64,000 bases of DNA from Trichoplax adhaerens (lineage: Eukaryota > Animalia > Placozoa). The notes under the pieces are model-generated. The model was not told the DNA's origin and made no database searches. It saw nothing but the letters and a program-made list of their open reading frames with translations. Positions within the stretch are counted from its first letter, which is position 1, and each line of letters begins with the position of its first letter. The DNA lies in assembly GCF_000150275.1 (NCBI RefSeq), contig NW_002060943.1, positions 2,694,462 to 2,758,461 of the forward strand. Reading direction: 5' to 3'. The position numbers and the translations under genes are program-made. Shown one piece after another: positions 1-64,000 of this stretch.

Positions 1-885
1 ACAAATTTTTAAGCAATGGCAGCAATTAGTGAATATTGCTATGAAGGAATATATTTCTTATTTTGCCTGTAAAACAGTAAAATATTATTCATATTTAGAG
101 ATAAAATCAATTATTGAATTGGATATGGAATTATTATAATAATTTTTGACAACAGTCCTATTGATACTAATTGGTATTGCCTTAAAAGTAGAATATTATG
201 CCGTTACAATAATATATTTGCAGTAATTCTATTCTAATGAAGAATTTTGCCTCTAATAATGGCAGTAAAGTTGTGAGGAACTAAGCTAATACCATAATTT
301 TTTGATATACATAAATATTACTATCAAGTCTTTGCACTTTATAGGAACCTTGTGCTATTGCGGTAGTTTCTTTCCTCGGAAATTTATAAGATAGCTACGT
401 AATTCTTAGTAATACAAAATCTGTATAATGTCGTCATAACTTCATAATCCTATTATCTTTGTCTTTCATATACCGTAACCAAAGCATTTATTGACAAATG
501 TGAGCCGTTGGAAGGTTAAAATTTACAAGGAGCGATAATACAAGCCGTAATTATTACAGTATTTTAATTTCTTATATAGTAATAATAACGCTTACTGACT
601 GATGAGGACATTTATTTACCTGCCTTACCATTATTAAGCTGGTAATGATTAGCAAAACATATAATCATCCCTAAACCATGTTGATATAATCAGCCGGAAG
701 TAATATCAACCATGACGTTAATTCGGAACTATTACCACCCTCAATGTCAATATCACCGATAGCTAGCAGAAAAATAAAGTACAAGAGCATTGTAATCGTC
801 ATAAATAACTGCCTGTTTTACTTATGACTACTATGATAGTAAGATGAAAGTAAGCAAGTGTTTTGTGTTATTTAAGACCTTTATT

Positions 886-1060
886 AATTTGTAGATAGTA
901 ATAATTTGTATGGCGTTTTTGTCAACGATGGCTAAAGTAATACGAGTTTAGTATTATTTTTGAAAATTGATTGCTAATATTTGTAGATACTAATAATTTG
1001 TATGACATTTTTGTGAATGATGACTAAAGCAATACGGGGTTAGTATTATTTTTGAAAATT
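886..1060. repeat. Two-copy local tandem duplication (~90 bp unit)
   Basis: atttgtagata(g/c)taataatttgtatg...tagtattatttttgaaaatt occurs twice, at about 887 and 979. Confidence 0.8.
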
Positions 1061-4000
1061 AACCTCTAATATGGATGTTTTATCGGTTCACTGCATCTCA
1101 GTTAAGCGCCTTATTTGTCATAATTTAAGACCTTATAATATTTACTGTAAATTCTTTTCCAGCTGATTTTATTAAGTTATTGATCAAATTGATGAAGATA
1201 AAGATCGATAGACATAAAAAAAAGTGGAAAGGGATGCATACTACGTCATTAATCTGTCAAAATTTACCTAACTCGATTCAAATTTTGAAACGATATTTAT
1301 AGATTCAGTATAGATGTTTTATTCACTTCCAAAATATCTTTCCACCACCGTCAGTCATATCGTATCCTCGGGAGCATTCGTCTTGTATGAAAGAGTGAAT
1401 ATGATTCTGGCTTTTGCTTTAGTTCGTCGTCTTGTATCTAACTACTACAGTATCTACTGCGCATCTGATATCGCGGTTATATATTAGGATTATGATGCCG
1501 TAGTACTTTTGTAGTGTAGCGTTGATATCTATCATACTTTTTCAAAATTTCTTTCCATTATTATCACTTTTACCGTAAACGATATAATATTATATTCATA
1601 TGGCTTAGTTAATAACAATCTAGCCAATTATTTGAATGCAGTGATTTTTTGACCTCGTAACGAAATCAGCTATTATGAAGGAGCACTTTTATAAATTTAG
1701 AGTAAACATTTCTCTCTCTTCCAATTTTTTCCTTCTATTATTATCGTCCTTATCAAATATAGCTTAGCTATTGCTATAATTAACATGCTGAACACTTAAC
1801 TTTCAAGAAATATGATGATAAAATATAGTATGAAAACTCAATAAACGCTAACATTGAAGAGCTATCTTAAAGAAATGCAAAATAAATTTTTAGCGTGCGA
1901 TTTAATCCAATTATAAATTATCTGAATTTAACTCTTCTATTTAAGCCTAACAACAGTGGCCATCATCTAACATTTAAGTAGAACATTAAGATCCATTCGC
2001 TTTTTAAATTCTTATCGATTATGATCATTATCTCTCTAGCGACAAAATTTCAATTTTCCAACGATAAACTTGTATAAAAATCTTCAGGACAATAGCCTTT
2101 AATTTTATTGTTGACGGACTATCTATATTGTTTACACCACATAAACGACTTTTGCATTTCGCATGATATAATCGGGTATGCAGCAATTAAAATGTCCTTG
2201 ATTCTTAATGATAAGATCTTATTTTGGTGTGTACATCCTTCATTGATAAAGATTTATATTGCAATAAAAAGTGTATGATATATTATCGATTAGTTTGATT
2301 GAATTAGGTCAATATATATGGATTTAAATAAAATGTTTCAGTTTCATCCAATAAATAAAATAATGTTCTACATTTTTATTTGAAAATATGGGTATAAGTT
2401 AAAAAATATACAGCTATTTTAAATATTTTATTACCCAAGAATAAACAAAATTTTATCAAATCACGAGATGTATATTTCGGCCATTTATCCGTCACAAATA
2501 ATTTCTATCTAACACTAGTACACACAAACATTTATATGCAATAAAAATTTCGATTTCTTAAAATTAGTTGCATTAAGATGTAGAGGATACTAAAGAACGA
2601 TTTCGTCCAAATATGGTTACTTGACAATTAGCTGAAATATAAATGATTTTAGGATTGCAGTATCCTTCACGTATTATTATTCAGATGTATAGTTTCGAAT
2701 TAAAGTTGGCTTTACCTCTAATCGCCTTGATAATCCTTCATCTAAATCTAATATATCAGGTATATTCAAATGGTATTCAATTATACTACCAAATTTATCA
2801 TCGAATTTACCGTAAGCTGATATTTCCGAATTATATCTGCCAATTAAGTTTGTTTAAAACCGAGGTTATGATTGTTATCTAATACTAACATTAATATAGT
2901 ATTGGATAAATTTATTGTTGTTTCAATTTTATACCGCAGCTGGTAGCCAGATAGAAATACAATTAAACGTAATATCTATAGTGAAGATTGCAGCATTGTG
3001 TCACTATGCTTCTAATTCAGATCAATCAAATGACCTATACAATTAGAAATGCCATTTGTAGCTCCAATGCTCTGAAGGCACTTTGATTATTCACAGAGGT
3101 ATACTTACAAATATTTGAAGGGCTTTTATGCAAACAAGTTATTGGTCAGGTCAGTAGTTCTCAATTATTGTAATGATAATCAGCAATTCTGTGGACAGCC
3201 AAGGTGTAAGACAGTGTGATATTGTATTATAAGTTGATGATATATTTAGTAATGTCTACCATAGGTGTTGTGTTCAACATGTGATAGATATTCTCGTTAG
3301 AGACTTAAGTATTAAATATAGCTAGCTTAGTAACTGTAATCCTTTTGAAGAGGTGCACTACAGTGCTCACACAAGAGCTTCGCATGAAAGGTGTAAACTA
3401 TCCTGTATTTGAGATGCTAATACTGAAGTGTGTAGTAAGTAAAGGTGCTAAGTCTGTAAACGCGGAAAAGTATATAAGCGAGTAGTTTAGTATAAAAAGA
3501 GAGTTCTTTCTAATTAGAGGTCCTCAGCTAATCGATTACGTTGTACCTTCGTAAACGAGGTTTTGTACAATAAATCTTAATTTTCTAAAGTTTTGACGAT
3601 TCTTGATCTATCAACCTCACACAAGATAATTATAATTTTTATATGGTTATATCATTGAAATTATGTCCAGTACTATGACAAAATCATATTCTTTGAATGG
3701 CTTGTTTGTACCTAAATGAATTTCATTGCTTGTGATTTCAAATAGAAGCTAGAAGTTTTTTATTATAATTACTGTTGCAATAGTGTCATATAGGCTTACA
3801 AATGATGGTGTGGCTTTTTAAAAAGTTACTTTTACATCAGCTACATGATAATTCTGCACGATTACCTCACCAAGTAAATCTTACACACTTTCCTTTTGTA
3901 GGCTTAATTGATTCTAATTTGATATTTAAATGATTAATGATATTTTTTCTCTAAAATTGAACATGTAGTTCTGATACCTTAAAGTGTAATAACTGCAGTT

Positions 4001-7000
4001 GCTTTCAGTGTGAAATTTTTCTTTCTTTTTACATTGTAAGTTTGAAACCAAAGACCAATTATAATTTTCACTAAAATAATGAGTCATAGTTATCAGTATT
4101 GTGCACTTATCGTTGATAGTTGATGGCTATTTTTTTAAATTTGTAAAATCTTATAACATTGTACAATGAGCCAACGATTTAATTTTAATTTACCTCTTCA
4201 TCTACTCTTTTTCCCTCTGATGCTTAAAAGTCATACAGGGTATGTATAGTCTATCTAAATTTAACAGGCTGATGTATCCCTATCTGTACCTTTTACTTGT
4301 GAAGATGAAGATTTTTCTCATGCATTCATCAAAATAAGCTAATAGAATTTGTAGAGAAAGTTTAGTTAATTAAATCAAACGACATCTTAAAATTGGTGTG
4401 ACTTTCTTCAGTTAAAGGTTGATGGAAATGAAATATATTTTATTCAAGATGGTTAATGACGAGAATAAAGCCATTTTTAAGCATATTCTATCAAACTATT
4501 ATTATTACATAAATAGAAACCAATATTATATTTTCCAATCTTGAATCTCACGATTTTATCATCCAATACACGCATTTTCAATAATCGCATAAATAAAATG
4601 TTCCAATCATATCATTTTCATGTATAACTTCAAGTAGTCCCTTATCATGCTAAATTATAATTTCAATTTAAGCCTAAAATTTCATTCTGATATTGTATTT
4701 TACTAATTTTAAAGTTTTAATACGCTAAATAGCTAAATCTTGGCTATATAATTAATGGATACCGCTAATATTTAAGCAAATTTAGCTAAAGTAAAGAGGT
4801 CATAGTAAAACTAATAGTCGATTTTTTGTATTCTTTTATTCTTCATACTAATGAACAGCAGGTGCAATAGATAGAGTAAATTTTTATTATTTTGTTATAA
4901 TTAAATCATTGAATAATATCATCAAAGGCATAACTGAAGGAGTAGATTTCAATAACTATCCAAAATTATAAACAATACCTTTAGCATTCTTTGAATTTAT
5001 TTGCTTCTATTACTTAACAATTATCTCATTTTTGATCAAACAGCCATAGCCCATCTGGTTTATGGGTCAAATTTACTGGTTATGGCAGTTAGTAGATTAC
5101 CTTTCCTTGACTGGAGTTACTACCAAATAAGTGATTTGTTGATTGTTAGTTATATCCTGTTGTAGTTATTGATTTTATAGTCCTGACTTTACTTAGCCCT
5201 GTTGTAGCTTATAAGTCAATAACGGTAAACAAATTCATTTATCTGCCTAAAGTAGCGGCTGTGTTAAATAATAATCGTATCGGTTACTCATAGCGATGGT
5301 TATTTTTTCAAGGAAGTAGACTTTTAATCTTAAATGGATATCATAATAAAATCACTATTGGCTGATAATCGAAAATGATTTACGTTAAATAGATATAACT
5401 GATAAGGTAAAATACAATCTTGATTTTTATTGATCTAATGTCGCATCGTTGAAACTTAATTTCTACAGTTTGTTATGAATTGAGATCACAAATAAAATAC
5501 GATCATTTTCTAACTTCTTTTCCTATTTATTTCTGCTTACCTATAGTGCTACAAGCATCAATCAGCTTATTATTGAAATGGTAAAAATCGAACAAGTTTA
5601 ATAGAATCGCGATAAAAATAACTATTTCAGTGGATTAGAAAGAAAGAACTGATCTTAATTCTCTGTAAGTAATGCAAGGTGCTTAGAGTAGATTAGCTAT
5701 GTTATAATTTTAATGTTAATATTCATATTAATTACCAGTTCTGTCACTTAAGGTATCTATCGCACCGGATTCAATTAAACGTAAAATTATCTTAAACTTT
5801 AATATAATAGCATTAGGGATTTTCGATAAAATTTGCTAATTACTTTACTATTACTTCAAAATCGACTTTATTTTATCATCAGACTAATACAAAGATGTTA
5901 AATTGGTAATCCTTAGCAATTTTAATTTTTAATGCTGTCTACCCTTACATTCTATATCTAAAGTTACGATCCTTAAATTGAAGAAATGTAGAAATGAGAG
6001 ACTGCCGAATTAATTACACGATCTATACCCTTTTCAATGCTATTGAACTCTCTTTGAAACCATATTTTCTATATTACGATCAAATGTTTTATTCACATAA
6101 ATCTATTAATATGAGCACATGAGCACAAATGCTGTGATTCTAAATTATCGACATTCTTTTCTATTTTCAATCTCTTCTCTTTCAATTACTTTATATGGGA
6201 TCAAGAAGTACTAAGTACGGTATTAACTTCACCGTTAAGAGATATTCATAACGTTTTCTTTCTTAGATATATCATACTAAGGCCGAAGTAATCTTCCGAT
6301 ATTAACTTAAATAGAAATTCATTATTTTTTGAAATAAGTTAAAGTAAAAAATCGATCGTAGTAGATTGCTCATCGAACGCAAAGAGAGTGATATGAGTTT
6401 GTATACGTATATGCAAATAATTATTTCCAGTAAATTGTTGTAGAAATAGGCAAACTGTCTACTTCCATTATTCCAACCGATAAAGTTGTTGGCTCATTTT
6501 TCTATATAAATTGACTTAAATAGAGAAGAAATAGATCAATCATGTAAATCTTTATACTAATATTAGTCTCAATACAGCGATCTTTCCGATCCAAATGAAA
6601 ATATTACGATTTATAATTAACGTAATCATATTGACTACTTTATATTTTGACTCTAGTCTTTTCTATAATAGTAGCTTTTGAGGTTATCATAAAGCCATAA
6701 ATAAACAAACATATGATAAAAGAGGTCGAGTAGACTTAAATTTACCATAAAAGAGAATATCACCCAGGTTTATAACTTTGCTTCCTTAAGCTAATAGAAG
6801 CGTAATCTTGCTTACATCTTTCTTCATATTTCTTCCTCATTGCTATTTTTAAAAACTGCCATTGCTGTCTAATCTAATTAATTCAAATTTTTTGCGTTCT
6901 TAGCTTTAATATCAGGTAATAATGTTACATCATTTTTTATTTTTCAAACATCTTGGAAATGAATATATTTTACAGTTCGGTGCGATTATCTTTTTGACCT

Positions 7001-10000
7001 GAACTAATTTTGAGTTACTATATTTTCGAAGTTATATAATATCAAAATAGAAAGTATCATGATCAAGAAAGTATTGAAATTCTGTTAAAATTACTTAACA
7101 GACGTATAATAAGTTTTTATAACAGCACCGGGTGGAACCATAGGTTTTAAATTGCAATGTATTAAAGAAATAATAAGTTCCATCCATTTGTTGCGATTTC
7201 TAGCAAAATACAGTATAAATTTGATACAATATACTACACATGCATTTTTTCATAAGATATCCCGGTATGAGTTATATTGTATATTCCTCTATCTTATAAA
7301 TAATATTAACTGATTGCATTGCTAGCGAAGATGTTCATGTTAGCAATACGAATGTTGAAGTATTAACTGAGGATAATTCTCAGCAAGTTCATTACAAGTG
7401 TGAAATTTAAGTTAGATATTTAATCTGTCTAGAAATGTCTCATATGCAGTAGTTTACGTAATAAAAATAACTCAAGGGTTATATTTTAGAATCAAATTAT
7501 ATTAATAATGGTATGGGATTGCTTTCATAAGAAGTAAATCGCATTTTTATGCCTAAAGGTGTAAGGATATTATTATGTTCGATTGGGAATTAATTATAAC
7601 TAGTTATACAATCATTTTGCAAAATTAATAAGGGAAATAGCTGCCATATACGATGGCAAAGTAATACGTGAAAGATCAAGTATCTGATCAAGCAGTATAT
7701 GACATAATAAGGATTTAAAATTATAAGATGCCCGCGGTTATAATTACAATATACTGCATATATGCAGCTTTAAAAAACCTACATGTTTTCAATAAGTGCT
7801 AGTTTTAAATCCATTTTAATATGACTGATTATGATCGGCTCTAAATGGGATAACAAAAGCTGAGAAAATCGTTGTTGCGTGGTATCCAAGCTAAATAAGT
7901 CGTCAAATAGCTCATAATTTACACTAGATGCTATCTTAAAATTGGAAGTTATAATCTTTCTCTCAATTGGACGAATGAATACTAGATATTGAGAAATAAA
8001 AAAATATGATCTCACTCAGGCTTTGGCAAAGATATCATCCTAATTAATAGTTAATTATGTTAGATTGATTAATTAATCAATAGCAGAGAAGATCGGAAAT
8101 AACTGTCATGTACAGTACTTCTCTTGTTTGATCTGCTTTACGAATTAGCTTTGCCTTTGCAGAATTCCAATTTAAGTGTTATGTAAAAATACGGAGATTT
8201 TATTGATATAAAATTGAGAGTGAAAACCTCTTCTCATTTTGCTGAACTGCCATTTCATTAGCCTATATCAATATGGAATTGCTGATCATCCTGTACTCTC
8301 CTCCGCATTACTCTTATTAAGATGATTATGTGTATATTATACATATATATGTAAGCAATAAAGATACTCTTGAAACTTATTCATTTACCAGATTAATCTT
8401 CCCATTTAGTTCTAACTCTAATCCTTTATACTATTTATCGACCTTTGATTATACAGTAAGTGACTAGAACAAGTTTATTAAAATCTCCATGAAGCGATAC
8501 TCAATAGAATAATGATGATAATTCAATTTAGTTTTATTTAGTAAATCCTAGAACTATTTTTATTTAATTTACAGTTTCACAGACAAACTATCTAATGCAA
8601 GATATCGACTCATGTTAACTAACATGACATTAAAAGATTATTCGGTCACTATCGCTAAGAAAGCAGTAATTTTTCTTGATGATGTGAATATATTCCTTCA
8701 AAATATTATCATAACAGCAATAGCTTCTAATTTTTATGATCGGTTTACTTTTTAGTGTGTGCAATACATCTTTCTGAATGGATTCCATGCTTAAAATCCG
8801 AAATGTAGTCATTTATAGGATATTGTACATGTATACAAGCAATTATCAATTCGATTTATGTTAATCCAGAATCATGTGATCATATTGATTACAAAATTTA
8901 CGTAAAATTATTAGATTTCAGTAACTTTATCAATTAAGTTTGCAATATTTAGGTCCATTTTGCAGTGTATGTTATTAAATAAATTGCAGTAATGTTTTCA
9001 GCTAATTTTAGTAGTACAGTAGGTGGCTAATAGGATGAAACAGCGCACTTGCACTGTTTCTAATATAAGAGTTGTATCACATACATTAGGGATTTACTCA
9101 AATTTGTTAATTCAAATTTTGGGTTACGTAAGTGAACCTACAGTAATAGTAGGAGACTATTACTCGGTCATTACAATTGCGTACTATTACACAAAATAAA
9201 TATAATATGGACTCTCTAAGGCGGTGAAAGATGCTAACTTACTTCATACATTTTACATATTTCGTTAAGGTATCTAAGTAATGACGATGCTGCTTTATAT
9301 GAAATACGTAAATAAGACCTGATATCTAATAATGACAAAATGACATTCGATGGAAATAAGAATAGTATAGTATGATGTCGGAGATTCTATAGTTATCTTG
9401 TACAGATTATTACATATATTTGTATATTTGCAAATGTATTATGTAATAAGTTGATTTGCAAATATAACAGCGTAAGCCATAGAGAGGCTTAGTAATGATT
9501 GTTACGCCGGAACGTATTAATTTTCACTACCCCTTAATGGCACTATTCTATCAGCGTGGGAATCATTTTTAATGAATACTTTGTAAACACGATACTGTGC
9601 AGGTGCTAGCCTTATCATGATTATCTCGAATAATATAGAATCCCTATCATTGGTCGTCGTTAGATTTAATGATCAATTTCTAGATGACATAGTAAACAGC
9701 CGGTAACAATAGATAAACTGGTCGGATGTAATTGGCATAATTAGGCTAATTAGTAGCATCACTAACATATACGGAACTAGCATCATTCTACTTTAATTTA
9801 ATATCGTAATAAGCTGATATAGTAAATTTGGTATAAAGACAAGGAACTACTTTAGTAGAACCTGTTTTGATTTCAATCATTGTACGCAACTAATAGAGAA
9901 GTAGAAATTGGATTTAATGGTTTCCGCTTGCTAGCTTTGATGTCTTTACGTGTATGCTTGGCGTGTATAAGAGTGATTTTCCATTTTTCTTGTAGCATTA

Positions 10001-12601
10001 AATTGATCCACATTAAACTTTGATACGGGATCATTAAGACTATCACAAAACATAATTTGCTTTAGGACAAGACAGTTCATTATAGTGTTAACAACATTCA
10101 GGTTTGCGCTTGATTTTTTCTATCCTAACGCCAAAATTGCACTATTCATCATAAAGTTTGCCAATTTTTATTATATCATGACGAATTCATTTGTCATCAT
10201 CAACTTTATTAATCATTATAGATATTTTGATAAAATAGCTTAGCGCTGGTGATGATTTGTCATGAAATACCGGAATATCTTTGCAAGAGATATCACTTAC
10301 TTTATCGATTTTTTTAAGCAAGGATTTTTTACACAGCTGGCTTCATAAAATTCCTGTTCTTTAAATCTTTAAATTATTCCTAGTTGTGAATAGCGTGCCC
10401 ATGATATTTTAAAATGATCTTTGTATTCCTTTCTCAAGTGTATGAATAACAACAATTAGGATGTAGATATCGATTTATAATTTGTAGCCCATGAATATTC
10501 CAGCAATATCAGATCTACAGCGAAAATAATTTAATACAAACTGAAAGTATCAATTTCCGTGGAAAATATTATAATAATATGCGTAAGCTTGCTTTTAATA
10601 ATGCACATCTTTTAGTCTTAAGAGAATAACAGTACAGCAAATTATACCAATTTCAATTAATAAACTTATTCTCTAGTCTATAATTTACGTTGCCTATAGT
10701 TTATTGCTATAATATCCATCATTTTCGTTATATCTAGAGATGATTTAAATAATCTACCATTGATTAAAACAGCTTAATCATAGGCAACGGATACTAATGA
10801 TGCCTTTTTAATCAAGGTACCCGACTGTATTTTGCTATAGTACATTATGAGAGTTATTTTTTGAAACTCAAAAATGTTTTAAATTCTTAGTCAACTATTG
10901 ATGGAACGAAACGCGAGTAGTACGTACATAGACCTCACTAACACGAAGTTATATGATTACTCTAACTTTATAGTATCATCACTAGCTTTACAAATCATTG
11001 ATACTAACTTGGCTTCCATTACGCGATGATACGAGTACATTTGTTTTATTTTTAATATTCCTTCGAAGGTTAACGATAAATGATTGTGAATATTTACTTT
11101 AACTCCGTAAATTATTATGTATTTTGATTTTAGGAGATTAATTAGCTGTCCTGTTCTTTTATGGATATTTCCATCGTTTTCTTTCCTCAGTTTTTCTTTC
11201 TACGATTAATAATATCGCAATAAAATTTCGCTATTGAATACGTACTTATAGAGAAATTTGTGACGATAATAATGATAGTAATGTTCATGCTATAGTAATG
11301 GAACATCCAAAAATAATTTTCGACTCCAAGTATTTTAAGAGTCCAGTTAAAGCTTTTATATTACAATTATTTAGTTTGCGCCAAATCCGCTACAGATATC
11401 TTGTTATTCCATAAGTATTTGATAGTATTATATAGGCCTGTTATTTTATTATTTGCCCTTATTTACTTAAATATCTAACATTACTTCATTTGGTAGACCT
11501 TATAAAGGAAAATCAATCAGTCTAACAGTATGTACAGACAGCGCGGTATGGGATATATTTTGATCAAGTAAACTGTTGACAAAGGCATCAATCTGTCTAC
11601 TAGGGTTACTGTATTAACTAGAGAAAAATTTCATAAAAATGTAAATTAAAAGTATTATCGAAATGCTCTCTACTCCTAAAATAATTTCCGAAATTCCAAT
11701 GATTTATCCTAATCTAGCTCATTTTCTCTAGCGTCATTTGTGAATGCCCAATGTTGATATGTTATAAAATATATTTTTAATTGATATACTACGTTACATC
11801 ACTACTTCTCTAATTTCATAATGCAATTGGCGCTAACTAATAGAATATTAAAGCAAAAATGTCGATTACATGAAAGCAGTAAGTGTTCAGTTAGATCAAT
11901 ATTTTTCTAATAAATGCTCTTTTTCATATTTGACCTTTCTAGACTTCTGCATCTTATTGTTTGCGATTTGCAGGCCAATTATGGTTAACGAAGTACTTTA
12001 GCAAGTAAAAATTATTAAAACCAGTGCATAGACTCTGATCTAATTTTTGGAAACGCGGAAAAGACATTTATTGGAACTAAAGCCGTGAATGATATTGAAT
12101 TTATAGAAAACACCTAGATTTCATAGTGTATGGTAAATAACACCTAATGCCTTCTACTGGGGTAGTCCGATTAACTGGGGCATAAAAGTATTTTTAATGT
12201 ATTTGGCTTCTAATTAGTACATCCCATAAAGCTAGACGTTCCTCTCTCTAGCTGATATTGACTAGAAAGATCTGCTTTATTATAAATCAAGCCAAATAAG
12301 AGATTAATGAAATTTAACGATTGCAAACCAAGTTGAGCAGTTTCTTCTTCAAAAAATACGACAATAAAATCACCATATACGATATTAGCCTATTTAAAAG
12401 GTCATTTCAACATTATATGCGGCTTCATATGATACAATTATACCTCAAACTTGCGTAATATATATATATGTTACTATATACTAATTAAATGTTGGATTAC
12501 TTCAGCTATTTTGTTTAATACAAGGCAAGATAAATATTAAACCGTAAGCTTCTTTTCTTTTGAACACAATTTGGTGTTAAAGCTAACGCAATTTTACCAA
12601 T

Positions 12602-14341
12602 ATGGCTATTATAATCCCATTGTACCGATTCAGCTTTACAATCCTTCTTCTATGTTCTATCTCAAGAATACAATGCCAAAGCTTAAATTTAATGTTATCA
12701 TTGCAATCCTCAGCACCTCAATTAGAACATTTGAAATATTATCAATTTATCCAATTCTCCAATAAACCACTAGATAATATTCAAGCTGGACAATCTATCC
12801 ATATTCAATTTGATGCTTTTAATGCAACCTTTAAACTTAGTTTAAAAACTGATTCTAAAGTTTTCATTAATGAAGCTAATGTGGATAAGGAAAGCGAAAC
12901 GGGCCTTTTTGGCCAGTTTGATCGTTTTCGCCTTGTATCTGGAACTTTACAAGATGATGATCATTCTTATGCATATGGTTATGTCGATGAAATGAGTAGC
13001 TATCATGGCGTATTTTATACCAATCAAACAGTTTATTACGTAGAATGGATTGGATTATATGCCAATCAATGGAGTGATGAGCAACAGTACTTTATTTATC
13101 GTGATATTGATATTGGTTCGCAGAAATCAGTAATCAATACTAATGATGGGAATAATCAACAAACGGCTTCATCCACTTCTACTTCTAGTATCAATCAAAA
13201 TAATCAGATCACTTCATTGCTTATGAATGATACTACGTGCTTAGCTCATATTGATATCGATAGAACATTTTTACAGCATTATCATAATAACTTTGCTTAT
13301 GTTATTTCTGATGTTGCTATTTTAGTACAAAGAGTTAATCATCTTTATCGACGTACTGACTTTGATCAAGATGGCAAAGCAGATGGAATTGGTATAGCCA
13401 TTAAAAATTTAACGTTTGGATTATCTGATGAGTTGATTGGTATCAATCTCAATTCTACAACAATATCAACTACAGTCACTACAACTTCAAACATATTATC
13501 GAAAATTAATAATCCAGTGGAATTCTTTAATCGACTGACTGTGGCTAAGAATTATTCAGATTCTTGCTTAGCTCTTTATTTAACTGGCCAAAAGTTTGAT
13601 AAAGATGTCCTAGGAATGGCTAATAGTGGCTTTAAGGCTAATGAAGGTATCTGTACCGGTTATTACATTAATCAAGATCATCATGTAGCTAGTTCTAATG
13701 TTGCTGTTGTTTCAATCAATGATCGAAATCATGTCATTCCATTTGCAACACGTGAAATTGCTATCGCTCATGAAATTGGTCATTTATTTGGTTCTTTGCA
13801 TGATACTAATGGATCAAGTTGTTCGCCTAATAATCATCAAGGCAATTACGTAATGTATGAAAAACTAGTTGATGGTAGTAAAAGGAACAATTTTCATTTT
13901 TCTACTTGTAGTCGAAGTGAAATTAAGCAAAATTTAATCTTAAAAATTGATCAGTTAAGGCCATGTTTAACACAAGCGTATTATCCTCTATGCGGCAATG
14001 GAATTATTGATGAAGGCGAAGAATGCGATTGTGGGTATCAATCTACTTGCAAAGATCCATGTTGTAATTCAGCCTATCAATACCTCACTGATATTCCTAG
14101 TTTGTCACAAGTAGGCTATAATTACATTCCATGTCGCAAGAATAGTCAAGCAACTTGTGGTAATGCTGTAGTACCAATTGAAGCCATCGGTATATCTGTT
14201 ACATTTGGTCTGCCGATAATTTTAGTAATTGTATTATTAATTTATAAACAAGTTAAACATAAATTTTATATGCCAATATATGGTGAGGCGGGAGTAAGTA
14301 GAAGCTCACATAGTGATTGCCGCCAATCCAATTTATCTTGA
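12602..14341 (+). CDS. Intronless ADAM10/ADAM17-like M12B metalloprotease, membrane-anchored, truncated disintegrin domain
   Basis: 579-aa ORF with a signal peptide, an ADAM10-like prodomain (LVSGTLQDDDHSYAYGYV...GVFYTNQTVYYVE), zinc motif HEIGHLFGSLHD (~13769), Met-turn GNYVMY, NNFHFSTCS, the start of a disintegrin (CGNGIIDEGEECDCG...DPCC), a TM helix (IGISVTFGLPIILVIVLLIY) and a short tail. Confidence 0.9.
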   Translation: MAIIIPLYRFSFTILLLCSISRIQCQSLNLMLSLQSSAPQLEHLKYYQFIQFSNKPLDNIQAGQSIHIQFDAFNATFKLSLKTDSKVFINEANVDKESETGLFGQFDRFRLVSGTLQDDDHSYAYGYVDEMSSYHGVFYTNQTVYYVEWIGLYANQWSDEQQYFIYRDIDIGSQKSVINTNDGNNQQTASSTSTSSINQNNQITSLLMNDTTCLAHIDIDRTFLQHYHNNFAYVISDVAILVQRVNHLYRRTDFDQDGKADGIGIAIKNLTFGLSDELIGINLNSTTISTTVTTTSNILSKINNPVEFFNRLTVAKNYSDSCLALYLTGQKFDKDVLGMANSGFKANEGICTGYYINQDHHVASSNVAVVSINDRNHVIPFATREIAIAHEIGHLFGSLHDTNGSSCSPNNHQGNYVMYEKLVDGSKRNNFHFSTCSRSEIKQNLILKIDQLRPCLTQAYYPLCGNGIIDEGEECDCGYQSTCKDPCCNSAYQYLTDIPSLSQVGYNYIPCRKNSQATCGNAVVPIEAIGISVTFGLPIILVIVLLIYKQVKHKFYMPIYGEAGVSRSSHSDCRQSNLS

Positions 14342-15882
14342 CGTTATCGGCGCTTAAATAGCGGGTTTTGTTCTACGACTAGATGGAAAGATCTGACCTT
14401 CTTTTGACTTATATTAATTAAGTTAACTAATTAAATAAATAACGTCATTTTTAGACTGGTGGCGAAATATCTATGCTTCAAAATTTATAGTATAGAAGAA
14501 TGTACGTGAATCACTTATATCCTGACTGTATTAATTTCGATGCTTTTGCATATGTCGCACTTGTGACATATGCATTAGTGTATAAATTTTTAGTATGGTC
14601 GGAAATATACAGATACTGTGTAGATACTGTGTTGTATACAGCAATGGGTTACCTTTTATCTTCCACTTATAGTATTGACAATCCACTAACTTCGTGGATA
14701 CGCTAAAATTTAGTTCCTCTTTATTACAACATAAGGACGTAAGTCTACTTACATAGTTATGATTGAAGCTATGAAACTAACATGATGATATTAAAGGATG
14801 CCTGAGTATTATATTATTTTGCCACGATTAATTTATGACATGGCATTCAGCACTTACTTGAGTGCATTATTTCCTATGAATCATAATTCTTATCCTAATT
14901 AAGGAAAACATATTTTAAGTTGTGTAACGGCTAGGTTCTGATATACTTTGCACAAGCATTCTAAAAGTATGATTCTGTAGGTCGATAATATAATTTCTAA
15001 TGTTCTTGCTATTTTGCAAATTTCTTGATTTAAAAAATTTCGTAACCTTCGTAAAAAATTTAATAGATAGCACCTGTAAGCAACAGTTAACTCTACTAGT
15101 ATTTGCTATAATTTTCATGTTTAAATATAATGATGAACAGGAATGCTATTAATAGCACTCATCATAGCCTGTTTCTCATTTATAAGGTGTTAGGCTCAAT
15201 TTGTTTCGATTTTATTAGCAAAAAAAATTCACTAGTAATATAACATATAAATTTAATGAAATTAAATACGTAATAACAATATTATTTTTTAGTATTGTAT
15301 CTCCTATCCTATATTAATACCGAGATGAAATAATTTCATTAGGGAAGATAAACTGATCATCTTATTTAATAAAAATATGATAAAGTTCGCTTTAAGTGTA
15401 CATACACACTGCACAATACATACACTCGAGTTTAGAGATCAAATATTTGTGAAGATTGCTGGCATTAAAGCCCATCAACCTTGAAAAACCCAATATGAAT
15501 ATCATTAACATGTGTATACCGCTTACTGTGCTTTGACTTATAGCACAGATTATTGTAATGAAGAGATTGCAATCTAACGCAAGTAATTGATCTGGCGGGC
15601 GAAAGGAATAAAATAATTTAAACAGCATAAGAAATAAACAAGTAATGAGGAAGCCGTTAAGTGATTATATATGACTGAATCACTTTGTAATTTGATAAAA
15701 TTTTAAAACCTTTACAGTCGCTAAATAAGAGTCAGCTTTACGCGCACCATAGATTAACGAAAAAGAATGACAAGTAAAACACAATGAAATCTTCAATTTC
15801 TGATAGCATAAATGAATTTCATTCTTTTATGATATTTCCCTGCTTAACATGAAATTTAGGATTGAAAGTAGAAAAATTTGGA

Positions 15883-18295
15883 CTATGAACGACGAAAACT
15901 GACATTGAGTTGACTATCTTTACTAGTAAGAGGAACATAAATAACCGACATTAATGACTTTTTGGTAACACTACCATCCGCGTGTTTCGTATATTGTTCT
16001 AGGTGTTGATTGCCACCAGCAGGTCCAACAGGAATAATTAAATTCCCTCCTGGCTTTAACTGCTCAATTAACTACATCAAATATCAATTTGATAGTAATA
16101 TTGATTACATCTACCGCACATGAAATTATGTAAATTGATTATTACACTAAATTCATTCAAAATTTGATTTAATGATTACGGCTTGCTTTACCGCGTTAGG
16201 TGTAACCGGTGCAGCAGCACCAACGTGGATAGCATCGAAAGGTGCGCCTAGTTCATACCCTAATCTTCCATCGCCAACTATATTGAAAATAGAAAATGAA
16301 AATTTTGAACACTTTGTATTACAATGCATCATAGTTTGCAGTTATCCGAGTAAGAAATATCTCATAGCTTTTAATTCTTGAGCTTAGCTATTCAATTGAT
16401 TAATGGATAGTGTACAAGACGCAATACCATACCTATGAGTTGTATCCTGTCACTTTCCAACAAGGAAGGATTAAATTTGTTGATATTATTTCTAGACAGC
16501 GATATCAACTCAGGAATATGCTCTATCCCATAGACTTTACCGCTTGAGCCAACCTAGTATATGTTTCGATAGATAATGTATAAGGTTATGATTATGTATT
16601 TCTAATTTGTACTAACAGAAGATTAATTTAGTACCAAGAGCTTAGTCCTTACCATCATGGCCATGCACGCTGTTAGGTATCCGCTGCCAGAACCAACGTC
16701 CAAAATAGTGCAACCTTCCTTCAAGTTACTAGCCAAAACTTGCAAAGCATGAGCATGCTAATGATTATAATGAATAGCATTGAATTAGTTAGCGATCCAT
16801 TTACTAGTTTTCTTCACGATTATTATTAGACTTTAATATGCTATCCTACTTTATAAAATCGCTCTTATAAATCCAGTAAGATAGAATTGTTTGCAAGTAG
16901 TAAAACAATGACTGAATTCGTAGTATAATACTACTAATCAATACATAGTTGATAGTTGTAATTTAAAAGAATTCCTAAGCGCCACTAACCATATGAGGTG
17001 CACTGATTGTTGCTTGATAACCTAACAAGGTGTTTATAACCAAAATATTATCAAGTATCTCTTTATAAACTATCCGATATAAACAAGATAAATTATAAAG
17101 ATTTGCATGAACATTACGATTGCTACAAACACTCTATTTGTAAAATTGAGATTGCACAAACTTTGCAGTTTTAAACTAATTGTAACATCGCTGTCATTTA
17201 CACGAAATGACAATATATACGGTAACTAGAAGGTCAAGAGTAATGTTATATGAATGTTGGCAGTCACAGCGGATCAAGAACAGAACTTATCTCATATGGC
17301 ATAGTAGTCATCAATGATTGCTAACTGACGATGAATTACTTTTTAGTTTAATTCCTTACCTATCGATTGTGGGCAATCCTGATAAGGGTTATGAGAACAA
17401 AATAGGCCTCGATCAACTTGTCGCATTGCTTCCTCGACATAAGGGCTGGTTATAACACCGTTGACTATTTAAACATGGCAGGAAACGCATTGTCATTAAT
17501 CAATCATCGTGAAAGTTTTACTAAACTAACTTTGTGTTGCATCAACCTTATTTTAAATAAAACGATGGTAGATGAAGTTAACATGTCTACATTAAACAGA
17601 CCACATTGTACGAGGTCATGACACATAAGTCTGCACACGTCCATTTCTATATCTACATCTATAGTATATTTGACTAAAGTAGTCTACTTCATTTTTTGTT
17701 GGTTTCCAAGTGCGTTTATTGAATGGTTGCAATTCGAGATTGTAATTAAAGACTAGTCAATGCATTCCATCGTACTGCAATAAATCAATTACTCGCATTG
17801 AAGATTGAATTTCGGGTATATAGCTTGCGGCCAATGTCCGAAGTTGGCCGATACGCGTAATGGCCGGATAACGGACATTAGCCTTAACATACGCATAAAT
17901 ACAATCAGTTTTTCAAAAATAGAATGCTACACAGCAGAGTATCTACTCTGCTGGTATAGCATACTTATCTAGCAGGGACTATTAAGTGAGAATTTGTATC
18001 AGGAATAACGATGATTATGATTGCAAATGCCAACTGTTTGCACTCTTGCCTTACTAACGTGTGCAAGTTACGGTAAGTCTTTATATAATCAATATCGTTA
18101 ATCTTGGTTGCAAGATCAACATGACAAGTGATGCTTATATCGAGACAAACATAGCCAATTGCGACAATTGTACTTGAAATTTTGTATCCATTGCATTATT
18201 CTACCATAAAAGATGATTCGAAGTTAGTATTTTAGACTACCTCTTAACTGAGTGATTAGATCGACATGAGATTTGCCATGAGACCTCCAAGCCAT
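15883..18295 (-). CDS. PCMT1: Protein-L-isoaspartate O-methyltransferase, 7 exons, ~230 aa
   Basis: Exons 18241-18295 ([18 protein letters not shown]), 17360-17464 ([18 protein letters not shown]...PQSIG), 16990-17021 ([10 protein letters not shown]), 16653-16757 (HAHAL...[13 protein letters not shown]), 16433-16553, 16192-16277 (GDGRLGY...[11 protein letters not shown]) and 15883-16071 ([17 protein letters not shown]...VIYVPLT). All introns are GT-AG and the exons total 693 nt in frame. Confidence 0.96.
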
Positions 18296-18356
18296 TTTAA
18301 CCAAGGCCACTAAGGCTTTCCTCATACCATGGGTCCCTTTACCGCCTCAAGCTTAG

Positions 18357-18835
18357 GCTGCTAATCAACTGGTCCAGATGGAGACCGTTGGCGGTCCAGT
18401 ACCACCACCCTAGTGACGTCACTGCATGCATTGTAGCTGTACTGTATTGTCGACTGTTAACCAGTATCGGAACAATGAACAGTCGACACACAGCACAATG
18501 CAATGCAGTGACGTCACTATGGCGGTGGTACTGGACCGACAAGGGTCTCTATCTGGACCAGTTGATGGACCAGTATCCCGGACTAGACCTGAGAAAGGTT
18601 CGGTTCGGTTCGGTTCGAACCGTTATGATTTATGGGGCCTGGGCATACTGTACGCATACTGTACCTAGACCTACACCTGTCGAAGGTTTGGTCGCTACAA
18701 TGCAATACAGTGACAGTTACAGTACTGTACTGTAGTACAGTACAGTACAGTGTACCGTATCGGTAGGGGCTGACGTCACTATGGTGGTGGTACTGGACCG
18801 GCAACGGTCTCTATCTGGACTAGTTGATTGTCAGC
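18357..18835. repeat. Three-copy ~65-75 bp inverted/direct repeat element (MITE/foldback-like), each copy with TGACGTCA
   Basis: Arm A (~18357-18433) is the reverse complement of arm B (~18495-18566) and of arm C (~18771-18835). (GGTTC)n and (CAGTA)n tracts lie between B and C. Confidence 0.85.
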
Positions 18836-19030
18836 ACCGTTTGTACTTGACTAAAAACGGTGTACTGTACTGTACATTCAGGGGTACATTGTACTGTACA
18901 ATGGCTTGGTTTTCACTGTAGCACCAATTTGGGTCAAGTGATTTTGACTTGAACACACTCACTCTACAGTACTGTACTGTAAGTTGATGAGCTTTCTAAG
19001 CCTGCAAGTACTGTACGTTGTACTGTAAAA
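18640..19030. repeat. Degenerate (CAGTA/TACTG)n pentanucleotide microsatellite
   Basis: Tracts such as agtactgtactgtagtacagtacagtacag and tgtactgtactgtac. Confidence 0.75.
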
Positions 19031-19271
19031 GTTACAAGCCTTAGGGAAAGATGAAAGCGCTGAACGCCCTAACCACTTATTATTGATTATTATTATATAT
19101 TATCCCATCCAACTGGAACTCGTGTGGAGAAGAAGAAAAGGTTGGCCAGTGCTGTTCTCTGAGTCTACCAAAACAACTACTTTAGTAGACAGCAATAGAA
19201 TGCTCATCTTGGTATCTCCGTTAAGTTATCTTTCAAGGTGATTATTACATCCATTTATCATCATTGCCAAT

Positions 19272-20936
19272 ATGCAGAGATTTCGAAGAGGGCATGGCGC
19301 GGTATGGATGGTGGTAATAATTATAACATTTCTGCATTTTGCATGGATTCAGATTATCAATGTTAAAGAAATAGATGATGTAACGAGTTTTAAAGCAGAT
19401 CTGGATACGTGGATTTACTCCAATGAGTCGATATTTCAACCGGACTATATATTAACTAAGGATCATGGAGTGCAGAGTAAGAATACGATTAAAGTAAGCG
19501 ATTTAAGAGTCTATCGTGATATTATCTACGAGATGTTTATCGGTATACCGTCATTCAAACGTAAATTAAGTCCTATCGTCCATTTCGATTTAAGCAAAGA
19601 TCCAGTGAAAATCAATTATCTACGAAAGATTTTCGCCTATTTAAACTACTTTGGAGCCAAATCAGTTATGCTACAATATGATGATTCTTTCCCATTTGCA
19701 GGCAATTTGAGTTTAGCTCGATCACCTCATAGTTATAATATTGACGACGTCAAAGATATTATAGCTCATGCTTCTAAAAGTAAGTTAAACATAATACCAT
19801 ACATTCAAGTTATTGGTCAAATGGAATATTTACTACAACATCATCAATTCCATGACATCAGGAGTGATTCATTTCCACGCCAGACAATTTGCCCATGTAG
19901 TAATCGAAGTGTTACTATTATAAAAGAGATAATACGACAAATTATGGATTTACATAAGAACGCTAAAGCTATTCATATCGGCGGTCATGACTTTTATAAT
20001 TCACGTTTAACTTGTAATCGTTGCAAAGGCCAACATTTAAATGAAAATCAAGTTTATGTCGAATATATTGTTAAGATATGTAAATATATCAAGCAACATT
20101 TTCCAGAAATGATTATCTTAATATGGGATAATCGCTTAAGGAGTATGACAGCTAACGAAATGGAACCTCTGAAAGATTTAGTAGAACCAATGGTTCTAGA
20201 TTTTCATCCCGACGTTACTCATATCCTCGATCAGCCACAGTGGAAAAGGTATAAATCATTATTTCATCAAATATGGGGTGCCGCAGCATATAAAGGTGCT
20301 GAAGAATGCGACGATAACTTTGTTCCAACGGTTAAGCGACTAAGTAACACGATCACATGGGCTAGATTATCCAACGGCTTAAAAAGAACTGGTTTAAAAG
20401 TAGGAGGTATCTCTTTAATGGGTTTCTCTCGTCCAACTTATTCTCTACCTACATGTCAGATTTTACCCGCGAGTATTCCTTCCTTACTACTTAATGTATA
20501 CACTCTTAAGGCATGCGAATATCATATGTATATTGCATCAGAAATTGCTGTCTGTGCACTGCGATGTATTGACTATTTACAAATTGAATTAAAGGAAGAT
20601 TACACTATTGAAACTTGCGATCGAATGCCAGGCAGACAAAGTTATCGGTTGCTGTCTATACTTCGTGTTTTGAAGAGTCGTGTTTCTAACGTAATGGCTA
20701 AATTAGGCAAAAATCGATACTTGCTTGGTGATCAGTTATATAAGTCATTGCTGGTTGACGAACTCACGTATCTTCGACAAGCATTGAAAAGCTTGAATAA
20801 AGAAATTCAGATAGCGTTTAAAGAAATTTATAATGATTATAGCATTGATGAATGGCGTTATCGCCATGTTCGACCACTCACTACCTTGGTCAACGATCTG
20901 TACTGGCATGTATTGCATGTTACCGTGCAAGCTTAA
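19272..20936 (+). CDS. HEXD-like GH20 hexosaminidase homolog, type II membrane, copy 1, catalytic DE altered
   Basis: 554-aa intronless ORF with an N-terminal TM segment. HEXD-family motifs: VHFDL, QYDDSFPF, IPYIQVIGQMEYLL, HIGGHD, WDNRLR, WGAAAYKGA, CQILPASIPSL. Confidence 0.85.
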   Translation: MQRFRRGHGAVWMVVIIITFLHFAWIQIINVKEIDDVTSFKADLDTWIYSNESIFQPDYILTKDHGVQSKNTIKVSDLRVYRDIIYEMFIGIPSFKRKLSPIVHFDLSKDPVKINYLRKIFAYLNYFGAKSVMLQYDDSFPFAGNLSLARSPHSYNIDDVKDIIAHASKSKLNIIPYIQVIGQMEYLLQHHQFHDIRSDSFPRQTICPCSNRSVTIIKEIIRQIMDLHKNAKAIHIGGHDFYNSRLTCNRCKGQHLNENQVYVEYIVKICKYIKQHFPEMIILIWDNRLRSMTANEMEPLKDLVEPMVLDFHPDVTHILDQPQWKRYKSLFHQIWGAAAYKGAEECDDNFVPTVKRLSNTITWARLSNGLKRTGLKVGGISLMGFSRPTYSLPTCQILPASIPSLLLNVYTLKACEYHMYIASEIAVCALRCIDYLQIELKEDYTIETCDRMPGRQSYRLLSILRVLKSRVSNVMAKLGKNRYLLGDQLYKSLLVDELTYLRQALKSLNKEIQIAFKEIYNDYSIDEWRYRHVRPLTTLVNDLYWHVLHVTVQA

Positions 20937-22204
20937 TTTGCTGTTGATATTGTATCTATATACGTATGTATACCAGTATACTGTACTAGATCTTGGTAAA
21001 ATTCATATAACGATCTATATCTGATTTAATATGCGGGAAATGATGTTGATGGACTTGAAACTACTTAACACGAAGTTTTACCATACTAGTATGTGTCTCT
21101 ATCCAACAAAGGTTGCATGCACGCGTGTACTTTGTATTTTAGATGTATGCTACTATATAGTTTACCATTGCATTTACCGTTGGTTTTGATATTTTCACTG
21201 TCAGTTGATGAATCAGTAAACTATTTGACGGACGGAATACATTTTTTCAAACTCTATTTTTTAGCTAAAGTAAATTGCTTTCAAGGAACGGAAATTATAT
21301 TTACTGAAATTCTGTACTGTAAAGTAAGTCATGGTGAACATTTGAATTCACTGATAGCTTCACTGCCGTTTGTATCATGTTGCTGTAGTTTATTTATACG
21401 GCTCCACGTTTATATTATCCGAACTTGTTGAAATAGTTTCCATAATCCTGTATCAGAACGACTCTTAATGAGCAAATTTCATTAAATTTGACTTTGTTTT
21501 AGTTAATATGCCTTAATATTCGAGTAATTAATCATGAAAGTAAGTGATTCGATGTTATTTGTGGTCCATTATTTACTGGTAGAATTATTAAGCAATATCA
21601 GGAAAAATGAGAATGAATAATAATGGGAGAAATTTAGCAGCATGCTGCACTCGGTGGCTGTACTTCGGTCTAAGAGTAGTCTATAGCTGACTTTTGACTA
21701 GACCGAGTTTGGTATAAAGTTTCAGTTACTGTAGCTGTTCAAGTTATATGATGATAGATGCGCGTTGGATTATCACTTTGGTTAAGAAAATAACTGTTTT
21801 TCAAAAGTTACCTAGGACCAATTCAGAGTAGTTTGATATATGGATAGGTCGATCATGCCTTGTTGTTAATCCTTAATTCAACATTGAATTAATTACTAAA
21901 TGATTTATTATCAATCAAATACTAGTCATGAATGAATTACTTCTAAAAAAAGCACAATCTGTGGTATCTTTGACTTTATATTGATTGCATTTGCATTAAT
22001 AATTAATTAATTAATGGCTGCTGATCAATTTATGGCACTAATTTGACTTTATATTACCATAAAGTGTGATATGTTCGACATAACTACGCATCAAATTACT
22101 TTTAAAAAGGTTCTACGATAACCCGACATGCGATATTCAAATATTTCATTCTAACCTTAACGACAAAGTTAAAGGTGAATGTTGATACCATAAGCCCATA
22201 AGTA

Positions 22205-22385
22205 AGTACTGTACGTCTAGTCCGTCCATACGGTACAATATACTGCACTGTAGTGTACAGTGTACAGTACTGTAAGGGCAAAAGTATTCAGTGCAAAATG
22301 GAACTGTACAAGGTACAGTGTACAGTGTACAGTACTTTTTTGTCGGTACTGTACCAAACTGCTCGTAAAAGTGCACAGTAAAACT
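22205..22385. repeat. Degenerate (CAGTA/CAGTGTA)n microsatellite upstream of GH20 copy 2
   Basis: gtacagtgtacagtactgta... tracts, in the same relative position as the tract upstream of copy 1. Confidence 0.65.
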
Positions 22386-22987
22386 ATGTTGAGGTTGCAA
22401 TCAATTCGAGTTAATTAATGAACGTTAAAGCTGTAATAAGACAGCAAAATTTGGATATTAAAGTAATATTGGGAAACACTCTCGAAAAGCATTGCAACAG
22501 CTCATTGAATCATCATGAACGCAACGTTTTCAATAGGATGATATATTGTACTACAGAGTCTTTACACTGTGCAGTGGGCACCTTGTTCAATCTTGACTAC
22601 GGTAACTCGTTGGGTGAAGTACGACGTTGATCTCTATCTACAACCTGGACCAGATCAAATCATTAACAGTTAAGCTTTGAACTTGATAAAGGAATTGGGC
22701 TAAATTTTACGAATTTTCACACAATAGATCGTGATTGAATTTATCTTCTATATAAAGAAATGGAATCATTCTTATTATCAATGCCAAACAAGCAGATGTG
22801 AAAGAATTTCAACTTAGCCTTTCTAAAATCGCGTTGTTACAATCTATTATGAAATACTACACGCGTACTATGCAGATAGAATGAGAACATTTTCAGTTAC
22901 ATAGCCTATCGTGAAATATAACAATCACGGTATACATTGCACTTGGGCTTTCAGTATAGACCTGGATCGGCCAGTCTGTATTCCAAT

Positions 22988-24655
22988 ATGCATTGGTTTC
23001 GAAGAGGATATTGTTGTGTATGGATGACGGTAATTATTATAACATTTCTGCATTTGACATGGATTCAGATTATCAGTCTTAAGAGTAATCATGATCGATT
23101 GAATATTATAACAACAGAACCTACTTGGGTTTATTCCAATATATCAAGATATCTGCCAAGCTATATAGTATCCAGCCATCATACTCAAGCTACAAATAAA
23201 ATTAAGGCAAACGATTTAAGGGTTTATCGTGATACTATCTACGAGATGTATCTTGCTTTTCGTATGCCTAAGAATACTCTAAGCCCAATTGTCCATTTCG
23301 ATTTGAGCAAAGATCCGGTGAAAATCAATTATCTACGAAAGATTTTCGCCCATTTAAACTACTTTGGAGCCAAATCAGTTATGCTACAATATGATGATTC
23401 TTTCCCATTTGCAGGCAATTTGAGTTTAGCTCGATCACCTCATAGTTATACTATTGACGACGTCAAAGATATTTTAGCCCATGCTTCTAAAAATAAGTTT
23501 AACATAATACCATACATTCAAGTTATTGGTCAAATGGAATATTTATTACAACATCATCAATTCCATGACATCAGGAGTGATTCATTTCCACGCCAGACAA
23601 TTTGCCCATGTAGTAATCGAAGTGTTACTATTATAAAAGAGATAATACGACAAATTATGGATTTACATAAGAACGCTAAAGCTATTCATATCGGCGGTCA
23701 TGACTTTTATAATTCACGTTTAACTTGTAATCGTTGCAAAGGCCAACATTTAAATGAAAATCAAGTTTATGTCGAATATATTGTTAAGATATGTAAATAT
23801 ATCAAGCAACATTTTCCAGAAATGACCATCTTGATGTGGGATAATCGCTTAAGGAGTATGACAGCTAACGAAATGGAACCTCTGAAAGATTTAGTAGAAC
23901 CAATGGTTCTAGATTTTCATCCCGACGTTACTCATATCCTCGATCAGCCACAGTGGAAAAGGTATAAATCATTATTTCATCAAATATGGGGTGCCACAGC
24001 ATATAAAGGTGCTGAAGAATGCGACGATAACTTTGTTCCAACGGTTAAGCGACTAAGTAACACGATCACATGGGCTAGATTACTCGACGGCTTAAGAAGA
24101 ACTGGTTTAAAAGTAGGAGGTATCTCTTTAATGGGTTTCTCTCGTCCAACTTATTCTCTACCTACATGTCAGATTTTACCCGCGAGTATTCCTACTCTTT
24201 TGCTTATGGCCCTAGCTGTTAGAGTTAATGCATACCATAAATATGTTAATAGTGAAGCTGCTATTTGTACCTTGAGATGCAATGACTACTTTCATGTAGA
24301 GCTAACTGAAGACTACACAGTCGAAACATGTAGTCGAATGCCAGCTCGTCAGAGCTATCGATTATTATCCATACTTCGGGTATTAAAAAGTCGTATTTCT
24401 AACTTGTTTGCCAAACTAGGCAATAATCGAAATCTTCTTGGTAATCAGCAGTACAAGGTATTAGTAATAGACGAATTAATCTACCTTCAGAGTGCGTTAA
24501 AAAGCCTAAATAGGGAAACTCGACTAGCATTTAAGGAAGTCTACTATAATCACACTATCGAAGAATGGCATTATCGTCATATTCGACCTCTCAAAAATTT
24601 AATAGATGACTTTTACTGGCATATGTTACATACGCGCATTATTTTACAGCCATAG
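22988..24655 (+). CDS. HEXD-like GH20 hexosaminidase homolog, copy 2 (tandem paralog)
   Basis: ATG at 22988 (MHWFRRG) aligns with copy 1 (MQRFRRG). The ORF track starts earlier, at a TTG (22937). It has the same motifs, including HIGGHD. Confidence 0.85.
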   Translation: MHWFRRGYCCVWMTVIIITFLHLTWIQIISLKSNHDRLNIITTEPTWVYSNISRYLPSYIVSSHHTQATNKIKANDLRVYRDTIYEMYLAFRMPKNTLSPIVHFDLSKDPVKINYLRKIFAHLNYFGAKSVMLQYDDSFPFAGNLSLARSPHSYTIDDVKDILAHASKNKFNIIPYIQVIGQMEYLLQHHQFHDIRSDSFPRQTICPCSNRSVTIIKEIIRQIMDLHKNAKAIHIGGHDFYNSRLTCNRCKGQHLNENQVYVEYIVKICKYIKQHFPEMTILMWDNRLRSMTANEMEPLKDLVEPMVLDFHPDVTHILDQPQWKRYKSLFHQIWGATAYKGAEECDDNFVPTVKRLSNTITWARLLDGLRRTGLKVGGISLMGFSRPTYSLPTCQILPASIPTLLLMALAVRVNAYHKYVNSEAAICTLRCNDYFHVELTEDYTVETCSRMPARQSYRLLSILRVLKSRISNLFAKLGNNRNLLGNQQYKVLVIDELIYLQSALKSLNRETRLAFKEVYYNHTIEEWHYRHIRPLKNLIDDFYWHMLHTRIILQP

Positions 24656-26639
24656 TAGCGCAACAGTTTTAATTTGTAGTCGCTAATGAGCTTTTTTCTG
24701 GTACAGCAATACTTTTACCACTGTAATTATTGTAAAACAAGTTTCTGCTTTGCGTTATAATAATAGTTGGTTTTGAAATTATAAAACACCTGATATTAAG
24801 TAAAATTTGGATAATCTAAAGCTTCGGTACGAGTATCTTGGCGCGACTTTAGATGTGAAAACTTCATTAGAATATGTAAATTGCCATCGCAAATTATTAT
24901 ACCATTGGCAGAAATAGTTGATTTTTCATCTTTGAAAAAGTAATATAAAAATTTGAAGAATCAACTTAGTATCATTATGAGAGTACTTTTATACATTAAA
25001 ATTTATAAACTTTACGTAAATCTGGAGAATTAAATTCTTACGTTATACATATGTAATATTTATTAGATATTGATGTTATATCGTATAGACATTTTATTAG
25101 TTCTTGAGATGCGTTATTAAATTCCCTCTCAAGTTATGGAAAGCTTAATGTGAAATTATGAAGCCTCATCAATCTATGTGTCATTGCTCATTCTTACTTT
25201 TATGACTTCTCGATAGATTAAATTTAATTTATCGAAACGATAAAACCTGTTACTTTGTTATGCTTATACGATAGAAATAGTGAACGCTACTCCATTTTTC
25301 GAACGGCTATATGGCTTTATATGTATCAGCTTGGTAACGAAATTTATACGGATATTCAAGTAATCAAATATGTTTTCGTGGCTTAATTTGTGTGACATGA
25401 CTATAGATTGGATAATACTTGGTTTGGTTTATCAAGCGAAAGAAGAACATAATTAACAATTTTGATCATTAATATATGGCCAGCACTACAAAAACTACCG
25501 TGCATTGCTATATTTACATAAACAATATTACATGAATAATAATTTTATGCACGAAACATAGCAGAAGATACAAAATCTCATGCAGGGTTATACCGCATTC
25601 TAAAATCATCTGTTATTTACAGATATTATGATTCAGTTCTTCAAGCCCTAGTCTCATTCAATAGGCAAGCTTGAAGTTAAGACTATACTATTCAATGAAT
25701 CTTATAATAAAACAAATCCTTATCAAAGTCAGTTAGCAAGCGAATTATCAAGTTTTTACGGCTCTTATACGATAGTTTAAACCAAGACAATTACCATGTG
25801 GCAATCTAGTATTGATTTCAGATTTCTGTAATTCAATAATAAGAAAGAAATGATCTAGTGGATTTCGTCGGTAAGCAACTATTAAGGAGTTGAAGCCAGA
25901 AGTGTTTAGCATGTTTACTGTAAATTCTGTAATCCGCGATCGGCAAGAAAACATGTTTCAACTAAAAATGATAAATTTTGAAGGAGATTATAATAGTAAC
26001 AAATGACAATGGCTAAAAAAGTCATCCTGAAAACAAATATTCGCTAGATACTATCACAGTCTAGAATAAATTTTGTAAATAGGTATCGAATTTACGCTAC
26101 AAAATCCGTTAAATTACATCAGTATTAGTTCATTTTTGTTAATTGTATCAATCACGTTAACTCAAGCTATAAATATTCGCCATCTAAAACCGCCATCGAA
26201 ATAGCTTACCTTGCATTAGGCCAGAATTAATGAATTAATATTATCTCATATTTCAAAATAGAAGGATAAAATCTGTTAAATCAATCAGTTTTTTTAATTA
26301 ATATACATATAATACACATATGGTCAAATCATAATTACTTATTTAATACTTGATTTTATAAATAGTATCACACAGTTTCGATTCTCAACTGAATCAAAAT
26401 TAAGAAATCGATCTTTGACGTGCATAAAAATTACATAAAAGAATTATTGTCTAATTGCCGTAGTCTCATCACTTAGAATTAGCATTACGATTATTAATCA
26501 CTAATTGTTTTTACAATAGTCTATCTCAATTTATAGTGCTACTAACACTGAAGTAATAAATTCTTGATCAATAGCGCTATGATAAAAGGCTTAATGAATC
26601 AAAAGAAGTATATCAGAAATGCTTTAGGAAGCTATTTGC

Positions 26640-26706
26640 ATTTACCATTTCCGTATTGTAGAGCTAGCAAATAATTTGCTAGCTCTACAATACGGAAATG
26701 GTAAAT
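26640..26706. repeat. Perfect DNA palindrome, 33-bp arms, 1-nt spacer
   Basis: atttaccatttccgtattgtagagctagcaaat-a-atttgctagctctacaatacggaaatggtaaat. Confidence 0.95.
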
Positions 26707-29700
26707 TAATATTGACGTAGACATCTTGACGCGGTCAACTTCAGTAAACAAAGTCAAAAATTAGTCAAAGGACAGAGTTACACTATGATTAATTCAAATT
26801 ATGCTGACTACCCAGTTAAAGAGTGGTTCTTTACCTTTTATTTATGATATTAATATACGGTATATTTCCAAATTCAATCGTCATCGCGGCGACTATGATT
26901 ATTTTTAGACTTATGTTAATAGAAATGATTAGTTTAAGAATATTCATGATACATAATTAACTCAAGTAAGGACTACTAGATGTACCTATATCAAATAGTT
27001 CGTAGCTCAAATTAAATTTGGTTACTTTTTGGTCATAATTCAATATTATCGATGAATTTCACTCAATAAAATAAAATACAATTTAAGCATGAACATTTAC
27101 CATTCATGATGTCTCCAAACAAACTATCAAATTCGATTTAATTGTTAGTTGTAAAGCAAAAACAACACTGTTCATGCTAAAAATATCTACTATTCAATGA
27201 TCAAAGTCTGAATAAAGATTTTTTCTATTAAACTGAATGTCTTTGTTTTATTTCTACCCAACCAGTTTACTAGCCTCGTAATAAACGCTTGATATTTTAT
27301 AGTCAATAAAGAATCTTAACCCTGCAAAGAAATGCCAAAAATAAACTGGTTTAATCACAGAGAGATTTTTCTGCTTGTTCGACCTTTTATTGGATAATGA
27401 TAATATTCAATTGAAGATATCAACTAATATGTCTAAAATTTTTTGACTGGAATTGATACAATTTAGCCCCTTTAATTACGCGTAGCTGTAGTTGACATTA
27501 GTAATGAAAAGAGTACTCGTTTTCCATACTATCATAGTAAATAACATCAGGTCGATATTATTGGAAATTAAGAAACGAAAATATCGTTTTATTGTTGCGA
27601 TCAATTGTGTCGAAAAAAGATTTGTCGCATTCTATTTATTAATTTTAATTAAATAATGGATGAAACAAAATGCACAAAGTTTTCATATATTTCAATTTTA
27701 TTGGTCATTTTGCGACTAAAAATATGAAAGGATTTCAATGTACGTTATTAAACTACTTCTAACAAGATTAATTTAGTTTATTAAACTAAATTTGTCCTAA
27801 TGAGAGCTTACTGTAGGTAATTGATTAATCTTTACCATTGATCTTTGCAATCATCCATGATTATGAAGCTATAGATAGAGCTTTGTATTTTTGCTAGAGT
27901 ATCAATTTCACAATTGGTATGACGATCGTCATTCTTTCAACAGCTGCATTACGGTACAATGGGCTGCTATAACGAAGTATTTCGATTTGTATGACATTAA
28001 CTCAATTAATTTAGGAAAGTGTTGTATTATGTAATATTATGATTGAAGCCCTGTTATCACTTTAAACAAGCAAAAGACCAGCAGAATTTAGAAGCAACTA
28101 TCCAAATATTTATCTAGATAAGTTATTTAATAAAGTCATTGCATTAAATAGGCATATACCGAATTCATTCACAAAATTTGTTAAGTTTGATAGTATTACT
28201 ACAAACAAACTCTATAAATGCAATTAAAGCACAAATAAGCCACTAAAAATTTCTGACATTGGTAGGTATTAAAATCTACTGTGAGTGTTATAAGTTAATG
28301 TATTGCAAAACTTAAAATCTATAGTATATCGGTATGATACAGAAATAATTCGACAGAATCTTTCCTTTTTATTCATAAACACTATATAAATAGAAACTAG
28401 AAGGCTGCAGTCATATAGTAATAGTAGCTTATTACAGCAATTATATTTTATCAATAACAAAATTTTCTGATCTTTTTCGCGACCGCTTAAAGAATATTAG
28501 TAATAGTCTTAATCGTAAGATATCTTATGAATCGATATTAGTAAAGAATACTAATTTTATTTTATAATTCAAAGTTGTTAAAAAAATTCGTTTAGTAATA
28601 CTGATTGTATTAAATGCATTTCCATACTGTAATTGTCATCGTAGTATACTCGTATACATATGCTGCGGCTAATAATCGAAACTCTTTAACTTAGCATTTA
28701 TTTAAAACATTGACCAATATAACATTAATTAATGATGACTTATTTGAATAAATTATCATTCTTAACAATTCTTACTCAACTAATCAACGTTATTTTTAGA
28801 ATGAGGGAAATTTCATTTGAAGTTAGTATGATTCAGTAACCTTACCTAAATTAGATCAACCTTGGATCTATTCTATCAAAGCATCAATATATTGATTCTC
28901 CACAGTATTTAATAGGATATGTGCTGTATTAAATGGCCTGGTGTAGTAAATTGTAGTTAGGTATTATTTACGCGTAGCACACTACTGGTCTTTTGGAAGT
29001 TAAATTGTATATGTTACGGTATACAATGTATTATTATTTCACCATTAAAATATCTAGATATATGATCCTTAGTGCATCCTATACATTTAAATCAAGTTTT
29101 GAAAGTTTACTGATTCAGCACTGTAATGGGGTAGAATAAATTGGTATAGGTAAATTTGGTAGTCATCGCAGATTTACATGTACTGATGCGTTTGAATAAA
29201 AAAATAGATTTCTATTGAGTACTATAAATCGCAGAAGATTGAAGGCAACTACTGTAAATCGAGATGTAAGCTGCCGTAAAGTAACATGACTAAAATTGGT
29301 AGCGCTAACAGTTATAATAACTAGTCGGGTCAGTACCGCAACAGCTGAGATAGAAACATAAAAATTAGCGATATTTATGTCTTTGGAATGAAAAGACTTT
29401 AAGTGTGGTATAAAGTTATAAATCTGAGATAGATTTCACTTACTATATGTATATATAATTAGCAAAATAACTGTTTGACATCGCCGTAAATTTGAATGCC
29501 ATAACTTTTAATGATATGTTTTTTTTCATAAATTAAAAAAACTCTTATGAGTGATAAAAAACCAGCTGATAACCAAAAGATTAATTTGGTCAAGGTCATG
29601 GTTTAGACGCAATTTTAGTTTTTCCTTTTCTATTAATCATATTTACGAGGTAATAGTAATGTCGGTCAATCTATGAAACGAAGTGATATAGTATCGGCTA

Positions 29701-32700
29701 GCGTTCTAAGCATATAATAATGTTCTTTTAAATTTCAAATTTTTTCAATTGATTTCTTACTTAACAGAATATGCAATATTTCTTAAGCCAAATAAAGTAA
29801 TTTTCTTTAAAGTATTGGATAAATCATCAGATAGCATACTCTTATATCTATTTAAGATCTGGGCTAACCTCAGCTGGCTTATAAGCTAAATTTTGGTCTG
29901 AGCTAGGAGTAACAATTTTCGGTTTAGACTTATGAAGGATACTGAGAAATAGATGCTATTTCTGGCTTTTAGACCTTAAAATTTCTATAAATAGGCTGTA
30001 CTAAAATTTGTAAAGTTAGATAGGAATCAGATCACTATCTCCTTTGTGGCAACAAAACTGCTTAAATCAGCTATACGTGGATAATACAAAGAACGCTATT
30101 TCTGTTGGATGATTTCTAAAACAGGAAAGGCAAAGTTCAGATAACCATTGAAACCAGAAAGCATGATTAAAATGCCTATATCTTGAGTTATAAATTTTAA
30201 GAGTAGAATGTAAAGAATAGCATAGATCCACACTACATCCTGCTATACTTGTAGGTCAAATCGTAATACTGAACAAGTGTATACTTGTAGCACAGCGAGA
30301 CTTATCGGAATAGTCCTCAGTATAAGAACTGATGAATGTAATTCAGTGAAATTTAATACGAAATCGAAGCCTCGTTCTATTATTGCAGAAACTATCTTAT
30401 AGAAAAGTTCTAAGCTCTTTTAGTAAGACCACACTATCGTAGTAGAAATGGAAATAAGATTGGTAGTGTAAAAGGTAGGAAAAGTGTTGTTATAGCTTCA
30501 TGCTACTATGAATTATTGCACGCGATAAATTAATTTTCAAAGACTTTTTCCAGTTTTTTATGAGTGATAGTCTGCATCAAAGCACAAATAACGTTATCAT
30601 TGTTACTAGGGAAAAACAAATGATCCTGTATTACGATAGTTTAAGCAATTGATTTATCTACTATGAACGGAAGGATAATCACTTGTTTTTTCCTCTGTTG
30701 TTTACTCATTACAATACAATAAATAGATTTATGGCTCCACCTTCCACACAAAATAGAATTTAATTCAGTGTTGGTACAGAGCCGAAAGTAGCAGCAAATA
30801 ATGAAGCATTTTCCATCTAATAGATCCCTTGAAATTTTCTCAGCTTGATTACTTTGTAAACAAGGTTGAATCATTTTTATTGACGTAGAAGTAGATATTG
30901 TTCTGATTTCAAAACTTATGTTACAATAATATAATTATCTACATGAAATTGTGCGTTAACTTTAAACACTCATTCTGCATATTCGGCCAAGGATTATGTA
31001 CGCGTACTTTTATTGAATAGGCGGTGGCGGCAAAGGATTTATTTATAAGTACATCTACCGTCCAATCTAGATGGCAATTAAGAAAACGTGCCGACTATGC
31101 TTATGTTTTCATTATGCTTACTGTACTTGGTTGCATGGCCTAAATTTGTTATTTCTTGGACAAACCAATGACGTCAGGTAAGATTCCAATGTCGATTAAA
31201 AACGATAAAATATTGAGTGAAAACTTGTCTTTAGCATATGAGAGAACATTCTTAATCAATTCGGCGATAGCGTTGGCTTCTATTTGCTCATTTATCAATG
31301 AAGAAACCTATATCTAGATAGTTCCTATTAAACTCTGCTGTAAAGCATCGGAATTAAAATCTACTTGATAAATAGACGATAGAGGACAAGGAAGATTTCC
31401 TCTAATAATTAATTCAATCAGTCATCGTTAGTATAAAGAAATATTCGTGTTCTACGGAGGGAAATATGTGTTAATTTACTCATGAGCTATCATCGAAACT
31501 AGCAACTGTCTACAACTACACATGGAGATAATATCATTCAGAAAATCGATGGGGCTCATAGCGAATTAACATTTTCAGAATCGAACATTTGTAATGTGTT
31601 ACTCGCAAGCATTTGGTACTGGTACTGGACCCTGAGTACCCATTAACACCAATTTTGCAGGGTGCTCAACCTAATTGACTTAGCCGATTCTACACGAAAT
31701 AGGGTGAACACTTCGATCTTTTAGTTATAGCGATTATAGTATCTTAGTTATCTTAAAATAATCTTAATCTCTTTATATCATTTCTATAATTAATAGTAGT
31801 TCTATGATAAATAAAAATTTAGTCTAGCTTTGGTTAGTAAAATCAGTGCAAATATCCTGTTGTCATTATTCATAATCCACTATGATCAACAATCTACAGT
31901 ATATTTTTTCAATCTTGATATTACTGATAGAGCAAGGAATTGAAACTACGCTATCTACTGTTTAATCCAATAATTATCAATCATGGTCGGCTTTAAAAAG
32001 TATCAGTAACTAATTTTATAGCCTATAGCTGGGGATAGATGGCCGATTAATTGATCCAATTAAAAATTGATCAATATTCATATTGATCCATGAAAAGGAA
32101 AAGAAGATGATAATAGATACTTCATTGATCAAATATCATTTAAATTATTTTCACAAACGCTAGTTTTTACCTTGATAGTAAAAGTAACGTTATATCTTCC
32201 ATTTTTCATTTAACAGCTTCTCTGTGATTCTTCTAATGTATCTTTTTGGACTGATGCAATCTTGACTAAAATTGCCACTTGGCTTCCTTGAAAATCTCGT
32301 CAATACTAACAAGGAATCGATAACACCTCTAGAAGGCTCTCATCTAGACAGTATTTCTTGACATCTGAAGTTGATCTATTCACATTTAAAAATTTATAGC
32401 AGATAATCCATTGAGCCTCTTATGTTTATAGTCAACCGATTGAGCAAATGGCAATTATTTCATAAATTTAAAGGCTTCTAATATCTTGTAACTAAATTTA
32501 CATTTAACAATCAATCTCTCAATCAGCAAGATTTCAATTTGGAACGTTAAACCTTAATGTGCTTTTTTACTTTGGGTAAGCTAATGACAATATGGGCTAC
32601 AGGATTACCGATAACAGCTTGGTCTAGTAATGGGTTTATTCTTATCGTTAGATAATAGAAATAAATTGGTATTTTAGGCTCTACTAGACCTATTCAGTAT

Positions 32701-32937
32701 TAACTGGAAGGGTTGTAAATCGTTCTATCTCAGCCGAATTCGAAAAGCACCGACAAAATCTTTATCTGACAAAAATTTTGCATTAACAATTTCATTTCAA
32801 TAACCGGAACAATTTGTTAATTCGGTATTATTATTGTTTCTGTCTTAACTCGTATTTAATTGTTTATCTTGGTAAAGACAAGACGAATTGGGATTTTACA
32901 TCAATATTTCGTTTACTTAACAAGATTGATTAGAACT

Positions 32938-35900
32938 ATGGCAATATTTTATTTCCCATCTATTTCATTGCAACTAATTGTCTTATGTGGACTAATAACG
33001 ATCCGTGGCATACTATGCTGCCCGGTTGGATGCCAATGTCAGCCAAGTACATCTTGGTGGTGTCATAATGTTAACATCAGTAGCATTGCTCAGGCTGTCA
33101 ATACTAGCCATGTTACCAGATTGTAAGTATAAGCTACATAGTTAACAATGTTGTACAACTCATAAAACAAAGACTAACCATCGGGTAAATAACGTCGTAG
33201 TATTTATTATACTTTTGTTATGATCTTTTTGAAAGTAAGTATTTTGTATCTATGCAATATCTTANNNNNNNNNNNNNNNNNNNNNNNNNNNNNNNNNNNN
33301 NNNNNNNNNNNNNNNGGTTCGATATAAAATAAATGGGTAGGAAAAACTTCATAAAAGAACTAATTCTTAGCGTGGAATTAAATTACATCTATTGTATAAG
33401 TACACTTTCTACAGTGGTAACCGTGTCTCAATAATGGCCATCAGGTAGTCAGTTTATATTCTATACTTGTACTTTTACATTTAAAAGATTACAGAAATGC
33501 ATACTTTCACGTTCTATACTATCTTTAAACGAGACCTTTCAACTTTGATACATACATCATGAATAAATTCTCATTTAACGTAGAAAATAGGTTTTAAGTA
33601 TGAAAAATATCTCTAAATACGAACATTATTTTTAAGGGTAATTGATTTGACATCATAATTTTTACCGATATAGTGACGATTAAAAATGAGTAACTTAATA
33701 AAAATATCGTCAATAAACACCGTCTGACGAACTATTGAAGTAGATCTGGTAAACAATCATATATAGTTACTTTACGATTTCTGTCTTAATCTTGACAAAG
33801 CAGATTAATATTTAGAAAAATAAATTAAGATATGGTACATACATTTCTGTATGAAAAGAGAGCATTTTTTGTTGACGTATATGCCTTAATTTTCAATTAA
33901 TTGATCGATATTATTATCCACTCACCAGCATGACATGACCTAAGCTAATTGATCAATTATTATACAATAGCCATCAATGGATTTAAAATGTACAAATGCT
34001 ACATTTTATTCACGAAAAATTTTCAATTAGTTAAACACTGATTTGAAGACATTATCCATATTCTAAGACGTATCGAATCGAGAAGTTGATGTACAAATGC
34101 TGTTCAAACAATTACGAAGTATGCTCAATACATCTGTAATCAAAGAGATGTATAAAAAATATTCTAAACTATTTAAGATATCGTAGAAATACAGTCACTA
34201 CTGATGCGCAAGATAGAAGATACTGTCCTTCTAAATATTTCATAGCATCACTTTGATCAATTTATACATGACGGTTATAACCATAAATATCTAAACTATA
34301 GGATGTTCTTGTTATAAAAATACTGTAACTACTGGTACATAACATAGCTTTAAGGTCTATTATGAATTGGTAATGTTTGTTCTACTACAGTAATCTATTT
34401 CTACAGTGCCGTCAGGATAGTAATAGTCTCGAGCATAAGGTAAGAAAGTAGCTTTATTTTACTGCACGGACAGGAATAAAGGCCGAAATTGTATACCAGT
34501 ATATAGGCGTAATTGGCAGTGTAATGGAAATATAAGTGACATTTTAAATGTCTCATAGTATCACTTAGTAGATTTTTAACTTGACGGTAATATCTATAAG
34601 TATCTAAATTATGGAATCTTTTTTAAATAATAATAAGCAGCATCGATAAAGAATTATTTTTAGAATCCCACTAAATATTATACTAAATGTTCATTCAATG
34701 AACTAGGCGAATACTGTCGTTTGTACCTGTGATGGAGGGTTCAAAGAGTCTGCAGACATGGACTCCTTAGGTATTTCACAATAATGATACAAGGGCTTAT
34801 TAGAAAAACAGATATTTATTGTAGAGAATAACTAGGTACAGTGTGATAGTTACTGGTAGATCAGTGTATAAGCTGTCGTGAAGTAACTCGTGCAAATACT
34901 AACACTAACAAGTGCAACTGAACAAATCTGAGGCAAAATCTTCAGCATTCATAGTTTTAGAAAGAGAACACATACTGAGGGCAGGATTGTAGAATTAAAT
35001 ACATCATATGCCATAAACAGGCTATATAATAGTAATTGCAGGAAATAGCAGAGATTAAAGTATTAATATAGCAATTTTCGAGATTTTTCATTACTATAAA
35101 ATATAGAAATAGTATCGGTAATGCTATTCAGTAAGTATAAGATTCAATTATTGTAAATCAAAATCATACAATTTCATTTGGTAACTTTAAACTATTCGAG
35201 ATCTGTTGAATACATAGATCAAAATCTATAGAATATTCACACATTAATTCTGTTGTAACTTAGAGCTTACTCTTGCCTTCACAATCTATTAAACTATCTT
35301 AAATTCTTGAAATAGAACAGGACAGTATTCGTGAAAATATCTTTGACAATTTTGTTGGTAATGGTGCGTGTATTTTATTGCAGTAGCAATTTCAGTATTG
35401 CCATCTTCCATTTTAAATCTATAATATTATACGAATACAGAAAGAAAATATCCGCAAAGCCCTCTTAACAATTTCATTAGATATCAAACAAAGTTATTAA
35501 ATTTGGTATGACCATCTTAGTAATGCTGTTTGAAATATTTATCCTATTGGATATTTCTTTAGAATAATAGGAAGCCACGTTTATAAATCAGCCTTTATAA
35601 TCTCATTAACTATTATGAAAATTTTTTATTTCATAGTGATAATATTCTACTATCGTATCTCAGACTTGTAAATATCTGATTCTTTGCAATACAGAAAATG
35701 ATATCCATATAATGTCTTTGATAAACTATATAGAAATTTACTCGAACCACGTATAAAAATTTTCAGTCTTTGCTGTATTTCAAATATAGCAGTGTCCACA
35801 AAATTTCTTTCACGATCTCATTAAGAAACAATACGGAATCTATTTTAGAAACATAGCTCTTGCAATTGCCGTCCAAAGTTTAAAAATTCCATAACAATTT

Positions 35901-38900
35901 AAATACAGTAATATCGACTAAATACACTAGTTGCCATTGCCGTATTTTGTATTGCGCAGGACAGAGTTTTAATTTCATAACGGAAATTCTTGTATGCTTT
36001 TGCCAATTTTGTAGCTATTACATTGTATGTAAAAATATGATGAAAGATTACACTGTAGATAAAAATGCCTCTTTGTAATCTAGTGGCATATTTTGCTGAC
36101 AGTTTCGTCGCTACAGAACGATTAAAATACGATTGGAACTATTTATTAATCTATATTTCATAAAGTAATTTGGAAATCATTATAACTTAATTTTTATTTT
36201 AAAAATAAGTATCGAGTTGGTCTGCAACGATTTAATAAAATGTCATTCGTTGAACTCATAACTTAAATCAAATTGATAATAAATAATTCTATCTAGTATC
36301 TAATTAAATTGTAACTTAGTAGCGTACAATTTAAGCGTATTGTACATATTTATTGATCTTACGAGTGCGGTAGTCCTTATTTCAAGGCAAATATGTTGTT
36401 TTTCGCATTAGTTGTTGCCGACTAAGTGCAATAGAAGAAAATAGCAAACTTTAAAAAATAATCTGTACTGATTTTATGGTTAATTTCGACTTTGATTTTA
36501 GGAGTATTGACAATACGCATTTCGATTTGGACGACCAGACCTTGCCATCTAAAGTATTTAGACAATTTCATAATCTGGTTTCACTGTAAGGAATTTAATT
36601 TTATAACTAAGCCTTCAAATTGATAAAATCATTTAGTCTGTGCGCTATCTAATGCGGTGATAAATAGAATTTTTATGACCAGATCTTTTATTTCCATTCT
36701 TAGCGAATTAATCCTTGAAAACCTTCGTACCATAAATAAAACTTCATTTTACGGTTTAAATAACCTTCAAGAACTGTAAGACAATTAAGCATTAATTCTG
36801 TATATTGTAAAAGCTATTTCAGTATTGCATATAGAGATCAATCTTGTTACTTGGCTATTCTAACAGACTTTACTAGTATGACCCTTTTTATTTAAATTTG
36901 AATCTGTAGTTAATCGATGGATATCAATGGAGTAAATTTCTCTTACTACCCCTTTTCTATCTCTTTTTTACTAACCAGAGCTATAATAGGATGTCATAAG
37001 CTATCTAAATTTCCGACATTATTGATGCTTTCTAAACTTGAAAAAGTGTAAGTGTGATAATACAGTACGATCCTTTCTGTTAACTGCCGTTGCAATCACT
37101 TAATATGCAGAGTAAATTAAGAATCCTCATAGGAACAATTGAAAACTTTATTATATAAATCTTCCGAGCACGGAACTCTATTAAATATTTCTGGTTCCTC
37201 CTGAATACCTCCAAGATAAAGTAACTCTATACAGAGACCTAAAAAATCAGTGCGATTCCAAATAATTTTGCATGCATTCTGAGTGATGTAGAAACTAAAT
37301 CTGAGGTTATCTCCCTTTAATTTGAGTAAAGTACTATTTTATCCTGTTATATAGACCCATATTAAAAAATCATCACGCAAAATGATTTATAAGAAATTGC
37401 TAACTCCAATTTAAGTTTAAATCTCGCATAGCCACCTAAGATGAAATGGCTAGTAGCTGTCTGTAGAAGAATTCTGTGGCTAATATAGTTCTTGCGATTT
37501 TCGAATCACATAAATCAGTTATTTTGATGAATACTTTATTATATAGGACTAATAGTTTCGTTATCAAGTTTTTTAACTCTAGCTATAAAGATCCTCTAAA
37601 CTAATTAATGGTTCTAAGTACTGCATGATATTAAGCATCATATGGCAGCATATAAGGAATCATGCGATGCCATAAAATGTCGCTTGTAAAGTTTGAACTA
37701 TGTTATATCATTTGCCAAAACTAGCACCTTCTTCATGCCATCTATTTAAGCATACAGTAGTAAAGTTAATTCTCCAAATTTATAATCAACCCGATTTACA
37801 AGATCTACAAAGCCGAATTAAGCTTTATGACAATGAAATTTAATTCAAGTTATAACAGTATCTACCACGTATTACTCCCTATTTACCCGATACAATCATT
37901 TCTAAACTCTAGTACATGGCTTGCTAATTAAGTAGCGGCTGTAGTCTTATGATACTAAAATAATAATTTAATCTCACTGCTAAATTTATAACGCTGTACT
38001 TGCTATTTCTAGTATTACCATTGCAAAGTAGGTAGTACTGTTGTACTAATCTCTTCGCCCGATATCAATATCATATCAAGAATTTTTTCTGTCATCACAA
38101 TAAAGTTTAGATTCTTCAATCATATTTCGAACTATTTTGCTTGCAATTATTTCCAATTATGATAATATAATATCATTTACATGTTGATTATATTTATTTT
38201 TGGTTTAAATAAAATTCTAGAATTATCCGAGGAAGTAAAATAGCGACTATACCTGAAAATTCGTTTCATAATTTATTAAAGATCAACAATATGTAAGATC
38301 CTATTGTAAAAATTCATACTATAGTACATCTTTTCCTACGTTAAAAATTGAATTCTTATAGATATTCTATCATGTTTACTCTTTTAACCATTTATTAGTC
38401 AATTGGACAGCAATAAAATCAGCAAAATCCAGGAATTTGTTTTTAATAACACCGGAGGGGCTTACGGGATAACTATGTAAGTTGGACCATGCTAATTTCA
38501 GCAATTATGATAAAAAAATGAACGCTAAGAACAATCTTTCCATAACAATTTACAGCAATTTAGCGAATAATCCTCTAAAAGAGATGCATGCTAAAGCCTT
38601 TGAGCATTTAAATCCATCATCGATTGGATTGATATCGTTGTAAGATTATAATAAATGTCTAAACCTTGTTTTAATAAATTCGACGTTTTCAATTATATAA
38701 TATAATAACACCATAAGCACTTCTATACTAATATAAATAGAACTCTTTATATCCTTTTACAGAGACATTACCAAAACTGATTTGGAATATTTACCGGTAC
38801 CTAATAATCCAAAAGACTTTTCAAAAAATGGACTCAAAAGTCTTCGCCAACTCCGTGCAAAGGCTGAAGCATTCAAGCGATTACCTTTACCTCAGCAGAT

Positions 38901-40830
38901 TCCTCAAGTTCAAAAAATTCAAGTTCATTATCCCTATTTATGTTGTATATTCCATCGCCATCAAACCGAAGAACGCTTAAAGCAATTCCAAAGTAGCAAT
39001 CTACGGCCGCAACCTAGAAAGGAGAATCCAACAACAAAAGTCGACGCAATGCAAGCAATAAGATCACCTGTCAATAATAATGATGAAGATTATGATGAAA
39101 GAGGATACCATGATGATGACGAAGTAAGCGATTATAAATCAAAAAACCATGTCCTATCGAAACGTAGGGCACAATCTACAGCAAGTCAAGCTGCAACATT
39201 TGGAGAATTTCTATTTCCAACACTTTTTACGCCTACAAAAGGCGATACTGGCATTATTAATCAAGGTGGCGGAGGATTTTCTGGCAATAAAACAACGGTC
39301 GATGGCAACATTACCGATCTTCATCAATGGAATACAAATTCTAGCCATTTCAATTGTACACCAGATCAAGCGGATTGCCTTGATGGTTATGGTGGGTTAA
39401 AATTAGTTCAATGCTTGCCTCAACCCAATGAATTAACGCCATGTGAAGATATGTTGGGCGATTGGTACCTTAAAATATCAGAATGGATCATGTGTTTTAT
39501 ATCCCTTTTAGCCAATACTTTAGTCTTGATGGTGATACTCAATGCAGAAGGCCATCTAACAGTTACTAAATTTCTAATTTGCAATTTAGCTTTTGCAGAT
39601 TTTTGCATGGGGATCTATTTAGCTTTGATGGCTATCACTGATCTAACAACAGCAAATCAATATGCTAATTATGCCATCAATTGGCAAACTGGTGGTGGTT
39701 GTGCTACTGCTGGATTTATTGCTATTTTCTCGGCAGAATTATCTACGATGACATTAACGGTTATTACTATCGAGCGCTATTTAGCCATCGTCCATGCAAT
39801 GTATTATGAGAAGCAGTTAAAACTATTTGGTGCATGTATTGCAATGTCAATTTGTTGGATTTTATCGATTGTACTGGCACTATTACCAATTGTTGGAGTG
39901 AATAGTTATTCATTAATATGTATCTGCTTACCAGCTGATTTTACAAGTTCCATGTCGGTAGGTTATATTCTGATATTAGTCGGCATTAACGCATTAGCTT
40001 TCATCTTGATTGTCTATAGCTATTGTGTCATGTACTATACAGTACATTCAACGCATAGCAGTGGAGGGAATAGGGCAACACAGGAAGCGGATCGTCGTAT
40101 TGCCAGACGAATGGCATTATTAATCTTTACTAATTTTGCATGTTGGACGCCTATCGCTTTTTTTGGCTTTGGTGCAGCCTTAAAATTGAATTTAATTACA
40201 GTTTCTAGTGCCAAGTTTCTATTAGTATTTATTTTTCCCATTAATGCCACCGCTAATCCATTCCTCTACTCTATCTTTAATCAATTATTTCGTAAAGACT
40301 TACATCATGTCATTGCTAAATGGAATTTGAACTGTTCTTATCGCCGTCGTCGATTATCCAGCGCTACCAACGCTAATCTTTCCCATAATACTGGTATGAA
40401 AAGTCGATCAACGCGTGCCTCCTCATTAATAGTGGATAGTCGAAAGCGAAATAGCAGCGTAGGAGGAGATAGATTATCAGTTAGTGTATTCGGCGGACTA
40501 ACAAGGATACTTAAATTATCCAATTCACCCGCGGATAATGCTAACTTAGCCGGAAGCAATTCCAGTATTGGTCATCAACCTCGATGTAGTATGGTATCTA
40601 CTGAAGATCGAGCTGGTGAAGTATTATCGGCAGAAATAATCCGTGAACAACAGATTGATCGCAGCTATCGTAAAATCAAGCCAGCAAAAAGATATAGCCA
40701 GGCGTTAAAGTGTGACTTGTCAGATATTAAAGAAATGTCTTATATTGATGACTGTCAAGTTTCCAAAAATGCGCAGCTACATAAATCATCTCAATTATTG
40801 AGACGTGACTGCATAGAAACTGTAGTTTAA
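32938..40830 (+). CDS. Leucine-rich-repeat GPCR (LGR, glycoprotein hormone receptor-like)
   Basis: Exon 32938-33122 encodes a signal peptide and LRRNT (CPVGCQC). Phase-2 LRR exons: 36502-36585, 36704-36775, 36979-37047, 38221-38292, 38399-38476, 38556-38639. The large terminal exon 38763-40830 has the hinge (YPYLCCIF...PNELTPCED) and 7TM (NLAFADFCMGIYL, WQTGGGC, ERY, ANPFLY). Extra exons may be hidden in the gapped first intron. Confidence 0.92.
33265..33315. other. Assembly gap (N run) in LGR intron 1
   Basis: Run of N characters. Confidence 1.
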
Positions 40831-41689
40831 ATTTTTTCTCTTCCCCAACTCAAAAGTACAGTACCGTATTTATTTGTTCATCAGATTTAATTGGTTCCAA
40901 GTTAGAGACGTACGTATTAAATGCGTAGCTCAAATGATCATTTCTCCTTTTGATTTTGTCTTGAAATATATATTCATCTAAGAGTTCTAGTGAAGATATG
41001 CAAATTATAAAATCAACCTTCTTCTTTCAGGATATCATATGGAATTTTGCTATATAACAGTTATGAAAATTTAGTTCAATCTCATGACTAAAACATGTAA
41101 TGAGTACAAAAAAATCGATAGCATACATCAAACTTGCCTACTTGTATTTCCCTGGAAAAGGTGGCTATACTGTAGCTATTTCTGTCATACGATTACAGGT
41201 TGGCAGCTGATGTATGTGGGAAATCTTTTCTTCGTTCTTACGATAAAGGACTGTCATGAAAGCATATTTAATAATCCGATGTGTTCTATAGTAAGCAAGC
41301 ATCATTTTTAGATATTGATATCCCTTTTAAAGGAGGAGTACCTTAAAACAGGATTACGTTTCTGGCGACGAACTCGCTATTAAATATCCTGTAAATTGTA
41401 ATCTGTGCCTTGTAACTGATTTATATATAATAACGGCAATTATTTTACGAAAAATCATGTAATTTTAAATTCTTAACAATATCGATCATCACACTAGCAC
41501 ATATACTCCTGATATAGGGCGCGAATATATAAAATCTTATTCCCTTATGTTAAATTATCGATTAAAATATACGCATTGCTAGCAAAATTAATATTAGGAT
41601 TAATGACTAAAACAGATCAAATTCTGTAAAAATTGCGAATATAAATTTAGAATAAAGACATTTACCCATGTAAGATATCTTCATAAGGT

Positions 41690-42440
41690 GTACAGTTATA
41701 TAATTTGAATCGTATTATACAAATGTATTAAAGTTGAACTTTATCTTTACCAGTATGCAATAGCTTTCAAAAATATCTGGTATAGTAAGATATTCATCTG
41801 CCCAAGTTACCTTTATAAAGTAGTCAGTTATATAGTTTGGATCCTAATATATAAATGTACTAAAGTTGAACTCTTTGTTTATAGAATAGCTTTTGGAATA
41901 TCTGGTATACTCCAAGTTGCTAAAGCTTTTGGACTTTAATTAATTTCAATTTTAAAAAATTAAGATAGAAATGAGTCATTGAATAAGTAATGCCAATTCT
42001 GCAAGTGTTCTATTGTGGATCGTGCTCCGCCAGTTGTTGAAATTGAAAGTGCGGTAACTGATCATCGCTGCTAATGGTATTAATTTAATATCTACTGGAT
42101 TAGAACTTCTAGTATTACGCAGCACAGATAGAAATAAGTCATTGACCGATAATGCTAATTTCTGTAAGAATTTTATGATTGATTATGCTCTATCAACTGT
42201 TAAAATTTAGAGTTACTAATGATATTAATTTAATACCTACAGGATTAGAAATTCAAGTATTCATGCAGCGTATATAGGAACGAGTCATTGACAAAATAAT
42301 GTTAACTACTGCAAATGTTGTATTATCGATTACACTCTGTCAACTGTTAAAATTTAAGGCGCGATAATTGATGATCGTTATTGATCGTGTCAATTTAATA
42401 TCAACTGGATTAGGATAGGAATTCAAGCATTCGTGCAGTT
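41690..42440. repeat. Degenerate tandem duplications (2 x ~130 bp, then 3 x ~150-165 bp)
   Basis: cagttatata..taaagttgaact..atatctggtata occurs twice. agtcattga..aatttaata..ggattag..gcag occurs three times, at about 41966, 42130 and 42278. Confidence 0.75.
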
Positions 42441-43729
42441 GTAATTTCTTTATCATCACTGCATGCCTCTTCTGAATAACATCGCGCTATTCCTGCTGAT
42501 AGTTTACAATACAGAATGAGATTATTTTACTTCTATCAAAGTACAACTATCCTACACCACTGGTGACAAAGTAAAACTACATACTACTTCTTGACAACCA
42601 AGATTATAGTCTTGACAATTCAATAGTAATTGATAAACTAGTTGACTAACTAATTAAAAAGCGGTCCCCAGGTACCAGCCTTTTATAGTCTCGTCAGAAG
42701 CTCCTGGTGCAAATAAAGTAAAACTATCCTTCTAAAGTTATATGGATAAAATTGTCATTGACAGAGGCGAAGAATTTAACCAATTGATTTGCAGTTCCTT
42801 TATTAATAGGTCCTAATCTTCCAAAGTATAGTATAACGGTTATATCCTATCCATGTGCGAACATTTGCTTTGTCCTTATAACATCAAGTAATTTGACTGA
42901 TGAACTTACAAATTCTGTATCAAATTGATCCCAAATTTTGAATGATTGCTGTAATAATGATTAGCATTTATTTGTATTCTATTAGCATACTGTATTTGGA
43001 AGGACTACAAAAGTTAACAAATCTATCCGCGATTTTCTTTATCCTATCGGCCTTTTCTCCAATAATAAGACTTTTTTGATAAATTTATGTTATTATAGAA
43101 TCTAATCATATAATAGATCCATCTTAATAGCAGTTTATCACATCAATAAATATATATTTTGTCATTAATTTTATTGCAGTAGGCGAGAATGTTTCTATTT
43201 TATCTCAAATTCTGTGATATCGAAGTAACATCGATCAAAGTACGTTATCAAGTTAAATTAATTTCCAAAATCCTAAGCTAGTCAGGTCTTAAAATTAATG
43301 GCAACCTGTTTGTCCGTAAGCTTCAAAACCAATTTAGAGGAATTACTATTGATAGTATTACTACGACAAATTCTTATTTTCAATTTAAATTCTTTCGCTT
43401 TGCCTCAGACTCTAGAGAGTAATAACACTAGATAATAATTTCAATCCATGTGAAATTTTTTAAATCTTGTGAAGTGTTTGCATTAAATTACAAGATATAG
43501 TTTCAATCAATCTTAAGAATAATTTCCTATAAATGAATAGAGTTAAATCTGGTAGATAATTATTTTATCGAAGTGGATATTAAAGGCACAAGCAAGTAAT
43601 ATCACGATATTGGTTTAATTGACTTGAAAGAATAATTTTCTATAAATAAAATTGTTAATTTTGATAGACAAGTGTTTCCTGAAGTGGATATTGACGAAAC
43701 AAACAAGTAGTATTAGCGAGTGAATAGGA

Positions 43730-45649
43730 TTATTCCATCAAAAGGGTTTCTTTATCGCATCTTGCCTTTCGAAGGATGTCATAAATTTTATCCTTAACAA
43801 CTTGCAGTAACCTTTTGTTTTTGAATGTGTGCATTTCCGCCGCTACATATTGGCCGAATGAGTCAATATGGTCCATTTGAATTACTTTTGGAAGGTAATA
43901 TTGTATGTTTGCGTCTTTTACGTTAGGAAATGATTGGCAAGCTTCCTGTTGATCATCAACATTTGTAGTAGGTAAGGATAGTCTTTTCCTCTTCATAGTT
44001 ACTCCACATGGCTTTTCGAGTCCGTTTACTATGCCAATAGAATTGTCCTAATTCCAACATAATTTAAAATTTAAATTTGCAATGGTCATAAATAAACCGT
44101 AATTTAAGTTGCGCATAGTGTCCTTACATTACATGCAATGCTATGATTATTTTCTGGCCCTTCGCTAAAGGAATTATTACTTTCTTCCATGCTTTTCTAC
44201 AGATTTATATGGCATAATTCATGATGATGCTCATTAATTAAACTATTTTAATTATTTGAAAATAAAATTTATCATATGCAATATTAAATATAGGGCTAAG
44301 GTAGTGGCTAGGATTTATGCTTGCTTACCAAAGTATTAATTGAACAGGATTGGACAGGAATATTGAGGGAACAATCCTCTAAGTCTTTCTACAATTTTGA
44401 ATTGAATACATTGCATCATTCACATATACTACCGGAGTTCGTTAACAGTTAATTATTAATTTTCATACCTTAACACCTTTTTCCGTTTCGGTCTAAAAAA
44501 TTAAATGTGTAAACTTAATGTTCTGCAAGATTACAAAATTTAGGAATAGTCTATCTTAGAGTTTTAGCATGATAAAATCGCTCTACTACTGATGGATAGA
44601 ATTCAGTGTTCCAAGGCATTAGCAAATTTTGAAATAGTATACCCTATCTTACAGTTTAGCATGATAGAATCGCTCTATTGTTACTGATTGATAGAATTTG
44701 ATGTCTTATACAGTTACCAAATCTTTTAACAGTATACTCTATCTTAGAATTTTAGCGTGATTACATCACGCTACTGTTCCTGATTGATATAATCAAATAA
44801 AATCTACGCGATTAACAAATCTAGTATAAGTATACTCCTGTCTTAGGCTTGTAGCACGAAAGATTCGTTCTACTGTTACTGATTGGTAGCATTTAGCGTT
44901 CTATACGATTAATTAATCTTGAAATAGTATCTCGTAATTTGTAGATTTCGAGCACTGTTAATAGGGACTACATGATAGAATCACTTTACCGCTACTGGCG
45001 GATAAAATTGAGTGTTTTACACAATTAACAAATCTTGAAATAGTACATCGTAATCTGCAGATTTAGAACCTTTGTTAACAGTAACTACAATGAGATATAA
45101 TCGCTTTACTCTTACTAGCTATTAGAAATTTGTGCTATACACGATTAAATTATCCTGAAATAGTACACCAATAGATTAGGTTGATAGCATGATAAAATTG
45201 CTTTACTGTTAGTAGTTGGTAGAACGCTATGTTCTACTTGATTTACAAGTCTTGCAATGATGTGCTGCTAGGTAGGTTGTTAGGCTATGACAGAATTGAC
45301 TTACTTTTACTGATTGACAGAACTCGGTAAGAAATTCCAATTCTTTATAATATTGCCAATCGGATGTTGAGGGATTGCCATCTTCGATACCATATTGATC
45401 AGCTAACAAGAGTTTTCGGCGTTCACGATAAAATTTCAGACGTAAAGTATGACATTTTCTTTCTATTTCACTTTGACTTATGTTTAGTTTAGTCCCAATA
45501 TCAGCCCAAGTATGTTTTCTATTTTCTCGATCAGTGTAGGAAGGATGCTTTAAATCCCATAGATGCGGCTGCTCGCGAAAATCATGTATTAACTTCAATG
45601 TTAAATCTGGTGTCCATGCTACACAGGTGTTTAGATCAACTTCGGCCAT
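43730..45649 (-). CDS. MADF (Myb/SANT-like Adf-1) domain transcription factor with C-terminal BESS-like motif, 5 exons, ~271 aa
   Basis: Exons 45305-45649 (WTPDLTLKLIHDFREQPHLWD...RKHTWADIG...LRLKFYRE...WQYYKELEFL), 44469-44492, 44329-44388, 44128-44196 and 43730-44047 (DSFGQYVAAEMHTFKNKRLLQVVKDKIYDIL). All introns are phase 0, GT-AG. Confidence 0.85.
44550..45225. repeat. Degenerate ~90-bp minisatellite (~7 units) in MADF intron 1
   Basis: Recurrent tagcatgata(a/g)aatcgct..actgat.gataga..aaatcttgaaatagta unit. Confidence 0.8.
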
Positions 45650-45774
45650 AATATTTCAATTAGTGGCTGAAATTTCTAAAGACAAATGCACTTTAGATCA
45701 CAGGCAACCATTTTAGATTGGATAGAAGAAACCTGTAAATAATCCAATTGCATCATTTTGAGGGTTTTCAGAGA

Positions 45775-46340
45775 TTATTTAAATTTAATAATGTGTACTT
45801 ATTTTCGATCTTATACGAATTGGTGGAGTTAATTAATCGATATTTTTACCCCAGTTATCGTAGTTCATTTAAGGCAGCAATTATTATCGCAAATATTATT
45901 ACGTTGTATATTATTCAATCACTTTGCCGATTTAAATTTAATAACATGCATTCATTTTCAATCTTATACCGGTAGAAATTAAAAACTTAGCTAATTAATA
46001 GAGATTTCGAAACATGTTACAGCATTTAGGCAGCAACTACTGTATCCTTGCATACTATTCAATCGCTTCGCCTATTTAAATTTAATAACGTGCTTTTACT
46101 TTCAATCTCATACTGGTGGGAATGAAAAACTCAGCTAATTAATAGAAATTCTTGACACAAGTTATTAAAATTAATTTAAGGCACTAACAATTTCCTTACA
46201 TACTATTCAATTACTTCGCTGATTTAAATTTAATAACATGCACCCACTTTTAATCTTATACTGGTAGGGATGAAAAAGCGTAGCTAAATTAATAAAGATT
46301 TTGGCACAAGTTATTGGAGTTTATTTAAGGAAATAGCTTT
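45775..46340. repeat. Degenerate ~147-bp tandem repeat (4 units) upstream of the MADF gene
   Basis: atttaaatttaataa(c/t)..ttcaatct(t/c)atac.ggt unit at about 45778, 45930, 46075 and 46222. Confidence 0.8.
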
Positions 46341-47633
46341 TTCCTTGTAAACTAGTACATCAGCTCAACAAGTGGAAACTTATCAAGAGAAAGAGGAACA
46401 AAATCCATTATTTACAGATTGATTTTGCACTATAAATCTGCAAAAAGTAATACCGTTATTGGATTATATATCATGAATATTTTAACTTTGGCCGGTCCCT
46501 AACTTCATCATATTTGTTAGTATGTTATTTAAATAACTTTAATTAGATTAACAAATGTTATTAAGAACAAGGTATGGTATGCTCCTATTTTTAAAAAAGT
46601 AATTATGACTAATAATTGTTCAATATAATTAAAAATTAATTCGGGGTAAACCACAATATTGAGAAGCTAAAATCCATAGGTAAGCTCAACAGCTGCCGAG
46701 ATGAGCCTAGACTATAATTTGTTTACAAGCTATAATCAAGTGCTGCAGTTATGGCTTCTCGATCAAGTTATTTATGGATTCATTGCATTCCGATTTTAAC
46801 TTTGATCCATCGATCTTATGGTCATCTAAACCGAAAGGACTAAAGCTGTTGCTGTAGAGTTACTCGCGCTAAGAAGTTTATCGACAACATGCTCGCATAT
46901 TATTTTGAAAGTTAGTCAAAGCTTAATCTTTGGATACAGGTATAGCCTATCTTTATCATTGCTGAAAGATGATTTCGATATCTGCATAACTACAAAGGAT
47001 TTTCATTAAGTAATTCTTTCTTATTTGAATCAAAGCACTGTTTAATGCGGATAAAATTGGAATTCAGCGTCGATGGAATCAGAATTACCCGTCTTTGCTA
47101 TTCTATTTCTCAGGATACTAAAATGATATGTTGTTAAAGGCTTAGAAAGATCTTAAAGCCTAGTTTTATATCGAATAGAAGCAGTACAATTGACTTTCTT
47201 CTGTTATGATTTCTCCCTATTATCGAAATAGTAAATTATCTTACGCTATTAATGCTAAGTTTTCTTTAAATGGATCATTTAAGGGGAGCTAACCAACTTC
47301 TCTTCTTTTTTAAATTTTAAAGTCTGGAGAGTTTAAGGTTATATTATTAATTCGTTTCTTGTAGCTTCCTCTAATGAAGCAGTTCTATATTTCAAGCAGC
47401 AGATTTTTATTAACATTAAAATTGAATAAATATGCAAACAGCATCAGGGTAAATCAAATAAATTCTAAATAAAAATAGTATTTTTAATAAAAAATGAGAC
47501 AAACATCACTCTAACTAAGTATATTAATCGAAAGTAAGTGTTAACTACTAATTAATGATGATATTAGCTTACAAGAACTATTCTCTCTCTACTCATTCTT
47601 GAATTCCATGGACAATACACACACTAAAATAGT

Positions 47634-49575
47634 TTAAACTGGTACATATTTTTCCAACTTGGATGATTCATTAACACTCTTGACGATCAATGCTTCAAGC
47701 CTTTCCTGCACCTAATACAAGAACATTGAAAATTTACATCCTCTCTTAAATTAGGATCACATTTTCTTTGGAAGCACTTTTATAAAATTTGAAATATTTA
47801 CTTGAATGACAGCAGGTCTTTGCCTTACTATATCGGATAAACAAACTACTGCTAACTCTAATATTTTTTTCCTTGGTCGGCAGAACGTAGACTTTGTACA
47901 TTGCATTTTCCACGATATTCTCTTATCCTTCAACATTTTCCAGTTTTGATTTCTGGAACTAATCAAGTAATCCTTCTACAAAATAACATTTTATTCCATT
48001 TCACTCTCTTCGCCGAAATAACTGCCGTATTATATCAAAAAACATGATGTATTTTAATTATACCAGCAATGGTGGACGTCTGCCTTTTTCAAACACTTGC
48101 AGTCCGGAAGTTATTTCTAAACAAATCTGTTGAAATGGATAAATGAACTGAGTATCAAGGAACAGAGCAATAGCTTCCACACAAGGACATGTAGCAGACC
48201 TTATAAAACAACCACTTACTGCCCCAAAGCTGTATATATCATTGGATTTACGAATTATTCCAGCTAGAGCATCCTGACAGCTATATCCTATCTTTCCAAC
48301 ATGGCAAGGGATAGGAAATGTACTTCTATCAAGGTTCATTTTGTGAAGATTATAATCTAGACATCCATCGCTTAATTTCGCTTTAAGCGTTTCATCCAGT
48401 AAAATATTCTTACTAATTACACAAACAACGTTAGCTGTTGGATTTCTTGTAATCCTGCAATTGTACCTTTGATCTAATCTATCTACCTGGTTAAATTATT
48501 ATGGACCAATTGGCAATCATGAAGAAAAGCTAATCCATCGATAATGTTCTTCAATATTATCAATCTTTGCAGACAGCGAGGTACTGTGCTTTCCTAGAGG
48601 TAGTTTAAAGTTATCACTACATCAGCAATTTAGTTACAGAAAATTTGCATTAGTATACTGTATTAATATTGAGAGGGTTTGAAATTACCGAAGTAATTAA
48701 TAACTCTCGCAACGAAAACGGTAGATATTCCAGCAATAGACCTCCAAGAGATGGATGATATGAATGCAGCATCCGTAGATTATCATGTTTTAAGCTAACG
48801 TTGGAAAGATGAAATTCAATTTACTGCTGCTATTCTAATCATTAGTCTTAACCTTCATCGATGCAAGTGTTAGAAATACCTTAGCAGATATTTAAAAGTA
48901 TATCTTTTGTCCGTTAAGTATTCTTTCATCTAAAAGATATTGCATCGTAGCTTAGATATGATATCGAAGCGCTTCATTTTAAATTCTTGTAGCCATAACT
49001 AAGATAGAAGCCTAATCGAAAAAGTAACCTGCGGGTTCCATTTCTTAAATGCGTATGTGACATCGCTAATTGTTATCTGGTAAGTAGTGCTATAATATCC
49101 AGGTTTACAGGTGCCTACATCTAAAGCCTGCTGTATAGTCTGGATAAGCAATGTTCAAAACCAGAATCATCAGCACAATTTACATTAGATAAAGAAAGAG
49201 ATGATTCAATATTAGCCTCAAAGAACTTGATGTTAACAGTATTATAATTACATTAAATAGTTTACCGAATCTGATAGCATGGGCATAGAATAATATGGCA
49301 TTCCCGAGAATGGATATTTTCCCCCTTCCATAATGTTAATATAGACGTCATCGTGACCAGATTTATAACAGCACCATTCATCCAATTGACGTCGAAGGCA
49401 TGTCTAAATGAAATATGCGGAAATATTTGTATTGTGTAATAAAAAATTATTCATTATAGCCGATGTTATCTTTCATTTTTCAGTCGTGCAAGGCTTAATT
49501 AGTTCATTATCTTACCCAACATGAAATTTTTTCTTCCTGTAAATGGAAGTTAGGAACATCCTGGTCCGTCATTAT
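47634..49575 (-). CDS. IRAK/Pelle-like pseudokinase K1 (HNN/DGC)
   Basis: Exons 49516-49575 (or from ATG 49572), 49266-49403, 49029-49130 (YAFKK), 48880-48929, 48689-48794 (LKHDNL..LLLEYL), 48487-48593 (GLAFLH..LVHNNLTS), 48220-48412 (KNILLDETLKAKLSDGC..DIYSFGA), 48064-48126, 47802-47975 and 47634-47711. The frame is intact; the 5' end is uncertain. Confidence 0.8.
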
Positions 49576-52500
49576 CTATCCATTAGTATATCAATGCAAT
49601 AAAACTGCTGCTTCTTGAGATATTTCTTTTAATAACTGAGATTGAATATGGATGGTGCACTAGAGCACTTTATAGATTTATGAAATAATGATGAACTAAA
49701 AGGACCTGCTACTACTTGAGATATCGCTTCTAGTAACTGAGATTAAATGTGGATAGTGCACTAGAGCACTTTAAAGGTTTATGAGATAATGATAAAATTA
49801 ATTTATTTTTATAAAAATAAACTTTAATAAAGGTCAATATACATAGGATACCAAAAATACTGCTTTGGGTAGCAGTAAACACTACGGCTGTAATAGACTG
49901 AATTAGTATCGGTATCGGTATGAAATCTTTGCTTCAATTTTGAATAGAACAGCGCCTAGACCTGGTGATAGTCATTTCCTCTTGGTGTTTATTTTTATTA
50001 AGGAAAATAATTATGATGTCATATTCATAAAGTATCAGTAATGAGTAATAGAATTGGAATTGTAGCTTTCTGTGCAATCTGCTACGAAGAAATGGCTTTT
50101 GCTACAGATGTGTTTAGGTTAATTAATTAATTTACAAAATTCTCAAAATTTCATTATAAATTTTGGATCGCTTTCAGCATAAAGTCATTCTAGACATGAA
50201 AGTCTAATCAGTCTGTAATCAATTCATATTGTACCACTTTTCTAGCGATACCGATGAAAAGAGGCAACGGGATAGAGCAAATAAGCTATGTAAGCAGCCT
50301 CATTAACTCTACGGCTTAAATGCACCAATTAATTTTACCGGCGATTTTTGTTTATAATTATGCGGTGATATTTTCCCTTCATTTAGAATTTGCCCAAAAA
50401 TTAAGCTATAGCAGGCTCACAAATAAGCAAAGATTCTATTAAAGCAAAAGCAATCATCCCTGTTTTCTGATTTTACTACGCCATGCACACCAAATTTACT
50501 TCTACAACAAATAGAAGCATCCTCATGTCAAGAATCAGGGCATGATTACGAAGAGGTGCAAGAAAAATGACCAGTATACACCCTTACTATGTACTGATTT
50601 TACACCTGTCAGCTAGAAGAATGATCGTTAAAATTGTTGTCTATAGAGAAACCTTTGTATTAATGCAGCTTACAGTTAATAAAACACAATCCTTGTATAA
50701 TTGCATTATTTCTGTGAGAGTTTACACGAACACAGGTGTTAGCAATGAAAGGATGAAAATTACTACGACTTGCACCTTTGATTTCTAATTTGCTACAATT
50801 GGTAATAGCTTTTAAACTGCCCTAGTTTATCCTACTTTGTATCTACTATTTAGCGCTATGTAGACACTATGGATTTAGGAATCTTTAAAATAAGTTAGGC
50901 AAAGCTCACTAAAACTGCGGTATATCCATATCGGATTTCTAAATTCAATAGCGATCTATCAATAAAGCAGCTATGAGCTTCGAGGATAACACTATCCACC
51001 GACTTTACCCTTAAAAATGCCCAGGGACTACTACCAGCTAATTTTAGTACTTTTCCTCCAATTTTTACACTGTAGAAGTAGTATTATTTCCCATTTCTTT
51101 TCTTTTACATGAGGGGATGTAGATTGGGGAAAGTACAATAATTAGTCGGTATAAGTCTCTGAAAATACAGATAATAAGACACGATTGAAAACTTCATTTG
51201 CATGCTTCATAGTAATATGTACTATAGACCTAATTTTTAACCATTTATTCATCAGCTCAAACCGCTTAGCATAAGACTTTCCTTTAACAAACTCAATAAA
51301 GCTCAGAGTAGGTAATTATTCTTTATTATTAAAAATCTAAAAAATTGCACCAAAATGGACTTTTTAGAACTTATCGAGAGGTATCGCAGTTCTAGCACAT
51401 ATTCTAATAACGTATTAACCATTTTTGCACCATTAGATACATGTCATGATGAACACAATATTGAAAATTAAAGGCTTTCTAAGCCAAACGAAGACTACAG
51501 TACTAATGCAAGTAAATAAAAAATTTAAGTTGATTTCACACTCTTTTAGTGCTATCAAAATTACTGCGTTAAATAAGGTAAAGAGTAAACTGCACTATTC
51601 GTAAGTTTTGACGAGCTATAAAATTAAATCGATGTGATCATCATGCAAAATGATGTCATGCGTTACTTGGAATCCAAAAACTTATCATGAGCTTATAGGC
51701 TAACATGTATAGCGTAAATTAACATTAGATAGATTTCATTATGGAATTGTGAGTGCATTTGCATCATCAGGCATTTTCAGTTGCTTTATGCATATCCGTG
51801 CTGTTATTTCTGGAAAACATTCTTACGCAAATTGTTTAAGAATACTAATAAATTCTTGCACGCACGATTTAAATTCAAGAGCACGTTTAATATTTATATC
51901 TTTTTGCATTTATATAAGGAAATATTTAAACCAATTTACTCCAGCATATATAATAAAACGGCGAATAGTACAGCCAGATATTTCTCCAAATAATTTTCTA
52001 TCGTGAACGGTATAACCTCTCTAACAAGTATCTTACTTCGCAATACTTAGCATTGATTCAAATGAGAGATAATAAAATGTTATATAAGACAGCATATGGT
52101 TCGATATTTTTCCCAACAATTTTCTATCAAAAACAGAATGACCTCTGTAGTATGTATTTTACTTTGCAGGGTATATCATTGATTTAAAGAGGAAATATTG
52201 AAATATTATTAGTCTTAATGTTTTTCCAATTTTTTCTTAATAAAAATGTGATAGATCTCATAAATAGATATCATATATAAAATTGAATTAGGATAAAATG
52301 ACGGGCACCCAAGCTGAGATATGCGACATTATGGAGGAAATCTAATCGAATTTCGATGACCCATTGAATGAAACACCGAATTAATCCCAAATTTGATAAC
52401 TGATCAAGAATGGTAATATCAATAAGCACCGTTAGTAATTATGTTCCACTAGTATACAGTAATGAGCATTTACTCATTTGTGTCACTAAATTTCAGAATT

Positions 52501-54822
52501 TTAAATAGCAATTTTTCGTTCCATCGTATCAGATCTGTAAATAAGCTAGAATTATCTAATATGAAATAGGCTTGTACCATATATATTCAATCATGCTAAC
52601 TTATTTAACAGGTGTCGTTAACCTTTGCTCGTCGAGGGAATCCAAGCACGCAATTACCTATTATAAGAATTGAATAAAAATTAGCTCTTATTGTATGTTG
52701 CATTTACTATTATCAAGCATTAAATGTAGCCTGCCTTCTTCAGAGATAGCCTTATAGATGGTCGCTCTTGCAAACACCCAAAAGCTAAATTCTGTAGCGT
52801 TTTTTCAATATTATATGGCCAGTGAGCGTAGGGATCACGAGGAAATACACATTTATTCTCCTCACATACTCGGTAATACTGGACCTGAAGTATGAATAAG
52901 TAACTGTCTGATTACTAAAGAGTATCGAGTTTAGACGACAAAGTAAGACCAACATTAGCATTCGTTAAAGCAATATGATATCTTTAATATAATTAAACCA
53001 TTCAACTTATCATGTTTGATGAAAATATGTAGTCTTTTTTACATTTATAAACTAGACTTACCAGAGTTTGAAACCCTTGAAAAGGAGATAAATAAGGCCG
53101 GCCGGATAGAACTTCTAGCAGTACCTGCAATAATAATTTTCATTCACATCTTTTTAATCAAGAAGGACAGATCATGTCTTTAAAATTAGATTATACTCAT
53201 GTATTAAGAACAAATTTAGCTGCGGCTCCTATTAATAGCAATTGATACTAGTAACTTACAGATCCAAAGCCATAGACGTCATATCCTAGGGTTATTTCAC
53301 CGCGAAAAGCTTCAGGTGGTATTCGAGTATAGCCAAGACTGCCTTGTAAAATAGCAATCTCATCATCGAATTGATTTCTAGGAATGCGCGCCTTGGTTAA
53401 TTTTGATTGATCGAACTTGCCAATTTTAGCCACATAGTGGGAATCGAGTAGGATATTTTCTGTTCTGATATCGCCGTGAATTAATGACTTCAGGAAGGCA
53501 GAATGAAGATATTGAATTCCTTGAGCAGTCCCAAGGCAAATTTGCAGCCTATACCAGCAATTTAATTGCGGATTCTGCAATATATAAATAAATGATATCA
53601 TTTTAAGCCTATATATCCATCTAATGCTTTAAATGAACCATCGATCTTTTTTTACTGTTTCGAACCTGATCTTGTAAGTGTTGGCATAAATTGCCATTTT
53701 CTACGTATTCCATAATGTAGCATAGCTGATTGTCGATTTCAACACATTGATGAAACTGAATAACATTGCGATGCTTATATCTATCAAATTAATAAAGTGT
53801 AGTTATGGCTGTTTAGCGATCTGCTAAAAATAGAACCATTCTTTTGAATTCATATTTAATAACTAGTGTCTAACTTCAAAAATCTTAAACATTTCATGGG
53901 ATTTAGTGCTGAGCAATAAAGATATGATCATCGGACTAGTTGAATTAAAGCATTTACTTCAATTGTATTTGATTTAAAGAGCTTAGACTTTTCGTGAAAT
54001 GGAATGGTTACTAATATGTAATGCTTAATGATATAGTACTAACCGACGAAGAAATTGACTTTCTTTGGCGGCATTAACGGAAACCTGTATCGATATGATT
54101 AGATATTAATCAATGTGCAATGCTGTGATACTGAAATTGAGGCTGTAATATTATGAAGATAAACGACCTTCTCTTAAACTTAAAAAGCATTGCAGTACGG
54201 TAACGAAGATTAATTTACAAAGTAATTTAATACATTTCGCTAAGAAAATCTGGCAAGGAACGAATATTATCCTCGAAGATATAAGCGATACCGCTAGTTT
54301 ACAACTGCTTACGTTATATTTTGTCATTCTCTTAATGGCTACACGACCATATGCGCGAATTTGACACAGATAGATTTCACTAAATGTGCCTTGATTAACT
54401 CGATGTTTCGGAGCAAAGTTATTCGTTTGTTGGATAATCTCCTGTTGTGGTAGTCAATCAAGTAGTTTAAACGAAAATTAATTCTGGATAAAAAGGGATT
54501 GAAATTCACGAAGATCAGATTGCATAAGTACGGTACTTCTGAAATGATCGATAGAAAAAAAATACATTTTACCTGGACAGTATCCAAGTTTGCTCGCTTG
54601 ATTTTACTTAGGCGCTGATCAAAGGCAAAGTGATGATATTAATATAATTACATTAAATGTGATTGGCTATTTATCTTTAATTTCACTGGCATGGATTATA
54701 TGTAATCTTCTTATCCTATCCACCAGTTAAATATTTTAATTCTTTCTAGTTCCTACCATTTCTTTTCTTTTTTCATATATATTGATCACTTCCGTTTTCC
54801 AACAAGAGAACAAGCATCCCAT
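52501..54822 (-). CDS. N-myristoylated IRAK/Pelle/RLCK-like pseudokinase K2 (HGD/KFD)
   Basis: Exons 54790-54822 (MGCLFSCWKTE), 54573-54614, 54313-54441 (QTNNF..NQGTFSEIY..VAIK), 54044-54084, 53666-53780, 53260-53574 (IHGDIRTENILLD..AKIGKFD..PPE..DVYGFG), 53062-53124, 52735-52884, 52623-52657 and 52501-52534. Confidence 0.82.
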
Positions 54823-57800
54823 TTCCTTTTCGTTGGGAAAGATTAATTGTAAGAATACTAATTTCTAGAGTTCCTTCAAGAACTAATTTGGTTAGTTTGC
54901 TTTAAGCAGAGTTGCGAATGAATATCGCCGATCGCGTATAAAAGATTATTGAAATAATTTACTCTAGCGCATAGAACTTAAACGCTTTCTGCTACTCTTT
55001 GAACTATCTTACACGAACATTACCAGCCCATGCGCTGTTTCCAAAACTAATATAAATGAATGCTTTCCATCTTACTATCAATCCCTTAAATAATTTTGAG
55101 GTTATATAATGTAAGGTCATTACCAAACGGAATGTAGTCTTATATTAGCTTTAGCAGCAATCTTCAGCTTCATAGACTCTTTATATCATAAGAAAAGAAT
55201 TGTACTACCAACTCTTGGCATGAGGTACTTTGTTGTGATGACACGTTGCTAAGTAGCATCAATTCCTCGATGTAGCAAAGTATTCTTGCACACCTAGGTG
55301 TCTTTGCTATCATTCATTCCATCAGTTACTCATGGGACTTGCATTAAAAAATAACAATACTAAAGAGCTAAATATAACATTATAATTTACAATTTGTTGA
55401 TCGCGATCATATCAAAATCTTTCTATTACATCTCTTTACTAATGTTGATGCACGTCATCCGTGAATGGGGCCCATTTTATTTGTCAAGAAGCGTAATCTT
55501 TGCTGACGGTTACATCATATCTACCTGTACTCCAAATTTATTAATATTTTCCTCAGTTCTGTTTCTTTAATTCTATTGGAATTGAATGTACTAATAACTA
55601 CTTTCATTACTGCATGAACACGATTTTGGGAACTTTTTATTCAAATGTATTTGTTTAAGCAATAACATTAAGGCAAGATTTAAATTAATACTCAAGATGC
55701 ATCATTACCCTTTATCGATGACGTCCGGTTTAAATTAATTATGTTTACATACAATACATAAGAGATACAAATTTATATAGTTGGACTATATTACGTAAAT
55801 ACTGTCGTTAAGGCGTCTCATAACGAATGAACTTTTGTTAGATAATAATAAGTTTCGATTCAATAGTCAACAAACATGTTAAAAAAATTTTTTGGCTTGA
55901 ACAGACTTACATATATATGTTAACATATTATTACCTCTGTAACGTAATTAATGGTTAGACATACATGTATTATAAAAATTTTCTGATCAATTTATCTTGC
56001 TGTTGAAAGTAAATGGGTAAAAATTAGCAATTTCTTGCAGCTGGTTGGGCTAGCTTCAACAAATAAATTCTTAGTTTATGCTAAGTAAGAATGTTAGCAG
56101 CTACGTTTATTTCATTTTGGGGAAAAGAATAATTGATTTGAATAATTAGATAGAGTTTCAGATTATTAATGACCGCTATAATTCTGTTGGATGAGACTGT
56201 AATAGAGATTGCAATTTTACTGTAACATTAGAATGAAGGAAGCAAAGTTACTAAGTAGATCAATGCCGGTGTATTAATGTGAATGATTACTTACAAAAAT
56301 TAAATTGCTCTGGCATAGATATTCATTTTTCGGTTGTATTATTCATCAATCTGTTTGAAATAAAAGTAACCTATGAGTGTAAAAGATACAAAGATTCTTT
56401 TAATCAATAAAAGAAATTTAATATTCATTTTATCAGATAAAGTTTACATGCAATAGGCATATACAATCTTTAATTTTGAATTCTACTAAAATATCTGATA
56501 CTAAATTTATTAAACCTTTGCATCAACAAATGGCCATTAGGTACGAGAAGTAGCCTAAAATTTGACTCGCTTGTCCACAGGATTTGTAACATTTAATCTA
56601 ATATAGAATAGTTTAAAATATTGCCAAGAGCTAGTGTTAATAATCAATTTAGTACCTGTCACAGAAACTCAGAAATCATACTGCGAGAGCACAAAAGCTC
56701 TTACCTACGAAAATTGCTTCCTATATTATGTATCATGTTTATACCGTGCCATTTTACTACGACATTGCCTAAATTAAGTAGTTCCGTTTCGTAAAATATC
56801 CAAGACTACTTTGAAGTTGTTTTAAGTGCAATCTTGATAAGTAAAACTGCCAAACGAGTTTTTTATTTCCATCATTCATATTGTAATATTAAAATTTTTT
56901 TATTTACTTACTGCATTAAAGGCAATTACGATACGATTAAGATACTTTTAACATAAATTCGATGGAATGTTACAGGTATAAGTATGATTTTATCATTACT
57001 GTTTAATTTTGGATTGAGATTGTCTAGAATAGATTCTTCTAATTCATCATGATTTGCCTGCTTCTTAAAGTTTTATCTTTAATTAGAAATATTTTATCCT
57101 AAAGCATATCAATTTCCTACTTAAAATTTAAAGCTAACTATCGATATCATCAACTATCATCAATGTCGTTTCAATCAGAAGAATTGGCGCTTAAGCATTA
57201 TTACAATTTTAAATTATATTAAAATTATATCTGATCGATCTCGTTTATGCTCTAATTTTAGATTCTTGCAATAAAACAAAATTCCTATCCTGTTCATCAA
57301 TCAACTAACATAAATGTTAAACTTATACAGCAACTTTAATGAATTTGTTGATTCGATTGGTTCTGTTACTATCAGCTCAATTTTTTTGGTTGTACTTATT
57401 TTTTTTAAAGATTAACAATAAGTAAAACAATTTTCTACCTCTTTATGGGCAGTCTCTAGTTGAAAGGTTTTAGTTTACAAGGGCGATATGGAGTGAGTGA
57501 TACAGCAAATATTTGATCATAATGATAGCTATATTTGATTGTGTTGGTAGCGATATTTGATATAGTTAAAGTTTCTAAGAATAGGTATTATCGTAGTGCT
57601 AATATTAGATTGCTAATTACTATATTATAAATTGGTGACGACTAGTATTAGCCAGTTGACTTGTTATGGTACAGTATTTATGTGACATGATATACTGTTG
57701 TTATGAAGATACCTAACACCGAAAGATACTGCACATTAATAGAAGAGTTGTGATATTTCAAGCAGATTGATTCAGATTGTAGGAGATGATGATGATCTAT

Positions 57801-60020
57801 TTAAGCAAAGTTATTCTGTTTGATGACTAAAGTCTGATTGTAGCTAATTATGTTATCGTACATGGATTTAACGAAATGTGTTTAAGAACTACGGAGATGA
57901 GCTTACGTTAGAGGTTTGACTTAACTTTGAGCTCAGAATATTTCATACTAGATTCATGAAGCAATCAATTATTGCTCTACTATCCCTAAACGTTATAATT
58001 GTGATGGAGGGTTCGATATCTCGGAGGATTGAGATTTAGTTGCCACTAACAATTAGTACACTAAAGGTTGCTTAAAAATTATACTTTATTTTAAGTAGTA
58101 AATTAAGTACAGTGAGGTAGTTACGGTAGATCAACGTGCAAGCTGCCGTGAGTAACATGTGAAGCCTAACCAGGAAACTAACGATTTTTGAGGTGGAAAT
58201 TAGCGGTATGTATAGTTTTAAAGATAGAGCACATGCAAAGAATAGGATTGTAGAATTAGATACAACATGTACCATAACAGGTTACAACATAGCTGATGAT
58301 CATAGCAAGCAGCGAGTACTGTAATACTAAATACAGTAGCCTATATATGAATGTGAAGTAAGCGGAATGTAAATATGTCTAAATATAAGAGCAATACAAC
58401 AAGTCTATATTTAAGGGTAGAATATAGTTACAGCATGTTCTAAATACACTACAATAATAAAGTCTTTATAGAAAATTTCATTTGACTACGACACTTTATT
58501 TGTGAGATACTTTTATTACACCACGCCAATTATTATGAGTATCTATCCTACCTCTTGTTAATAATGAAATCATTGTAGGGGTTCAAATTTCAAAATTATA
58601 CCGTAAGTAATCGTCTTTCTGAGCGCTGGTTAGAGTACTGTGCTAATAGTTTAATACTAACATGTTAGATTATTCTTACTCAATCCGACTGTCAACAATC
58701 TGGTTAAAAGACATGATCGGAATGTATGCTTTTATAAGAGTCTTAATCAATTTTACCCATATTGGGCTGGTCTTTAATAGCTCTTATGACATCATATGAC
58801 TGACATGTGCTAAGTTGAATATACTCATATAGAAATCATTCTAAAATTTCATCCGTATAAATAAACTGCTTTGTTTAAAATAAGGTATTAAAGCCTCACT
58901 ACTAGGCTAGTGCAGTTGGTATTTATGAAAATACAAGGATCTTTGACTGTTGGTATCTGTAACTACGTTTAAATCTCCATCTCAAAGAATACTGAACTAA
59001 ATTTCTTATTTCCCCAAATCTAGTACACTTGACTGCACGACTAATTGATATTCAACTGTAAGTACAAAGATTGTAAAGAGGACCAATAAGTAAATCAAAG
59101 TACTATCTGAATACAACAGTATACTGCAATTAATGAATCTTTAAAAGGTGTCGTTAGTTCGATTAAATCTAAATTATGTTGACTAGATATGTAACCTCTA
59201 CCGATAGTTTTCATACGATAACTTGAATAGGTAAATGCTGATATCATCTTGTATGCTTCAATAGATAACTGCATACTTTTGCAGAACCATCTAAATACTG
59301 ATGGAAATTTTTTGCGCAGATTCATTATAAGTTGACTGATTTGTAATATAGTTTCGGTTAATAGTATAGTCTGAGGAAATACATGTAGTGCACTGTGATG
59401 TCTTGATGATGGGAGATTATCAGAAAGAGAGCCATACCGTAGGTAAAATTCGGAAGGACAGTCCTGATAATGGGCTTATAGTATATATTTCCTTCCACAA
59501 TTCTAATTTTTTTGTTATGAGTTTGTAATGACCACTTTCAAGATAGCCTAAAGATCAGTATAATAGTGTAGATAACTATGCAGCATTACAGCATAGAGAA
59601 CTTATGTTATTACTCATTATTTACGACAATCATTATTCCATATGGTTGGCTAACCTCATAAACATAACTCCTCGTTTACTTTCAGTTACCCTCTATTCAC
59701 CTAATTAGTCTTCCAGTCATTCCTTTATATGGTTAAACGATCAATTTGAAGTCATAGTTTAATTTAATTTTAATATTTTTTTCTTAGCTATATTAGCTGA
59801 ACTTATGTTAAAAATATTTCAAGAGTTGAGAAAGCAATTTTTTACTTATAACTACATTATTTTAAAATAGTTGTACACATGTTTTATCGTAGGGCTGCAT
59901 TTTTATCGTTAGCTTCGTTGCAGTATTGGGTGCATAATCTATAGATTTTTTTTTTTGGAAAGACCGAATTTGATAGCATATTTAGAGTATATTGGAGTAT
60001 TGTGTCGAATAGTAAAAAGA

Positions 60021-62411
60021 ATGGGAGGTATTTGTTCGTGCCGTAAGAATGAGGTAATTAATTAGTAGAACATTGCTGATTATTTCTTGGATAGTTGTTA
60101 GTTGAAAATGATCATTATTGTTGGTACATAAAGTAATTCCTTTATTAATTGACTTTGACATATCAATTTTATTTTAATTTCAACCTATGATTTAACCTAA
60201 CTAAGTATGGTAATATGAATGTATATATATGAATTATAATAATAAGGAGCAACTACTGAGGGCGGAGTCTTACCTTGGAAACCCCAATCTTGAGATACAA
60301 GCTGAGGTAAATTATTCTGTCACTAGTTAATTATGGGACTATCACAGACTTCTCTTTTGATAAAGGATAAAGTAGAGTATTCAGCTCTTCTTAGTTGCTA
60401 TTGTCAAATTTATTTTAGTATATAGGCAGAAATCTACTACGACACAAATTTTTAATGTACTTTACTATTCATCAATCAAGATACATTTACAATGTGACGA
60501 AGACACTATTTGAACGAGTCCTTTACAAGTCATTAAGGATGGATTATTAGTATAACAAAATGTTAGAAGGAAGTCTTTATTTTTAATAATTGCTAATTAT
60601 TCTAGGATATAAAAATGGCAACAAATAATTTCTCGGCTGAGAATAGAATTGGTGCAGGCGCCTTTGGTGAAGTTTATCAAGCTGATCTGCACTCATTTGG
60701 CGTTGTTGCGGTTAAACGAATTAAGCAAAAATTTGTAAGTAAGTTTTTAACGGCATTACAATAGCGTATTTACTAGTTTTTTATGCAGTCAAGGCAATTA
60801 TGATGCAGATCAATTTCATTAATTTATCTATTTTTGACGATTCATTTAATATGTATCTCGATGATACGTTACAAATATGGTGGTAAAAGATATCAGTAAA
60901 TGATCGACGAGAATGTCAGCTTCTATTTCAGTAAGTAGCAACTACTTGTGTGTTTTTCCGCATCGTATTAATGAATTTAAGATGGATTATAGATGAAAGA
61001 TTGCGATAATAATCGTTTACTTCTAGATATACACATATTAATCTCATACAGTTGCATACCGGCTTGGTTGTTGATGGCCACTTTTGCATGGTGATGGAGT
61101 TTATGATCAATGGCAGTTTAAGATCAAGATTGCAAGCGAAGGTATGCTGATTCAATAAAAGTCCGGTTCTTCATTTGAGTAATTTCTTATTTCTAGGTTA
61201 ATGTAACTTCTATTAATGACCGTATTATGATATTGTAGTTGTACTAAAGTCAGAAATTTAGAATAGAATTGACAACAATTACATAAAAAATTTTGTAATA
61301 ATCAATTACTTCATCGATACAAGCAAATAATTCGTACTCGAATTTAGCGAATTATAATTGCTAAATATCTATAAATTTCAGGATGAAAATCTGAATTATT
61401 TAGTCAGATTACGAATTTGTAGAGGCATAGCCAATGGAATCAATTATCTCCATTCAGCATTTAGGACATATCTTGTGCATAGGGACATTAAGAGTGATAA
61501 CGTATTGCTTTCGGAAGATTACACTCCTAAAATATGTGATTTTGGCCTAGTAAAAATTTTCTCTTCAAAAAGGAATAATAATGTTAATAGTGCTGCCATG
61601 ACTGAAAATATATGCGGAACTCAAGCTTACTTACCCCCAGAAGCATTTGATGGAATAATATCACGGCGTCTTGATGTGTATAGTTATGGAACTGTACGTG
61701 CAGTATATTGATTTAGCAATGCATTAATAAATTTGCAGAGGCTCATAATTGAGATTGCTCTTTATCCCGAAGGTATTACTGGAGATTATATCAGGGAAAT
61801 CACCGCTCTTTAGTAATAAAGAAGGAATTCCATATTTGGTAAATCTATATTTATGCAGTATTTTAAGGCCATCTTACCAGCAGCATGGATGCACTTATAA
61901 TACTCGTATTATACACGAACCGATATTATTTTTAGATTCAACTACAAGATATTTCGAGATTAATTTAATGATTGATGCTTATGTTAGTTCGATTACAGAC
62001 TTAACTGGCTAATTTCCATCAGATATAGTTTTCTTTATAAATTACAATGATGAACGAATTTAGATATGACATATTATTATGGTAAATTGACTATCTCACA
62101 CTGCTGACGATACCCTGTTTATCATTAAAAATCGCTACTAGGCGGACTACTTTCTCTACTGTTACATACACCAAATATCAGCCTTTCCTATCGATAAAAA
62201 GGCCAACTGGCCTAAAGATTATACAAAGGAATTAATGAAGCTAGCCAATTGGTGTCTAAGACATAAATATGAAGATCGACCATATATGAAGGAGGTTAGT
62301 AGGGAGACTATCCAAGGTTTGATTTTGCCGTAATGATTACTAGATGAGCTTATATTATCTATTTATAAGGTGATTGAAAAGCTTTCAGAAATCGCTTCTA
62401 AGACAAAATGA
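60021..62411 (+). CDS. N-myristoylated IRAK/Pelle/RLCK-like active RD kinase K3
   Basis: Exons 60021-60053 ([11 protein letters not shown]), 60247-60306, 60606-60734 ([25 protein letters not shown]), 60890-60930, 61027-61141, 61382-61693 ([30 protein letters not shown]), 61773-61838, 62142-62294 and 62370-62411. Confidence 0.88.
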
Positions 62412-63144
62412 TTATCATGGTAATTATAAAAAATGAATGATTGCAGTAGCTGAAGAATTTACTCGAATAATTAAAATTACTAAAGAATACAAAATGATCT
62501 TTAAATCATTCAAGATTGAAATAATTATGATTTTTTTGTCATATATCAGCGGTGCAAATAGCTTCCGAAGTGTGGCAATTAATTAAATATTGTGTCATCA
62601 ATGATTTACTTTTATCGAGTAATTAATCATATGTTAACACCTAGCCATTAATAAACTATTATTAAATGTCGTAGAAAGTGTGTTGTGATTGTTGCAATAT
62701 TCAATAAGTAGACTTGGCTATGAATTTATTATTGCTTGCACCAATGAAGTTTGTGAGGCTATATAAAAGCCTCAAAGTTCTTAAGAATCAAAATTTTATT
62801 CTAAAAGCTACTTATTAAAATGACCGATTAAACTCACAACTTGCAATCTACTTCTAACAACTGATAACATTCTGCTATCGACTAACTTGTTAAATTCCTC
62901 AATCAACGTGAGTATTCTATCGTCTAAGACTCGAATCTGAGTTGGTAGATTAAAGAGTGCGTAGAGTTAGTTGCTTAGATAGTTAAGACTACTTTTGACG
63001 AAAGAATCTAATTAATTTTTGTCGTACAATCTCGGTTATGACATCGAGATAACGTAATTAATGAAGAGCTATGATAGAAACTGCATCGATTCAATGATAC
63101 GATGTGATATATTTTAATCGCTAAGTAGTAACTGAGGGTATAAA

Positions 63145-63915
63145 TTAGTCTTGGCTACTCTTTTGTTTCCATTTATCCAATACTTGCTTACATTTGGTAA
63201 ACACCTAAAAGTCAGGCAGGTAAATGGATTTGATGAGTAAAGTTGCTTTGTGATTTCCTGTAGAAGCCTTATTTTAATATTAATCAAGTCATACCAGTTC
63301 AATTTGGGGTCGTTCTTTGGCATTTTCAGCAAGGCACGCAGCAGATAAAGTAAGTAGTACTTTTCTTGGGCGATAAATATTAAGATAGTTAATATTTTTC
63401 TTCCATTTTATTCCTATATCCTTGAGGTATTTCCAGTTTTTGTAAGAAGTATTCAACAGATAATCTTTCTATTGATGAGATGAAATACGATATGCAATAA
63501 ATTAATATAACTAAGATAAAGACGGAGATGTACAAAAAATTTGTTAATTTTGCAAACACAATGAAAATTAAAAGAACTAACCAGTTGAGTTGGTTTCCTA
63601 TTGCTATCATAAATCGCCTTCCCAGAAACTACAACTAAACAGATCTAATTGAAATATGAAGCAAAAAGGAGTATTGATTAGATCTTATTACGTGTAATTC
63701 AATATATTCAAAGCTTAATCGCATTTCTTACTGCTCCAAAGCTGTATATATCGTTAGAATAATCGATCATTCCACGTAGGGCTTCCTCGCAAAAATAGCC
63801 AATCTTATCGACTTTGGAAGATTGAGCTAGCTGAATGTTCTTAGAACAATTTACCTGTATACATCCATCGGCCAGTTTTGCTGTTCCATTTTCGTTTATC
63901 AAAACATTTGTGCTG
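63145..63915 (-). CDS. 3' part of IRAK/Pelle-like pseudokinase K4 (DGC), paralog of K1; 5' end runs off the window
   Basis: Exons ~63732-63912 (NVLINENGTAKLADGC..IGYFCEEA..NDIYSFGA), 63582-63644, 63295-63468 (KDYLLNTSYKNWKYLKD..RPRK..ACL..ERP) and 63145-63204. Exon sizes and sequence parallel K1. Confidence 0.8.
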
Positions 63916-64000
63916 TTAGATAAAAGGAAAATTTTAATTATCCTACTAAATTCAAGTTATGGAGGAAATGATCTGGTTTACAGTAATCCACGCTAAATAG

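What the first reader, a model, noticed from the sequence alone, without database searches (positions are those of the whole stretch)
47634..63915. Cluster of death-domain-less IRAK/Pelle kinases: one active kinase and three pseudokinases, resembling plant RLCK kinase/decoy modules
Seen in sequence: four spliced kinase genes arranged K1(-) K2(-) K3(+) K4(-), with shared intron positions in the kinase domain. Only K3 keeps all catalytic motifs. K2 and K3 have only ~25-30 residues before the kinase domain, and no death domain is visible in K1 either. Established: animal IRAK/Pelle kinases are recruited through a death domain, whereas plant RLCKs of the same superfamily lack it. Plant RLCK pseudokinases (ZED1/ZRK) occur in clusters and act as adaptors or decoys for NLR immunity. 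Inference: this may be an undescribed, MyD88-independent, membrane-tethered kinase/pseudokinase signalling or immune-sensing system in an early-branching animal.
Basis: partly seen in the sequence, partly recalled or inferred. Interest (0 to 1): 0.88.

Follow-up and report, generated by a model that had tools for sequence, protein, structure and literature searches.

The report
Placozoan IRAK-like kinase and pseudokinase cluster
This stretch of the Trichoplax adhaerens genome holds four genes of an 11-gene cluster of IRAK-type signalling kinases that lack the usual death domain; the cluster was published in 2019, and what this work adds is that half its genes are conserved, expressed "dead" kinases sitting beside lipid-anchored, apparently active ones.

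Summary
The genome is Trichoplax adhaerens. Four spliced kinase genes lie at 47634-64000 in the order K1(-) K2(-) K3(+) K4(-). All eight kinase-domain introns are at shared positions. Only K3 keeps every catalytic motif.

The four genes are the left end of an 11-gene array of about 64 kb with two subfamilies.
- **Type B** (K2, K3, K5, K7, K10, K11) starts with an MGxxCxC acylation-type exon in five of six genes (no such exon found for K11). Motifs are intact in all but K2.
- **Type A** (K1, K4, K6, K8, K9) has an N-terminal cysteine cluster in four of five. HRD has become HNN (HND in K6, HNC in K9), and DFG has become DGC in all five.

Both types fall inside the IRAK/Pelle/plant-RLK clade (support 100/99). 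IRAK4 is the closest solved relative of both. No death domain is detectable.

RNA contigs show K3 and K4 spliced. Type A paralogs have dN/dS of about 0.3, so they are maintained pseudokinases and not dead genes.

"Undescribed" is wrong. Kamm et al. 2019 (PMC6321704) reported this cluster of death-domain-less IRAK-related kinases. They did not describe the pseudokinase subfamily, the acylation motifs, the convergent B/A gene pairs or a missed αC micro-exon in K3.

The NLR-decoy idea has no support: no NLR, TIR or death-domain gene is nearby. Other notes of this scan cover the same stretch.

The parts
47634..49572 (-). K1, a type A pseudokinase gene (358 aa, 10 coding exons). It has a Cys-rich N-terminus of about 65 aa (CWTC...WCC) followed by a kinase fold.
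   Evidence: The spliced alignment of P0270 is 358/358 identical. Pfam finds Pkinase only. There are no internal stops.
48495..48503 (-). K1 catalytic loop: HNN in place of HRD
48361..48369 (-). K1: DGC in place of DFG
52735..54822 (-). K2, a degenerate type B gene. Exon 1 is at 54790-54822. The kinase exons are 54313-54444, 54044-54084, 53666-53780, 53260-53574, 53062-53124 and 52735-52884. The last small exon was not modelled.
   Evidence: The H2 annotation has a 275-aa gene here. The frame is intact.
54790..54822 (-). K2 first exon of 33 nt, encoding MGCLFSCWKTE (myristoylation/palmitoylation-type motif)
53470..53478 (-). K2: HGD in place of HRD. The DFG position reads KFD at 53410-53418, within GKFD at 53410-53421.
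60021..62411 (+). K3, a type B gene with all catalytic motifs. The RNA-corrected product is 316 aa in 9 coding exons (TRIADDRAFT_51558).
   Evidence: RNA splice joints; the aligner gives the same exons; identity of the gene
60021..60053 (+). K3 first exon of 33 nt, encoding [11 protein letters not shown]. An in-frame TAG lies at 59910-59912 upstream.
   Evidence: RNA contigs are contiguous across 59810-60128.
60890..60930 (+). K3 micro-exon of 41 nt ([14 protein letters not shown]) carrying the αC glutamate. It is absent from both public gene models.
   Evidence: Joints 60734>60890 and 60930>61027 occur in runs X14, X16 and X17. P0004 and P0151 lack it.
61478..61486 (+). K3 HRD; DFG is at 61538-61546. 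Some RNA contigs of another strain carry a 1-nt insertion behind 61487.
63145..64000 (-). K4, the 3' part of a type A pseudokinase gene (337 aa in all). Exons in the window are 63145-63204, 63295-63468, 63582-63644 and 63732-63912. Six more exons lie beyond the window, up to the ATG about 2.7 kb past its end.
   Evidence: RNA joints (CT..AC). My model matches P0273 at 335 of 337 residues.
63861..63869 (-). K4: DGC in place of DFG. Its HNN lies in the next exon, beyond the window.
58050..58460 (.). Interspersed repeat of about 410 bp in the K2-K3 intergenic region. It is not part of the genes.
   Evidence: At least 40 genomic copies at 80-91% identity. RNA contig depth is high here.
62770..63020 (.). 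Inverted-repeat (MITE-like) element of about 250 bp between the 3' ends of K3 and K4
   Evidence: 75 matches to its two arms, at about 35 or more places in the genome. Opposite-strand joints appear.

Best explanation
The interval is the left end of a placozoan-specific tandem array of 11 genes, about C1414:2,742,100-2,806,200. All encode death-domain-less IRAK/Pelle/RLK-family proteins with one common exon-intron plan, in two old subfamilies.

Type B proteins begin with an 11-12-residue MGxxCxC exon in five of six genes and a short linker. They carry the family's TNNF motif and, in five of six genes, a complete catalytic apparatus. K2 has lost the glycine loop and the DFG aspartate.

Type A proteins have an N-terminal cysteine cluster in four of five genes. 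Their kinase fold has lost the catalytic aspartate (HRD to HNN/HND/HNC) and reads DGC for DFG. It keeps the β3 lysine, the catalytic-loop asparagine and the DFG aspartate. This is the same kind of lesion as in IRAK2 or HER3.

Shown: the structure, the family placement, the absence of a death domain, transcription and splicing of K3 and K4, and long-term purifying selection on both types.

Inferred: type B proteins are lipid-anchored cytoplasmic kinases built like plant RLCKs, and are recruited at membranes without death-domain assembly. Type A proteins are S-acylated, non-catalytic scaffolds or allosteric partners of type B. The convergent B(+)/A(-) arrangement seen three times in a row (K3/K4, K5/K6, K7/K8) prompts this pairing idea. 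The pathway they serve is unknown; it may be the IRAK step of the placozoan TLR-like pathway.
For: - Organism and genes: TRIADDRAFT_51558/51560; H2 orthologs; assembly size and window position.
- Array of 11 genes and their order.
- Shared introns, including the αC micro-exon (41 nt in B; 50 or 53 nt in A).
- Family placement: the careful ML tree puts Trichoplax B (8 genes), Trichoplax A (9 genes, own clade 100/99), animal IRAK4/Pelle and plant RLK/RLCK in one clade with support 100/99. TGFβR-like, Mos-like and other kinases fall outside.
- PDB ranking for type B: IRAK4 1.4e-39, plant RLKs 1e-38 to 1e-33, IRAK1 4e-33, CTR1 7e-31, ZAK 2e-27.
- PDB ranking for type A: IRAK4 4e-18, next family 6e-13.
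- The TNNF motif before the G-loop is shared with IRAK4-like and plant RLK sequences.
- No death domain: no Pfam Death hit at E<=1 within the array; no Death_2 hit anywhere in the genome; Pkinase only in eight full-length models; N-terminal regions of 31 to about 65 residues; an in-frame stop upstream of the K3 ATG inside contiguous RNA.
- Acylation motifs. The best plant hits start MGCGCFG or MPCCCCCF with the G-loop at about residue 55.
- Expression: GT..AG joints for all K3 kinase exons and three K4 introns in RNA runs.
- Selection: dN/dS 0.27-0.37 for type A and 0.22-0.37 for type B, with codon position 2 changing least and position 3 most. HNN (or HEN in one) also occurs in four dispersed type A-like genes.
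- Prior report of the cluster.
Against: - Function is inference only. No acylation, kinase-activity, binding or expression-pattern data were obtained.
- RNA was laid on only 6 kb, so transcription of K1 and K2 is untested.
- The type B and type A trees for the three pairs are not congruent, but both are weakly supported. Co-duplication of pairs is therefore not shown.
- K4 differs from another strain by 8 non-synonymous and 1 synonymous listed changes. That fits relaxed or diversifying selection better than the 0.3 long-term average.
- K3 carries a frameshift allele in some RNA contigs, so the "active" member may be dispensable.
- K4 starts MGE, which the usual myristoylation pattern disfavours, and K8 starts ME. 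No N-terminal cysteine cluster was seen in the K6 model, and no first exon was found for K11.
- The outgroups did not include RIPK, MLK or RAF sequences.
Confidence: 0.65

Rival explanations
1. An immune kinase/decoy module as in plants. On this reading, type A (and K2) pseudokinases are baits or adaptors, monitored by an NLR-like sensor. They report pathogen interference with the active type B kinases, as ZED1/ZRK and PBL2 do with ZAR1.
For: - Clustered, expanding pseudokinases sit beside active RLCK-like kinases.
- K4 shows 8 non-synonymous against 1 synonymous listed difference between strains, concentrated in the activation-segment and C-lobe loops.
- K3 has a presence/absence-like null allele in some RNA contigs.
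- The plant precedent is established (e.g. PMC6634424, listed).
Against: - No NACHT, TIR_2 or Death hit lies within or beside the array. The nearest NACHT hits on this contig are about 2.5 Mb (E 1.6e-7, with internal stops) and 3.6 Mb away.
- The long-term dN/dS of 0.3 equals that of the active paralogs.
- The strain differences are few, taken from an incomplete list, and equally consistent with relaxed constraint.
- No binding or induction data exist.
Confidence: 0.07
2. K1, K2 and K4 are decaying duplicates (pseudogenes, or genes on the way to loss) with no function of their own.
For: - Catalytic motifs are lost.
- K2 has a long branch: 1.14 against 0.15-0.55 for the other cluster type B genes.
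- K4 has diverged quickly in recent time, and one strain carries a 2-nt deletion near its C-terminus.
- K1 and K2 transcription is untested.
Against: - All have intact reading frames and canonical splice sites across 270-358 codons.
- HNN (HND in K6, HNC in K9) and DGC are conserved in five cluster paralogs that are 40-61% identical, and HNN or HEN occurs in four dispersed relatives.
- dN/dS is 0.27-0.37, with codon position 2 changing less than position 1 and position 1 less than position 3. K2 shows the same pattern.
- K4 is spliced in three RNA runs.
- K1 is identical over 358 codons between the two sequenced strains.
Confidence: 0.08
3. Type A proteins are not dead. They are atypical kinases, or nucleotide-dependent switches, that use a non-canonical catalytic arrangement.
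For: They keep the β3 lysine (AFKKW), the catalytic-loop asparagine (HNNLKxxN) and the aspartate of DGC. Pfam Pkinase covers positions 9-256 of 263.
Against: The catalytic-base aspartate is replaced in all nine family members. The glycine loop is degenerate and the αC glutamate is not conserved.
Confidence: 0.1
4. These are ordinary IRAKs whose death-domain exons were missed by annotation and by my models.
For: - Death domains are very numerous in this genome (125 six-frame hits).
- Public models of these genes are imperfect (the K3 micro-exon was missed; several models are truncated).
Against: - No Death hit (E<=1) in the roughly 125 kb examined, and no Death_2 hit genome-wide.
- First exons begin with ATG and are conserved among paralogs.
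- An in-frame stop lies upstream of the K3 ATG, within RNA contigs that show no upstream splice.
- Kamm et al. reached the same conclusion with RNA-guided models.
Confidence: 0.03

Closest known systems
IRAK-related kinase cluster of Trichoplax sp. H2 (TrispH2_009235-009242; Kamm et al. 2019, BMC Genomics 20:5, PMC6321704)
   Same: It is the same locus: H1 and H2 are 99.885% identical over 21.7 kb. [quoted passage not shown] Its Table S2 already splits them into two OrthoMCL groups, which correspond to my types B and A.
   Different: The paper and its supplements do not mention pseudokinases. They also do not mention catalytic-motif loss, acylation motifs, the B/A gene-pair arrangement or the K3 micro-exon.
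Animal IRAK family (IRAK4, IRAK1, and the pseudokinases IRAK2 and IRAK3) and Pelle/Tube
   Same: - IRAK4 is the closest solved relative of both types.
- They share a clade with invertebrate IRAK4/Pelle-like proteins.
- Type B shares the TNNF motif.
- The family combines active kinases with pseudokinases. From my own knowledge, the catalytic Asp is Asn in IRAK2.
   Different: There is no death domain, so no Myddosome-type assembly is possible through that route. They have lipid-anchor-type N-termini instead. Type A is a separate, long-branched, placozoan-only clade and is not an ortholog of IRAK2 or IRAK3.
Plant receptor-like cytoplasmic kinases (e.g. CRPK1-like, BIK1/PBL)
   Same: - They are the best non-placozoan database hits (35-38% identity).
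- The architecture is the same: MGC/Cys-rich start, short linker, TNNF motif, RLK/Pelle kinase, nothing else.
   Different: The plant sequences form their own clade (99/94), which excludes the Trichoplax genes. The likeness in architecture may be ancestral or convergent. No partner receptor kinase is known in placozoans.
ZED1/ZRK pseudokinases with PBL2 and the NLR ZAR1 (plants)
   Same: Clustered RLCK-type pseudokinases sit next to active RLCK-type kinases.
   Different: No NLR linkage or interaction evidence exists here. Type A is conserved at dN/dS of about 0.3.
HER3-type pseudokinases (catalytic Asp to Asn, allosteric activator of an active paralog)
   Same: The lesion class is the same in type A: the catalytic Asp has become Asn, while the β3 Lys and the metal-binding residues are kept. 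The comparison with HER3 rests on my own knowledge.
   Different: It is a different kinase family. Heterodimerisation with type B is not shown.

Membership tests
IRAK/Pelle/RLK kinase family (TKL group) | The kinase domain groups with IRAK/Pelle and plant RLK sequences to the exclusion of other kinases | tested here: met
   In the careful ML tree, 36 sequences (Trichoplax B, Trichoplax A, animal IRAK4/Pelle-like, plant RLK/RLCK) form a clade with support 100/99. TGFβR-like, Mos-like, Ank-kinase and four more distant kinases fall outside. Caveat: no RIPK, MLK or RAF references were in the tree. The PDB E-value ranking covers those families.
IRAK/Pelle/RLK kinase family (TKL group) | A conserved (A/V)T(N/D)xF motif just before the glycine loop | tested here: met
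   Type B has ATNNFS (K3, K5) and variants in K2, K7, K10 and K11. The same motif occurs in IRAK4-like, Pelle-like and plant sequences and is absent from an outgroup. It is not recognisable in type A.
Animal IRAK/Pelle proper | An N-terminal death domain that recruits the kinase to MyD88/Tube | tested here: not met
   No Death (PF00531) hit at E<=1 in the array, and no Death_2 (PF14786) hit in the genome. Pkinase only in the full-length models. The N-termini of 31 to about 65 residues are too short for a death fold.
Plant RLCK (architecture) | An RLK/Pelle kinase domain with no ectodomain or transmembrane segment, often with an N-terminal myristoylation/palmitoylation motif | tested here: met
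   Pkinase only. MGxxC[S/A]C-type first exons occur in K2, K3, K5, K7 and K10 and fit G-{EDRKHPFYW}-x(2)-[STAGCN]-{P}. The plant CRPK1-like hits start MGCGCFG. Acylation itself was not tested.
Plant RLCK (descent) | Nested within the plant RLK/RLCK radiation | tested here: not met
   The plant sequences are monophyletic (99/94) without the Trichoplax genes.
Pseudokinase | Loss of at least one of the β3 Lys, the HRD Asp or the DFG Asp | tested here: met
   K1 and K4 read HNN and DGC. K2 reads KFD for DFG and has a degenerate glycine loop. Inactivity was not assayed.
ZED1/ZRK-type NLR-guarded decoy system | Functional or physical coupling of the pseudokinase to an NLR sensor | not testable with these tools
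   Only linkage could be checked, and there is no NACHT, TIR_2 or Death hit near the array.

The most novel reading that the evidence does not exclude
Placozoans run a plant-like signalling layer. Lipid-anchored, death-domain-less IRAK/Pelle kinases work in obligate pairs with a placozoan-specific family of Asp-to-Asn pseudokinases, and the two were amplified together as convergent gene pairs. The fast-changing pseudokinase loops and the null alleles reflect a role in sensing microbes or symbionts. This would be either the pre-death-domain state of the IRAK/Pelle/RLK family or a striking convergence with plant RLCK and decoy systems.
Probability: 0.12. Interest if true: 0.7.

Novelty: new member of a known kind. 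Interest (0 to 1): 0.35.

Why it matters
How early animals connect receptors to NF-κB-type signalling without a canonical IRAK is an open point, raised by Kamm et al. 2019. The present analysis gives that question concrete candidates:
- a set of probably membrane-anchored, active IRAK-family kinases;
- a conserved, expressed pseudokinase subfamily of nine genes, found in no other organism by the searches that were possible.

It also corrects the K3 gene model, which as annotated lacks the αC helix. If the pairs prove to be functional units, they would be a simple animal system for studying kinase/pseudokinase cooperation. They would also be a test case for whether the RLCK architecture predates the plant-animal split. 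As it stands, this refines a published observation and is not a new system.

Tried and rejected
- **Complex prediction** of K5 (P0152 28-313) with its neighbour K6 (P0271 66-342): the job came back "NOT FOLDED" for policy reasons.
- **dN/dS between T. adhaerens and Trichoplax sp. H2**: the two are 99.885% identical over 21.7 kb, too close to be useful.
- **Broad homolog search for type A**:
  - Exon-sized queries are blocked by the length filter.
  - An alignment of exon references under P0152 (A1, badly aligned) did retrieve the type A database proteins.
  - It found no non-placozoan type A relative, and a search with P0273 found only one weak ENA hit (6e-5) outside Trichoplax.
  - The word pre-filter limits what that blank means.
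- **Protein atlas** with a K1 frame returned only a generic "protein kinase".
- **Link to the LRR-GPCR-pseudokinase genes** noted elsewhere in this genome (s1-733971): tblastn of K3, K4, TGFβR-like, Mos-like and IRAK4-like sequences against C1414:12.738-12.758 Mb gave nothing below E 0.3. No link was found.
- **Rfam** on 47-64 kb found nothing.
- **Literature** searches for the gene identifiers and for "placozoa" plus "pseudokinase" found nothing relevant.
- **Congruence of the type B and type A trees** for the three convergent pairs is unresolved.
  - Searches used single exons by reference or database proteins.
  - The RNA-corrected 316-aa K3 product was therefore never searched as a whole.
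  - Exons were joined only inside scripts, from the files, for local alignment, trees and dN/dS.

Full report
**Identity of the sequence.** The window is G000:C1414:2694462-2758461 of a 105.6-Mb, 1414-contig assembly. The K3 product is TRIADDRAFT_51558 of Trichoplax adhaerens, and its Trichoplax sp. H2 ortholog is RDD38101. The two strains are 99.885% identical over 21.7 kb of this locus.

**The observation.** Six-frame reading and Pfam on single exons show kinase exons for four genes in the order K1(-) K2(-) K3(+) K4(-). I wrote a protein-to-genome spliced aligner. With the K5 protein P0152 as guide, it reproduced every K3 junction seen in RNA, so I trust its models.
- K1 (47634-49572, 10 exons) translates 358/358 identical to P0270.
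- My hand-built K4 model (337 aa) matches P0273 at 335 of 337 residues.
- All eight introns inside the kinase domain sit at the same alignment positions and phases in both subfamilies. This includes a micro-exon for the αC helix, 41 nt in type B and 50 or 53 nt in type A.
- In the window, only K3 has the full set GAGAFG, VAVK, αC Glu, HRD and DFG. K2 reads NQGTFS, HGD and KFD. K1 and K4 read HNN and DGC.

**Extent of the cluster.** Searching the rest of the contig shows seven more paralogs just beyond the window. The order is K1(A-) K2(B-) K3(B+) K4(A-) K5(B+) K6(A-) K7(B+) K8(A-) K9(A-) K10(B-) K11(B-). The array spans about 64 kb and contains three consecutive convergent B(+)/A(-) pairs. K5, K7, K10 and K11 also have complete catalytic motifs. 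"One active kinase" is therefore true only inside the window. Both subfamilies also have dispersed members: two type B-like and four type A-like genes on contigs C1410 and C1371. The type A-like ones again read HNN, or HEN in one case.

**RNA evidence.** One 6-kb stretch (58001-64000) could be laid on contigs of three RNA-seq runs and one probable RNA run.
- K3 shows GT..AG joints for every kinase exon. Three runs use the micro-exon 60890-60930 ([14 protein letters not shown]). The public models P0004 and P0151 skip it and so lack the αC helix. The annotated form appears only as a minor joint.
- K4 shows three CT..AC joints and a fourth splice leading out of the window. It is transcribed and spliced.
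- These contigs come from another strain, labelled "organism B".
  - In three of the four runs, K3 carries a T insertion behind 61487 that would give HRDI-stop.
  - K4 differs at 3.1% of exon bases, with 8 non-synonymous and 1 synonymous among the listed changes.
  - K3 differs at 0.85%. The lists are incomplete.

**Family.**
- The K3 catalytic exon, full-length K5 and full-length K4 all have IRAK4 as best solved relative: 7e-20, 1.4e-39 and 4e-18. Plant RLKs come next for type B. Nothing comes within five orders of magnitude for type A.
- In the 5.8-billion-protein search, K5 hits plant CRPK1-like RLCKs at 35-38% identity and mollusc IRAK4-like proteins at 36%.
- A careful ML tree puts both Trichoplax types in one clade (100/99) with animal IRAK4/Pelle-like and plant RLK/RLCK sequences. 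The order of the four subclades is unresolved. Type A sits on a long stem.
- Type B shares the pre-G-loop TNNF motif with IRAK4 and plant RLKs.

**Death domain and N-termini.**
- No Death hit at E<=1 lies in the array, although the genome has 125 such hits.
- Death_2, the type found in mollusc IRAK4-like proteins, is found nowhere in the genome.
- Eight full-length models give Pkinase only.
- Type B starts with a 33- or 36-nt exon: [44 protein letters not shown] or MGCLYSKKCNRK. This is a myristoylation-plus-palmitoylation type motif. The closest plant RLCKs start the same way.
- Type A N-termini carry cysteine clusters in K1, K4, K8 and K9 (TCCCF, TCCCSCW, CHGGCCPWLNC, CWTC..WCC). None was seen in the K6 model.
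- Membrane tethering is an inference from sequence.

**Are the degenerate genes alive?**
- All have open frames and canonical splice sites.
- Unsaturated type A pairs give dN/dS of 0.27-0.37, the same as type B at 0.22-0.37.
- K2 comparisons are saturated but keep the coding pattern across the three codon positions.

**What is known.** Kamm et al. 2019 wrote that Trichoplax has several IRAK-like genes, all without a death domain, and that many lie in a tight cluster of placozoan-specific paralogs. Table S2 lists TrispH2_009235-009242 in two orthogroups. The word "pseudokinase" does not occur in the paper or its supplements. I found no other paper on these genes. The core finding is therefore published. 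New here are:
- the pseudokinase subfamily;
- the acylation motifs;
- the pair arrangement;
- the micro-exon;
- the strain polymorphisms.

**The decoy idea.** No NACHT, TIR_2 or Death hit is near the array. The only hint in favour is the excess of amino-acid changes in K4 loops between strains, together with the K3 null allele. I rate the decoy reading at 0.07.

**Limits.**
Exons were searched singly by reference or through database proteins. Joins were made only inside scripts.
- The outgroup sampling lacks RIPK, MLK and RAF.
- Expression of K1 and K2, acylation, catalysis and binding are all untested.

Noticed in passing
window 60890-60930: Both public gene models of K3 (TRIADDRAFT_51558 and RDD38101) skip a 41-nt micro-exon that three RNA runs use. 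As annotated, the protein lacks the αC helix. The corrected product is 316 aa.
   Followed up: yes
window 61487: RNA contigs of runs X14, X17 and X12 carry one extra T inside the HRD-I codons of K3, giving HRDI-stop. It is absent in run X16 and in both sequenced genomes. It looks like a polymorphic null allele of the only "active" gene in the window.
   Followed up: partly
window 63295-63468 and 63732-63912: K4 exons differ from the other strain at 3.1% of bases, with 8 non-synonymous and 1 synonymous among the listed changes. These lie mostly in the activation-segment and C-lobe loops. K3 differs at 0.85%. A 2-nt deletion at 63165 in run X16 alters only the last few codons of K4.
   Followed up: partly
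window 58050-58460: An interspersed repeat of about 410 bp with at least 40 copies in the genome (80-91% identity). It has very high depth in the RNA contigs.
   Followed up: partly
window 62770-63020: An inverted-repeat (MITE-like) element of about 250 bp, found at about 35 or more places in the genome, lying between the 3' ends of K3 and K4. K3 and K4 contigs both run into it (K3 up to 62854; K4 down to 62776). The two 3' UTRs may therefore overlap, but chimeric contigs cannot be excluded.
   Followed up: partly
window 60419-60528: An alternative 110-nt exon between K3 exons 2 and 3, seen in one RNA run (X14). Its length is not a multiple of three, so it would break the frame.
   Followed up: no
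G000:C1410:4252004-4252843 (-): A TIR_2 hit (1.9e-22) lies directly beside a Death hit (3.7e-11) on the same strand. This is a MyD88-like gene, so a MyD88 adaptor exists although no IRAK with a death domain does.
   Followed up: no
L008-L013 (C1410:6.556-6.586 Mb, C1410:2.541-2.551 Mb, C1410:6.155-6.165 Mb, C1371:28-38 kb): Dispersed relatives of both subfamilies. Two are type B-like genes: one starts MGGISLCSG with HRD and DFG, and one starts MGNCQC with HRN. Four are type A-like genes with HNN or HEN and N-terminal CCCC-type clusters.
   Followed up: partly

Follow-up and report, generated by a model that had tools for sequence, protein, structure and literature searches.

Death-domain-less IRAK/Pelle/RLK-type kinase genes of Trichoplax adhaerens share a first exon encoding a predicted lipid anchor

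Placozoans possess IRAK-like kinases that lack a death domain and are encoded in a tight genomic cluster (Kamm et al. 2019, PMC6321704). How receptors could recruit such kinases in the absence of a death domain is a question left by that study, which is silent on lipidation. The question is raised again by two kinase genes, K2 on the minus strand and K3 (TRIADDRAFT_51558) on the plus strand, on a scaffold of Trichoplax adhaerens: a preliminary description of this DNA had noted that each begins with a 33-nt exon encoding a putative myristoylation plus palmitoylation signal. Here we analyzed the structure and relatives of both genes, and positions below are those of the window (the whole 64-kb stretch of DNA analyzed). 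K2 and K3 are divergent, their start codons pointing apart, and each consists of nine exons with identical intron phases (33/60/129/41/115/312/66/153/42 nt in K3 and 33/42/129/41/115/315/63/150/57 nt in K2), as follows.

60021..60053, plus strand: K3 exon 1 (33 nt); Gly2, Cys5, Ser6, Cys7 and basic residues 8-9, a predicted myristoylation and palmitoylation signal
60247..60306, plus strand: K3 exon 2, a 60-nt phase-0 linker exon
60606..60734, plus strand: K3 exon 3 (129 nt); motif of the N-terminal extension, with Gly-rich loop and beta3 Lys both intact
60890..60930, plus strand: K3 exon 4 (41 nt); Glu of the alpha-C helix; missing from both public K3 models
61027..61141, plus strand: K3 exon 5 (115 nt); beta4-beta5 and hinge
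61382..61693, plus strand: K3 exon 6 (312 nt); HRD catalytic loop and DFG, both intact
61773-61838, 62142-62294 and 62370-62411 (with the stop codon), plus strand: K3 exons 7-9; match the C-terminus of the Trichoplax sp. H2 model P0151
54790..54822, minus strand: K2 exon 1 (33 nt); Gly2, Cys3, Ser6 and Cys7, a predicted myristoylation and palmitoylation signal
54573..54614, minus strand: K2 exon 2, a 42-nt phase-0 linker exon
54313..54441, minus strand: K2 exon 3 (129 nt); degraded Gly-rich loop (Gly 1 and Gly 3 gone), beta3 Lys retained
54044..54084, minus strand: K2 exon 4 (41 nt); alpha-C Glu retained
53666..53780, minus strand: K2 exon 5 (115 nt)
53260..53574, minus strand: K2 exon 6 (315 nt); HRD replaced by HGD, Lys of the catalytic loop by Arg, and DFG by KFD
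53124-53062, 52884-52735 (GC donor) and 52657-52601 (with the stop codon), minus strand: K2 exons 7-9; stop codon shared with the H2 model

All exon boundaries of both genes have AG/GT, with the GC donor of K2 intron 8 as the sole exception. The two Met-Gly exons translate as the preliminary description had stated, end in Glu and are followed directly by GT; the 129-, 41- and 115-nt exons, which it had matched by size, are equal in both size and phase, and the remaining exons correspond as well. The public models P0003 and P0151 begin with the residues of K3 exon 1. Both public K3 models are demonstrably mis-spliced because the 41-nt exon 4 is left out, and they are corrected here. K2 is matched by an annotated gene in the H2 genome, whose model starts at the same exon 1 ATG, and its reading frame of 314 codons is intact. 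The genes and the cluster are already public, and the deposited proteins already show the signal; our literature search found no paper naming the K2/K3 genes and none connecting placozoan IRAK-like kinases with lipidation.

To place the two proteins in a family, homology searches were conducted exon by exon or with the public protein models. The best relative of solved structure was IRAK4 (1.4e-39), followed by the plant kinases CERK1, BRI1, BAK1, PBL2 and BIK1, and the non-placozoan homologues of K3 were plant RLK-Pelle kinases and animal IRAK4. This closest kinase-domain similarity supports membership in the IRAK/Pelle/RLK superfamily (TKL group). Pfam detected a kinase domain alone (Pkinase, 1e-52) and no death domain in P0152 and P0154, both complete models, and in K2 and K3 just ~31 residues precede the kinase region. 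Judged by the death domain, K2 and K3 are therefore not true IRAK/Pelle proteins, that is, Myddosome kinases. In a midpoint-rooted tree of exon 6 (103 columns, thin sampling), the placozoan clade adjoins three plant sequences with support of 86/90.

The Met-Gly/Cys first exon was found in all six K3-lineage genes of the cluster (K2, K3, P12, P13, P15 and P16), where it measures 30-36 nt and sits 320-550 nt 5' of the 129-nt exon, followed by a linker exon 2 that is homologous and in phase in all six. A permissive pattern, requiring ATGGG, 30-36 nt of open frame with a Cys between residues 3 and 9, and GT directly afterwards, matched only 10 times on both strands of 306 kb; six of these matches fall upstream of the six paralogues, where the first exon is expected, and their placement is therefore more than chance. 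The N-myristoylation check that the preliminary description had called for was made with PROSITE PS00008 (Gly2, an allowed residue 3, a small residue 6 and no Pro 7). K2 and K3 both fit and have adjacent Cys residues, and P12, P13 and P15 fit the pattern as well (5/6); P16 fails owing to Val at position 6. Gly2 never varies among these diverged genes, five of which have Ser or Ala at position 6, and all six have a Cys within positions 3-9 with basic residues after it. Ser6, Cys7 and Lys9 are retained despite synonymous codon changes between paralogues. The lipid signal is consequently a trait of the whole six-gene subfamily and is not peculiar to K2 and K3. Extension of the Met-Gly start to the second pseudokinase type of the cluster was also considered; K4 of this type begins with Met-Gly-Glu, but two members begin otherwise, and the extension was rejected.

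These arguments presuppose that translation truly begins at the Met-Gly exon. If a further coding exon lay upstream, the Gly would be internal and N-terminal lipidation would therefore be impossible. The gene models do rest on genome prediction: exact searches with the complete public models matched genome contigs only, homologue searches yielded no near-identical transcript-derived protein, all models being genome-based, and the public K3 models are mis-spliced elsewhere, at exon 4. However, an in-frame stop lies 1-36 codons 5' of each start codon with no ATG between, no AG acceptor lies directly 5' of the K2 or K3 ATG, and all six starts have a purine at -3. ATGGG is invariant among the paralogues, and four of them share a short conserved motif 20-45 nt upstream of the start, a placement as expected near a promoter. 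Five H2 gene models (K2, K3, P12, P13 and P15) start at the Met-Gly ATG. We therefore regard misplaced 5' ends as very improbable. Exon 1 was also compared between genomes: over 13.9 kb, T. adhaerens and H2 share 99.87% identity, and their comparison is therefore without power; an environmental contig carrying a 63%-identical relative covers exons 3-6 and the last part of exon 2 and ends before exon 1; and a scan of JGI metagenomes gave no sequence closer than 40% identity.

Alternatively, the Met-Gly exon could be the true start and remain unlipidated, its Cys-rich N-terminus serving another purpose or matching the pattern fortuitously. PS00008 is short and permissive, and P16 does not fit it. 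Profile searches for N-myristoyltransferase (NMT; PF01233 and PF02799) gave no match in the genome, but they likewise gave none in any control genome, so that the blank is uninformative, and to our knowledge NMT is universal in eukaryotes. Genes for DHHC palmitoyltransferases are present, with 18 exon-level PF01529 matches, most above the curated cut-off. The invariance of Gly2, the small residue at position 6 in five of the six proteins, and the Cys cluster at 3-9 with basic residues behind it, the classic arrangement for dual acylation, all speak against a fortuitous match, and we consider an unlipidated N-terminus improbable, if a little less so than an erroneous start.

The catalytic motifs set the two genes apart in the way that the preliminary description had suggested. 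K3 retains the Gly-loop, beta3 Lys, HRD and DFG and looks like a catalytically competent member by these motifs, whereas in K2 the DFG Asp and two of the Gly-loop glycines are gone and beta3 Lys and the Asp of HxD remain. Because a pseudokinase is defined in sequence by the loss of at least one of beta3 Lys, HRD Asp and DFG Asp, K2 falls within this definition. Decay of K2 as a pseudogene would also account for the lost residues, for the GC donor at intron 8 and for the long K2 branch in the exon-6 tree (1.78 vs a median of 0.3, inside the placozoan clade with support of 95/93). Against such decay, however, an open frame runs through all nine exons, whose splice sites are usable and whose structural residues are conserved, the chance of the 314-codon frame under intron-like composition is ~1e-12, GC is higher in the exons (0.40) than in the introns (0.285), and the H2 genome carries K2 as an annotated gene. 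A decaying pseudogene is thus the least credible of the alternatives weighed here, and K2 is read as a maintained pseudokinase paralogue, predicted to be inactive.

We next consider how the two genes came to lie side by side and whether they form a special pair. The region between them contains the following features.

54823..60020, no strand assigned: spacer of 5198 bp between the K2 and K3 start codons; no annotated gene
~57496-57999 and 57993-58461, no strand assigned: dispersed repeats in the spacer, together ~1 kb

Searches for tRNA genes and Rfam families gave no match in the window. For the origin by inverted duplication put forward in the preliminary description, no inverted repeat linking the two genes was found in the DNA itself, and the term therefore rests on the shared exon structure and ~40% protein identity. 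The same description had proposed a co-regulated pair, and such a dedicated pair would comprise an active kinase and a pseudokinase serving as sensor, decoy or inhibitor, expressed from a shared divergent promoter and targeted to the same membrane. K2 and K3 are indeed neighbors in divergent orientation, the anchor signal is present in both, and one looks active while the other is degraded. Pseudokinases of the IRAK family and of the plant RLCKs are known regulators. The arrangement also recurs, since active-type genes on the plus strand lie head-to-head with pseudokinase genes at other places in the cluster, across spacers of 1407 and 2621 bp; those partners, however, are of a different pseudokinase type without a conserved Met-Gly start. 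Bidirectional promoters are recognized by divergent start sites within ~1 kb that share one promoter, but here 5198 bp, including two dispersed repeats, separate the start codons. Since six genes have the anchor, it does not single out K2 and K3, and tandem duplication alone explains their adjacency. We found no support for a co-regulated sensor-executor or inhibitor pair and consider it unlikely, although it is the least improbable of the rival readings.

The reading that we favor, and hold to be probable, is that K2 and K3 are members of a tandem cluster, specific to placozoans, of death-domain-less IRAK/Pelle/RLK-type kinases, within which a six-gene subfamily has a lipid-anchor first exon. 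It builds on the observed gene structures, conservation of the signal, states of the motifs and placement in the family, and from these sequences we infer lipidation, a membrane location and a signaling role for the subfamily. In this scheme, the dedicated 30-36-nt first exon would supply Met-Gly and nearby Cys residues; after removal of the Met, Gly2 would be N-myristoylated and the neighboring Cys residues S-palmitoylated. Dual acylation would keep the kinase permanently at the membrane, as in the SH4 domains of the Src family and in plant RLCKs, and the lipid anchor may substitute for the death-domain recruitment of true IRAKs. K3 would be a catalytically competent member of the anchored subfamily, and K2 a diverged paralogue from an old inverted duplication that has presumably lost canonical catalysis and been retained as a coding gene.

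Besides the corrected K3 models and the identification of a pseudokinase paralogue that appears to be maintained, the conserved dual-acylation signal offers a testable answer to the question of Kamm et al. (2019), namely, membrane tethering instead of Myddosome assembly. A further-reaching proposal, which we put forward tentatively and with the balance of probability against it, is that the death-domain-less placozoan IRAK-family kinases stay anchored by lipid at all times, act close to receptors and have pseudokinase partners, which would make them an animal equivalent of the plant RLCK module. If true, this would explain Toll/IL-1-type downstream signaling in an animal without canonical TLRs or death-domain IRAKs, and it might mirror an ancestral RLK/Pelle state that preceded acquisition of the death domain.

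Among known systems, animal IRAK4, IRAK1 and Pelle resemble K2 and K3 in the kinase domain, for which IRAK4 is the closest solved structure, and in a conserved N-terminal extension motif before the Gly-loop. Unlike them, K2 and K3 have no death domain (Pfam; PMC6321704) and have a predicted lipid-anchor signal in its place; recruitment to the Myddosome through MyD88 is therefore impossible in the known way. The IRAK family likewise combines active kinases with pseudokinases (IRAK2 and IRAK3). K2 is comparable with the pseudokinase regulators IRAK3 and plant ZED1 and RKS1 in that the fold and beta3 Lys are kept and the DFG Asp and Gly-loop glycines are lost. The SH4 motifs of Src-family kinases (Lck, Fyn and Lyn) and the motifs of G-alpha-i consist of Met-Gly-Cys or Met-Gly-x-x-Cys-Ser followed by basic residues. 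This dual-acylation layout is shared by the K2/K3 subfamily, with K2 and P15 being especially similar; unlike the Src family, however, the subfamily has a TKL/IRAK-type catalytic domain rather than a Src-type tyrosine kinase, and no SH3 or SH2 domain.

The parallel with plant RLCKs, most of which are tethered via N-terminal myristoylation and palmitoylation (PMC10317173), is a striking one in architecture. Like the RLCK-VII/PBL kinases (PBS1 and BIK1) and CRPK1-like kinases, K2 and K3 have an RLK/Pelle-type kinase domain with neither an ectodomain nor a death domain, and a short N-terminus with Met-Gly and a nearby Cys for the two modifications; the plant CRPK1-like proteins recovered in the K3 homologue search have the same kind of start. 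The likeness to plant RLCKs rather than to death-domain IRAKs, pointed out in the preliminary description, is borne out by these features, and both groups form expanded gene clusters with pseudokinase members. Unlike the plant kinases, K2 and K3 reside in an animal genome. The short single-exon tree of exon 6 is not reliably rootable, and the anchor of K2 and K3 may well be convergent with that of plant RLCKs.

A protein search with exon 6 of K3, the plus-strand IRAK-like gene, identified it in a source genome of 105.6 Mb (1414 contigs, GC about 31%) as the 100%-identical TRIADDRAFT_51558 (XP_002107747.1), located on a 13.26-Mb scaffold of Trichoplax adhaerens; RDD38101.1 is the orthologue from Trichoplax sp. 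H2 (hereafter H2). In both public models exon 3 is spliced directly to an AG inside exon 5, so that exon 4 (41 nt) is skipped along with the opening 27 nt of exon 5 (window 60735-61053). The alpha-C helix is thereby lost, and Pfam aligns the kinase domain of these models only from profile position 70. The 41-nt exon, with AG/GT boundaries, was found in K3, in the minus-strand gene K2, in the cluster paralogues P12 and P16, and in an environmental relative, and the public models of the paralogues P13 and P15 include it as well. Judged by these sequences, we take the 41-nt exon as part of K3; its absence from the public K3 models is probably an annotation error. The full model of K3 comprises nine exons of 33/60/129/41/115/312/66/153/42 nt (316 codons) and that of K2 nine exons of 33/42/129/41/115/315/63/150/57 nt (314 codons), with identical intron phases and AG/GT at all boundaries but one: intron 8 of K2 has a GC donor (window 52733-52734), the alternative being read-through of the frame to a stop five codons on. 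The preliminary description had read similar first exons in the two genes and kinase exons of equal size (129, 41, and 115 nt), and the models agree with both readings. The first exons are as follows:

54822-54790, minus strand, K2 exon 1 (33 nt, ending in Glu, then GT)
60021-60053, plus strand, K3 exon 1 (33 nt, ending in Glu, then GT)

The inverted duplication proposed for K2 and K3 is inferred from their matching exon structure; no nucleotide-level inverted repeat survives between them and their identity is approximately 35-43% per exon, so this duplication is old.

Four closer K3 paralogues lie on the same scaffold just outside the window (P12 and P13, plus strand; P15 and P16, minus strand). 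Each of the six genes has, 320-550 nt upstream of its 129-nt exon, a 30-36-nt open frame that starts with ATGGG, encodes a Cys within residues 3-9, and is followed by a GT donor; the next exon in each is a phase-0 linker of 42-66 nt. The same loose ATGGG/Cys/GT pattern gave just 10 matches in 306 kb (both strands counted), six of which were these sites. Between the start codon and the nearest in-frame stop upstream of it, none of the six genes contains a further in-frame ATG, and a purine occupies position -3 in each; Ser6, Cys7, and Lys9 are kept despite synonymous codon differences among the paralogues. PROSITE PS00008 is satisfied by five of the six N-termini, the exception being P16, which has Val at position 6. 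The H2 annotation begins K2, K3, P12, P13, and P15 precisely at the Met-Gly ATG, only the P16 model being truncated. Across 13.9 kb the T. adhaerens and H2 sequences are 99.87% identical, too similar for their agreement to count as conservation. No transcript evidence for the Met-Gly exon starts was found, and the case for this start and for a lipid signal is one of prediction and conservation. The MGxxxS/Cys signal described for K2 and K3 thus fits PS00008 in both genes but is not confined to them; the predicted Met-Gly/Cys first exon is a trait of the six-gene subfamily. A short conserved motif, a candidate core-promoter or 5'-UTR element, was observed 20-45 nt upstream of the ATG in four paralogues (L-numbers denote other genomic stretches):

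window 59976-60000, upstream motif
L012:4540-4565, upstream motif
L013:5800-5830, upstream motif
L016:8455-8480, upstream motif

In K3 and its four close paralogues the Gly-rich loop is intact, the beta3 Lys and the alpha-C Glu are both present, HRD is found along with the catalytic-loop Lys and Asn, and DFG is unchanged. K2 has kept the beta3 Lys together with the alpha-C Glu and the Asp of HxD; its HRD reads HGD, its catalytic-loop Lys is replaced by Arg, its DFG reads KFD, and two glycines of its Gly-rich loop, the first and the third, are gone. The earlier contrast between an active and an inactive gene is borne out at the level of sequence motifs, and K2 is a pseudokinase by the usual sequence definition. 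An exon-6 tree placed K2 within the clade of placozoan cluster sequences (support 95/93); its branch length is 1.78, the median being 0.3. K2 is not a dead gene: given the base composition of its introns, a 314-codon open frame would have a probability of approximately 1e-12, and the GC content of K2 is higher in exons (0.40) than in introns (0.285).

Two gene types alternate in the cluster, the second (K1, K4, and others) consisting of more degraded pseudokinases:

First part: K1 (minus, second type), K2 (minus), K3 (plus), K4 (minus, second type), P12 (plus)
After P12: second-type gene (minus), P13 (plus), two further second-type genes, P15 and P16 (minus)

The head-to-head spacer is 5198 bp for K2/K3, 1407 bp for K4/P12, and 2621 bp for the next pair. 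The K2/K3 spacer holds no annotated gene and contains two adjacent dispersed repeat families:

~57496-57999, repeat of ~500 bp, several copies, 76-79% identity
~57993-58461, repeat of ~465 bp, at least 30 genomic copies, 82-92% identity

Nothing marks K2 and K3 out as the co-regulated pair that had been suggested, a reading that is possible but unsupported; tandem and inverted duplication explains their adjacency. Tighter head-to-head units of a second-type pseudokinase and an active K3-type gene occur at L012:3180-4588 (1.4 kb) and L104:18702-21324 (2.6 kb), and this arrangement may be a duplicated two-gene unit. The second type has no conserved Met-Gly start; only K4 begins with Met-Gly, followed by Glu at position 3. 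Two second-type first exons end in a three-Cys run right before the donor, which may be a palmitoylation-only anchor:

L012:3130-3180, minus strand, just past the window end
L014:3604-3657, minus strand

Elsewhere in the window, an intron-less 140-codon ORF (45227-45649, minus strand) encodes a MADF (Myb/SANT-like) DNA-binding domain (Pfam 3.7e-18).

The best structure match of P0152, a complete public paralogue model from the cluster, was the IRAK4 kinase (1.4e-39), followed by plant CERK1, BRI1, BAK1, PBL2, and BIK1 and human IRAK1. Outside placozoans the homologues, RLK-Pelle kinases of plants and IRAK4 of animals, fall to 33-40% identity. Pfam detected the kinase domain alone and no death domain. 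The death-domain-less IRAK-like cluster was already known: Kamm et al. 2019 reported several such Trichoplax genes in a tight genomic cluster, in a text that makes no mention of myristoylation, palmitoylation, or pseudokinases (PMC6321704). A 1741-bp ENA metagenome scaffold (L022), presumably from another placozoan, encodes a K3-type kinase of 63% identity that shares the 129/41/115-nt exon pattern. Degraded catalytic motifs also occur on other scaffolds, in two more distantly related IRAK-like genes at L018:5142-5447 (HRD replaced, DYG) and L019:4271-4570 (HRN), the latter with a candidate Met-Gly/Cys mini-exon 1.3 kb upstream.

In the proposed mechanism, Met removal would expose Gly2 for N-myristoylation, DHHC enzymes, which are encoded in the T. 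adhaerens genome, would palmitoylate the adjacent Cys, and an N-terminal tether of approximately 31 residues would hold the kinase domain at a membrane. Profile searches for N-myristoyltransferase (PF01233 and PF02799) gave no match in the genome, nor did they in the control genomes. Forced membrane tethering is sufficient to activate Drosophila Pelle, so a constitutive anchor could take the place of recruitment through a death domain. N-terminal myristoylation and palmitoylation tether most plant RLCKs (PMC10317173), and it is in this lipid tethering, predicted here, that the Trichoplax subfamily would resemble them.
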